From contig NC_043005.1 of the NCBI RefSeq assembly GCF_006345805.1, positions 63,426,001 to 63,490,000 of the forward strand: a DNA stretch of 64,000 nt, written 5' to 3'. This document shows, in pieces, positions 1-64,000 of this stretch. The notes beneath the pieces are model-generated. The model was not told where the DNA came from. It did no database searches and was given only the letters and a program-made list of their open reading frames with translations. Every line of letters begins with the position of its first letter. The stretch's first letter is position 1. Both the position numbers and the translations under genes were made by a program. This stretch comes from Octopus sinensis (taxonomy: Eukaryota).

Positions 1-271
1 GGACGGAGTCGCTACTATAATTGGTTTTCCAACAGCTTTTCTTTTAAATTTTTCTTTTACACACACACACACATTCATATATATATATATTTATATACAC
101 ACACACACACACACACGTATATATAGCGTTTTGTCATGGTAGGATCAATAAAAAATAAGTACTCTATCTAGTGTGAGGTGAATATCTTAACATCCGCAAT
201 TTAAATAGTTCCATACTGTAGAGATATAATAATTTGGCAGATTTATATAATGTGCCATGCTCAGTACTTAC

Positions 272-307
272 CATTAGACATATTTTTAAAAAAACCGAGA
301 TGCTGGT
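272..307 (-). CDS. Candidate 36-nt coding exon (exon E of inferred minus-strand gene), phase 1-1, (D)QHLGFFKNMSN
   Basis: On the minus strand a ~70-nt polypyrimidine tract ends in ttttcatag, followed by ACCAGC...TCTAATG and the donor gtaagt. Open in phase 1. Signal-based inference only. Confidence 0.45.
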
Positions 308-516
308 CTATGAAAAAAATATCAGAAATAACAGGAAGTAAAACGTGAAGAAGGTTAATGCAAAAAGTGGAATTTGAAGAAATAAAAGGAAAGTAAGAAA
401 ACCAAGACCTTCGTCCTGTTTGACAGTAGAAATCATAAGTAATCTAGAGCAATATAATGGAGATAAAGTCTAAGCTTGTGAGATGGCTACTCAATCCAGA
501 GAGGGTATTTCAGCTA

Positions 517-752
517 TACTCTTACTCTTTACTCTTTTACTTTTTTCAGTCATTTGACTGTGGCCATGCTGGAGCACCACCTTTAGTCGACAAATCGACC
601 CCGAGACTTATTCCTTTGTAAGCCCAGTACTTATTCTATCGGTCTCCTTTGCCGAACCGCTAAGTTATGGGAACATAAACACACCAGCATCAGTTGTCAA
701 GCAATGCTAGGGGGACAAATACAGAGACACAAACATACACACACACACACAC
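517..752 (-). mobile_element. tRNA-derived SINE family A, 3' half of a host copy
   Basis: Reverse complement of the recurrent ...ggtgctccagcatggccgcagtcaaatgactgaaacaagtaaaagagta tail and body; ends in (CA)n. Confidence 0.85.
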
Positions 753-755
753 ACC

Positions 756-1155
756 GCAGGAGTGGCTGTGTGGTAAGTAGCTTGCTAACCAACCACATGG
801 TTCCGGGTTCAGTCCCACTGCGTGGCATCTTGGGCAAGTGTCTTCTTCTGCTATAGCCCCGGCCGACCAATGCCTTGTGAGTGGATTTGGTAGACGGAAA
901 CTGAAAGAAGCCTGTCGTATATATGTATATATATATAAGTGTGTGTGTATATGTTTTGTGTGTCTGTGTTTGTCCCCCTAGCATTGCTTGACAACCGATG
1001 CTGGTGTGTTTACGGTCCCCGTCACTTAGCGGTTCGGCAAAAGAGACCGATAGAAAAGTACTGGGCTTACAAAGAATAAGTCCTGGGGTCGATTTGCTCG
1101 ACTAAAGGCGGTGCTCCAGCATGGCCGCAGTCAATTGACTGAAACAAGTAAAAGA
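756..1155 (+). mobile_element. SINE family A, full-length copy nested in another SINE A
   Basis: Head caggagtggctgtgtggtaag with B-box-like ggttcagtccc, central (TA)/(TG) tract and aagag tail; >10 similar copies in the window. Confidence 0.9.
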
Positions 1156-1175
1156 GAGAGAGAGAGAGAGAGAGT

Positions 1176-1362
1176 ATATATATATATATACATTTATACG
1201 ACAGGCTTCTTTCAGTTTCCGCCTACCAAATCCACTCACAAGGCTTTGGTCAGCCCTAGGCTATAGTAGAAGACACTTGCCCAAGATGCCACGCAGTGGG
1301 ACTGAACCCGGAACCATGTGGTCGGTAAGCAAGCCACTCCTTACCACACAGCCACTCCTGTG
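1176..1362 (-). mobile_element. SINE family A, 5' half of the host copy
   Basis: acgacaggcttctttcagtttcc...cacacagccactcctg is the reverse complement of the SINE A head. Confidence 0.85.
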
Positions 1363-1487
1363 CCTATACATAAGTTGCATATTGAAACAGGCAACGATTT
1401 GGTTATGCCATTCTTTTTGAAACACATACAGCTGATTAATTCATTGATAAATCTTCATTCTTTGCAGTTTTTCTAAATACTCTGTTA

Positions 1488-1715
1488 TTAACCTTTTAGC
1501 ATTTAAACTGGCCATATCCAGCCAAGCCATTCTACTTGATTTATTTTCAAACCAGCTAGAGCTAACCTTTCACAGCTACTCTACAATATCATTCTAAAAA
1601 CAAACAATTTCATTATTGAAATTTTGAGGTTACAAGATAACGCATGAGCAATTGAAAATAATGTGAATATATAAGCACGACATTTGGCATAAAAATCTGA
1701 ATGCTAAAGGGTTAA
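1488..1715. mobile_element. piggyBac-type MITE (~220 bp)
   Basis: TTAA-ccttttagcattt ... aatgctaaaggg-TTAA: TTAA target duplication plus ~12-bp imperfect terminal inverted repeats; related copy at 10118. Confidence 0.75.
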
Positions 1716-1904
1716 TATACTGAACTTTATTTGGAGTTTGGTCTTTGGATTTTCAGATTGGCCAAGTTTCCAAAAAAGTGAAATAAAAATCTATGTGGAT
1801 TACTATAGACTTAACTAGACAATCTATTGAGCCAAGTTTGATCTCTAAAGAGTACTTAAGAGATATTTGTCAGGATGCCTAGATTTAGTTAATCCTGTTG
1901 TCTT

Positions 1905-1944
<40 letters not shown>

Positions 1945-2131
1945 GCATGTATATGTATGCATGAATGTATGTATGTATGTATGTATATACATATACATAC
2001 ATACATATACATACATATACTTTGCAGCCTTAATAAAGCTGTCTTCGTACAAAACAATTGTACCGAAATATTGATCCATTCTTGTTGCTTTTTTCTTATT
2101 ATACATACATACATATACATATATATATATA
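1905..2131. repeat. Compound (CA)n/(TA)n/(TATG)n microsatellite
   Basis: Direct inspection. Confidence 0.95.
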
Positions 2132-2164
2132 GTTAATCCACAAAACAAAGAAAAAAAACAAGAA

Positions 2165-2300
2165 AAAACGACATGAGGACATGGTATATGGAAAGTATTA
2201 GCAGACTCTCAGGGCAGAAAGGTAGTTTTTAAGTTTCAAGCATGCTCTTCTTCAGAAACAGGAGAGAGAGAGAGGAAAGTCCAAGAGAAAAGGAAAACAG
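2165..2300 (-). mobile_element. Possible Penelope-like element terminal fragment with degenerate hammerhead-like core
   Basis: Minus strand reads ctgaagaa-gagc-at-gctt-gaaac ... gagagtc, resembling the CUGANGA/stem II/GAAAC...GUC pattern of PLE ends. Confidence 0.3.
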
Positions 2301-2477
2301 AGGAAAAAATCACAAATAATCCACATGTAGTTACATTTTGAAAATCCCCAGCCTTCCGACTGTGTTTGGAGTGCCTAATTCATGGAACTCTTTCTACTAT
2401 CAGATTACATTACCTTGTTCATTCAGAATATGCCATTTCTGTACCTTGACTGTGAATCATTATATATATATATATAT

Positions 2478-2673
2478 TCTCTTATTCTTTTACTTGTTTC
2501 AGTCATTTGACTGTGGCCATGCTGGAGCACCGCCTTTAGTGACCAAATCGACCCCAAGACTTAGTACTTATTGTATTGGTCTCTCATGCTGAACCGCTAA
2601 GTTACAAGGACGTAAACACACTAGCATCGGTTGTCAAGCAATGTTGGGGGGACAAACACAGACACACAAACAT

Positions 2674-2704
<31 letters not shown>

Positions 2705-2866
2705 CATATATACGACAGGCTTCTTTCAGTTTTTGTCTACCAAATCCACTCACAAGGCTTTGGTCGGCCCGAGGTTATAGTAGAAGACACTTGCTCAAGG
2801 TGCCATGCAGTATGACTGAACCCAGAACCATGTGGTTCATAAGCAAGCTACTTACCACACAGCCAC
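2478..2866 (-). mobile_element. SINE family A
   Basis: Near full-length reverse-complement match to the copy at 756-1155. Confidence 0.9.
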
Positions 2867-2944
2867 ATATATATATGTATTCACCATGTTGGACCACTGA
2901 AATCTACAAGTTTTTTTCATTCTCTCTCTGTTTATTTTCTCTTA

Positions 2945-3070
2945 TTCCTTTCTGTTGAAGAGCATAGGCTCGAAAGGTAAAAACTTTTTCATTTTTCCTG
3001 AGCGTCAAACTAATACACTTGTTTTTTTGTTCATACACTTGTCTTTGTTTTTGTCTTTCTGTAAATTTCA
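2945..3070 (+). mobile_element. Possible Penelope-like element terminal fragment with degenerate hammerhead-like core
   Basis: ttt-ctgttga-a-gagc-atag-gctc-gaaa ... gcgtc-aaa; core has A6 to U and C15.2 to G changes relative to the consensus. Confidence 0.3.
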
Positions 3071-4388
3071 ACTATATATATTTGTTATGCTTATCAAAAG
3101 ATATTTTTTTAAGAGAGATAGAGTTCTTTCGCCCTTGCATACATATTTCTACATGCTTATATCTTGGCATGAAAGATTATTCCACGAATTTTGATGACAA
3201 TCATATGTTTCACTAAGGCAACAATTATCTGATTTGTTAAATAACTGGTTATTCTTCAGTTCACATTCACGGAAGCAATATCTCATTTAAGCAATATAAG
3301 TATCAAACCTAAAGAATTCATCATGCAAAGAAACATCATAAACAATATGGATGAACACAATGGAAACATTACTGAAGAACTGAAGGAAAACAACATTTAG
3401 AAATAATGGAAATTCTACAGCACATTTTACTTGAAGTTTTCAATCTTAATTGCTATAAAATAGCAAAACAAGCTCTCTGTGAATAAAATGAAATTATATC
3501 AGAACAAACTTCACTCAGAGTTAAATAATTTCACAACAAAACTATTTACCAGCAAGTAATATTTGTATGCAAGATGAGAGTTGCTGATTGCAATAGTATT
3601 CCCCAAAGTGAGAACCATGCACAAATGGACACATTCCAATAAAGAGAAGATATATGCCAACAGCATTTATGATAGCATTTGTAAAAATGCATGATTCAAT
3701 CAGTCTCTATGTCACCTTACTGTAAGGCTGGTTATTCTCATTAAGGTTACAGTGACCATAGCAAAAGCTGTGATAATAAGTGTATGATGAGCTATGAAAG
3801 CAAAGTATACAAACAATTGAAAGGAATTCTAAATGAAATGTTTCAAGAAAACTATATCTAATTGGCATTGTTAAGGGACCAAAACAGTTGATGTTGATGG
3901 TAGTTAGCAATACAGGTGTGAATTATTTACAACAATCTAATATTCTTTTGTTACAATAAATAAACCTGACCCATTTGTATTCCTTTTCCATAATTGTTTA
4001 GCAGGAGAAGTAAACAAAATTCTCTCATTGATTTGGAGAACAGGAAGAAAAAAACATTGTTGATCTATAGAAGATCATCAGCTATGCAGTGGTGCAAATA
4101 AGTATTAAATGCACTTTACGCCATGCAAAATTGTAAAATAAAGTAGAAAATACATTGGGAGAAATCAGAGAAGAGAACTGTTGAATACAAATTGATCACT
4201 GTCAAACAAAATTTGAAAGTTGTCAGTGAGAAACTTTGTCAGCATAAAAATATTGCTGAAAGAAATGTAGTTGATTCTAATTTGGACACAAGGCCATCAA
4301 TTTTGAGAGGTAGTGGCTAGTCAATACCATCAACCACTACTGTTTGACCAGTACTTTAATTTATTGAGCTTTGTAGGAATTGATCTCA

Positions 4389-4816
4389 GCAGGATTTGAG
4401 TTCAGAATATAAAGAAATGTTAACCCTTGCAGGATTTGAGCTCAGAACATAAAGAAATGTTAACCCTTGCAGGATTTGAGCTCAGAATATAAAGAAACGT
4501 TGACTTCCGCAGGTTTTGAGCTTAGAATATAAAGAAACGTTGACTTCTGCAGGATTTGAGCTCAGAATATAAAGAAATGATAACCCTAGCAGGATTTGAG
4601 CTCAGAATATCAAGAAATGTTGACCTCTGCAGGATTTGAGCCCAGAATATAAAGAAATGTTAACCCTTGCAGGATTTGAGCTCAGAATATAAAGAAACGT
4701 TGACCTCTGCAGGATTTGAGCTCAGAATATAAAGAAATGTTAACCCTTGCAGGATTTGAACTCAGAATATAAAGAAATGTTGACCTCTGCAGGATTTGAG
4801 CTTGGAATATAAAGAA
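4389..4816. repeat. 40-bp minisatellite, ~10.7 copies, derived from a SINE family B segment
   Basis: Unit gcaggatttgagctcagaatataaagaaatgttaaccctt starts at 4389, 4429, ... 4789. It matches the ggcggaatttgaactcagaacgta segment of minus-strand SINE B and follows a degenerate SINE B body at ~4270-4388. Confidence 0.9.
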
Positions 4817-5544
4817 CCAAATGAAATAGTACAAGGTATGTTTTTGTTTTTCTTTCCAGAGCTCTACAATTTCTGCCAACTCATTAGTTATAAAAGAAAT
4901 ATAATTCAAACAAAATCCAAATTGAATCAATCCATAGTTTACAGAGAGATGAAGGGATTAGCAGAGTTGTTACAGTGTCAGAAAAAATGCCCTGCAATAT
5001 TTGTTTTGGCTCTTTGCATTGAGATCATATCCCATTGAGGTCAACTTTCATCATTTTGGGATCATTTAAGAAAGAACTAGTCAAATACCGGGATTGACAA
5101 TATTGACTAATGCCTTCCCCTCGAAATAGTTGGCCTTGTGCCTAAATTAGAAACGAATATTACTATTATTGCTTGTTCTCAAAGCATATGCACATGTTCT
5201 TTTCTCTCTGAAGGCAGACCATAATTACATTACACACACACTTACACACGTATATGTATATATATATAAACACACAAGTGTATATATATATATATATATG
5301 TATGTGTGTATGTATGTATGTATCTATGTATGTATTTAGGAATGGCATACAACCATAGAAACAAAGCTAGAAGAGACTATGGAACCTGGTGTGGCTCCTG
5401 GCCTCGTCAATTCCTGTCAAGCCATCCAACCCATGCCAACAAGGAGAGCAGGGGAGGATCGGTAACAAGAAGGGTGTCCAACAATTGAAATATCTGCTTC
5501 AAAAAATTTATTCTGACCCATGCAAGCATGGCAACGTGAATATT

Positions 5545-5915
5545 TAAATGATGATGATGATGATGATGACAGAGACAGCAATGACAATAATGATGACAAA
5601 GATAAATGGTGACATAATGAAGACGATGGCACAAGTCCAGGCAAGTTTGTTTATTGAAGACCCAGCAGTCACCCATGCATACTAGCCTCCACTCTCTACA
5701 CCACTGATGCTATCCAAAGGAAAGGCAAAGGCTGACACAGCTTTGCAAAGGCCAATACAGCTGTCTCAATTACCATCACTGCCACCGCCACTACTACTGC
5801 CGCCACTGCTGCTGCTAATACTACCACTACTATTACTACCACCACTACTGCAACTACTGCCACCACCACCACCACTTCCACATCTGTACTACTGCTACTG
5901 CTGCTGCAACTGCTA
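5545..5915. repeat. Trinucleotide low-complexity tracts (GAT/GAC and CTA/CTG/CCA) flanking a SINE family E fragment
   Basis: Direct inspection; 5628-5762 resembles the SINE at 14860-15195. Confidence 0.8.
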
Positions 5916-6334
5916 AGGAGACAAAAGTTATGATAATAATTACTTCACACAAGACCTTAAATTTGGGGGTAGGATTTGTCAGTTAAGTTGACCTCCACCT
6001 TACCCCTCCCCATCTTAGAACTTGAATGGTACATTAATTTAGTATAAATTATAAAAGCATAAAAGTATAAAAGGCAAAGCTGATCTTGACAAGATTTGAA
6101 CTCATATAGTAATAAATACTGCAAAGCCTTTTGTTTGCCATGCTAATGGTTCTGTCAGTGTACCTCACCACATCATTTTATAATGGAGATAATAATAGTA
6201 ATGATCATGTGGAGGAGGGTAGGAGTGGAGGAATAGAAGGAGGGAAAGGTAGTGGTTCATACTGAGGAAAAAGGTAGGTCGAAGTTAAGGCATAAGGAGT
6301 TCTTTGTAATGGGCGATGTTAATGCTGGTAAAAG

Positions 6335-6957
6335 CAATGAGAGTGATGACGATGATGATGTTGATAATGACAACGACTATGATGATGATGATGACGATGA
6401 TTGTGGTGATGATGATGATGATAACGATGATAACGATGACGATGATGATGATTATTGTGATGGTGGTGGTGGTGATGGGAACAGTGATGATGATGATAAC
6501 GATGATGATGATGATTATTGTGATGGTGGTGGTAGTGGGAATAGTGATGATGATAATGAGGATAATGATTGTGATGATGGTGGTGGTGGGGATAGTGATG
6601 ATGATAATGAGGAGAATGATGATGATGACAGCGACGACAATGATGATGATGATTGTTATAGTAGCGGGGCAGTAATAGTGGTGGTGATGATGATGATGAT
6701 GTCAGTGACGACAATGATGATGATGACTATTATGGTAGTGGGGTAGTAATAGTGTTAGTGGTGGTGATGATGATGATGAGGATTGTGATGGTGATGGTGT
6801 GGTGGTGGGAATAGTGATGGTGATGATAATGAGGATAATGATGATGATGAGAGTGACGACAATGATGATGATTGTTATGGTAGTGGGGCTGTAATAGTGG
6901 TGGTGGTGATGATGATGAACATGATGATGACTACGATGACGATGACAATGACCACAG
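6335..6957. repeat. (GAT)n/(GGT)n compound repeat with higher-order internal duplications
   Basis: The motif gtgatggtggtggtg..gaatagtgatgatgataatgagga recurs; ~6567-6700 is repeated at ~6780-6920. Confidence 0.9.
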
Positions 6958-7010
6958 TGATCGCAAAGCAATTAGATTACTTCTGAAGGTATTTTTCTAT
7001 CTTTGCTTAC

Positions 7011-7046
7011 CATTCAGTAACTCGAAGGAAACATTGCTTAAGGAAG
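7011..7046 (-). CDS. Candidate 36-nt coding exon (exon D), phase 1-1, (T)SLSNVSFELLN
   Basis: Minus strand: branch-point-like ctaac plus tcttatcgcag, exon CTTCC...CTGAATG, donor gtaagc. Open in phase 1. Signal-based inference. Confidence 0.5.
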
Positions 7047-7794
7047 CTGCGATAAGAGTTAGATATCTTAAATAAATGGGAATGTATTTAAGATTCTGTT
7101 TCTTATCTTGTTATAAATAAACTAAGCTCCAAAGGGAAATATTTGCATAGGAAACACTTAAAATTTAATAAATTCAACTCTTCCATAAACAAAATATTCA
7201 AAAAGAATATTTTTGTTTTTTGCTTCTTTACAGGAATATTTCTCACTGGTTTCCAAAAATGCTCCTGAGAAAGTGTTCAAGGCTGAATATTTAATAAATT
7301 ATAACATTATCAAAGCAAATAACTTTAAGAAAAAAAAAAAAAAATTATTTATTTATTTATTTAAATTATTTTGAAAGCTTATTCAGTCATAGTGTGTTGT
7401 CTAAAATTGGAGTTTTTATTATTTTTCCCCTTCTGCATCATCAAGCAATTATGAGTGGAGTGATTAAATTCCCTTGTTTTCAATTCATTTTAATAAAGAT
7501 ATTTAAAAGCTCCACATTGTAATTTTATTCCACTTTAAACTGTCAAAATAGTGAGATGCGGGTTAATATTGATTTCTTTACAGAGGCACAACACTAGAAA
7601 TGTGTAGGGTAGAGATAGCATTCATTGTATCAATCTCTCAGTACATTTCTGCAAACTACTTAATTGACTCCGGATCAATGAAACAGCAAAATTGATCTGA
7701 AAATAACAAAAAGAAAATTACATAAAATGAAGAGTTTAATCGTCTTTCGCAACTGAATATGATCTGGTACCATAAACTTTCACTAACTGTTTTA

Positions 7795-8400
7795 GGGATA
7801 CCGCATCACCATCATTGTTTGACTGTGGTCGAGACAATGGAATTTACTATGTTACGCCAGACTTCACGGTCCATCATAGCATTATGGAGGTCCTGTTGCT
7901 GGATGCCTGTATCCCTGGAGATTACATAAGGGTAGGAGAATGTGCGCCCTCTGGTATCACGAGCAGATGGCTTCCAGAGGAGAAGAGTAGAAATTACCTC
8001 GTTTTCAGCTCTACAGCAATGTCCAGCAAACTGGACTCTTCTACCTTTCATAAGAGATGATACAGATGGTAATTTTCCATATATTTGTACTTTGGTTGGA
8101 TGACGCTTCCATGAGATATTTTGAGCTCCCATAAGGAGGCGAATGTAAGTTCCATCCAACCACCTCTCAAGCTTCTTTGATAACGTCCAGGTTTCTGAGC
8201 CATATAGTAGAATTGGTTCGACTGTGGCTTTGAAGATTTTAAGTTTGAAATCTCTACTTAGATTTTATGACCAGATCTTATGCATATCATTACAGGCTGA
8301 CCAGGCCATACCCTTTCCAGTTAGAAAATCTTTTTCAGATGCCTAGATAGTAAGGAAACTCCACCTTGGTATGTATATCCTAACAGAGAATGTATGCTAA
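7795..8400 (-). mobile_element. RTE-clade LINE 3' fragment (degenerate, post-RT C-terminal region)
   Basis: Minus translation contains KIFKATVEPILLYGSETWTLSKKLE..LDGTYIRLL, RRVQFAGHC and DREVWR, typical of the RTE C-terminus; 5' truncated with disablements. Confidence 0.85.
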
Positions 8401-8460
8401 CTGGTCCATCAAAATCATCAGCTGACATTACTATAATGACATAGTTCTGCTAACATTTTT

Positions 8461-8870
8461 CTATGCTAATGAGACATAGAAGAACACAGTGAAAATTCAC
8501 AGAAAGCTAGGTGTGGTCTTGCCAGTTCGTTCTCCACCAAAGATGCTTGAGAAAGATTCTGAGAATGTACTGGCAAGACCACATAACCAATAGAGACATT
8601 CTAAAGAGAGCCAACACAAGACCACTAAGCAAAGTCACTGCAAAACAAAGATTAAAACTAACAAATCACTTACTCTGGTTACCAGAACAATGCCAGTCAA
8701 AAACAGCTTTCAAATAAACACTAACAGAGGGAAAAAGAATGAGATGTAGACTGGAAATTACATGGTGCAGAACATTCAGAAACATCACATGGACAGTTGT
8801 AGATAAAACTGCAGCCAGCAGAAAGTGGTGGCATCAAATTCCTGTCCAATGTGCTTAAGAATAAAGGAAG
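8461..8870 (+). mobile_element. RTE-type LINE 3' fragment (older, second family)
   Basis: YANET*, HQRCLRKILRMYWQDHITNRDILKRA and degraded GRP-type and W-arg motifs; frameshifts and stops. Confidence 0.7.
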
Positions 8871-9064
8871 AACTCATACTGATGTAAAAGAGAACAGATA
8901 TTGATACTGTCTAAGCCCTTGCACCCTTGACCAAGTGAAACGTTAAAATTATGACTGCTCAAGAGAGAAAAATGCAGCAGTAGTCAGCTGGTATTTATTT
9001 ACAGCTGAGTAGATTAGGCAGTAGATTGGACAATGTAAAATATAGTGCCTTGCTTGTCCATTCT

Positions 9065-9330
9065 TGTTTGTTCCTTCTCAAGCCATGCCTGGCTCATAGG
9101 GCCGTTTTCCCCACCTGGACGGGATGCCGGTCCATCGCAGGTGAGCTGCAAGATGCAGGAGGAAAGAGTGAGAGAAAGAGTCAGCAGAAGTTCGCCATTA
9201 CCCTCTGTCAGAGCCGCGTGGAGCTTAGGTGTTTCACTCATAAACACACACATCGCCTGGTCTGAGATTCGAACTCACGATCCCTCGACCACGAGTCCAC
9301 TGCTCTAACCACTAGGCCATGTGCCTCCAC
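9065..9330 (-). mobile_element. tRNA-derived SINE family D
   Basis: Reverse complement has head tggcctagtggttagagc (A box) ... gagttcgaatctc (B box); same family at 20115. Confidence 0.85.
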
Positions 9331-10117
9331 CTTGTCCATTTTTGGGAATGCAACACATTACTTAGTTAAGGAAATGAACACAGAATTATAAAATTTTGGG
9401 TCTGATACAAGGATTAGGCTTGTGAGCCCAACATCCTAAACACTAGGCCATACAACTTCACAAACAGAAATATAAAGAAGTCAAATTACCAAATAGTGGA
9501 ACGGCATTTGTTTGTATAATCTTTTAGTTAAGAGGAAAGTGCAATGCCCATGTCCTTTCTCAGGATCTCTAAGACTGGTGAAGGGAGGGAAGATGATATC
9601 CTTAAACTGGAGGCCTGGTCTGAATGCTTGAAACAGAGAGGGCTCCACTAAAAGCCCCAACACTCTAATGATTCTGTCAGTCATCTGCCATTAGACTCAA
9701 ACTTTATTACTGACCCTGGATGGATGAAATTCAATGTTAACCCCAGTAAGAGTTGAACTTAGAATGCAAAATGCTGGAAGAAATATTGCAAGGGATCTTG
9801 TTTGTTGTTCTAATGACTCTGTCAAGTTACCACATTAACTTTAAATATGTGGAGGACAAATTACCAAACACTGGGAAGGCTCTTAGTCATGATGTTTAGA
9901 TCTTCATCCATTTCCCATCATAATCTAAAATTGATATTTATGAGCCAATGAAGGAGCCACTATGTCAGTGTTTCACCTCATAGAAATAGAAGCCAAATTT
10001 CCCTCAAATTGAACCGTATCATTTTAATGAAGCAAAAGAAGAAAAATAGGAAATGTACTTTAAGACTTACTTCTAAAAAGATGGAGTAAGCCCTATTTTG
10101 GTGAAAGATCTTTTCAG

Positions 10118-10343
10118 TTAACCCTCTAGCATCTAAACCGGCCATATTCAGCCAAAATATTTTACCTGTTTTATGTTCAAATATGTTAAAAAATGTTCTA
10201 CCTGTTTTGTGTTCAAAATATGTTCTACCTGTTTTATGTGCAACCTACCCTACAATGTTACAAGACAATGCATGATTAATTCAAAACAATGTGAATAAAT
10301 TAGCATCACATTTGACAGAGTAATCCGAACACAAAAGAGTTAA
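10118..10343. mobile_element. piggyBac-type MITE, second copy with internal triplication
   Basis: TTAA-ccctctagcat ... gaacacaaaagag-TTAA; body homologous to 1488-1715; three copies of (t)tctacctgttttrtgt. Confidence 0.65.
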
Positions 10344-10974
10344 AGGTGATCAATGGCTAAAGAACAATAACCACAACAAGAACAACATATATTGCAATCT
10401 TAGTTTTTGTCTGTACTCATTCCCCTTTGATTTAAAATCATATATAATATTTTATTTTATGAAATTCAGTGAAAAAATAGAATTCTAAACATTGGCAAGA
10501 AAATAAACTGAGTGAACCAAAATTGCACAACTGGTAAAGACAGCAGCATTTAATCTTTGTATATTAGAAGTTTAAATATTTAGTTAGAGAATATTAAAAT
10601 TCATGAGAAATATATATTTTAAAGCATTTGAGGTAAAATTGTATAAGAAAATTACAATATTATGAATATTATAAATATAATCTATGTTTTGTTATTTAAT
10701 GTGATAATAATTTAAATATTTCATAATGATAGGGAATACACGAAAACAAAAGAAAGTGAATCTTAATTTTGCCACTTTAAAAATGAAAGAAATTGATCTC
10801 TTGATGCTGGAGTTTTATTGATTTTTAGGACGATCTTTCTCCTTTGCTTTAAGTAAAAACAAAACAACACAAATATCATTGCATTGAATTGGTGTATGAG
10901 AAACAAACAAACATACATACACACACACATATAAAATTTGTGTGTATGTATATTGCGAGTGCGTATTCATATCC

Positions 10975-10997
10975 GAGTGTGTGTTTGTGTATGTGTG

Positions 10998-11052
<55 letters not shown>
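10975..11052. repeat. (TG)n microsatellite
   Basis: Direct inspection. Confidence 0.95.
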
Positions 11053-11055
<3 letters not shown>

Positions 11056-11294
11056 GAGCAGATATGTTTGTGTGTTTGAGACGTCCGTTTTGCAACCACA
11101 TGCTTTTGGGTTCAGTCTCACTATGCAGCTTCTTAGATGAGTGTCTTCTAACATAGTCTCAGGTCAAGCAATGCTTTGTGAAGGAATTTAGTATGATGGG
11201 CTTTCAATTTAAATCTACTAAATTCCTTCACACACACATATATATATATATGTATATATGTATGTATACATGTATCTCTCTCTATATATATATA

Positions 11295-11484
11295 TACTCT
11301 TTTACTTGTTTCAGTCATTTGACTGCGGCCATGCTGGAGCACCACCTTTAATCGAGCAACTCGACCCCGGGACTTATTCTTTTGTAAGCCCAGTACTTAT
11401 TCTATAAGTCTCTTTTGCCAAACCGCTAAGTAACGGGGACATAAACACACCAGCATCGGTTGTCAAGCAATGCTAGGGGGACAA

Positions 11485-11545
<61 letters not shown>

Positions 11546-11708
11546 TACGACGGGCTTCTTTCAGTTTCTGTCTACCAAATCCACTCACAAGGCTTTGGTC
11601 AGCCCGAGGCTATAGTAGAAACACTTCCCCAAGGTGCCACACAGTGGGACTAAACCCGGAACCATGTGGTTGGTAAACAAGCTACTTACCACACAGCCAC
11701 TCCTGCAC
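11295..11708 (-). mobile_element. SINE family A
   Basis: Full-length reverse-complement copy with a long central (CA)(TA) tract. Confidence 0.9.
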
Positions 11709-11979
11709 CTATATATCTATATATTTATACATACATACACACACATATATACTCTGCTGTGTGGTTGGTGTTAGGAAGGGCATCCAGCTGTAAAAACTAT
11801 ACAAAGCATCAGAAGTCTGGTGCAGTTTTCTGCCTGGTCAGCTCCTGTCAAACCATCCACCCATGCCAGCATGAAAGGCAGACATTAAACAATGATGATG
11901 ATGATATATAAGTATGTATGTCTGAATGTATATACACATGCAACCATTTATATGTATGTGCATGTGTATTATGTGCATG

Positions 11980-12061
<82 letters not shown>

Positions 12062-12435
12062 TATATATATACATATATATATACATATTAGAGGGAAACC
12101 ACTATGTGGAAACCCTTATGCTAGAAATAGATCCGCTATGGTCTTACCACTAAGAAATGTTCAGAAGAAAAAAATTAGCAAAACAACCAAAATGTAATCG
12201 AGCAAGACAAAAGAAAAAGCAATAAAAATATGGATTATTCGCATACATGTTTCACTATTAACATATTACGTAATTTTACTTACATAAATGTCTGTAGATC
12301 ATCGGTGTAACCATCCAGATGAATATAATTTGCAGGACTGCATACTAGGAAATCCGCACAAAGTCAGATTTGTATACAGTTCTACTCTTAACACTCGTGG
12401 TTACTATTTCAGATACACACACACACACACACATA

Positions 12436-12474
<39 letters not shown>

Positions 12475-12909
12475 TACGACGGGCTTCTTTCAGTTTCTGT
12501 CTACCAAATCCACTCACAAGGCTTTGGTCAGCCCGAGGCTATAGTAGAAACACTTCCCCAAGGTGCCACACAGTGGGACTAAACCCGGAACCATGTGGTT
12601 GGTAAACAAGCTACTTACCACACAGCCACTCCTGCACCTATATATCTATATATTTATACATACATACACACACATATATACTCTGCTGTGTGGTTGGTGT
12701 TAGGAAGGGCATCCAGCTGTAAAAACTATACAAAGCATCAGAAGTCTGGTGCAGTTTTCTGCCTGGTCAGCTCCTGTCAAACCATCCAACCCATGCCAGC
12801 ATGAAAGGCAGACATTAAACAATGATGATGATGATATATAAGTATGTATGTCTGAATGTATATACACATGCAACCATTTATATGTATGTGCATGTGTATT
12901 ATGTGCATG

Positions 12910-12995
<86 letters not shown>

Positions 12996-13348
12996 TATAT
13001 ATATACATATATATATACATATTAGAGGGAAACCACTATGTGGAAACCCTTATGCTAGAAATAGATCCGCTATGGTCTTACCACTAAGAAATGTTCAGAA
13101 GAAAAAAATTAGCAAAACAACCAAAATGTAATCGAGCAAGACAAAAGAAAAAGCAATAAAAATATGGATTATTCGCATACATGTTTCACTATTAACATAT
13201 TACGTAATTTTACTTACATAAATGTCTGTAGATCATCGGTGTAACCATCCAGATGAATATAATTTGCAGGACTGCATACTAGGAAATCCGCACAAAGTCA
13301 GATTTGTATACAGTTCTACTCTTAACACTCGTGGTTACTATTTCAGAT

Positions 13349-13365
<17 letters not shown>
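11487..13365. repeat. Near-identical ~930-bp direct tandem duplication
   Basis: Anchors at 11548/12477, 12091/13025 and 12407/13341. Outside the microsatellites I see only a 1-bp indel. Breakpoints lie in (CA)n(TA)n tracts. Confidence 0.9.
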
Positions 13366-13379
<14 letters not shown>

Positions 13380-13717
13380 CCAATATACATTCAAATATAT
13401 ATGTATATACATATATGCTTATATGTATACATACACACACACACACACATATAGTTATATGTATATGTGTATATATGCCTGTTTCAGACATCTTTTGTTC
13501 AGTATATTTAATTATGTAATATTTGGCATGTTCAAATTCCATTCTTTGACTTTACATAAATAGAAAAGAAAAGAATTAATTTGCAATGGCAGCAAACTAA
13601 CAGAAACAGTAAAGTCTTCTTTTCATAGGTTATTAATCTATTCTTTGAGGATGGCGTGAATTATTTGAATTTCATGATCAAAGATATATCCAACAGGAGG
13701 TGATCACTGTTATTTAC

Positions 13718-13763
13718 TCATAGATAAGGCCGTTTCATCCAGTTCCTGTTGTTGCTTCATTCT
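13718..13763 (-). CDS. Candidate 46-nt coding exon (exon C), phase 0-1, RMKQQQELDETALSM
   Basis: Minus strand: ttgttctgctgtgtttggcaccttcag, exon AGAATG...CTATGA, donor gtaaat (moderate). Only phase 0 is open, and it fits the neighbouring candidate exons. Confidence 0.35.
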
Positions 13764-14232
13764 CTGAAGGTGCCAAACACAGCAGAACAAGTAAATATAA
13801 CAATTATTGATTTTAAAGTACTTCATTGGCCGCAGTATGAAACCATTTCATTTATTTACCTGGGTTGTTTGAGAAGGTTTATGGATGCATTAATTGAGAA
13901 CCAGACAACAAGGCAATCATTTGGTAATTTTTATCCTATCACTACCATGATATTGTAGTCATGAGCAAGATATTTACTTTTTAGTGGCTGTGTCAATTTA
14001 AATTTGTGTAGGTACATTAATTTGGTATAATTCAGGAATATCACCTGTATTTCTATAGCTTAGTAGTAAATCATTTCATGTATTTCTCTCTGGGGCTTAC
14101 ATACAGCTAAGTAGACTGGAGTTTTTGGGCAGGCTTATGGCTGAATCAAGAGGGAAGCAGCTAACCAGCCAAGTATTTCATGATTTTTATATCACCACCA
14201 CCACCACCACCACCACCACCACCAGCCATCCA

Positions 14233-14420
14233 AGAATTTGGACCTGGAGATCTCCATTTCCAGTGACTTCGATGGCCACCTCCCAGTGGTGTTGGGCGTC
14301 AATGAAGAGCCCTCGACAATAACAAGACAACTAAAGTTTTTTTTTTCCAAGGTCTGGGGTCTCCCGCCCCCTAAGCCCTAGACCATCACCTAATCACCCT
14401 TACCTGTCTTGTTACTTAAC
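14233..14420. other. Unclassified ~185-nt structured dispersed element, copy 1
   Basis: First 85 nt match 16274-16358 at 82/85 positions; multiple internal stems; flanked by (CAC)n and (CAA)n. Confidence 0.8.
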
Positions 14421-14859
14421 AACAACAATAACCACTACCAACAACAACAACACTCTACTGTGCAGGTGGCAAGTTATTTAACATAGAGTGGTATAATATA
14501 TTAAGGCAGTGGTTGCAGTGTGGGATTCGTATGCAACATGTTTTTTTGGTATACATGTCAACACAGTGTAAACATGTGGTGTAAGCAATCAAAAATTGTC
14601 ACTATCTTTCCGTCTTGGTATATAAATTAACCTGTGTTGTTTGGCTGCATATTTTGGCCAGAAAATTTCAAATGTATGCCAGAAAATACAATAATTTTCT
14701 GGCTTGAATTGAATTACTGATATAAGGAATACATCAGAGATCTACCCAAGGTGAGATTGATCTCTCAGTTGCTTGATGTATTGGATATCAGAAATAAAGA
14801 CCTGTGGGATTTTGAAAATTGCTTCGCAAGACACTTGAGAGTTAATAATTTTGGCTATT

Positions 14860-15195
14860 GGGTTAGGCCACCCTTTGGTCATAAATGACCATGGGATTGC
14901 ACCTTGAAAGTTCTCCTCCAAGGCACAAGTCCAGGCAAAAGTTGTTTATGGAAGACCAGCAGTCACCCTAACATAGCAGCCTTCCTTCTCTGTGCCACCA
15001 ATATTATCCAAAGGAAAGGTAAAGGCCAATACAGCTTGGCATCAGTGACATCGCTGCTCATTTCTACAGCTAGGTGAACTGGAGCAGCGTGAAGTAAAGA
15101 GTGTTGCTCAAGAACACAACACAGCCTGGTCTGGGAATCAAACTTACAACCTCATGATTGTGAGTGAGCCAAACGCTCTAACCACTGAGCCTTCA
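14860..15195 (-). mobile_element. tRNA-derived SINE family E
   Basis: Ends in ctctaaccactgagcc (reverse-complement A box); body ggtcataaatgaccatgggattgcacc is shared with 34668 and 5628. Confidence 0.8.
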
Positions 15196-16273
15196 ATCTG
15201 TCAAATCATTATTGGATAATTATCGATCAATTATCTATTGAATTCGGACCTAAGACCAACAGTCTAAATACTTAAGAAAATTTGCTTTTTGTCCCTCTAT
15301 ATTTTTATTTAAACTCTTTGTTGACCGAGTCACTACTTTCCATTTAGTACATCTGGAGTTCAATGAAATAGCTATCTATATGTTACTTCATCCTGTTGTT
15401 AGTGTTGTTGTTATGGTGATATTTTACATCTTTATTTCATTTTAATATGTTAGAAACACTGCAGCTATTTGGCTGCAACACAATTTCATTGCATGCCACC
15501 TTGTTTGATGGCTGAAATTTTATTTTGTTTGGAAACATTAAAATCTCAGCTATTCATGTGTTTTCAAATCAAAAATAAAATTCCACCCATCAAGCAAAGG
15601 AGGCTGCAATGGGAATGCATAGTGTTCAAGTGGTTTCAATAATTATAACACGTGAAAGCTGAAATGAGCCATGAATTTCACAATAGTGCTATGCCATGAT
15701 TATAATCAAAACACTTAACACCCAAATGCTGAATCTGTATAACTATGAATTGACAAAACTATGGTGTATAGTTCACCCACGAACAGATTAAGTGTAATTG
15801 ACAATCTAAGCACAGCTCCAAGGAATCTTGAATTTTTTTTCTCTAACAAGTAAAGCATTAAAATATTATGTGCTGAAAGAAACAATAAAAAATTCAGTTT
15901 TTATTCCAGGCTGCCTTCAAGGCAATACCCCACAACTATGTTCAATATATTTTAAATTTTATTTATCTAAACACTAAATAACAGAAAGTAATATAGGAAG
16001 ATTATTTACATACAACCAAAGCAACATGGAAAAATTTTCAACACTTATCTGTTGATCACTGGTTGAGCTGCAGTATTCCCTTCATTGTAAATCATACAAC
16101 TTGCAAAAGCTCTGTGATGCTTCCTTCTCTTGGTGCTCTAAGCATGTACTCACTTTGCTAAATGGTTACTTTAGGTTTACTAAGCTACTGCAATACTGTA
16201 AAATTTGACTAGTGATTTCTGAGCTTGCACCACCAGCACCATCATCATCATCAGCAGCAGCAGCAGCAATTCC

Positions 16274-16458
16274 AGAATTTGGACCTGGAGATCTCCATTT
16301 CCAGTGACTTCGAGGGCCACCTCCCAGTGGTGTCGGGCGTCAACGAAGAGCCCTCGACTATAAGATGACCAAAGTTTTTTTTTTTCCCAAGGTCTGGGGT
16401 TTTCCGCCCCTAAGCCCTAGATTATCATCTAATCGCCCTTACCCATCTTGTTGCTCAA
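16274..16458. other. Unclassified ~185-nt structured dispersed element, copy 2
   Basis: Direct-orientation homologue of 14233-14420; flanked by (CAT)(CAG)n and (CAA)(CAG). Confidence 0.8.
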
Positions 16459-17510
16459 CAACAGCAGCATCACTACCACCATCAATACCATTACTGCCTC
16501 AGCAGCAATAGCATTTACTTTTCCGTGTAGTGTAAATTGGATAGTTTCTTTGAGGCAGTGATTTATGGAAGAATGTTCATCCTATAGCCATCCCTTTTAG
16601 CCACTTCTTACATCAAGGAGGAATGCCTACTTCTCTCAAGTTTTCATCACAATGCAGTGTGCAAATTTTCTTTGCTCAGATAACTGATAATCCATTCTTA
16701 TAAAAAGAAGCAAGGTTAAATAATCCAATGTTTCAAAGAAAAGCAGTTACAAAAAAAAGACTAACAGAAACATTAGGGTCACTTTCATTACGTATACTCT
16801 ACCCATGACAAGAATTAGCCTTACATTTGAAGATACCAATATATTATTGAGCTAACTAAAGAATCTCTAAGTGATGATACAACCTGCTAGAAATTGCAGC
16901 TAATCTCTCTCAACCCACCACCTTCCATCTTAAAAAAGAGGAAACATTAGAGATAATAGTCAAAATATACTGTTTAGGGAAAAAAGGCAGGAATATAATA
17001 GTTTGAATGTCTTTGGTCATAAGTTTGTTGAGAGCTGATATGGCTCTAAACAACAACAACAACAACAACAGCAGCAGCAAGGAGATTAAGATCTTTATAT
17101 AAGTTTACTTTTCCTGTTTACATAAACCTTATCTGGTGTGTCATGGATTTCCAGAATTTTAGGAAATACTTTTGAAGTGGCAGCATTTTCTAAAATTTCT
17201 GATTGCATGCTTAAATAATTAGATGAGGCTTTAAAGCTGTTTGACATTGAAATCTTTTCTGCCATTTACAACTCACATCATCTCATGGCATAACAACAAG
17301 ATCTGCTTGAATTTTTTCCAGTTTATTCTATTCATTCTAAAGTTAATATTATTCTCCTTTAATTACCAAACACGAGCTGTTGTTTTTTCTTGTAATGAAG
17401 GAAGTACTGTGCATCTGTGCTTGAAACTTGTATCATCTTTCTTCCATTCCTACATAGCATTTGGTATTAGTTCATCTGTTTAGATGGGTAGGGTAAGATG
17501 TCTATCTTTT

Positions 17511-17553
<43 letters not shown>

Positions 17554-17689
17554 CTCTCTCTCTCTTTCTTATACATACATGCACAAATTTAAATTTATTT
17601 AATTATTTATTCAAAACCAAGTTTCATTCTGCCTTTTCTCCAAGCTTCCCATATATTTCTTCATTTTTGACATACACCAATGACAGCTC

Positions 17690-18030
17690 TGAACCTTATG
17701 AAGGAGATGATAGAGGACCAAAATATATGGCTCGTTGTTGTGCTCAAGAAGACCTCCCCTCTACAACAGAATTGAGATCCTAAAACCAAGGTGTCACATA
17801 AAAAGCCTTGGTGTGATTGCTGGTGTCACATAAAAAGCACTGATGCTGGTACCACATAAAAGGCATTTGTGATTGTGCCACATGAAAAACAACCAGTATA
17901 CTCTGTAAAGTGGTTGGTGTTAGAAAGGGGCATCCAGCTGTAGAAAACAGACTATGGAGCCTGGTGTGGCCCCTTGCCTTTCCAGTTCTTGTCAAGCCAT
18001 CCAACCCATGCCAGCTTGGAAACTGGATGT
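17690..18030 (+). mobile_element. RTE 3'-UTR-derived repeat (tandem ggcacataaaaagcac units plus tail)
   Basis: gtggttggtgttagaaaggggcatccagctgtagaaa...ccatccaacccatgccagc matches the 3' UTR of the RTE at 62250-62592. Confidence 0.75.
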
Positions 18031-18859
18031 TTGGCTTGTTCTCTGATATCCCACTGACCTAACCATTAGTGCTGTCTTAATGCACTCTATGCAATGTCAA
18101 AAAAACTAGCATGTAGCAAAATTTTAGGCAGGCCCACCAAAATCCTAAGTCCAAGAGAATTTTGCTTTCAAAACTTTCACTGTGCTATTGAATATATTAT
18201 TATATAAAAGATTTGCTAAGGGCTTATATAAACTCGTTATATACTTCTCATTATAAATGAGTAGAGTGCTCTTGCACAGTTATAAGAAATTTTCATTTTC
18301 TAACTCTAAATACAAACATTTTCATCCAGTGGTCAAAGTGTAATGGTCTAATGATAGACTAATGAAAGGCTAAATTGAATGGTCAAATCACATGGATGTG
18401 GTAATTACAAACTACTAGTTGGGTTATTGCAAATGGTAAATAAGAAATTGTGTTGTATCTAAAAGAAAATATTTCATTACTTATGAAGGACTAAGGGAAG
18501 AAGTAAATGGCTGAACTAGTAGAATGGCAACAGATTAAAAGCTGTTGTACTATGAAGCGAGTTGAGAGGAGGCTTGATTTATGTATAGGAATATAATTTA
18601 TTGCTATATACACACAGAAAGTTTTCTTGCAATACAAGCAAAGGGATATTCAGATGAAACAATGTAAATGACAAGAGCAGAAAGTCTTCATCAGAAATAC
18701 AATATTTGGGCAAATTTTTAAACATCAGTACATATTCCTGTTGCCATTGTGGTTAAAAGATGGGTGAATGTAGCAAGGATGGCACGTGTGAATGATGGAG
18801 CCAGCTTGAGCATAATCCTATGAACCAAAAGAAAAAAAGAAAAAATGAAAGGAAAAAAG

Positions 18860-19125
18860 AGAGCCACTTACTGTAATGTGTTTTCTTTTTGCATGACACT
18901 ATTGCCCAAGGTTCTCGTGGTCTTTTCCGTAGGCTTTTCTATCCACGGACAAACCTAATATACTTTCCCTTTTTACATTGACATTTCTGTGATACACAAT
19001 CCTCATTCATCGGTCCCACTTTTTTTTTCTTGATCCCTTTTGATCGGAATTCGACACCTTCTATTTTTTTTCTTTCTCTTCTTCACTTCTGTGTTCAGCT
19101 CTGCATGGCCAATAAAGAAATCTAC
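18860..19125 (+). mobile_element. Probable L1/Tx1-like LINE 3' UTR fragment
   Basis: Pyrimidine-rich CpG-bearing segment ending gtgttcagctctgcatggccAATAAAgaaat (poly(A) signal). Family assignment is by resemblance only. Confidence 0.4.
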
Positions 19126-19779
19126 CACGCAAGGTTGAATATGTAGCTGTGAAAACAACTATGTCTTGTGAGTGAATGCCATCAACAACCAGAATCATTC
19201 TGAGGCTTACATGCTCAAATGCTCTGTAATTGTAGGCTCTGTTCATGGAATGTTCTAGTCATGCCATCAGACTATCACATGAACAACAACTGGGTTTGCA
19301 CACATGATCAGCTTGTGATTTCTATGCGGCAAATGGGTTGAATCCAACTCCAATAACTATTTTAATTTCCCATTTTTAAGTTCTGATTCAAATTTTGCTG
19401 AGGCCAATTTTAACTTGCATCTTTGTAGAGGTTGATAATATAAAGTGCCAATCACATGCCAAGTTGATTTAATTGACTGTTCCTTCTCCCCAAATCTGTG
19501 GTCTGTGCTCAAGTTACAAATAATTGCTTGCTAATTTGTAAATATACATTTTTTTTTGTAGTTCAGAGTCTAACTTTACATGCAAATGACCTCAGATACA
19601 GGAGAATTAGTAGCACATATATGTAAGGAACAGTAGTACATCAACCATACCGAAGCTTGCTGCCTTATGTGTCTTATAATGTGAGAAGCTGAGTCTCACA
19701 GAGGTGATGACAAATAACTGAGATTTTGGACAACTTGCTATGCTTGAAAAGACTTGTCAATCTGAGTGAAATCATTGTC

Positions 19780-20045
19780 ATGGCCAGTGCTAGTGACACA
19801 TAAGAGGAACCTGTACTGGTGACACATAAAAGCCACTCATGCCAGAGACACATAAAAGCACCTGGTACACTCTGTGAAGTGGTTGGCATTAGGAAGGGCA
19901 TGCACCTGTAGAAACCAAACCAAAACAGACTGGAGCCTGCTGCAGATTTCCAGCTTACCAATACCAGTTAAACCATCTAACCTATGCCAGCATGGAAATG
20001 ATGATGATGGTGGTGGTGTTGGTAGTGGTGATGACGATGACAATG
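19780..20045 (+). mobile_element. RTE 3'-UTR-derived repeat with (GAT)n tail
   Basis: Same motif set as 62250-62592. Confidence 0.75.
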
Positions 20046-20114
20046 ATGATTGGATCTCTGTTGTTTTCTATGATGAGTATTCATTTGTTCAATCAACTGA
20101 ACTACCTGCATTTG

Positions 20115-20420
20115 AATGGCACATAGCCTAATGGTTAGAGCAGTGGACTTGCGGTCGAGGGATCGCGGGTTCGAATCTCAGACTGGGTGATGTGTGTGTT
20201 TATGAGCAAAACACCTAAGCTCCATGTGGCTCCGGCAGAAGGTAATGGCAAACTTCTGCTGCCTCCTTCGCCACAACTTTCTCTCACTCTTTCCTCCTGC
20301 ATCTTGCAGCTCACCTGTGACGGACTGGTATCCTGTCCAGGTGGGGAACCTATATGCCAAGGAAACTGGGAAACCGGCCCTTATGAGCCAGGGATGGCTC
20401 GAGAAGGAACAAACAAAAAA
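20115..20420 (+). mobile_element. tRNA-derived SINE family D
   Basis: Head tagcctaatggttagagc ... gggttcgaatctc; tail aaggaacaaacaaaa; inverse of 9065-9330. Confidence 0.85.
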
Positions 20421-22261
20421 AAAACCTTTGAATGACTGAACAGTCCATTGATATGTGCATTCCCAAAATAATTCTCAGATAGAATCAACATGACAGTGTG
20501 ACAAAACTAAGCTTTTAAATTATAGGTACAATCCATCTGACAGGCTCTCATTATCTCTGTCTACTCAGATTCTTTCACAAGGCTTGGGTAGAACTGAAGC
20601 TGTGACAACAGACACCTGTAGAAATTGCCCTGCAGTAGAAATGAACCCAGAACTTTGTGATTGTTCATCAAACTTCTAAAACATTCAGCTATGCAGTGTC
20701 CATATATTTTGTATGTGTAAATGTTCTGAAATGTGAAGATGTTACTGTTTAACAAAATATCTGTTGAATACATGATTCCAGCATTTAAATTTAGAAATAT
20801 TGATTTTTACAAGCACACACTTGTATGGGAAGAATATAATAAAATTATATGTTGGTGGTAGTTGGTTTAGTAACTTACATGTAATGAAAGACAAAATCGA
20901 CTCTAACAGATTTTGAGTTGAAAAATCCAGAGATCAAATGCTGTGAAAAAAAAGAAGAAAAAACTTATACCAGTATTCTGTCATTTCAAATACTCCACTA
21001 CACTTCCTAAACTTCCTAAACTATAAGACAGATTTGGCATAGATTTTAAAATGTGTATCAATATAAGAAAGAACAAATAGTTTCAAAATAGATTCATTGA
21101 ATTACTTCACTAGTTTGTTCAGGATCATGAAAACATATATTGAAAAACTCTTTCGAAATATATTTTTTTAGATATACATCCCTTCTCAATGTATAGTTAG
21201 ATTTGGCCTGTTATCATAATTAACCTATAAACCATTTATTTCTTTAAAGCAACTGAATTTAATTTTTTTTTTGTCAAGCGGTTTAATGTTTAGCATAAAA
21301 TGTATGCTAACACATGCATAAACATCACTTCAAAGGAACACATTTGTCTTTTTTTATTCTTTATACCACAAATAATTTCAAATTTTAAATTTGCCAAAAG
21401 GTTCATTTGATCGGCAGCTCATTTTAGCATTGTGTGGCTGACAGATAACATTACCATGAATTAATCTCTGTGAAGGTGAATTCCCTATGTTTTGGTACCT
21501 ATTTACAATAGGTGGGTGATAGGTGATGTGAAACATGTTGGGTAAAATGTCCTGCTTTGCATGGGAACAATGTATTTTGCAATAAATGTGCAATACTTGC
21601 TATATTGCACTCCTGTCAGTTGACTAGTTTTTAGTTTTCTTAGCCACTCATCAGTGAAAGAATCGATGTTCTGTTCATGGATTGATTAGTAACTTATCAC
21701 TGTATATCAAGTATGTAAATTAGAAGTCAGATAAACTGCATGTTGTACACTATGAGTGAATAATGGTTTCTATAATATTGATTTAAAATTTTGGCACAAG
21801 GCCAGCAAGTTTAGGGGATTGGGTAAGTTGATTACATCAACCCAGGACTCAAATGGTACTTATTTTATTGACCTCAAAAAGATGGCAGACTTAGGTCGAC
21901 CCCAGCAGAATTTTAAGTCAGAACATAAAAATGGCCAAAATGCTACTAACCAGCATGCTAACAAGTCTGCCAGCTTGCCACATTACTGGTGTCTATAATA
22001 TTATTAGATGTTAATGGTACAAATGAGTAATTTAAGTTTAGACAAGTTTTTGCAATATTAGATTTAACATTGAATGATAGCAGGTATGTCAACCACATAA
22101 CATTGTATTATGTTTCCTTAGTTTTATGGTAATGTTTATGTGATTAGATAATGTAATATTTAAAGTTAATAATGTGTTAGAATAGTAGGGGTTTGCATTA
22201 TCAATGATTTTCTCATTGGGCAACAGATGGGAAGTCCTTCTATCAGTATTATTGATGAAGA

Positions 22262-22745
22262 TGGGGTGAGCTGGCAGAAATGTTAGCATGCTAGGCAAAA
22301 GGCTTAGTGGTATTTTGTCTGTCTTTATGTTCTGAGTTCAAATTCCGCTGAGGTCGACTTTGCCTTTCATCCTTTTAGGGTCAATAAATTAAGTACCAGT
22401 TGATCTAATCAACTGGCCTCCTCCCTAAAATTTCGGGCTTTGTGCCTAGAGTAGAAAAGAATATTACTGATGGAGTTCCTAAAAATTAGTTGATCGAAAT
22501 GAAACAACATTTATGTAAATGAGCAGCAAAGGCAGTGAGCTGGCAGAATCGTTAGCACACAGAGCAAAATGCTAAGTGGCATTTCGTCTGTCTTTACATT
22601 CCGAGTTCAAATTCCACTGAGGTTGACTTTGCAGGTCATCCCTTTGAGATCAATAAAATAAGTACCACGTGAGCACTGGAGTTTATGTAACTGACTTGCC
22701 CCTTCTCCAAAATTACTGGCCTTACGCCAAAACTTGAAATCAACT
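22262..22745 (+). mobile_element. Two tandem, CpG-decayed SINE family B copies (22262-22455 and 22530-22745)
   Basis: ggtgagctggcagaa..gttagca ... gagttcaaattcc ... gtcgactttgcctttcatcc core. Confidence 0.8.
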
Positions 22746-22753
22746 AAATGAGC

Positions 22754-23330
22754 TATTGGGTTGTCTGGAAAGTTCATGCCGATTTTTAGTAGCTTACATT
22801 TCGACTTATTTTAGAACATGGTTCATCCATAAAATAGGATTTGACTACACCTCCATTTAGAGCACAGGTTAAGCTATCTTTTTGTGGAAGAAGGCTTATA
22901 TTCCTATAACCTGTGTTAATTCTGTAACCCTTTAAAATGGAAGATAAGAACATTCACTTTCGGCACTTGATGCATTGGGAACCAGACAAAAATTGCTGCA
23001 GCTCGGCTGGAATGTGTTACCCCACCGTCCATATTCACCGGATATTGCTCTTTCGGATTTCCACTTATTCAGGTCTCTGCAGAATAGTATTAATGGTATG
23101 GTAAAAATTTCAATTCCTTGGATCACATAAAAAGATACCTTGATAAATTCTTTGCCATGAAACCACCTCAATTCTGGGAAGAGGGTATTTTCAAGTTAAA
23201 GGAAAGATGGACACACATTGTGCATCAAAATGGTTCATATTTGGTTGATTAAAAATGTAATGGCAAGTATTATTTATTGACCTTTTTCCTTCCTTTAAAA
23301 ATCGGCACAAACTTTCTGGACAACTCAATA
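22754..23330 (+). mobile_element. Internally deleted mariner DNA transposon
   Basis: TA-ttgggttgtctggaaagttcatgccgatt ... aatcggcacaaactttctggacaactcaa-TA (29-bp TIRs, TA TSD). MEDKNIHFRHLM (ATG at 22937) is joined out of frame to TRQKLLQLGWNVLPHRPYSPDIALSDFHLFRSLQNS, the mariner YSPDLAPSD motif. Confidence 0.9.
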
Positions 23331-23879
23331 TCATTGAGCTTTTAAAGAGCTTATTTGAGAGACTAGTTACATCTAAAGCAACATCAGATAAGTTAACTGA
23401 AGTTAAATTTAGCTGCTACATATATTTTGGGGCCTAAATATTTAAATGAGTGGATAGCAATCTTTCTTAATGAGTTTGATACGTTATATTTGGTATATCT
23501 AAACCACTATCTCTGTATCTCTGAAAATATCATAGCCTATCATAGTAAAGTTCTGGTTAAATACATTTAAGACACATCTTCTTATAAGGTCACATATCTC
23601 TGCACTAGTAGATGACATCATATTTACAATAAAAGAGCATTTTAGGTTAGAATATCTTTTGATTACTTTAGTAGGCCTTACCAAAATAATGTCTTACTGA
23701 CTAATAGTTTCAAGGATAAAATTATCTACTCACCTATAAAAAATTGCCATGATATAATAATTCATAAATCTATTTTCACTCAGTGTTAATAAATAAACAC
23801 TTCTCACCAGAGTACAAATATAGTAAGCTTTTAATAGGTTTAACAATAAGTTAAGCTAAAGTTGCACTGTGGAATGATG

Positions 23880-24240
23880 GTAGCCAGTAATTTTAGAGGA
23901 AGGGTAAGTCAATTATATTGACTCCAGTGTTCAACTGGTACTTATTTCATCAACCCCAAAATGATGAAAGGCACAGTTGACCTTGGCAGAATTTGAACTC
24001 AGAACCTAAAGACAAGCCAATATATTCTTTTCTACTCTAGGCACAAGGTTAGAAATTTCAGAGGAGGGGGCCAGTTGACTAGATCTACCCCAGTACACAA
24101 CTGGTATTTAATTTATAGACCCAAAAGAAAGAAAGGCAAAGTCAACCTCGGCAGAATTTAAACTCAGAACATAAAGACAGATGAAATACCACTAAGAATT
24201 TTGTCTGGTATGCTAACATTTCTGCCAGCTCACCACCTTT
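23880..24240 (-). mobile_element. Two tandem SINE family B copies
   Basis: gatgaaaggcacagttgaccttggcagaatttgaactcagaac and aaaggcaaagtcaacctcggcagaatttaaactcagaac. Confidence 0.75.
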
Positions 24241-24482
24241 GATAGCCAATATATCAAAACACCAGAATGTACCATAGATCATTCTGTTCTATATTCTGTC
24301 ATTTGGCAGGTACTTCACTCTTGGAAGTTGAAATTTTGATGTAGTTAAGTTTATTTTTTTTTCCTTATTGCCAAAGTTGATAAAATAATTACATTATCAA
24401 GACAATGATCGCACCTCCAGATGTCTGTTCTCCTGGTTAATTACCTGCATAGGTCTACAACATCTAGATAATTCCCACTCAC

Positions 24483-24510
24483 CTGACAATTGCTTCCTGG
24501 ACCATTTCTC
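24483..24510 (-). CDS. Candidate 28-nt coding exon (exon B), phase 2-0, (M)RNGPGSNCQ
   Basis: Minus strand: ttgtactttctcttaattag, exon GAGAAATGG...TGTCAG, strong donor gtgagt. All three frames are open; phase chosen to fit the chain. Confidence 0.4.
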
Positions 24511-27170
24511 CTAATTAAGAGAAAGTACAACTATGAGAGTGCAGACAAATAATTAATAAAACTAATTAAGGTTTTTATATTCATGTATGTATGAATACAA
24601 TAATTAATAATTACATAATTAAAAATTATATGTATTTTTAGAGACATAATTACATTAATATAATTAATTTAAGAACATATTTTTATTGTGGGATAATTTT
24701 TCTTATTGGTTAGCAGATAAAACATGAAAATAAAATTAGGATTAACTTTATTAATAATTATATGCATTCCTATAGTGGTGCAGTTTTAATTTTTCTTTCA
24801 TTTGCAGAAATTGTCCTGGAAGAAATTATCAAAGGAAATTGTTCTAGAACCAAACTTTATGTCTTACAATAAAATATGAAATGGATAAATCCCTTGATTA
24901 CACTAATATTAGTTTTGAACTTAAATTCACAGCAAACCTCTCATTATGTTGACGTTATTATTGTTCTGTCTCATGTCAGGCTTGTCCATCAGGACTTTGA
25001 TCCAAGACTGCATTCGAAGGTGTTCCAGCCTTGATATCCTATTCTTTACCATAACTTTCCACAACCAAAATCACATTGTCCACAATACTCCACTTCCTTT
25101 TCTGTATGCTATATAAATATCTCTCAGGAAGATATTTAGGTAATGTTTCTAGAATGTCAAAGGGCATTTTAAAGACTCCTTCATTGGCTTGCTGCTTTTT
25201 ATGCTTCTTAGTAGAGAGCTTTACACATTGCATCTCTGTACACAGATTGAATACTTCTGTGGGGCTCATTTGATACTTAAATAATCTGTGTTTCTTTGAT
25301 GTTCAAATCAATATTACTGTTCATCTCTTAAGGCAGCTAGCAACCAGAATCGTTAGCATGCCAGGAAAAATGATTAACAGCATTTTGTCCTTCCTTCAGT
25401 TCTGAGTTCAAATTTCACCAAGGTCGACTTTGTCTTTCACCCTTCTAGGGTTGATAAAATAAGTACCAGTTGAGCATTGGGTTTGATGTAATCATCTTTA
25501 CCTCCTCCCCCGAAATAGCTGGCCTTGTGCCAAAATTTGAGGTTTCTTAGTGGATGAAACTGAAATGTATACTATCTTTTCAATCATTTGGATTTTTGTG
25601 AAAATGATTTGCAGTATGCAATCGCATTCACTTATGTTCTGAGTTCAAATGCAGCTAGAGGTGACTTTTGTTTTTCATGCTTCTGAGGTCAATAAAATAT
25701 GTATCATATAATCCATTTACTGAGCTGAGGTTAGCCATTGATTCATTTCACCAAAGCTGTGCCTTTGAGCCTGTTCTCTGATTCAGCAGACAATAACTAC
25801 ACCATAAAATTCAGCTAAATTCCCTGCTAGATGACACCAGAGTCATGTTGAATACATAACTATATCAACTAGCAACAGAAATATTGCACCATTAATGTTA
25901 GCTTTGCCAAGGAAAAATGATTCTATGATATTGATATTTTAATGAGATCTTAACTTGGGTTTTGATTCATTTCAATTCTATGCAAGGAAAATATTCCCCA
26001 TGTGAAAAAATTTGAATAAGAAAAGTTTTTATATCCGAAGGTAGCATTTCAGTTTGGCCTACGATGTGATATGATTAAAACAAGCTAAAACAACTAAAAG
26101 ATATATTACTAAATACACATATTTTTAGAATTATACATTTTGAGCAAATGCCTTTAGGAAACATTTCAAAATGTTGAAATGGTAACAAAAGAAAATTCAT
26201 ATTAGAAGAAACCATTTCTATGTCAACATGAACATTCTGCTTTGGATATGATGTAGTTCATTGTATCTTTGAATTGCCTTTAAGTTTTGAAATTTTGTTT
26301 AGCTTCCCTATAGTTTTCTTTTTTCTTTTAAGGCTGTCAAGTATTTCTCTGTATTTTTGCATGCATTTTATATTTTGAGTAATGGATGTTGAGGTGGTTA
26401 AATCACTTCACTTCATAATTAATTAAAAATTAAGGCATCGTAATGTAGATAAGGGACATCTAAAAACAAACATGCTATTTACTTTTTTTAAAAATGTATG
26501 ATTTCTACCAAAATGTTTGCTATATTTTATCTTTTTGAGGTTTTCAAATTAGATGCAGACCTTTAAATGCTAGGATTACACAAAAATGTATTGTTTTTAT
26601 GAATGATTACTCTTCTTTAAGTCTAAACAGTATTATCTTGTGCCAAAGTGTTGTGCATTGCATTGGAATGCTCTACATATTTCTTTCCCCAGAATAAATC
26701 TATATAACATTAATTCATTTATTACATGTTGAAAGTACATTGTTCACCACATAAGTAATCTTTATTTTGAGAAGATGTAGAAGCTGAAATATTTCCCTTA
26801 GTAAAGTGTTGTTCCAAAAAAATAGCATTTCTATTTGTAACATATCGATTTGGGATTTGAAAACTAAGAAATAAATTATAGAGTTATTGTATTTGAAATA
26901 GCTACAATATGACGACCTGAGGTAGGAAATAAGAACATACAAGTTTTCATATTGTTATTTCTTGTGTCATTATGTCAGATGTGTGGTTATGTGGTTAAAA
27001 AGCTTGCTTTGCAAATACATAGTATCAGGTTAAATCTCTGTATGGTACCTGGGATAAGTGGCTTTTTTTAAACAATAGCTCATAGCTGACCAATATAAGG
27101 GTCAATAGAGGAAAACTGTAAGAAGCCCATTATATGTGAATGTGTGTGTCTGTGTGTGCATGTATGCATA

Positions 27171-27400
27171 CTCTTATTCTTTTACTTGTTTCAGTCATTT
27201 GACTGTGACCATGCCGGAGCATTGCCTTTAGTTGAGCAAATCGACCCCAGGACTTATTCTTTGTAAGCCTAGTACTTATTCTATTGGTCTCTTTTCATGA
27301 ACCCTAAGTTACGGAGACGTAAACACACCAGCATCGGTTGTCAAGTGATGTTGGGGGGACAAACACAGACACACAAACATATACACACACCTACATATAT
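27171..27400 (-). mobile_element. SINE family A 3' half (its 5' half lies at 29050-29180)
   Basis: Reverse-complement tail and body up to the central microsatellite, then interrupted. Confidence 0.8.
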
Positions 27401-27402
27401 AT

Positions 27403-29004
27403 ATCTCTATATATATAAAACTGAGAATGTGTATCTGTCTGTCTGTCTGTGTGTTTCCTTAAAACTTGAGAACTACACAACCAATTTCATTCAAATTTTA
27501 CACATGCCTTACTTAGGGTCCATGTAGTTTCATGGGCAAAAAAAAATGTTCAATGTCTTGCCTAGGGCGAGCCCATAGCAATATCATATCTTCTCCACTA
27601 TTTCAGTATTACGTGTTAAAAGTGAAACAAAAACATTTCTCTATTTTATGTCAGATACTTTCACTTTAACAATAAAAATTAGAGATAATAATAACAATTG
27701 AATTATATGTAGTAAGTAATAATTAAAATCAAGCTAAAGTATAATAAAATAATTAAATCGTAACATAAAAGTAAAAATAGCAATTGGTATAAAATTGCAT
27801 CAATGACTTGAACAAGTGGTTTCACATGAATGGGAATAAATTAAAAATAAAATCAATGTGCAGAAATGGATTAGTCCAGATGGAGCTGTGCACATACCTT
27901 TTACCACAGCTTTTACATTAGATTATCTGCTAATATATCTATATGAAGTATGGCTGTATGTAATGTCTATTTTCTCGAGCAACCGCTTCTACTGAGTACT
28001 GCTGTTGGTTTATTTCTTATACATAAAGGACTATAGCTTCAACTACGTACTGCTTTTTCATTCACCGTAAGGTTTGCTGTTGTTATTATTACTGTTTAAC
28101 TATTGTTATCATGTTTGTCGGTTCCTCGAAAGGCAAATGTTGTTGTGTTGCATTTGTTAAATAATTGTAAACCATAAACCTCCCCTTTTGGGAGAAGGAG
28201 CTTTGGTTATTGTTTAAAAATTGAATTGTGTCCCTGTTTGGGGACACAATTCAATTTTGACAATATTTTCACCGTTTATATGGAAGCATTTTTGTTAAAA
28301 TGCCTTCAATAGAAGAAAGTCCAAAAATGAATTTCGCTGCAGGCGTCAGTGGGCGCGAACTCATTAAAATTAAAATGGAAGAAATACAAACCTATTTCGG
28401 ATTGATCACCGACAAAGACAGTGAATCTAGGATAACACCACCAAACGAAATAAAAAATTAAATTAAAGGAAAGACTATTGTCTATAAAGTATACGATGTA
28501 GAGAAAAAAAAAGATTTGAACACCTGAAGAAAAGCACCATCGAAAAGTGTCTTGGTGCGACCATGAAAGATATCAAGTATCTAACCAGAGGCGGTAAATT
28601 CGCCACAATAGAAGCAAGGTCCGAGTCAATGGAGCATGCAAGGGAGTACCCGACTCAAACCTTGCAAAGTGGAAATATTTTATTTTCACCTTTATATCTG
28701 GGACGTAGGACATCCCGGATAAGAATTAAAAATGTCCCCCCAGAAGTAGAGGTAGGCTGGATTGTAGCCACACTTCTATACAAGAGGGAGGACAAGATAC
28801 AATTGATCGAAATTGCAAGAGATGGGCCTACAATTCCAGTCTGTTATATATTTTGCGTATTGTTATCACTAGCGATATCAAGATATAACTTTATATTTTA
28901 TGTGTAGATGTATATATATAGATGTACATGTAATATGTACACATATATATACACATATATCATGCACTAGTACTATGACCCGGCAATGACAGGTCATAAT
29001 GCTA

Positions 29005-29006
<2 letters not shown>
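27403..29006 (+). mobile_element. Helitron/DINE-like non-autonomous composite element
   Basis: 5' atctctatatatataaaa followed by (TCTG)n; 3' hairpin tatgacc/ggtcata (28974-28998) followed by CTAGT. That the two ends belong to one element is inferred. Confidence 0.45.
27985..28840 (+). pseudogene. LINE (L1/Tx1-like) 5' UTR plus ORF1 N-terminal remnant, 3'-truncated
   Basis: ATG at 28300: MPSIEESPKMNF...; one stop and an A-run frameshift; then MKDIKYLTRGGKFATIE...LYLGRRTSRIRIKNVPPEV (RRM-like ORF1 pattern). Clade assignment is by resemblance. Confidence 0.55.
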
Positions 29007-29049
<43 letters not shown>

Positions 29050-29051
<2 letters not shown>

Positions 29052-29180
29052 TATATATGACGGGCTTCTTTCAGTTTCTGTCTACAAAATCCACTCACAA
29101 GGCTTTGGTGGGCCCAAGGCTATAGTAGAAGACACTTGCCCAAGGTGCCACGCAGTGGGACTGAACCTGAAACCATGCAA
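29050..29180 (-). mobile_element. SINE family A 5' half
   Basis: gacgggcttctttcagtttctgtctac...gactgaacctgaaaccatg. Confidence 0.8.
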
Positions 29181-29399
29181 ATTTATGTTCCGTGCTTGAC
29201 TCTACTTAAGTGAACTAATATGGTTTCTTTGTGCTTTCATGACCAGCAGAATAAAAATATCCCTTATTTGGAAAACAGGTAAGGACTGACAACAGGAAAC
29301 ATACAAACAGTAAAATCCTGCCTTAAATCAACCTAAAGCCATCCTAACATGGAAAACTACCGTATTTCCGTTAACCTATGCTGTCTTTGTTTCAATGAA

Positions 29400-29967
29400 A
29401 TTTTAAAATAATATGCCAGGGGTGTAACCAGCCCACTTATGCATACCTGGACACTAAACTCTGCTTGCAAAGACCTGTTGAGGCAAGTGAAATCGAAATC
29501 GAAATGAAATTCGATGACTGGCATCCGTGCTAGTGGAGCGCTAAGAGCACCATCGAGCGTGATCATTGCCAGAGTGGCCAACTGGCTTCCATGCTGGTGG
29601 CACGTAAAAAGCACCATTCGAGTGTGATCATTACCAGTGTCGCCTTACTGGCACATGGAAAAACATTTGAGTGAGGTCATTGCCAGTGCCGCCAGACTGG
29701 ATCCTGTGCAGGTGGCATGTAAAAAACACAATTTGAGTATGGCTATTGCCAGTACCACCTGACTGGTCCTCATGCCAGTAGCACGTAAAAGCACCCACTA
29801 CACTCTCAGAGTGGTTGGCGTTAGGAAGGGCATCCAGCTGTAGGAACTCTGTCAGATCAAGATTGGAGCCTGGTGCAGCCATCTGATTCACCAGTCCTCA
29901 GTCAAATCGCCCAACCTATGCTAGCATGGAAAGCAGACGTTAAACGATGATGATGATGATGATGATG
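29400..29967 (+). mobile_element. RTE 3'-UTR-derived repeat with tandem ggcacgtaaaaagcacc units and (GAT)n tail
   Basis: Four to five ~50-bp units, then ctctcagagtggttggcgttaggaagggcatccagc...aaacgatgatgat. Confidence 0.8.
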
Positions 29968-30378
29968 AAGAATGTAATAAAATAACTTACAAATTATTAA
30001 GCTGGAGACAGGAACAATTTAGCATAGAATTTTGATGGAAGATTATAATATAGATGACTCTGAAACTAAGTTTCAAGTCATAGAACTTGGCTGGCACCAG
30101 GTGGTTGATACGAAAAGGGATGAATAGTATCAATATGTTCTGGAATCATATTCACTGAGGTTAGCTTGCCTTTCTCCTTTCTAGGTTTAATAAAACAAGT
30201 ACCATTCAACTACTTGAGTACAGTACTCCTTCCTACACACTTGTGGCATCATTAAAAATCTTTATATTTTTCAGAAGAGGCACGAAAGAAGAATTGTTTA
30301 ATCTAACTACAGAAATCAGTATACACTGAAAACGTTTGGATCTTTTCAAAGTGAAACATAATTTATGTCTTTAATTCA

Positions 30379-30808
30379 ATCTATATATATAAAGCTGAAG
30401 TTGTGTGTGTGTGGCAGGTTTGGTAGCCTTCAACTAACACTATCTCCTCCGAGACCCTGTGGTGCAAGTTGACCAAAATTGAGAGTATGATAGAAGAAGG
30501 CTTGCTCTTCATTCTGTAGAAGAAAAAATTCAAATCAGACCCTGTTAAGACCAAAAATTATTTACATCAAAAAGGTGCCATTTTCTATGAAAATCCCCAT
30601 TTTTTACGATTTTTGGGCTGCTGTGTCACCATTTTTCGGTGTATTTCAACCAGAAAAATGTTCACTTAAAGAGAATAACAAGCTACATAATGCAAAATTT
30701 TTACTTTTCAAAAATATATTTCAAAACGTTATTAATGTGACATCAAAGTCTGCCATTTTATGCACAACTAAAAAACAAACCCAAGCAATGCCGGGCTATA
30801 TTGTTAGT
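30379..30808 (+). mobile_element. Helitron/DINE-like non-autonomous element
   Basis: 5' atctatatatataaa; 3' ccaagcaatgccggg hairpin plus ttagt; inverted homologue at 36697-37146. Confidence 0.7.
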
Positions 30809-31142
30809 GTTACTATATTTTTAGTTACACAAAACAAACATGGCTGTATGGTTAAGAACTTGCTTCCCAACTATTTGACCTTGGGCTTAGTTCCACTGTG
30901 TAACACTTTGGGAAAGGTCTTCAACCCTAGATTTGGTGCACAGAAACTGAAAGAAGCATGGCTTATATATTACATATATATAATGCATATGATAGAATAA
31001 GTAGCTGGCTTTTAAAAGTAATACTGGGGATGATTTGTTTGGTTAAACCCTTCAAGGTAGTGCTCCAGCATGGCTGCAGTCCAGTGACTGAAACAAATAA
31101 AATATAAATGCTAAAAGATAAGAGATGAAGATAAAACATAGG

Positions 31143-31545
31143 CACAGGAGTGGCTATGTGGTAAGTAGCTTGCTTACCAACCACATGATTCCGGGTTCAG
31201 TCCCACTGCATGGCATCTTGGGCAAGTGTCTTCTACTATAGCCTTGGGCCAACCAAAGCCTTGTGAGTGGATTTGGTAGATGGAAACTAAAAGAAGCCTG
31301 TCGTATATATGTATATATATATATATGTGTGTGTGTGAGTATATGTTTGTGTGTCTGTGCTTGTCCCCCAACAACTGATGCTGGTGTGTCTACATTCCCG
31401 ACACTTAGTGGTTCGGCAAAAGAGACTGATAGAATAAGTACTAGGCTTACAAAGAATAAGTCCTGGGGGTCGATTTGCTCTACTAAAGGTGGTGCTCCAG
31501 CATGATCACAGTCAAATGACTGAAACAAGTAAAAGAATAAAAGTG
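31143..31545 (+). mobile_element. SINE family A, full length
   Basis: Head-to-tail match to 756-1155. Confidence 0.9.
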
Positions 31546-33009
31546 AATCTATTCTTCAGTCTAATAGCAAAAAGCTGTATGAAGAATTTTTGCAAGTATT
31601 AATGACTGGAGGTATTGTGTTTTACTAAAATGCTCTAAAAATTCTGCAAAGATCACATATTCTAATTAGAAACATTATTATGAAATGTTCCTTGATTTAT
31701 CAGTCACATTGGCTAGTTATATGTCATATGAGAACAAAATTTATTGATGCGTTGCTTTTCTTATCTGTTCTGTTTGACTACAGGAAATACATTCTGATGC
31801 ACATTGCATTAATATTCAATAAGCCTCCTATTTGCGCCTGCATCTAAGAAATCTTTTCAAAACACTTGTGCGTACAACTGATGGCTGGATATTTCTCCTT
31901 GAATTTAACGTTAGTAAAATCTCTGCATAAAAATCTACCAACCACATCAGTTGCTAGTGTCATTGATGTGTCACACAAATCACGAAAGAGTGAAATAACT
32001 CTGTAATACTTTATTGCTTTTGTGCTTTGTGTTCAACATTAAGCTTATCTCCGAAACATGATATGCTGAAATAATTGTATTGTTTGTTATATGCAATGAA
32101 GCTCGACAAACCTCAATTATTTGTTGAGTTCTGAGAAGAATTATAGTTTGCAAGCACGTAGATTCTATCTTGTGGGTGATATCATGTTTTGTTTAGATTT
32201 TCTTATTCTTCTTGTTATTCTTAACTTTGATTCTGTTATGGTGATCCCTCAGTAATTTGATTCAAAAGTAAAGAAGACAGCATACATTCTTGAGTAGGTG
32301 TATTCACTTACATTTTTAAGATGCATTCTTCTAACTTGCTATTATTTCTTAGCTTTCCTTTCTCTCCTACACTTATTCTTTCTTAAGTTTTCTATATATT
32401 GATATAATTTTCTGCTGAGAGATAAGTTCTTGAGTATGATTTATATACATGTCTATTGTTATGAATCTTTGTCTCTCACTCTTCCATTCTGTCTTTTCTT
32501 GCTCACACTTATGGTTTATATTTCTAAGGGCTTCTCTTGTTGTATCTACAGTATAGTGATCTTGGTATTTAAACCGAAGTTAGAAAAAAAGAGATGCTAA
32601 AATAAATTTGAAAGAGGGAGAGAGAGAGAGAGAGAAAGAATGGGGGACCAGATAGTGAAACAGAAAATGAAAAGTCAAATCAAAAGATTTGTAGATATTT
32701 TAAATAAAGGCAAGTAAAATATTTTATATGAAGGCTAGAGAAACAAAAACTAAAGAAATACAGAAAAGCATATGGACATTGATAAAGGAATGGAGAAACA
32801 TTTAGAGTAAGAGATAAGAAATAGCATTAATGAGATTAAAGATAGTTAATCTGAGAAGAGAAAACAGCTATGTTTTTACATATTTATCCTCTTTTATATA
32901 GTAATATCACTGTACTTCTGTATCTGTTTGTTGTTTTGCGTTTACTAGTTGTGCTCTTTAGCTTTTAGTCCATTCATTCATTCATATATATATATCATCA
33001 TCATCATAG

Positions 33010-33300
33010 TGTGGAGGCGCAATGGCCCAGTGGTTAGGGCACCAGACTCGCGGTCGCAGTTTTGATTCGCAGACCAGATGTTGTGAGTGTCTATTGAGCG
33101 AAAACACCTAAAACTCCATGAGGCTCTGGCAGGGGGGGGGGGCGATCCCTACTGTACTCTTTCGCCACAACTTTCTCTCACTCTTTCTTCTGTTGGCCTG
33201 CTTGCTTAGCCAATGAGGTGGCATCATTAGAAGCCCAAAACAATGCGAAGCGCATTGTGACCAGCGATGTGTAGCAACATCTGATAGTCTGGTCGGTCAT
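33010..33300 (+). mobile_element. tRNA-derived SINE family C (head shared with family D)
   Basis: gtggaggcgcaatggcccagtggttaggg (A box) ... ttttgattcgcagacc (degenerate B box); ctttctctcactcttt segment shared with family D. Confidence 0.75.
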
Positions 33301-34117
33301 GGTGATCAAGGTGATATACATAGTCAATAAAACATATATCAAAAATGAAGCACACTCTAAAGAATAGAGTAGTAATTATTACAATGGAGCTTCCAGTACA
33401 AATACCAAGCAGTATAATATATTTCCAAATTTCTGGCAGAGTGAATTGCATTGTGGTGCTATTTTTCTCACAGACTGTGCCCAACTGACCCTACTATACT
33501 GTGTAGTTGAGAAACTCTAAAATAAATAATATATCACACCCCACTCCTTTTCACTCTCTCAATTACCATATCTATATGCCTCTTTCCCTCTTTCTGTATT
33601 CCCATTCTTTCAATAGTTTTCTTATATTTCAAAATAGCCCTATATTGAGATATATGCAAAATAATTTAATTCTAATACTTATCATTACAGCTTTCTTTAA
33701 GATTGAAGCTGATTGCTTAAGTATTTATCTATGATTATGAAATTTGATAAATCGTGCCATCATCTCTGATTTGTGAGTTTTATCACTTGCCTGTTGTTCT
33801 TTTCAAATGCATCATATATATTGTGAGCATTAAATCTGAGTTTCAAATTCTATAGCAAGGGCATCATTATTTTTAAGCAGGGCTTTTTTCACAGAAAATT
33901 GTTACTGATAATGAAATTAGTAATAACTATATACACCAAGTGTGAGCACAGGTGTGGCTGTGTGGTAAGAAGTTTGCTTCCTAACCACATGATTCAGGGT
34001 TCGATCCCACAGCAAGGCAGCTTTGGTAAGTGTCTCCTACAATAGACTCAGGCCAACCAAAGCCTTGTGAGTGGATTTGGTTGATGGAAACTGGAAGAAG
34101 CCCATTACATGTATAAT

Positions 34118-34158
<41 letters not shown>

Positions 34159-34422
34159 GTCCATAGATGAGATAAAGATATTCTTCATATAGAATACACT
34201 TAGTAGGGCTCAAGAGATTTAAACTCAAGCAGATATAGAAGAAAAAGTAAGGATAAACATGTTGGACAGGTCAATATATAAAGTACATCAAATACATTAA
34301 ATACAAAAATTGTATATATGTTTACATACAAAGTGGTTCAACTTACACAGAATACAAATCATACAGAGAATTAAAGGGGATGAGGAACAATATTACAGTA
34401 TTGTTAAATATAACAGTATCAT

Positions 34423-34454
<32 letters not shown>

Positions 34455-34667
34455 CGTGTGCGTGCATGTATATATCTATGTGTGTGTCTTTGTCTGTGGT
34501 TGCCCTTCCCCCACTTTTTGACGACTAGTGTTGGTGTGTTTACGTCACTCTAACTTACTGGTTCGGGATCAGAGACCGATAGCATAAGCACCAATACTTT
34601 CAAAATAAGTACTGGGGTCAATTCTTTTGATTAAAATGTTCTTCAAGTCCTATTATATACATATGTA

Positions 34668-34828
34668 TAGGGTAAAGACCCCCTTTAGTCATGAATGACC
34701 ATGGGATTGCACCTATAAAGTTACCTTCTGAGAGACAAGTCCAGGCAAGGTTGTTTATGGAAGACCATCAATCACCTGGCACACCAGCTTTTCCTCTCTT
34801 ATCAGCCCAAAGCCCTAACCACTAAGCC

Positions 34829-34859
<31 letters not shown>

Positions 34860-34980
34860 ATTATGTAGCCAGGATGACCGATTGTCTTCAATAAAAAACC
34901 TTGCTTGGACTTGTGCTTCAGAGGGTAACCATCTAGGTGCAATCCCATGGTCATTCATGATCAAAGGTGGTCTTTACCCT
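34668..34980. repeat. Inverted pair of SINE family E 3' ends (34668-34782 and 34868-34980) around (TA)n
   Basis: gggtaaagacc..gaccatgggattgcacc versus ggtgcaatcccatggtc..ggtctttaccc; roughly 85% complementary by eye. Confidence 0.8.
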
Positions 34981-36044
34981 TTACCACATATATATGTATA
35001 TAACAGGCAAATTACAAAATAGAAGGCTATACAATACATGTAGCTTCAAACATAGACCTTAATACACAGAAATTTAAAAACAGAAACATCCTTATTTTTT
35101 GATGTTATAAATATCAAATTATGAGTAAGCTTTCCTGCACAATATAATGAATTATTAACATGACTATTGAAACAGAACAAATATAAGTTTTTTTTTTCAG
35201 AAACGTAAGCAAGTATAATCCTAAATACACATTTATATATCTTAATAAATGCTTTGGAAATGGTTGCCAATCATCCTCTTGTAAAATAATTTTGAATGTG
35301 TCAAAGATGTAATATATTTGACCTCCACAGAGAATTAGCAGTAACTTCTGTAACATATAAACATAAATAAAGAAAGCAAAACCTTTTTGCAAAATACATT
35401 GCAATACATTTCTTAATGTCATTGCAAAACATTTCTTAAATTTCATTGTAAAACTGAATTTAATTTAGGAATATTTTCTTTCTTTTCCATCTAAATTATA
35501 TTTATATATAATTTTATAATCAGATGGGAAATTAACATTTTCTCTCTCTAGAAATTGAATTATATAATGAAAAAAGAAACTATAATAATTTGCTCTGAAA
35601 TTTACTTAAAAAGAACTAGGATCCCTAAGGATTCTGTTTTCTAAAGTTAGGAAAATATATATATCTTTGCTTGAAGATTTTCAATATCTCAATGACAGGG
35701 GCAGGGAAAATATATCAAATTTATACACAGTATTTTTGACCTTTAAATGTAAAGCAAAATTTGATCAACAGAAAGTTTCAGGTTTTTTTGTGATAAACTG
35801 GGTTGGCAAAAATTTGGTTTCTAATTCAAATATGAAAGGATTAGGGATGGTCAAGAGGACAGTAGTATTAACACTGACATAATGACTGGTCAATGTCAAG
35901 TAGCCACAACAGGATTAAACTTTTTTATTCCAACCAACTTGTTAGTATCACTGGTTATATAACACAAACTTCCTGTATTTTAGACACAATTCACCTTTGT
36001 AATTATATAGGCACAAAGCTTGAATTTTGTAGAGATAGACTATT

Positions 36045-36303
36045 TGATTTCAGTAGTGCCTCGTGCCGGTGGCACGTAAAAAGCACCATCTGTTCGTGGC
36101 CATTGCCAGCGTCGCCTGGCCCTTGTGCCGGTGGCACATAAAAAGCACCATCCGATTGTGACCGTTTGCCAGACTCGTCTGGCACCTGTGCCAGTGGCAC
36201 AGATCAGACTGGGCCTGGTGCAGCCTTCTGGCTCCCCAGACCCCAGTTGAACCGTCCAACCCATGCTAGCATGGAAAGCGGACGCTAAACGATGATGATG
36301 ATG
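36045..36303 (+). mobile_element. RTE 3'-UTR-derived repeat, CpG-retaining (young)
   Basis: gtgccggtggcacgtaaaaagcacc units plus aaacgatgatgatgatg tail. Confidence 0.8.
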
Positions 36304-36696
36304 AATCCCTGTGCTCAACTGGTGCTTATTTTATTAACCCTGAAAGGATGAATGGCAATGTTAACCTTGATGACTTTTGTACTCAATACATAAAACTAAA
36401 AGAAATGTCTCTAAGCAATTTTACTAGCAAGGTAGTGTTCCTGCTTAGTCTCCAGTTCATCAGCCTATTAGTTAACAAGCTTATTTTCTAAATTCTTCAT
36501 TATTTTAAAACTTATTAGACATAGAAGTAGTGTATTTTAGCAGAAATATGGTAACAAAATGGTTAAGGAGTAAAAGACAAGACTGAAAAACTTCCAGTAT
36601 GAAAGTGGATTTGTCCAGCAGTGGACTGGTACATTTTGTCTTTAACTTTTTACCCTTTATGTATGAACATATGTATGTGTGTGTATATATATGTAT

Positions 36697-37146
36697 ACTA
36701 GCCCGGCGTTGCTTGTGTTTGTTTTTTAGTGGCACTTAAAACGGCAGACTTAGATGTCATGTTAACAAAGTTTTGTCCGCTCAAAACCAATGACATTACA
36801 AAAAAATTCTTTTCGAAAACTTTAGAATTTTGCATTATGTAGCTTGTTATTCTCTTTAAGTGAACATTTTTCTGGTTGAAATACACTGGAAAATGACGAC
36901 ACAACAGTCAAAAAAATCATAAAAAATAGGGATTTTCATAGAAAAAAGTACCATTTTCATGCAAATAATTTTTGATCTTAATATAGTCCGATGTGAATTT
37001 TTTCTTCTACAGAATAAAGAGCAAGCCTTCTTCTATCATGCTCTCAATTTTGGTCAACCTGCACTGCAGTCTCTCAGAGGAGATAATGTTAGTTGAAGGA
37101 TACCAAACCTGCCACACACACAGACATCTTCAGCTTTATATATATA
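36697..37146 (-). mobile_element. Helitron/DINE-like non-autonomous element
   Basis: actagcccggcgttgct start and cagctttatatatat end are the reverse complement of 30379-30808. Confidence 0.7.
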
Positions 37147-38021
37147 TATACATATACACAAATGCATATACAGACCAATGAGTTAGTGGTTTGTGTCTTG
37201 TCACCAATAATTATGCTGTTATCTATAAGGCATCATGCTGGCAGAATCATTAGCATGCTGGGGGTAAACTGCTTCTAAGTTCAAAATCCATTGAGATCAA
37301 CTTTGTCTTTCATCCTTTACAGAGTCAATAGAATAAATACCAGTTAACCACTGGGGTTAATGTAATTGACCCAACAAAATTACTGGCCATGTGCCAAAAT
37401 TTGAAATCAATAATTATGCTATTTCTATATGAAGCATACTAACTTCTTTAAAACCAATTCACCCTTGATGTAAGAAGGCACCACAAGATTTTGAGATTTC
37501 ACAATGGCAGCACTACAAACATTGACGAATGCTTAAGAGTCTTATTAGATTATTATAATATAATGTATCTTAATTAATTAATAATGATGTCATTAGTTAC
37601 AGGATTTCTAACATGATCATTAGTTCACTGTATTTATGGCAATGAAATCAACAAGGGATTGTCTGGGTAAATTGGCAGAACTTGCATCTGTTCAGTTAAT
37701 GTCAATTTGATGGAGGGAGTGAGCTAATGTACAGCACTATAAACAAATCATTATCACAGTGGCACTCCAGCATGGCCACAGTCAAATGACTGACACAAGT
37801 AAGAGAGTAATAATAATCATTTCTGTTATAGACACAAGGCCTGAAACTGTGGGGAAGGGGCTAACTGATTATATCAATTCCAGTACTAAACTGGTATTTA
37901 TTTTATCAACCATGAAATGAGAGGCAAAGTCGATCTCAGCAGAATTTGAATTCAGAATGTAAAGACAGACAAAATGCTGCTAAACATTTTGCTCGGTGTA
38001 CTAATGATTCTGTCAGCTTAA

Positions 38022-38165
38022 AGAAAGAAAGAAAAAGAAGAAAAAGGAGGAGGAGCAGAAGAAGAAGGAGAGCAAGAAGAAGAAGGAGGAGAACGAGAAG
38101 AAGACAGAGAAAAAGGAGAAGAAGAAGAAGAAGAAAAAGAGGAGGAGAAGAAGAAGATGATGATT
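38022..38165. repeat. Polypurine (GAA/GGA)n tract
   Basis: Direct inspection; followed by (GCA)n(ACA)n. Confidence 0.95.
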
Positions 38166-38884
38166 AGCAGCAGCAGCTGCAACAATAACAACAACAACAG
38201 TAGGCTCAATTGCCTCATTATTACCCTATCTGACAGAGTATGCTGTATTAGTAGTGTGAAGAGCATCAACTGGAGAATTCATTGTTCTAAATAGAAAAAA
38301 AAATTCTCTGCTAACAGAATGAAAATGGACATAAAGCATCAAAGAGAAAGTGCAGAAGGGCCTAAACCAAACAAGATCACACAACTCCACTGTTAGCTTA
38401 GTTTATCTAGCTGCATTTTGAATTCAAACATTGTTTGAGTGAGCGTTTATCCCTTATCCATCCAGAGTAGATAAAATAAATATCAGTAATATACTGTATT
38501 GATTTATTTAAATATACCAGAACCTCCATGAAAACTGGTGCATTCTTGAAGAAAGAAATCAATAATTATTGATATCTGATTGATACTCTGATAAAACCTC
38601 TCTGTTAAAAAAAGTATGGTGTGGACAATTTTTAAGTAAATTATATAACGCTTTTCTTACATTCCATCCCCCTAAAAAAAGAAAACTGATTTTCTTTTCA
38701 AACTACCTTTAGTTATGGTTGATTGATTCAATTGGCTATTCATTCGTAACAAAATTCCATTTTCATAATCAACTAAAATATCAGCTACATTAGCAGCATC
38801 CAATCACCATCGTCACTGTCATGATCATGATCATTTGCTGCTGTTGTAGATAACTCTTCTGAGCACCCCTGCAGATTCATTTAC

Positions 38885-38928
38885 ATCAGTTGGTTTCCAA
38901 ACATTTCAGGTATTGCAGACATTGCCAT
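38885..38928 (-). CDS. Candidate start-codon exon (exon A, full exon 38885-38970), MAMSAIPEMFGNQL plus AT, ends in phase 2
   Basis: Strong minus acceptor tgtttgttttgctttgttttcttcctcgctttcag; in-frame TAG upstream of the ATG at 38928; donor gtaaat. Confidence 0.4.
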
Positions 38929-39399
38929 TGGTCTCTCACAACTGTTTCCCTATGAAATGTAACCAGTTCTCTGAAAGCGAGGAAGAAAACAAAGCAAAAC
39001 AAACATCTGTACATGTCGAATACTTTATTCAGCAACTTAAAAAGATGAAAGACAAAGATGGCTTTAGCAGGATTCGAATTCTGAGAATCACAACAAATGT
39101 TACAAGGTTTTGTATCCAACACTACAATGATTCTGCCAGTTCATTTCCTTAATGCTGAAACAAGGCACAGTTTTATATATGTGTAACGGGAGTGAATATC
39201 TTCTCTGCACTTTTTGGGTGCAGTTGGTGCAATCACTTTCGGTTGCTTTTAATAATCCAGATTCTACCAGTCAGAAACAACAGGACGCAAACGTAAAAAA
39301 TATATATATCTACTTTATTCTCTTATGACAGTAACAAATAAGTGGTATATCTGGTATCCCTTTGGTATGGATGTGTCAGAGCTGAACTTTATCGCTTGT

Positions 39400-39740
39400 A
39401 AGAGTTGACAATGTTCAAATGCAAACAACACTGCCAAGATGGCGTCCGGAGGGAGAAGATGATGCGGTCTGCAACAAATGCTGGTTAAAAGTCTTTTGGT
39501 AAAGGCTGCTGCTATGATCAAGTCCGGAGAGAGAAAGAATTACACGTCTGTTGCCTTCAGTCGTCGTGTCTCAAGTCAACGCTGACTGCTGCTATCTCTC
39601 TCCGGACCCTTTTAAGGTTCACGCTCCCTTAGCCTAACAAGCCAAACACCACGTCAGCAAATTCCTTCTTCCGGTGGTGAAAGCACCAACCTCGCACGCG
39701 TGAAACAGAAAAGGACGGTGCGCGAGCGCGCACCGTTATA
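39400..39740. promoter_or_regulatory. CpG-rich promoter-like island
   Basis: YY1-like caagatggcg (~39431), ETS-like cttccgg (39668-39674), CRE-like cacgtca, and a 10-bp-arm palindrome acggtgcgcg-ag-cgcgcaccgt (39715-39736). Confidence 0.5.
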
Positions 39741-41828
39741 TAGGATCACTACATATGTATACATACACACACATACACGTAACTGTTGAACAATGAGCAT
39801 GAGTGCTCAACAAAGTATTGGTAGATAAAGAGGCCACCATTGGTGTCATGTTAAAAATATCTTGACAATTATTGAAGCCAATCATATAGAAAATTGTTGA
39901 GGTATTTCTTAACATGAAACCAATGGTAGCCTTAATACACCTATACATGCATACATTCATATAAATATATATAATAGACTTGACAGGGCATATAAGCATG
40001 CAGCTCCATTACACTATTCCTATTTTAGTATATATTTTTCAATGGTATTTGGCATAGCTCCAAGTGCATTCAATACAAGTAGAAAACAGCTCTGATAATT
40101 TTTAAAAAGGCAATTAAACTTGAAATTATTAATGTTGTTTTTATAACAAAAGTGATTTTTGTTTATTTATGTCATGTCTGATAAATAGTGATAAAGCATA
40201 ATGCAGAATTTTATAAAATATGATCGTAATATCTAAACTTTAGCACATGCCTTCTAATTTTGAAGGATATTATAATCAACAAAATAAACTAGTATTTTTG
40301 TTGTTGCAGTGGTTGTTTTCATTGTTGAATCTAAGATCAGCCCTGGTTTAGTGGACTTGCAATCAAAGCCATTTCATCTGCAATTATTCAATTTTTGTTT
40401 AAGGTACTTTTTGATTTTGTGGTACTTTGGGAAGAAAAAATTACTGGTGTCTGTTGCATGAAAAAGTTTTAAAAAAATGTTTTAAAGTTAAAACTTTAGA
40501 GAAAGTAGAAAACCATTTTCATCTTTTGTTGTTTATATGTTTTAGTCATTGAGCTGCAGCCATGCTGGAGCAGTGTCTTGAAGAGTTTTAGTTAAACAGA
40601 TCAACCCCAGTACTTATCTTTTAAGCCTAGTATTTTTTTCTATTGGTCTCCTTTTGCTGAACCAATAAATGATGTAAACACACCGTACATATTTCTCCTT
40701 CCATTTTCAAGTTGATGTGATGTGATCTGAAAGGAGACATAACTGCTGTTTCTTGCAGGTAGAACCACAGCATAGAAGTTCCCTAGTTAGCTTGACTGTT
40801 ACTGATATCGTCAACCCTTGAGGGATGGAAAACAAGGTCAATTGCAGCAGGACTTGACTTTGAACATAAAGAGATGTTATCGTAAACAATATTCACCAAC
40901 ATTGTTCTATTTCTGCCATCGAATGCCCAAGGTATTACTTTAATAGCAAAGGATAGAGAAAAACAAATAAGCTAGCTCTGAACTGTGTGCTTATGTCTGT
41001 CTGGATTCTATATTGAGATCGTTTCATTTCTCATACGAATCAAAATTACAATTCGTTTGTTTGTTGTTCATCCACTTTATCATACAGGCTGAATGGAAAA
41101 AAATTATTCTTGGGAAAGGAATGAAAGTCATATTTTATATTGATAGAATAGAGATGTAAATGAAATGTAATTAAGTAACCGAATCAAACGTTGTTACTGT
41201 ATCAACCATTTAGATAACAATAAATAAATAAATAAAACATAAAACTGATTAAACGAAGTAAAATAAAATCGATATATTTACAACAGACAAAAGAACAAAA
41301 GGTTGAATGTTTTGAGTGAGGGAGCTGCTATGTTTGGCAGCATCAGATCCCAGTATTTGATGGGCAACTATTTTACTGATATGAAGAAGTTTAAAGGCGA
41401 AGTCGATCGCGTGAAAAACGTTAACTTAACTAAAAGGCAATACTAATCTGGACAATACCCTCTTGGCTATCTATTTCAAATACTTAGTATCCATTATTCT
41501 TCGTTATGAATACTGAAATTGTCAAGCAAACTATATCGAATGACACAGCATCACCCTCAATAATTCCACAACGGTGAGAGTGACAGTATATGTCATGGAC
41601 ACTGCTCTTCCTCCAATGAAGAATAAAAGGCATTTACTAAAGTAAGAAATAAACAAAAAGCTATGTGAGATATAAGGCAATGCCCCATTATATAATATAT
41701 AACAATTTCAGGATGTGCCACGCATTCATAGATGAGTGTATGCTCCGAAAAGGAACTATCAGGTAAGAAGCAAAATATTATATATCATTTTACCTGTTTC
41801 ATTTTTAATAACGGAAGGCAAGGTTTAC

Positions 41829-42010
41829 CGGAGGAATATCGTCTCCTTCCATCATCTTCTTGTTCATTAAGTAGTTCAGGCTTCCGGCAGGCGAAGAGAA
41901 AAGATTTCAAGCACAAATGCTATTTACAACTGGTTTATTTACAGGAAAGGTGAAGTATGCTACTCTCAGCTACCATCTTAAGCTCCGATAGTGTGGGCGC
42001 ATTGCGCAGT
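41829..42010 (-). promoter_or_regulatory. Second promoter-like island with candidate first exon encoding MNKKMMEGDDIPP (41829-41867)
   Basis: NRF1-like gcgcattgcgca (41997-42008), ETS-like ccggaag on the minus strand (41881-41887), donor CCG|gtaaac at 41828. Confidence 0.4.
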
Positions 42011-42396
42011 TTTGTCAGCAACAAATTGCAGAACCGTCTATCTTGGACTACGAGAGACTACCGTCATCATAATATCCCTTAATCTACTCTAGAATGATAC
42101 TGGCGAAGTTTGCTCCTGGTGAAATTTGAGCTTAGAATGAAAAAGTATTTTCTGTGATGCTCATCTTTTTCTCTCAATTCAGCATCCTAATGTAGGTATA
42201 AATATTAGTTTCAAATTTTGACACAAGGCCAGAAATTTTGGGGGCGGGGATAAGTCGGTTACCTCAGTCCCAATCCTCAGCTGACACTGAACCCCGAAAG
42301 GATGAAAGGCAATGTCTACCTTGGCGTAATTTGAATTTAGAATGTAAAGGCGGACTAAATGTCCCTAAGCATTTTGTCCAGTATAGTAATGATTCT

Positions 42397-42629
42397 ATTT
42401 TCTTTATTGCCCACAAGGGGCTAAACATAGAGGGGACAAACAAGGACAGACAAAGGGGTTAAGTCGATTACATCGACTCCAGTGCGTAACTGGTACTAAA
42501 TTTATCGACCCCGAAAGGATGAAAGGCAAAGTCGACCTCGGCAGAATTTGGACTCACAACGTAACGGCAGATGAAATATCTGTAAGCATTTCGCCCGGCG
42601 TGCTAATGTTTCTGCCAGCTCGCCGCCTT
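42397..42629 (-). mobile_element. SINE family B, full length, CpG-retaining
   Basis: Reverse complement of ggcggcgagctggcagaaac...cttgtgggcaataaagaaa. Confidence 0.9.
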
Positions 42630-43823
42630 TAATTACTTAAAAATTTTGGCAAAAGACCAGCAATTTCTGTGGAGAGGTTAACTGCTCAACTGATACTTAT
42701 CTTATCGACTTTGAGGACTAAAATAGGTACAAGGTTTCCAATACGGGAGAGGGATATAATCAATTTAATAGCCTCCAGCTCCTGCTTACAAATTATTTTA
42801 TCAACTTTCAGCAGGATAAAAGGCAGTTAGCTCTGGTGCTTTTTCCACACGGAAAACAAAGACACGCAACTACTTACAACAACGAGTTTTGCCCAACACT
42901 TGTCTGTTTCTGCTAAAGCAACGCCTCGATGTAAGTATAAATATTGGTTTCAAAGTTTGGCACAAGACCAGTAGTTTAAGGGAAGAGGGTAATCTATTAC
43001 TTCGACTTCGGTGTTCAATCCCCGAAAGGATAAAAAGCAAAGTCGACCTCGGCAGAATTTGAACTCAGAACGTACAAATTGACGAAATGCTGCTAAGCTT
43101 TGTTACCTAGCATGCTAATGGTTCTATCAACTCGCCACCCTCGTGTAAATATAAATATTAATGTATATTACATCTATAATGTAGATGTTGATAGTCTGTA
43201 AAATTATAATTTCATACACAAAAGTCATCTCAGACATTTAAACATTTGATCCATTTTCTCTTCGTACTTTGATTATTGCTAAGCCACGTGTATGATTACA
43301 GATATTCTTCTTCTCCTTTATTGATAACGTTCATTACAAGTAATAAATGTCAACCACTACAACCAGCCATCGGCTCATATATCTGGTATAACGTGCTGAA
43401 GACGATTCAGTCCAAATTATCAAGATCCAGTGAGATAGTGCTAAACTCAGTGTTGTGATGTTAAACAGATGAGAGATAAATCTCCCGCGTATTATAGGAT
43501 GCTGGACGATTGTAAGTCGTTTTATTCATGATATAAATTAAGCTTAGCGATAAAGGCCATTGAAACGCTTACTAATTCCACAGTTGTGATACTGTTTATA
43601 GAGTTGAACTACCTTGCTTAGAGTCAAATATACTGATTTATTAAAAGTTAGGTGCCTTAACTATGGATACTGTGTAGACAATAAACAGTCAGCCCTTCGA
43701 TATCTTTTTTTAGGTTTTCCAAACTTTTTATACAGGATAGCATTCCACCATGCCCGAGCATGAGTTGCTACACTCGTTGAGCTCATTACTAATGTATAGA
43801 TCGGGGTAAATATTTTATGGAAA

Positions 43824-44219
43824 ACTAGCAGTATCGCCCGGCGTTGCTCGGGTTTGTAAGGGGAATAACTATATAAGCATTTTTAGAGATTTAAAGTATA
43901 ATAGTCATCTCAATATGGCTAACCATAAAGGAGGGGGGGTTACTGTAGCTTTTTACGTTCTGAGATTTAATAAATTTTTAGAGAGTTACTTCCCTTATAT
44001 ATGCCAAAAATGGATTAAAAATGGGAAAAATTGATGGTAAATTTTTTTTTAAATTGTAGACTCATCGTAGACGCGCGCTAATACCCAGAAGGGCTCGATA
44101 TGAATCACGACTATAAGATACCCGGTTTTGGTTAAACTGCACCGCAAAATGTGGGAGTAGTTAGGAATCTAAATCGTAGGAGACAGACAGCACACAACCT
44201 CACTTTTATATATAAAGAT
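43824..44219 (-). mobile_element. Helitron/DINE-like non-autonomous element (third family)
   Basis: actagcagtatcgcccggcgttgctcggg (reverse complement of hairpin plus CTAGT) ... gacagacag ... cttttatatataaagat. Confidence 0.65.
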
Positions 44220-44799
44220 TAGCAGTTTACATTGCAGGTCTCAAGTTTTCCATCTCTTCGTCACTGATGTACCAAGGGAACGGCAAGACTGACACAGCAT
44301 AGCCCGAACGTTATCACAAATATTAACATCAGAATATAAAGAGCTGGAACAGAAACTGCAAAGTGTCCCATTCAAGGCTGTAACAGGTGCACCAATCCAT
44401 TGCACTTGTTGGGTATTTTTTTTATTGACACCTAAAAGACGAACGGCAAACTTGATCTTGATGGGTATGAAATTCGAACTTAGACCGCAGAGAGAAGAAA
44501 CAAAGTGAAGCATTCTATCTGATGCTCTATCACCTCTCCATAGTCACATCTTCAGCAGATCACCAACTTGCAGTTATTCAAATCCTCTTTTCTCAGAAGA
44601 TTTGAAAAAGAAATGAAAATGCTAAGCGATGTTTATTATTTTTCTTTTCCTCTAATTAATAAAGTACCAAAGTTCAGCGAATATCTGTAAATTAATCGAA
44701 GCTCCGGCTTCGGCCGAGGACAGAATATGTTTCAACAGTTCCTTTATATTTAAGAAGGTTACTTACAAGATTTTGTAATTCTGTTTTGTATGTAATTAT

Positions 44800-44800
<1 letters not shown>

Positions 44801-44847
<47 letters not shown>

Positions 44848-44862
44848 CACACACACACACAC
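44801..44862. repeat. (TC)n(AC)n microsatellite
   Basis: Direct inspection. Confidence 0.95.
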
Positions 44863-44864
44863 AG

Positions 44865-45190
44865 AGGCTTTAGCCAAGTTATGGCACACAGCCTCATTCC
44901 CTATTGAAGTTGGCAGCTGCAACTTTCCAGTAAGGTCGGTGTGCTATTTCCTGCAGAAGTTTAATGTGGAACCCAGACATTTGAAGAAATCCACCAAGAA
45001 GATAGGCATGGCAGCTGAAACCAGCTCAAGGGTGACTATGGTCAACAAGAGGTCACAAGTGGAACCCTTCCGCAGGCGAAGACTACTCCAGTTCTTACTG
45101 TCCTACTCAGGCGATGCACATGGGTTAAGTACCGAAATATTTGTGACCCTGAGATGCTTGCTGATGATACGGAAGGGTTTCTGATATGGG
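44865..45190 (+). mobile_element. R2-superfamily (HERO-like) non-LTR retrotransposon 3' fragment
   Basis: FPIEVGSCNFPVRSVCYFLQKFNVEPRHLKKSTKKIGMAAETSSR resembles the PIEVGCRGF...AAExxS C-terminal pattern of restriction-like-endonuclease LINEs. Confidence 0.45.
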
Positions 45191-45373
45191 GATAGATTCA
45201 GAAGAAGAGCTAGTAATACCCCTGAGAGGTTCCTGCGTGGGGTAAAACATCTCTAACGTTTATTTCACCTTTAATTATTACCATGCATTTTTGGAATGGA
45301 TCTCGAAGCACACATACATCTATAAATAATAGCATGTAAGTACTAAGTTGAAAAAACCCTCTCTGGATTAAAA

Positions 45374-45476
45374 AAAATGTCCGGCTGCCTGTGAGACTCG
45401 GACGCGTATCTGCAGAACGCTTGCTATGTCTACAGGAGATGTGAGTTCTAATCCCACAGGCAGCCCCCGACATTTT
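45374..45476. repeat. Inverted repeat formed by two opposed tRNA 3'-half-like arms
   Basis: aaaatgtc/gacatttt and ggctgcctgtg (45383-45393)/cacaggcagcc (45455-45465); T-arm-like gagttctaatccc on plus and gtccgagtctc on minus. Confidence 0.6.
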
Positions 45477-46399
45477 ATACTCAAAAGGAGTTTTTCAATT
45501 CAATATTTATTTACACGCTACTATTTGTGTTTCGAGAGCCATTCCAAAGGAGAACTATTTCATGTTCTGTAAAATGTTTATAAATTCTTATCACGTCAAT
45601 GACTATCTATATTTTGGCAAACTCTACTTGACTTTATCTCCCCGTTCCCTTCTTGCAAGGGTGATGCCATGATACTAATGGAGGACTGAGTCAATTCGAT
45701 TGATGACTATTTTTCGCTAAATATGTGTAAGACTTCTACCCATTAGAAGATAATCAAAATTTATATCTTTTAATGATATTTATGAATGATAAGATTAATC
45801 AGTTAGTCATTACCCAAATTAATAAACCTCGTTATTTAGATGCGATATTTATCACCTCCCATTCGTTCTATCACTTTCATATTCTTAAACCTGGCCTTAA
45901 CTACAGTTAAAAGAACTACGCATTTATAGAACCAACAAATCTTAATTCACAAACGCTAAGACATGTAAATCCAAATACCCAGTATACAGCAATTTAACTG
46001 CGAAAACTTAGTTTCTTTTTCTTTGTTGTTTTATCCATTAGATTATTTGCAAGAAAATATATAAACTAGCCAAGAAACAAATATTTAGGAAAAAAAAGAA
46101 CTACTTAGCGCAGCCCAAATATTCTATAGAAAGAAAAATACAAGATACATACAGAATGCATACGTACGAACATATATGCTAACAGCCACACACACACATA
46201 CATATAATATTTTATATACACACATACATATAATATTTTATATATATATATATATAAATTATATATAAAATGTGTATATAATCTATAATATAAGTTTGTA
46301 TGTGTATATATGTTATATTATATACACCTTTTCATCTCTCTCATAAATACATACATGTGTGTGTAGGTACGTAGGTAGTTATGGATGCATATAAAGATG

Positions 46400-46440
<41 letters not shown>

Positions 46441-47357
46441 TGCATACATGCATACAATTACGTTATGAAAAACGACATTTATCCAAGACGAAAACAGAAT
46501 CCAATATTCAGATATAATTAACTGACACTAAATCAAGTTGTTGAATCAATACCAAGGGAACTGCAAAATCGTTCGAGTCTGATAAAATGATATTTCTTGA
46601 ATAATGTATGACTATAGGGTTGAACCATTCATTATCCAGAAGATATCTAGGAACAAAATAAATTGCTACTTTTTCATAGATGCAAGAGAAGCTTCTACTC
46701 ATTTGGTCAATTACTCAATTAGAAATTTTGTAAAAGAAGTTGAAAGTTGATTGAATTATATTTGTGATATCTTCTGGTTTCGTTCTGCTACTTATTGAGT
46801 TCAAATCTACCGAGGTAGGTATTAAAATGTGTGCCAGTTGTGCACTGCCCTCATTTCGTTTGAATATATCCTTTCTCTTTCACATTAGCGACCTCGTTTA
46901 ACGGCAGTCTCTCGAGGCCAAGAAAGACAGTTCTGGAATTTCATACAGATGATTTGTTTCCAGTGATCAAACATTTGTGTTGCACGTAACTCACTTCTCC
47001 ATCAAATCGACACGACCTGTACAGATACACGGTGTTGTGTGTCACTAGTCAGAAGTGATCGCAGAACAACGTGAGATGAAGTGTTTTGCTCGAAAAAACA
47101 ACGTGCCGCCTTGTCCAAGAATTGTATCCACAATCTCTTGATCGAAAGTGTAACACCTTAAACACTACGCTACCCGTCCTCACAGTAACTCCATACAAAA
47201 TAATAAGTCTATCCTGTAGTTATTTTATATCGGAACGGGTAAATAATACTGCCTCTAATTACTGATTCCAGCAGACAAATCACTGACATCAACGAGACAA
47301 GGAAGCGTGTCTTTCTCTTTTGATTTCTCACCGAAGTTATTGAAGAAAGATATACTT

Positions 47358-47717
47358 CGTGGCTCTATGGTAAGAAGTTTGCTTCTCAGCCACATGGTTC
47401 CGGATTCAATCCCACTGCGTGTCACCTTGAGCATGTGTCTTTTACTATAGCCTTAGGCCGACCAAAGCCTTGTCAGTGGATTTGGTTGACGGAAACTGAA
47501 ACCCGTCGAGTGTGTGTGTGTGTGTCTCCACCATCGCTTGACAACTGATGTTGATGTGTTTACGTCTCAGTAATTTAGCGGTTCGCAAAAGTGACCGATA
47601 GAATAAGTACAAACCTTAAAAACGTAAGTACTGGGTTCGATTTATTCGACTAAACAATTGAAGGCGGTGCCTCAACATGGCTGCAGTCTAATGACTGAAA
47701 CGAGCAAAAGAATAGAA
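47358..47717 (+). mobile_element. SINE family A (diverged subfamily)
   Basis: gtggctctatggtaagaag...ggcggtgcctcaacatggctgcagtc. Confidence 0.8.
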
Positions 47718-48147
47718 TCACATACATACGCACATCCAAACATACACTCACAAAGGCGCGGCAAAAGGAAAGTAGTGAAAAGGCGGGCATCCACGGAGGC
47801 ATTGTGAAAAAGCGCAAAATTTCCTCCTGTTTATTATGCCCAATTGTTAAATTTGTCTTTGCTCTCTGGCTCTAAGAACTCTCGCTATTCTAGGTCACTG
47901 AGCCGGAATATCCTTGCCCAATGTATCAAATAGTAGAATCAAACCCAGAACCACCAGACGTAATTATGAAGAGAAATTCTTGACCGCGTAAGTATGCTTG
48001 TGTCGTTATAACACATAGGGTAACATAGCCGTGTTTTGGGAATGTGGAATCGAGACATATTATAAGATAATTGTTGACGTTGTGTATCCGTAGGGATCTC
48101 TGCTTGAATGGATGTTTTGGACAGCCTCTAGATCTAGCACCCGGTAT

Positions 48148-48360
48148 CTGGCAGAAACGTTAGCACGCCGGGCGAAATGCGTAGCCATATTTCGTCTGTC
48201 GCTACGTTCTGAGTTCAAATTCCGCCGAGGTCGACTTTGCCTTTCATCCTTTCAGGGTCGATTAAATAAGTACCAGTTACGCACTGGGGTCGATATACTC
48301 GACTTAGTCCTTTGTCTGTCCTTGTTTGTCCTCTCTGTGTTTAGCCCCTTGTGGGTAGTA
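48148..48360 (+). mobile_element. SINE family B, CpG-retaining
   Basis: ctggcagaaacgttagcacgccgggcgaaatgcg...gtcgactttgcctttcatcc. Confidence 0.9.
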
Positions 48361-48684
48361 TATAAAATGGGTATAAGTAATTATACAAGACTGAGCGTAT
48401 TTAGTTAGGGATCAAACTACAGCATATGATCAACATTTCATCTATTGCTATCCTGTTCTTACTGTGACACACGAATACTCAGATTAGGGAGTTACAACAT
48501 ATGGTTTTCATTTTGAAGATATGACTTTATTGAATTACCTTATTTACATTTGACGGATGTTAGTCCTCATCTTGTTTGTTGTTAACAACAAACAAGATGA
48601 GGACAAACATCCGTCGAATTTAAATAATATAAATAACGTGCATAATTCCTTATCTCTTAAATATAGAATTATATTTATTGAATT

Positions 48685-48890
48685 GTGGAGGCGCGTGGCT
48701 TAGTAGTTAGGGTGTCAGCATCATGGTCGTAAAATTGTGGTTTCGATTCCTGGACCGGGCGACGCGTTGTGTTCTTGAGCAAAACACTTCATTTCACGTT
48801 GCTCCAGTTCACTCAGCTGACAAAAATGAGTAATGCTGCGATGGACTGGCATCCCGTCCAGCTGGGGAACACATACGCCATAGAAACCTG
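48685..48890 (+). mobile_element. tRNA-derived SINE with V-domain-like segment
   Basis: tgtggaggcgcgtggcttagtagttagg ... ggtttcgattcc head; cgatggactggcatcccgtccag resembles the V-SINE domain. Confidence 0.6.
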
Positions 48891-49703
48891 GCTAGGCTTT
48901 AAAAGGGCACATTTATTGTTTTTTTTATTTATTGAATTATCTAACCTGATTCCTTCTAGAAATAAATCCAATCGGGCTATACACAGCTATATATTTTAAG
49001 AAGTAAGAGGATTAATTAGAAAAAACTAAAACAACGACTAAGGAATAATAACTATTGCATATCATCGACCTTATATGACATGGGTGAAGGTATGTAGCCT
49101 TGTGATCAAGGGATTCAGTTGCTGAACCGGACAATATGATGGGTCTTAGAGAAAGGCTTTTCATTTCAAGTTATTCCGGTCTACTGAACTGTAATGAGCT
49201 CCAGCTAGGTGGTGTTGCACCCCTTCTTCCTCCAGATGTTCCGCTGGGTCAAGGGTGCAGGTGCCGGGAGGGCTTCTATGTCAGCTCGCGACTTCTACGC
49301 AGTTAAAACACGTTTTAGTGAAAACATAGCACATATTACCAAGCAATACTCGTTCGCAAGTGACTGACGACTGACCTTTACTTTACATGGCTCGTAATCA
49401 AAACTAGGATTGGATCCAATGGAAAAATTGAACAAAACAATTCACAGTAATAAGAAAGGCTCTTACCTAGTATAAACAAGTTAATCATTAGATAGATATA
49501 CACTTAATAACTTGCAAGGAAGAAAAATAATTAAAATTCCTATCACAAGCAAACTGAAAACGCTGATCCTATATTGCAAGCAAGTTGCAAGATAGTTGCA
49601 AGTAAGTAGTTTATGAGACTGAAGCTCTGGGGAAGAACAAACACTGGATTTTAAGACAGATCCAAATAAATTTATTAATAATCTATGCATATTACCAGAC
49701 GTA

Positions 49704-50000
49704 GAGGAGTGGCTGCGTGGTATGTAGCTTGCTTACGAACCACATGGCACTTTGGGCAAGTGTCTTCTACTATAGCCTCGGGTCGACCAATGCCTTGTGA
49801 GTGGATTTGGTAGACAGAAACTGAAAGAAGCCCGTCGTATATATGTATATATATATGTATATACGTATGTATGTGTGCGTGTGTATGTGTGTGTGTATGT
49901 TTGCGTATCTGTATTTGTCCCCCCCCCCCCAACATCGCTTGTGTTTACGTCCCCGTAACTTAGCGGCTCGGCAAAAAAAGACCGGTAGAATAAGTACTAG
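49704..50000 (+). mobile_element. SINE family A (internally deleted)
   Basis: Head and body match with short deletions. Confidence 0.8.
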
Positions 50001-50439
50001 GCTTTCGTAGTTGATAAAATAAGTACCAGTTGAGCACTGGGACCAATCTAATCAACTTACTCCATTCCTAATATTTTTGACCTTGTGCCAACATTTCAAA
50101 CTATTATTATTAGCTAACTAGTTAACCACTTAAGCAATTAACAAAATCGATGGCGTGAATAATCGACTGAACAATTAACCAAACGATCGTGGCATAATGA
50201 ACCTCACAAGACATAATAAAACTGTTTACTATGAATTGCCAAAAAGTATTATCGTACTTCTCTAATCTGATTACTAACATAGTGACCAGGTCACTGTGCA
50301 TTGTAGACAGAACTGTCTACAATATAATAAGTAACCGTAACAGTGTGTGTAAGCGTGTGTACTTACATATGGCAATATCATATATATACACATATATATA
50401 TATATACACACACACACATATATATATACACACACACAC

Positions 50440-50488
<49 letters not shown>

Positions 50489-51365
50489 CACACACACACA
50501 TATATATGTAAACTCTGCAACCACGAGATTTCAAGTTCGATCTCACTGTATGAGAGCCCAGGCAGTAATTCTTCGCACTTTGGTTACTGTTTGAAGTATA
50601 CAACTAATGTCATCTGCATTTTATTGAGTTTTGTCTCACGAAACAGCTTACAGTTTCAGGATATGTTGTCTAGAATTCTTCTCTTTGCCTTACCGCTCCA
50701 CTCCCAGTAAAGGCCAATCTTAGTTTGTTAGTCAATGATTTCCGTAATTTTAAGCGGCATTTAGGATTTTTTTGTCTGTTGTAGCTCTAAAATAAGAATT
50801 TCAACATAATTTCGGATGCATTGCTGTTCTAACTCCTACTGTTATTCAACAGATAAACTTTTACCATGCAACTGTTAGCTAATCCAAATCTTCCTCAAAG
50901 AACTTCTGTGTCCTTCTTTCATTGCCAGCTCAACGGCATCAGTGGGAACTACTGGTATTATTTCTTCATAAAATTCTGCGATGTCGTAGTGTGATTCTGG
51001 CTATTTATGCAGTTCTCGCTTATTTTGTCCCAGACTGCTTCAATATTTTATCTTTAGGTTTCATGTGTGGTACTTCCTCCACCCCCACCCCGAGTCCTGA
51101 ATAGACTATTCATCTTGTCCATCTGTTTGTTCAACCGGTTATTTTAAAATGCAACAAATGCTGAAGACCTTGCTATTGGACATTACTCTCCGAACCATGG
51201 GGTTGAATAAGGCTGTAGTGTTTGATAGTAGATGAATCAGTTCGACAGGAATGCCGGTCTGATGAGTATCGAGGTACTAAGATTGTCTTGAGTCACCACC
51301 AATGCCTTGGGTTCAAGTAATGTTCTTCATAATATTTTTTACCTCTGGTAAAAAATATAATATAT

Positions 51366-51780
51366 GGCGGCGAGCTGGCAGAATCGTTAGCACGCCGGGC
51401 GAAATGCGTTGCCATATTTCGTCTGCCGTTACGTTCTGAGTTCAAGTACCGCCGAGGTTGACTTTGCCTTTCATCCTTTCGGGCTCGATAAATTATGTAC
51501 CAGTTACACACTGGAGTCGATGTAATCGGCTTAATTCGTGTCTGTCCTTGTTTGTCCCTTCTGTGTTAAGCCCCTTGTGGGTAGTAAAGAAATAGGTATT
51601 TCATCTGCCGTTACGTTCTGAGTTCAAATTTCGCCGAGGTCGACTTTGCCTTTCATCCTTTTGGGGTCGATTAAATAAGTACTAGTTACGCACTGGGGTC
51701 GATGTAATCGACTTAATCCCTTTGTCTGTCCTTGTTTGTCCCCTCTATGTTTAGCTCCCTGTGGGCAATAAAGAAATAAA
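51366..51780 (+). mobile_element. SINE family B head-to-tail dimer
   Basis: Full copy 51366-51595, then a second copy restarting at gtatttcatctgccgttacg. Confidence 0.85.
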
Positions 51781-52302
51781 AATTTTTTTCCTCTGGTCAA
51801 AGATATGGCGTAAACCAAAGCGTAAAAAGTTTATTGTCACCCAGGCCTTCTTGTCTGATTTCAAGCTCACAGACAGTTTTGATATTCCTTTCATTAGTAG
51901 TGGTGTTTTTGAATAACAAATGAGCACTGATTTCAGATTGAAGTTTACTGAAATACTACTGCCAATTAGTAATGTTAAACTTTTTTGAGTGTATGTAGTT
52001 TTAAACCCCAAAACATTGAATTGATGACAACAGTTTCTAGCTAGATGGATTGGATTAGTAAGGGGAAAATCTCTTCGGCACATCATTTAATTGTTAATGG
52101 GATAAGATAGTTTGCTGTCACCTCGATGACTTATCTCTCTGGAATACAAATAAGTATAGACACATGATATAAACACTAACTAAAGCAGTGGTTTAGAAGC
52201 TCACATATACTTGCCCCGACTAAAATATAGTAAAATTTTTCTCTTACCTTTATTATCAAGAAGACAAGATAGTGTTTGTATTCTATGTAATTATTTCTTC
52301 AA

Positions 52303-52700
52303 CGGGAGTGGCTATGTGGTAAGTAGCTTGCTTACGAACCACATGGATCCGGGTTCAGTCCCACTGCGTGCCACCTTCGGCAAGTGTCTTCTACTATAGC
52401 CTCGGACCGACCAGAGCCTTGTGAGTGGATTTGGTTGACGGAAACTGAAAGAAGCCCGTCGTATATATGCATATATATATGTATGTATGTTTGTGTGTCT
52501 GTCTTTGTCCCCCCAACATCGCTTGACAACCGATGCTGGTGTGTTTACGTCCCCGTAACTTAGCGGTTCGGCAAGAGAGGCTGATAGAATAAGTACTAGG
52601 CATACAAACAATAAGTCCTGGGGTCGATTTGCTCGACTAAAAGGCGGTGCTCCAGCATGGCCACAGTCAAATTACTGAAACAAGTAAAGAGTAAAAAGTA
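52303..52700 (+). mobile_element. SINE family A, full length, CpG-retaining
   Basis: Head-to-tail match to 756-1155. Confidence 0.9.
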
Positions 52701-53625
52701 TGATGTTGGACAATTTTCAAAATATTTAATCCATAATAATTTTCTTAAATATCGCTAATCTTTCCGCCTCTTTTTAAATCCTCACGTGCCTACTCCCACG
52801 GGAAACCCTGGTTTGTCACTTTGTTTGTTTGGACATGAAGCTTATATTGTTGGCAACGAGTCGTAAGAATGTAGATAGGTACGTACAAACATAATTTTTT
52901 CCTGCGGAATAATGCTTCTAAACACAAAAATTCACGTTTTACAAGTGATAAATATGTTTTTTAAAGGCGTGATACTCAGTAAAACATTAGAAAATCATCA
53001 GGTGTTTTTAAAACGAATATCGCAATTGAAAAATATATTATTTTCACTCCGATTTTGTTTGGGAATACCTTTGAAGATTTAATTGATCACTTCACAAAGA
53101 AAATAGCAACAACAGTGTTATGTGTGGTTTGTGTTCTAATGGGATAGACAACCAAATGAAGACCATTGTTTTTGTTACGTGTTTATTTTCTATTCATGAT
53201 ACACGGACTCGACATTCAGCGTAGTAATACATTATATACTTTACACACAGTTGTACTGTTCACTAACAAAATAGTGCCAAGAGTGGGAATGTAGTTTGGC
53301 ATACGCAAACACATAGATATGAATGTGTATCAAACAGATAATCCAAAAACATCATCGTCGTCGTCGTCGTCATCCCTACCACCAACAACATCACCGATAG
53401 CAACAAGAAAGGCAAAATACAAAGTATTTTAAATGATTTGAATCACAACCGAAAATATTTCGGTAATTAATCTAAAGATGTTTCAACATGATCGTCGGTC
53501 CTGCTAGACACAGCAGTCAATTTTCCTCCCAATGACAAATTATCTTTGTTACGATAGGAAGCAATGAAATATGCTTGAGACGTTTGATTAGAAATATTTA
53601 TATTTTTGTAAACAAACAATGTTTG

Positions 53626-53843
53626 TTTCTTTACTACCCACAAGGGGCTAAAACAGAGGGGACAAACAAGGACAGACAAACGAATTAAGTCGATTACATC
53701 GACCCCAGTGGGTAACTGGTATTTAATTTATCGACCCTGAAAGGCAAAGTCGACCTCGGCGGAATTTGAACTCAGAACGTTACGACTGACGAAATACGTC
53801 TACTCATTTCGCCGGGCGTGCTAACGGTTCTGCCAGCTCGCCA
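53626..53843 (-). mobile_element. SINE family B
   Basis: Reverse complement of 51366-51595. Confidence 0.9.
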
Positions 53844-53899
53844 GTTATCGTTACTACGAACGACAAATACCAAGATAGTTCGAAACATTGTTCTTTCAC

Positions 53900-54085
53900 T
53901 AGGTATCATAGTAGTTGCAGTCGTAGTGTCAGCTGATCAGTGTGTGTTGTCGTCGCCGTCCGCTTATTATTTTGCGTTGTGACATCACTCCAGCTAGCTG
54001 CTGATTTTGTAACTGTCTTCTGACTGCCATCTTCTGTATCCGGTCTGATGTCAGCCACCCAGCGTCTGTCGGTAGTGGCTAAAAT
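53900..54085. promoter_or_regulatory. CpG-rich 5'-UTR/promoter-like island
   Basis: gtcgtcgccgtccgc and YY1-like gccatctt (~54026); non-repetitive; lies at the edge of the CpG-rich domain. Confidence 0.35.
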
Positions 54086-55081
54086 GTGCCGAATATATAA
54101 TATAAATAATATATAAATATATGCACATATACATACATACATATATGAACATACCTACATATATATGTATATATACATGCATATATGGGTATAGGACATC
54201 AGAAACGTTGAACACAATGAGAAACGAAAACATAACCATAGAAACGAACTTATTTTCGAACAACGATAAAAACAAACAGAGAAACGAGACATACAATATA
54301 AAGAATATTCCCCTTCTTCAGTTGTCCCTGTTTCATTTACTCTGCAAATTCGAAGGCAAGGACAAGACGCAACTTCGTTGAAACAACCCTTCCCGCAAAG
54401 CAAATTAAATAAAATATGGGATTTTTTTGCGGAGAGTGAAAGTGGTAACAAGAACAGGACAGTGAGAACAAAACAGTAAAAACAAACTGTGAGAGTTGTT
54501 AAGTCAAGACGATATAAAAATTATTATGAACACTAGGAAGATGAGTTTATGAAGGATACAGTATAGTTGTGTTCTTGCTCAGATGAAATTGTTGTTAGAT
54601 CTGGATTTGGTAGCAGAAAACTGTCATATATATCTATATCTATGCATGTGTGTGACTTTGTGTCTGTATTCATCCCCCCAACACACTGCTTCACAACTGG
54701 TGTTGGTGTGTTTTAAGTCCCCATAACTTAGCAGTTTGGCAAAAGAGACCAATAGAATAAGTACCAGGCTGAACAGAGGGAAAAATATGTACTGGGGTCG
54801 ATTCAACTAAAACTTCTTCAATGCAGTGCACCAGCATGGCCGCAGTCTAAAACTAAAGGAAGGAAAACATCTAATAAAACAGTAGTCTCTTAGCAAGTGA
54901 CTTTTGCAGCTTCTTTTATCAGCTCATAGCATAGGTTCTTAGCATCCAGGAGTAAAAAAAGTTTTAGCACCCTCATCTTAATTAACAGGCATTGATTGTT
55001 CATAGGAAATTTTGCACTTGCTGGCTAGTTCTCTTTCCCTCATTTTCAACTTTCATCAAAGAAGAATTAAGATCTCAAGAT

Positions 55082-55216
55082 AAGATTTGATGACACAGAA
55101 CTGACCTGGCTAGCAAATGCTAGCATGGAAAGTCAAATGTTAGAATGATTTATTGTTGTTGATGATGATGATATGTGAGTTTTACGATGGTTGCAAATGC
55201 ACAAGTGATTCAAGTC
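55082..55216 (+). repeat. Left arm of a 135-bp near-perfect inverted duplication
   Basis: Reverse complement of 56436-56570; I see two substitutions. Confidence 0.9.
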
Positions 55217-56435
55217 TGAGATACAGGTTTAATTCCTGGCTGAGAGCCATTTCATTCCATTACATGACTGTAGTCAATAGGCTGACAAGAAAGGTGTGGG
55301 ACTCTGCCAAATTGACTGACTCTGCAACGCGTTACATGAAAACTAAATCTAAGCTGGTGGCCAAATATCACATTAAAGATTATGAGTATTTTCATCTATT
55401 CCTTTATATATTTAAGTATATATTAAATGATATACACATAACTGTTAAACGTTGTGGGAAATTAAATATCACTTTGCTTATATTTAGCTCAATTCCAAAT
55501 GTTTATTTTTATTTTTTCCATATATAGTTCTCCTACTGTGTTAATTCAATTTACATTCACTTGGAATACAGACTGGGAATATGCTACTTTTATGATATTA
55601 AATGTATTAGTATTCTTTATTTTCACATTAAACATATGGTAACTTGTAAGGTTTGGATACAGAAAGGTAAAGCATTTCCCAATATGCCACAAGGTATCTC
55701 ACTTAATGGAGTATTATTATTTATCCTTAAAGTTGGTTAATGAATAGACTGGATGTTATTAACTATTGTCTGTTCATGATTAATTATAGAAACTTTAAAA
55801 GTAAACAACTTTTGAAAACATTCGATATCATAAGACTGAATCTGTTTGAAAAGAATAAAGTGTTTTTGTTTTTAGAAGTCACACAAGGCCAAACTATTGC
55901 AGAACAGGGTTACAGGTGATTTGTTTAACTCAAGTTTATATCTGATATATATTTATTGATTCTGGAGGAATGAAGTACAGGCATCACTTCTGTAAAATTA
56001 GTGTCCAACTATTTCAATCATGGTGTGTTATTTAGGAGGGAAAGGTTTGATTGTAAGGGTCTTAGGAAATCAGAATACTCGATAAGCTTATAGAAAGTAA
56101 TAGCTGATGTTATAATGTTTACTTATATTTTTCAGCGATAAAGCACATTGTAAGGAAAAACTCAAATGAAAGCTGATGTAAATATACAAGTAGTGCTTAT
56201 GAGTTTCCATAATTTTATATGTAAGTTTATATGTCATGTGAAGAAAGGTATCTGACGTTTTGGGGCTGTCCCTTCATGTAAGAGAAAGAAAAATGTTTTT
56301 CAGAAAACAAAGAGCCCTGAATTGTTAGATTCCACTTATCCCAATAGCATACAAATCTATGTGAAAGTGCATGGCTTGATCGAGAGGATATTTGATGTCT
56401 CTCAATCATGGGTTCAATTCCTGGACTGAGTAAGT

Positions 56436-56570
56436 GACTTGAATCACTTGTGCATTTGCAACCATTGTAAAACTCACATATCATCATCATCATCAACAAT
56501 AAATCATTCTAACATTTGACTTTCCATGCTAGCATTTGCTAGCCAGGTCAGTTCTGTGTCATCAAATCTT
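56436..56570 (-). repeat. Right arm of a 135-bp near-perfect inverted duplication
   Basis: gacttgaatcac...gtcatcaaatctt is the reverse complement of 55082-55216. Confidence 0.9.
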
Positions 56571-57373
56571 GCTCCAGTCTACACAGCTGTATTGAGTTCC
56601 ACCCTAGTGTTGGTGTAGCTTGCTCTTCCTCCAGCTGCTACATCTTGGATGTTCCACTTTACATTGTAGCGAGTGACAGCTGTCTGTAGAAACCAATCCA
56701 AATTCAGAATCAAATACATCTTTGTTGGTTTTTTTGTTTGTTTGTTTTTTGTTGTTGCCTTTTGTATTTCTTTTGTTTGTTTTGAAGTTCCTGTGAATAG
56801 TAGTTGTCATACCTTTGCTACAACTAAACACAAATTGACCATGAAGTAATATAACATTATCAGTCAAATAAACCAAGACATGAAAATATAATTATCTTTT
56901 ACTATTTAAATTATGAAACATAAGCTTCTCCATAATGTAAATATTATCAAAACCACATGTTAACATCTGTTGCATAAATGCCAGTCTGTATTCCAAGTGA
57001 ATGCCAGAAGCTGCAGGCTTTTGTCTTGGAAAAGTATCTTTAAAGACGTATAGTGTTAGAAAACACGATATAGTTTACATCTAGATGAAACAAAATCACC
57101 TCAGAAGTGATCAGGAAAGTAACAGATACCATAGTTTACCATTGTTGCAGATTATTATTTTTATTATCATGGCCACTTGAAGTGGATGGAGCTTGTGGAA
57201 GAGGGCAGGAAGACATGAGATGAAATATTGAAGGCTGATTTCAAGACACTGAGCCTTATGAAGGAAATGACTGAGGACCAAGATAACTGGTGCCTTGCTG
57301 TACTCAAGAAGACCTGTTTACCACTGCAGAATTGATACTGCTGCTGGTGCCACATAAAAAGTACTAGGTGTAA

Positions 57374-57772
57374 GAGTGGCTGTGTGGTAAGTAGCTTGCT
57401 TAACAACCACATGGTTCCAGGTTCAGTTCCACTGCGTGGCACCATGGGCAAGTGTCTTCTATTATAGCTTTGGGCTGACCAAAGCCTTGTGAGAGGATTT
57501 GGTAGACGGAAACTGAAAGAATCCCATCGTATATATATATTTATATATATGTATGTATATGTTTGCGTGTCTGTGTTTGTCCCCCCAACATCGCTTGACA
57601 ACTGATGCTGGTGTGTTTACGTCCCCATAACTTAGTGGTTCAGCAAAATAAACTAATAGAATAAGTACTAGGCTTACAAAGAATAAGTCCTGGGGTTGAT
57701 TTGCTCGACTAAAGGCAGTGCTCCAGCATGGCCACAGTCAAATGACTAAAACAATTAAAAGAGTAAAGAGTA
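57374..57772 (+). mobile_element. SINE family A nested in an RTE 3'-UTR repeat (57260-57985)
   Basis: RTE-type ggtgccacataaaaa units on both sides of a full SINE A. Confidence 0.85.
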
Positions 57773-58893
57773 TGCTGCTGCCATGTTAAGAGAGCACTAG
57801 TGCTGGTGCCACATAAAAAACACCCAGTACATTCTGTGGAGTAGCAGGCATTAGGAAGGGTATCCAGTCATAGAAACCATGCCAGAACTGACAATCAAGC
57901 CTGGTGCAACCATGGCCTTACCAGTTCTGGTCAAACCGTCCAACCAATGCCAGCATAGAAAACAGACTTCAAATAATGATGATGACTGCTCTGCCACTTA
58001 AGTTGGGAGTCATTTGATTCTCTTGAAGAACAATCCTAGTAATATCAACTATTATTACACTTTGGACCTTTATTTAATTGAAATTTGGTCTCATGTGGTA
58101 AAAACAACAGTTGTTTCCTAGCCAAGATATGAAAATGGTATTACAATTGGGAGTTGGCAATAGATTGGAGTAATCAGGGAAAAGTAAATAATTGAATAAA
58201 ATCACTAGAATTTCAGAAACATATTGGCCAGTATTGACAGGAGACATACCGGAAAAGAAAAAAATAATATTGTGAGAGTACTGGAGAGAGAAATAGCTAA
58301 TACTTTAGATAAACATAGAGAAGTAGGGTTTGCTTGAAACAATACATTATATAATTTCTCTCCTTATACCTATACCATAATTGTGTGTTTTGCTGACACA
58401 GGCAATGATTTTGTAAATTTTGTATAAGTAACTTGGGCAGTATTTTGTTAAAATAGACATTCATGAACCATAGTTAATACATACACATTGTTACGGGCAA
58501 GTTGCTGTAGTATTTGTCTTGAAGTAACATCTCATATGGATTGTGTTAAAAGCACAATAAATATCCAAGTGAGACAAAAATTTCTCCCACCAATAACTAG
58601 CAAAAACACCAGATTCATGACAGTGTGTATACATTGAGTATGATACATAGGTGGCTATTTTAATTAAATACTGCTTGAATTGCACATACCAAATTTTAAA
58701 TCAGCCAAGCAATTATTTGCCATATCAGTGGATGTTTTATTCAATTTTTCCTTTATAAGAAATGATGAATTCCCATTATAGCATGTGGCTAGCTGCAAGT
58801 AGGTATCATTGAAAAGGCCCAAAAAGTGTATCTGATATGCTTGTTAGCTACTGCTGGGACAAATTGTCATCTCTCTCTAGTATTTATTGATTT

Positions 58894-59340
58894 AAGGTGG
58901 CAAGCTGGTAGAAACGTTAGCATGCCGGGTGAAATGCTTAGCGGTATTTCGTCTGCCACTACGTTCTGAGTTCAAATTCCGCCAAGGTCAACTTTGCCTT
59001 TCATCCTTTTGGGGTCGATTAAATAAGTACCAGTTATGCACTGAGGTCGATATAATCGACTTAATCCGTTTGTCTATCCTTGTTCGTCCCCTCTGTGTTT
59101 AGTCCTTGTGGGTAGTAAAGCAATAGGTATTTATTGATTTCAAATTTTGTCACTAGGCTAGCAATTTCAGGAGAAGGGGTAAGTCGATTACATGATCCTC
59201 AGTATTCAACTGGTACTTGTTTTATTGACCTCAAAAGGATGAAAGGCAAAGTTGACCTCAGCAGAATTTGACCCCAGAACATAAAGATGGATGAAATGTC
59301 ACTAAGCATTTTGTTCATTGTGCTAATGATTTTTGCCACC
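58894..59340. mobile_element. Adjacent opposite-orientation SINE family B copies (+58894-59125, -59140-59340)
   Basis: Plus copy aaggtggcaagctggtagaaacg...; minus copy ggatgaaaggcaaagttgacctcagcagaatttg. Confidence 0.8.
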
Positions 59341-61077
59341 TTCTCTTGGATATTTATTGTGGCTTTAGCACAGCAAGTCCATAACAGATGTTATATCAGG
59401 ACAAATACTGTAGTAACTGGCATTTTAACAATGTATATACATGAAGCATAGTACATAGATAGATTTTTCAATGTTTTTAATTTTTCATGACCAGAAAAAC
59501 AGACTAAAAGCTGTTGTCAGTATTTGAACTCAAAGCATATTCTTCTAATAGCACAATAGCTTACACACTCACCACAGTGCTTCATATAAAATATGTATTA
59601 GTCATTGTATCATTGTTTCATTTGATATATAATTACAGAACAGGAAGAGATAAAATTCACATTCGACAGACAACTTTTCACTATATGCTAATTAAATCTC
59701 CAGGCAAATTTTAAGTAATTATATGTTTCCAGAATATCTTACTGCAAATCCTTTGATTAAAGATTAATTGCTGATTAAAGATACCTTATAAAATTTCTTA
59801 ATATCACTTAGGCTATTTGCCACCTTTGACCAAATAAAAAAAAATCAATTTATGACACAACAAGATCAACAGCTTCAATTAGTTACAGCATACTTTATAT
59901 TAAGCCAATCCTTTCTGAATAACAAGAAACCATTATATTTGCATTGAACTGAATTTCTACAGAAATAAATTGTACAAGTATCTCTCTGCTTAGTATCAAA
60001 TACTCTCTTCTTTATTTATATGAATAAGGCTAATATACATCATATTGGTTGCTTAAGATATTCTACATCTTAAACTTTTAATGCTTCCTTCATAGCTTAG
60101 AGGCTTAAGCCAAATTATTAGAATTCTTTACTATGAATATAGCACAAGTTAAACCAAAAATCTGGCATTTAGCAAGTAATGAAACAAAACTAAATTTAGT
60201 TCAAAGGAGCACAGTTATAAATGATCTGAAGTACAAGTAAAGTAGACTTGATTACATAACACCAAGAATAAATAGAGGCAAAAAAATACCAACACCAAAG
60301 GAAGAGCAGTCTAACCAAAATATACCTTGAAATAGAACAACATCCGGAAAGCGCAAAATGCAGATCAACTAGATAGAATATAAAAGCATTAATTGCATAT
60401 AACAACAAATATTATTTGTAACAATTAAGAAAAATTGCACTTACAGAAGTAATAAAGGTATATATCTTCATTTAATTCCCAATAATATATATTCTTTTCT
60501 ACATATAGTGTGTTCTTTCATTTTGCTTACAAACAGTAACATATATCTGCATATATGTGAAAGTGTGTGTATGTGTGTGTATGCGTATGCATGTATTCAT
60601 GTAAGATCGTTTTTTAAGTAGAATATTTTACTTTTAATATCACTTGGATGTTATTCTACATGTTATTCTGGCATAGGAAAATCAATGTAAGAAGATGTTC
60701 TGGTCTTGGATTCCCAGCTCATTGAATATGGAAATCAAAAGTGATGCAACCATTTACAACATTCTCCTGAAAATGATTGCAAAAGATCAATTTCCATAAA
60801 GAATTGATTAGTTGAATTCTATAAAGAATTTGTTAATAAATGCCAAAATTCCATTTGGTGGGTGTAATTGATCTCGGAAACAACAAAATAGCAGAGACAG
60901 TGAATTTCAAAATAACCATATGCTTTGGTACCATTCAGAACATAATAGAAATCATGATTCAGATAATATCACCATTACCATGTTTCATGTACACCCCACA
61001 TAAGTACATGCACATATATACTTACACATGTATATATATGCACATACACACAAATATATATATATATATATATATAT

Positions 61078-62592
61078 GTGCGGAAACTGGGGATTAGTGA
61101 ATGGTTAATAAGGGCTGTACAAGCCCTATACAGAGAGGACGTTGGTAAGGTTAGGATTGGCAGAAAGTATAGTACAGAATTCCGAGTAGAAGTAGGGGTC
61201 CACCAAGGTTCAGCCCTCAGCCCCCTTTTATTCATTATAGTCCTCCAGGCAATAACAGAGGAATTCAAGACAGGTTGCCCCTGGGAGCTCCTTTATGCTG
61301 ATAACCTGGCCCTCATAGCAGAATCACTACCAGAAATAGAGAAGAAATTTCAGATGTGAAAGCAAGGTTTAGAATCAAAAGGCCTTAGAGTCAATGTATG
61401 GAAGACCAAAGTTCTAGTAAGTAGGAAGGCAAACACATCACACACACCCTCAGGTAGGTGGCCCTACTCGATCTGTAGAAAAGGTGTGGGTAGAAACTCC
61501 ATAAGATGTACCCAGTGAAAGCTGTGGACACATAAGAGGTGCTGCAACATCAAAGGAAGATTAACTGAAAAGATAGCTTTTGTGTGCAGCAGATGCACAG
61601 GGGCAATAAACACCACTGATACTCAGAAAACAGATTCCATCACATTACAGGGGGAGAAACTAGTAGTTGATAGCTTCCGCTATCTTGATGACCAAGTTAG
61701 TAGTGGGGGTGGATGCTCAGAGAGTGTTACCACTAGAATAAGAATAGCCTGGGCAAAGTTTAGAAAGCTTCTACCACTATTGGTAACAAAGGGCCTCTCG
61801 TTCAGAGTGAAAGATAGATTGTACGATGCATGTATGCAAACTGCCATACTTCACGGCAGTAAAACATGGGCCATGGCTGCAGAGGAAATGCGTAGGCTTG
61901 AAAGAAATGAAGCTAGCATGATCCGCTGGATGTGTAATGTCAGTGTGCACACACGACAGAGTGTAAGCGCCCTGAGAGAAATGTTGGACATAAGAAACAT
62001 TGGATGTGGCATGCAAGAGAGACGTCTGTGCTGGTATGGTCACGTACTATGGATGGATGAGGAGAGCTGTGTGAAGAAGTGCCACTCTCAAAAAGTTGAA
62101 GGAATCTGGAGTAGAGGTAGACCCAGGAAGACATGGGATAAAGTGGTGAAACATGACCTTCAAACGTTGGGCCTCACAGTGGCAATGACAAAAGGCCGAG
62201 ACATCTGGAGATATGCTGTGACTGCAAAAATCTGGCAAATAAAGTGAGTTCATGGCTGTGTCCTACACCAATTTCGCATAACCAGCCCCAACCTATTCAA
62301 AAGCACCTTAGATTGTAGGGCGACCTGCTGTGCTTGAGGAGATCTATTGAGTCAATACATCAACATCAAAATGAAAATCAAATGGAAATTATAGTTGTGA
62401 TACATGTGCTAGTGGCACATAAAAAGCAGCCACTACACTCATGGAGTGGTTGGCGTTAGGAAGGGCATCCAGGTGTAGAAACACTGCCAGATCAGATTGG
62501 AGCCTGGTGCAGCATTCTGGCTTCCCAGACCCTGGTCAAACCATCCAACCCATGCTAGCATGGAAAGCGAACATTAAACGATGATGATGATG
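61078..62592 (+). mobile_element. 5'-truncated RTE-clade LINE: RT C-terminal half, Cys-rich insert, C-terminal region, 3' UTR and (GAT)n tail; inactive
   Basis: GVHQGSALSPLLF (RT motif), LLYADN (YADD mutated), GLRVNVWKTK, FRYL, RIAWAKFR, RGRPRKTW; ORFs 61078-61359 and 61582-62247 share a frame separated by in-frame stops. Confidence 0.92.
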
Positions 62593-62613
62593 GTATATAT
62601 ATGTATATAATAG

Positions 62614-62846
62614 AAGGCGGCGAGCTGGCAGAAACGTTAGCACGCCGGGCGAAATTCGTAGCCGTATTTCGTCTGTCGTTGCGTTCCGAGTTCAAATTCT
62701 GCAGAGGTCGACTTTGCCTTTCATCCTTTCGGGGTCAATAAATTAAGTACCAGTTACGCACTGGGATCGATGTAATCAACTTAATCCCTTTGTCTGTCCT
62801 TGTTTGTCCCCTCTGTGTTTAGCCCCTTGTGGGTAGTAAAGAAATA
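62614..62846 (+). mobile_element. SINE family B, young copy
   Basis: aaggcggcgagctggcagaaacgttagcacgccgggcg...gtgggtagtaaagaaata. Confidence 0.9.
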
Positions 62847-64000
62847 TATATATATATATATATGGCATTACTGTATGGTTAAGAAGTTCATTTCCAAACC
62901 TCATGATTTTGGGTTTAGTCCTACTGCATAATTTTGCAAGATTTCTGATATGAAATCATATTTCGAAACAAATATTGTTATATTTGGGGATGATAATTTT
63001 TTTCCTTTTGCCAAATAACCACTCACAGTATATACTCATTACGTATGTATGTATGTATGAAATGTTGAAAATATGTTAAGTTCCAAAATATTTCAGTCAT
63101 TTTCAACTTGTTGCACTCAAATAGTGGTTCAAATACACAGCCTCTATTTCAGATAATATTACAAAAAAAAATAGAGAATTTTGCTGCTAATAAGTTAATG
63201 TTTGGAATGTGAATTAATGAATTGTGAGTGTGACGAAGGGCTTCTCCAACTGGTGATCGCTTTCTAAATGCTTGCAACAGAGTAGTCTTTGCTAAAGGCA
63301 TCGATGCTCCAGCTGTTAGATTAAGCCTGTTACCAAAGTAGACAATGGGAAGGTTAGAACATAACTGGGACAAATACAGCCAGGCATCTAGTTAAGCTTT
63401 CTTACAATTCTAGCAATCTATTACCTAAGTAGGTAATTTTTTTATTGATTCAGAGGGATGAGAGGAAAGGTTGACTGTGTCGGGATTTGGACACAGAGTG
63501 CAGACATTCAGAACAAATACTACAAGGCACTCTAACAACTCTACTAATTCACCATCTAGTAACAGTTCAATTATAGATCGAAAGGAACATGTCTGATATT
63601 ATTTTGTAGACCATTGGTAAATTTAATGGCAAAATTACTTTCATGAACTCAGATTTCAACTCAGTATGTAGAAAATGAAATATAAGTCATATAAGGTGGT
63701 CTGCCATTTTTCTTATTTTCGATTCAGACATTTAACTTGTTTTCCTTTGATAAATAATCCACATATGCATTTTTCCATTCTCTCATCTGACTGTTTACAC
63801 TCAATTTTCCTGCAGTTATATGTTTTCTTAAAGAAATACAGATATAAACGGCTTCATGTATCCAGAAGATTTTTATAGTTACCGAGACCACTAAGTTCAC
63901 ACTGGAGCTTCTTGCAATATTTGCCTGACAACAAATATACTTCTGGGAAATTAAATTGTGTAAATGTTCAACAGAACATATGGAATAAATTCATATAAAA

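What the first reader, a model, noticed from the sequence alone, without database searches (positions are those of the whole stretch)
14233..16458. Twin ~185-nt highly structured unclassified element embedded in trinucleotide microsatellites
Seen: two direct copies 2 kb apart (14233-14420, 16274-16458), unrelated to the SINE families in the window, each flanked by (CAC/CAG)n on the left and (CAA)n on the right. The first 85 nt differ at only 3 sites. Stems present: tccag/ctgga; palindrome tggagatctcca; tcgagggc/gccctcga enclosing ccac-ctccca-gtgg; a T10-11 run; ggtctrggg/ccctagacc; and an outer aaga(ca|tg)/(tg|ca)tctt pairing that stays complementary in both copies. Opposite-strand CpG decay could also produce that last pattern. 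The minus strand carries G-tracts (aaggg..ctagggcttagggggcggg) and a 5' splice-site-like ag|gtaagg. Inference: a small structured RNA or ribozyme-bearing, microsatellite-targeting non-autonomous retroelement, or a Pol III-type ncRNA ending at the T-run.
Basis: partly seen in the sequence, partly recalled or inferred. Interest (0 to 1): 0.7.

Follow-up and report, generated by a model that had tools for sequence, protein, structure and literature searches.

The report
Twin unclassified 265-bp octopus repeat
Two copies, 2 kb apart, of a short non-coding repeat with trinucleotide-repeat ends lie in octopus DNA; it is most likely an ordinary unclassified mobile-element relic, and no test supported a ribozyme or structured RNA gene.

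Summary
The repeat is real. Two direct copies, A 14193-14460 and B 16234-16496, are sharply bounded, and the flanks beyond them align no better than chance. No third copy occurs in the window or in 21 kb of Octopus vulgaris DNA. Each unit runs (CAN)n tract, 86-nt GC-rich block, T10/T11 run, small foldback, (CAN)n tract.

The "highly structured RNA" reading does not hold. The conserved block folds no better than shuffles (z -0.03 and -1.15). The whole core gives only z -2.7 and -1.3. RNAalifold finds 0 compensatory pairs on the + strand. Rfam gives no ribozyme, tRNA or snRNA match even at E<=10. There is no B box and no hammerhead core. No reading frame has a homologue or a Pfam domain.

The host is an Octopus genome. 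A LINE/SINE 3' module present 8 times in the window ends in (GAT/GTG/TTG)n, which is the complement of the twin's (CAN)n tracts. The minus strand also lacks any T4 run. My best reading (confidence about 0.4) is a minus-sense, SINE-like non-autonomous retroposon with a trinucleotide tail. Genome-wide copy number could not be tested because no octopus genome can be searched by DNA here. Interest is low.

The parts
14193..14460 (-). Repeat unit, copy A (268 nt, 49% GC in a roughly 36% GC window). The strand given is the inferred sense strand and is not proven.
   Evidence: Local alignment boundaries; flanks at chance; GC content.
16234..16496 (-). Repeat unit, copy B (263 nt).
   Evidence: B retains more CpG than A in the core (7 vs 4).
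14193..14225 (.). Copy A left trinucleotide tract, (CAC)10 CAG. It reads CTG(GTG)10 on the minus strand and is the putative 3' tail.
   Evidence: TRF; regex scan.
16228..16269 (.). Copy B left tract, CACCACCAGCAC(CAT)4(CAG)5CAA. It reads TTG(CTG)5(ATG)4GTGCTGGTGGTG on the minus strand.
   Evidence: nhmmer aligns it to the tail of the LINE/SINE 3' module.
14233..14318 (.). Best-conserved GC-rich block, copy A (4 differences in 86 nt; 54% GC). It contains the palindrome TGGAGATCTCCA at 14245-14256.
   Evidence: It is not more stable than shuffles.
16274..16359 (.). Best-conserved block, copy B (57% GC). The palindrome lies at 16286-16297.
14337..14346 (+). T10 run (A10 on the minus strand).
16375..16385 (+). 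T11 run (A11 on the minus strand).
14320..14414 (.). Foldback module, copy A. The outer 10-bp inverted repeat is TAACAAGACA (14320-14329) / TGTCTTGTTA (14405-14414). The inner stem is GGTCTGGGG (14351-14359) / CCCTAGACC (14376-14384).
   Evidence: Fold z -4.5 on the + strand and -2.7 on the - strand.
16362..16449 (.). Foldback module, copy B. The outer stem is AAGATG (16362-16367) / CATCTT (16444-16449). The inner stem is GGTCTGGGG (16391-16399) / CCCTAGATT (16415-16423).
   Evidence: Fold z -1.95 on the + strand and -2.3 on the - strand.
14418..14460 (.). Copy A right tract, degenerate (AAC)n ... CACTACCA ... TACTG. It is part of the unit and partly aligns with the tract in B.
16456..16496 (.). 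Copy B right tract, CAACAACAGCAGCATCACTACCACCATCAATACCATTACTG.

Best explanation
The twins are two copies of a discrete, non-coding, roughly 265-bp dispersed repeat of an Octopus genome. It is most likely a SINE-like non-autonomous retroposon whose sense strand is the window's minus strand: 5'-(TTG)n-like tract, small foldback, A10-11 linker, 86-nt GC-rich block, (NTG)n tail-3'.

Proposed mechanism: a transcript of a master copy is reverse-transcribed by a LINE enzyme that recognises or primes on trinucleotide-repeat 3' tails. Insertion therefore occurs in or next to existing (NTG)n tracts, which leaves trinucleotide repeats on both sides.

Shown: the copies are discrete, sharply bounded, non-coding and unrelated to other families. 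The host is Octopus. A LINE/SINE 3' module of this genome carries (GAT/GTG/TTG)n tails. The minus strand has no T4 run.

Inferred: the orientation, retroposition as the copying mechanism, the LINE partner, and that more copies exist in the genome.
For: - Sharp boundaries at both ends, with unrelated flanks, fit a transposed unit rather than a segmental duplication.
- If the 2-kb period had been duplicated as a whole, flanks at about 90% identity would be easy to detect. None are seen.
- The host is Octopus. The RT ORF has its best named hits in O. bimaculoides and O. vulgaris, and the window shares SINE/LINE families with the O. vulgaris chromosome locus L001 at 80-95% identity.
- A LINE/SINE 3' module occurs 8 times in the window and directly follows the RT-bearing LINE at 61079-62399. 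It ends ...CATGGAAAGCAGACGTTAAAC(GAT)n, with tail variants ATG, GTG and TTG. These are the complement of the twin's (CAN)n tracts, and nhmmer aligns that tail to the minus strand of copy B.
- The minus strand of both copies has no run of four or more T. The + strand is interrupted by T10/T11.
- Literature: octopus RTE LINEs carry a microsatellite 3' UTR (PMC9115989). O. vulgaris has 893 recently active 'unclassified SINE' families plus active Dong-R4 LINEs (PMC13282606).
- There is no coding signal: no homologue in a word search; an exhaustive phmmer against 1.84 billion representatives gave only two spurious tandem-repeat hits; Pfam found no credible domain (only Ca_hom_mod at E 0.11, 12 bits against a cutoff of 25).
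Against: - Only two copies are seen, and they are 2 kb apart in the same orientation. No copy occurs in the other roughly 83 kb examined. A multi-copy family is therefore not demonstrated.
- There is no tRNA, 5S, 7SL or snRNA head, no B box, and only a chance-level A-box-like match.
- The body adjacent to the tail shows no detectable similarity to the LINE/SINE 3' module of the window, so no LINE partner is identified.
- No target-site duplication could be read at the microsatellite ends.
- The tail motifs are mostly GTG and CTG, whereas the known module's tail is mostly GAT.
Confidence: 0.4

Rival explanations
1. A cut-and-paste or rolling-circle DNA element (MITE-like or Helitron/Helentron-derived) that carries subterminal microsatellites, as in mollusc 'pearl'/DTC84-type elements. 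The second copy arose by local hopping.
For: The copies are close together and in the same region, which fits local transposition. The unit contains an internal foldback with a 10-bp inverted repeat flanked by TA in copy A, z -4.5. Boundaries are sharp. A 135-nt, 99% inverted-repeat pair nearby hints that inverted-repeat, possibly DNA-transposon-like, elements occur in this window.
Against: The unit ends (CACCACCA... and ...TACTG) are not inverted repeats of each other, by my reading. I could read no TSD. There is no 5'-TC...CTRR-3' at the ends on either strand. The TA flanks and the long inverted repeat are degraded in copy B.
Confidence: 0.15
2. A non-mobile local duplication. A 265-bp segment was copied once, for example by repair synthesis or template switching between trinucleotide tracts, and has since diverged neutrally for about 13 My.
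For: Only two copies are seen in 85 kb. The region is duplication-prone: a 930-bp tandem duplication at 96-98% identity lies just upstream at 11485-13416. With substitutions alone, divergence is not significantly heterogeneous (p=0.07). The overall JC distance is 0.093.
Against: The 1.78 kb between the copies and the sequence after copy B share nothing, so this is not a tandem duplication of the period. A dispersed 265-bp copy with clean ends is more simply explained by transposition.
Confidence: 0.2
3. The two units are LTR-like terminal direct repeats of a single roughly 2.3-kb non-autonomous element (TRIM/LARD, or pseudo-LTRs of a decayed Penelope-like element).
For: They are direct repeats of similar size, about 2 kb apart. 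Penelope-like and LTR elements are abundant in octopus (PMC13282606).
Against: The units lack TG...CA termini. There is no PBS-like TGG plus GC-rich stretch after copy A, and no polypurine tract before copy B (my reading). No TSD is visible. The interior has no ORF of 90 aa or more and no Pfam hit among its seven ORFs of 45 aa or more. There is no hammerhead motif.
Confidence: 0.06
4. A functional RNA: a roughly 105-nt Pol III transcript ending at the T-run, or a self-cleaving ribozyme module.
For: The best-conserved 86-105 nt are followed by T10/T11 in both copies. Several C/T differences would be G-U-compatible on the + strand.
Against: The block folds no better than shuffles. There are no compensatory pairs on the + strand. 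No Rfam family matches at E<=10 apart from sub-threshold bacterial chance hits. There is no B box and no conserved upstream promoter. Copy A has an uncompensated stem mismatch.
Confidence: 0.05
5. A duplicated coding exon, for example in the + frame ...NLDLEISISSDF[DE]GHLPVV... preceded by poly-His/Gln.
For: Three of the six frames are open across the conserved block.
Against: The tested + frame has no homologue, and Pfam gave no credible domain for the five peptides scanned, which cover the three open frames. The three substitutions give D/E, L/S and one synonymous change, so there is no signal of purifying selection. The frame ends in stops at different places in the two copies. The splice-site-like strings are weak.
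Confidence: 0.02

Closest known systems
LINE-dependent SINEs and retroposons with microsatellite 3' tails (RTE-derived SINEs; Malik and Eickbush 1998; Tay et al. 2010, PMC2887409; octopus RTE-2_OV, PMC9115989)
   Same: The unit is short and non-coding, has discrete ends, and ends in a trinucleotide repeat of the same class, (NTG)n, as a LINE/SINE 3' module in the same window. Microsatellite 'families' with shared flanks are the known by-product of such elements.
   Different: There is no recognisable Pol III head. No 3' body similarity to the LINE module present here was detected. The unit has repeat tracts at both ends. Copy number is unknown.
Microsatellite-targeting R4/Dong-clade non-LTR retrotransposons and their non-autonomous derivatives (Dong at (TAA)n; Kibi, Koshi, Mino and Waldo at other repeats)
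   Same: The element is embedded in simple repeats on both sides. Dong-R4 is the most active LINE group reported in O. vulgaris (PMC13282606).
   Different: To my knowledge, no (CAN)n-specific lineage has been described. The left and right tracts differ in motif (CAC/CAG/CAT vs CAA). The right tract partly aligns between the two copies, so it behaves as part of the element rather than as the target.
Mollusc MITE-like modular elements that combine a repeat core with a microsatellite (pearl, CvA, DTC84; Helentron-associated). This is recalled from memory and was not tested.
   Same: The architecture is modular: a core plus a microsatellite, in a mollusc genome.
   Different: Those elements carry tandem core repeats and tetranucleotide microsatellites and have defined flanking arms. 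None of these features is seen here.
Drosophila mini-me and lepidopteran microsatellite-associated repeat families
   Same: A short dispersed element with a conserved core flanked by proto-microsatellites.
   Different: The sequences and hosts are unrelated. The resemblance is analogy only.

Membership tests
SINE (Pol III-transcribed, LINE-mobilised) | Head derived from tRNA, 5S, 7SL or snRNA, with an internal promoter (A and B boxes) | tested here: not met
   ARAGORN found nothing. Rfam has no tRNA, 5S, SRP or snRNA match at E<=10. There is no B box within 2 mismatches. The only A-box-like match is GGGCTTAGGGG on the minus strand with 2 mismatches, at a threshold that hits about once per 500 nt.
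SINE (Pol III-transcribed, LINE-mobilised) | No internal Pol III terminator on the sense strand | tested here: met
   This is met for the minus strand only, which has no T4 run. The + strand has T10/T11 in mid-unit.
SINE (Pol III-transcribed, LINE-mobilised) | 3' end shared with a partner LINE, or a LINE-type repeat tail | tested here: inconclusive
   The tail class (NTG)n matches that of the LINE/SINE module in the window. The body next to the tail shows no similarity to it.
SINE (Pol III-transcribed, LINE-mobilised) | Many dispersed copies with target-site duplications | not testable with these tools
   Only 85 kb of octopus DNA was reachable, and it holds 2 copies. Exact-pattern scans of the metagenome, prokaryote-genome and viral collections found nothing. 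TSDs are unreadable at the microsatellite ends.
Self-cleaving ribozymes (hammerhead, HDV-like, twister and others) | Match to the family's covariance model or its conserved catalytic core | tested here: not met
   No such family appears at E<=10 on 280-nt inputs or on the 2.5-kb region. CUGANGA is absent except at a (CTG)(ATG) microsatellite junction.
Structured ncRNA gene | Fold more stable than shuffled sequence, with compensatory substitutions | tested here: not met
   The conserved block gives z -0.03 and -1.15. There are 0 compensated pairs on the + strand and 1 on the - strand. Two sequences give almost no power.
LTR retrotransposon / TRIM | TG...CA termini, PBS after the 5' LTR, PPT before the 3' LTR, TSD | tested here: not met
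   From my reading, the units start CACC and end ACTG. There is no PBS-like or polypurine sequence at the inner borders. The interior has no domain remnant.
MITE / TIR DNA transposon | Terminal inverted repeats at the unit ends, flanked by a TSD | tested here: not met
   The unit ends are not inverted repeats. Only an internal 6-10-bp inverted repeat exists.
Helitron | 5'-TC ... hairpin ... CTRR-3' termini, with insertion between A and T | tested here: not met
   On neither strand do the ends read TC...CTRR. An internal hairpin followed by CTAA|T lies 70 nt inside the unit, not at its end.

The most novel reading that the evidence does not exclude
The 86-105-nt GC-rich block (14233-14336 and 16274-16374) is a cephalopod-specific functional element kept similar in two paralogous copies by selection or gene conversion. 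It could be a small Pol III transcript ending at the T-run, or a protein-binding regulatory module centred on the TGGAGATCTCCA palindrome. On this reading the microsatellite-rich remainder decays freely.
Probability: 0.05. Interest if true: 0.5.

Novelty: new member of a known kind. Interest (0 to 1): 0.15.

Why it matters
As it stands, this matters little. Octopus genomes are about two-thirds repeats and hold hundreds of unclassified SINE-like families, and this looks like one more of them.

It has modest value as an example of how trinucleotide-tailed retroposons could seed or occupy (CAN)n/(NTG)n microsatellites in cephalopods. That bears on the design of microsatellite markers and on repeat annotation.

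It would matter more only if the conserved block proved to be a transcribed, selected RNA. Nothing here indicates that.

Tried and rejected
- Rfam at gathering threshold on the whole window, and at E<=10 on the 2.5-kb region and on each unit, gave only sub-threshold chance hits. Both copies hit flg-Rhizobiales at 18.6-18.8 bits against a gathering score of 55. That repeated hit reflects only that the two copies are homologous to each other.
- tRNA scan: none found.
- Exact-pattern scans of the metagenome, GTDB-genome and viral contigs with three different patterns found 0 hits. These collections do not hold cephalopod genomes.
- I tested the coding hypothesis with a word-based search, an exhaustive phmmer and Pfam. 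The two phmmer hits, P0012 and P0013, are tandem-repeat proteins at 31-34% identity whose scores are inflated by summed repeats. I rejected them.
- I tried to sample more octopus DNA through exact-protein look-ups. Window ORFs are not on record. One O. vulgaris locus, L001, was obtained through an RT protein. A second RT search returned almost no further octopus proteins, so this route ended at 21 kb.
- A literature search for the element's sequence strings found 0 papers. A search for cephalopod microsatellite-associated elements found nothing specific.
- I looked for a degenerate third copy near the (CAA)7(CAG)3 tract at 17051-17080. It shares only a non-collinear 11-mer and GGAGAT/AGATCT, which I rejected as chance.
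- I tried by hand to lay a tRNA-like cloverleaf on the minus strand. No consistent acceptor or T arm emerged.
- CTCF-like and G-quadruplex readings of the block and of the minus-strand G-tracts: the motifs are incomplete, and the G-tracts are not conserved in copy B.

Full report
OBSERVATION. The two copies are real. blastn of either copy against the window finds only its twin (83.7% over 257 nt, E 1e-72). Everything else it finds is trinucleotide-repeat noise. Local alignment sets the unit at A 14193-14460 and B 16234-16496, an offset of 2041 bp. The right tracts share CACTACCA...TACTG. The 100 nt beyond each end align no better than random window segments, scoring 5 against a null median of 4. 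nhmmer run at maximum sensitivity with a two-copy profile finds no third copy in the window or in 21 kb of Octopus vulgaris DNA.

ANATOMY (+ strand).
- A (CAN)n tract comes first: A has (CAC)10CAG, and B has CAC CAC CAG CAC (CAT)4 (CAG)5 CAA.
- An 86-nt GC-rich block follows (14233-14318 and 16274-16359; 54-57% GC). It contains the palindrome TGGAGATCTCCA.
- About 18 nt of degenerate CAA-like sequence follows.
- Next is a T10 run in A and a T11 run in B.
- A foldback follows, with inner stem GGTCTGGGG/CCCTAGACC and an outer 6-10-bp inverted repeat.
- A degenerate (CAA/CAG)n tract ending in TACTG closes the unit.
The units are 49% GC in a window of about 36% GC.

DIVERGENCE. The core shows 25 differing columns: 13 transitions, 5 transversions and 7 indel columns. 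The 5' block has 4 differences in 86 nt. Two of them are CpG in B and TpG in A. The 3' part has 19 differences in 102 nt, which gives p=0.0035. The indels cluster around the T-run, however. With substitutions alone the contrast is 4/86 vs 12/97, p=0.07. The special conservation of the 5' block is therefore suggestive, not established. The overall JC distance is 0.093. Using the published octopus calibration (JC 0.09 to consensus = 25 My, PMC13282606), that puts the common ancestor at roughly 13 My.

STRUCTURE CLAIMS.
- Whole-core MFE z-scores are -2.7 and -1.3 on the + strand and -2.2 and -0.5 on the - strand.
- The conserved block, which is the candidate Pol III RNA, gives -0.03 and -1.15 on the + strand and +0.32 and -1.92 on the - strand. 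That is indistinguishable from shuffled sequence.
- Only the foldback module stands out, at -4.5 and -1.95 on the + strand.
- RNAalifold predicts different consensus folds on the two strands, with 0 compensated pairs on the + strand and 1 on the - strand.
In the best-scoring alignments the left arms are not in the same columns. Decay of a palindromic ACG...CGT pair explains the pattern, with roughly a 1 in 4 chance (my estimate).
- The TCGAGGGC/GCCCTCGA stem has an uncompensated mismatch in copy A.
For comparison, an unrelated 127-nt hairpin that lies between the copies reaches z -8.8.

KNOWN RNA FAMILIES AND PROMOTERS. Rfam gives nothing at gathering score. At E<=10 it gives no ribozyme, tRNA, 5S, SRP or snRNA match, whether the input is the 2.5-kb region or each 280-nt unit. 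ARAGORN finds no tRNA. There is no B box within 2 mismatches. The only A-box-like match is a 2-mismatch hit on the minus strand, at a threshold that hits about once per 500 nt. There is no hammerhead core.

CODING. Three frames are open across the block. The + frame peptide has no homologue in the word-indexed search. An exhaustive phmmer against 1.84 billion representatives returns only two tandem-repeat proteins at 31-34% identity, and their scores come from summed repeats. Pfam finds no credible domain. The 1.78-kb interval between the copies has no ORF of 90 aa or more and no domain remnant.

HOST AND CONTEXT. An RT ORF at 61585-62244 has its best named relatives in Octopus bimaculoides and O. 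vulgaris, at 69-77% identity. A fetched O. vulgaris chromosome locus (L001, OX597814.1) shares the window's SINE and LINE families at 80-95% identity. The window is therefore Octopus DNA.

A 3' module occurs 8 times in the window and directly follows the RT-bearing LINE body. It ends ...CATGGAAAGCAGACGTTAAAC(GAT)n, and its tails drift among ATG, GTG and TTG. These sense-strand (NTG)n tails are the complement of the (CAN)n tracts around the twin. nhmmer aligns the module's tail to the minus strand of copy B. The minus strand of both units has no T4 run, whereas the + strand is cut by T10/T11.

The literature agrees in kind. The octopus RTE 3' UTR is mostly microsatellite (PMC9115989). O. vulgaris has 893 recently active 'unclassified SINE' families and active Dong-R4 LINEs (PMC13282606).

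INTERPRETATION. Clean unit ends with unrelated flanks argue for transposition of a 265-bp unit. They argue against duplication of the 2-kb period, because flanks at about 90% identity would have been detected. The tail class and the absence of a minus-strand terminator make a minus-sense, LINE-mobilised, SINE-like retroposon the best reading. I hold it at about 0.4 for four reasons: the family's multiplicity is untested, no Pol III head exists, no LINE partner was found, and TSDs are unreadable.

The rivals are as follows.
- A single non-mobile local duplication (0.2). The region also holds a young 930-bp tandem duplication.
- A DNA-transposon or Helitron-derived modular element with local hopping (0.15).
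- LTR-like ends of one 2.3-kb element (0.06). TG/CA termini, PBS, PPT and coding remnants are all absent.
- An exon (0.02).

LIMITS. No tool here searches a cephalopod genome by DNA. Genome-wide copy number, a consensus sequence, TSDs, orthologous empty sites and expression all remain untested. They are listed as the decisive next steps.

VERDICT. This is a real but ordinary-looking unclassified short repeat. The claims of RNA structure, a ribozyme or a Pol III gene are not supported. Interest is 0.15.

Noticed in passing
window 15485-15611: A 127-nt near-perfect hairpin lies between the two copies. MFE is -50.5 kcal/mol, with z -8.8 on the + strand and -7.7 on the - strand. It has a weak sub-threshold match to mir-279 (27 bits against a gathering score of 56, E 0.015). 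It could be a MITE-like foldback or a pre-miRNA-like locus.
   Followed up: partly
window 11485-13416: A young tandem duplication with a period of about 930 bp and 96-98% identity, about 780 bp upstream of copy A. It contains SINE copies and (AT)n/(AC)n arrays.
   Followed up: no
window 55082-55216 and 56436-56570: A 135-nt inverted-repeat pair, 99% complementary, with 1219 nt between the arms. Each arm includes a (TTG)3(ATG)3 tract. It looks like the TIRs of a roughly 1.5-kb DNA element or a recent inverted duplication.
   Followed up: partly
window 11748-11876, 12677-12849, 17818-18022, 19788-20021, 29787-29967, 36215-36304, 57772-57985, 62402-62606: Eight copies of a LINE/SINE 3' module ending ...CATGGAAAGCAGACGTTAAAC(GAT)n. 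The tails drift to GTG and TTG. The last copy directly follows an RT-bearing LINE fragment at 61079-62399.
   Followed up: yes
window 6344-6947: A 600-nt (TGA)n-derived array with higher-order periods of 51-74 nt. It produces long Asp-rich and His-rich ORFs, and may be an expanded trinucleotide tail.
   Followed up: no
window 4380-4816: A tandem array of a 40/80-nt unit, 10.7 copies at 87-88% identity, with consensus GCAGGATTTGAGCTCAGAATATAAAGAAATGTTAACCCCT.
   Followed up: no
P0015: A protein labelled 'MAG: Herbaspirillum sp.' on a 1.5-kb contig is 69% identical to an Octopus vulgaris LINE reverse transcriptase. This is probably host-DNA contamination of a metagenome-assembled bacterial genome.
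   Followed up: no
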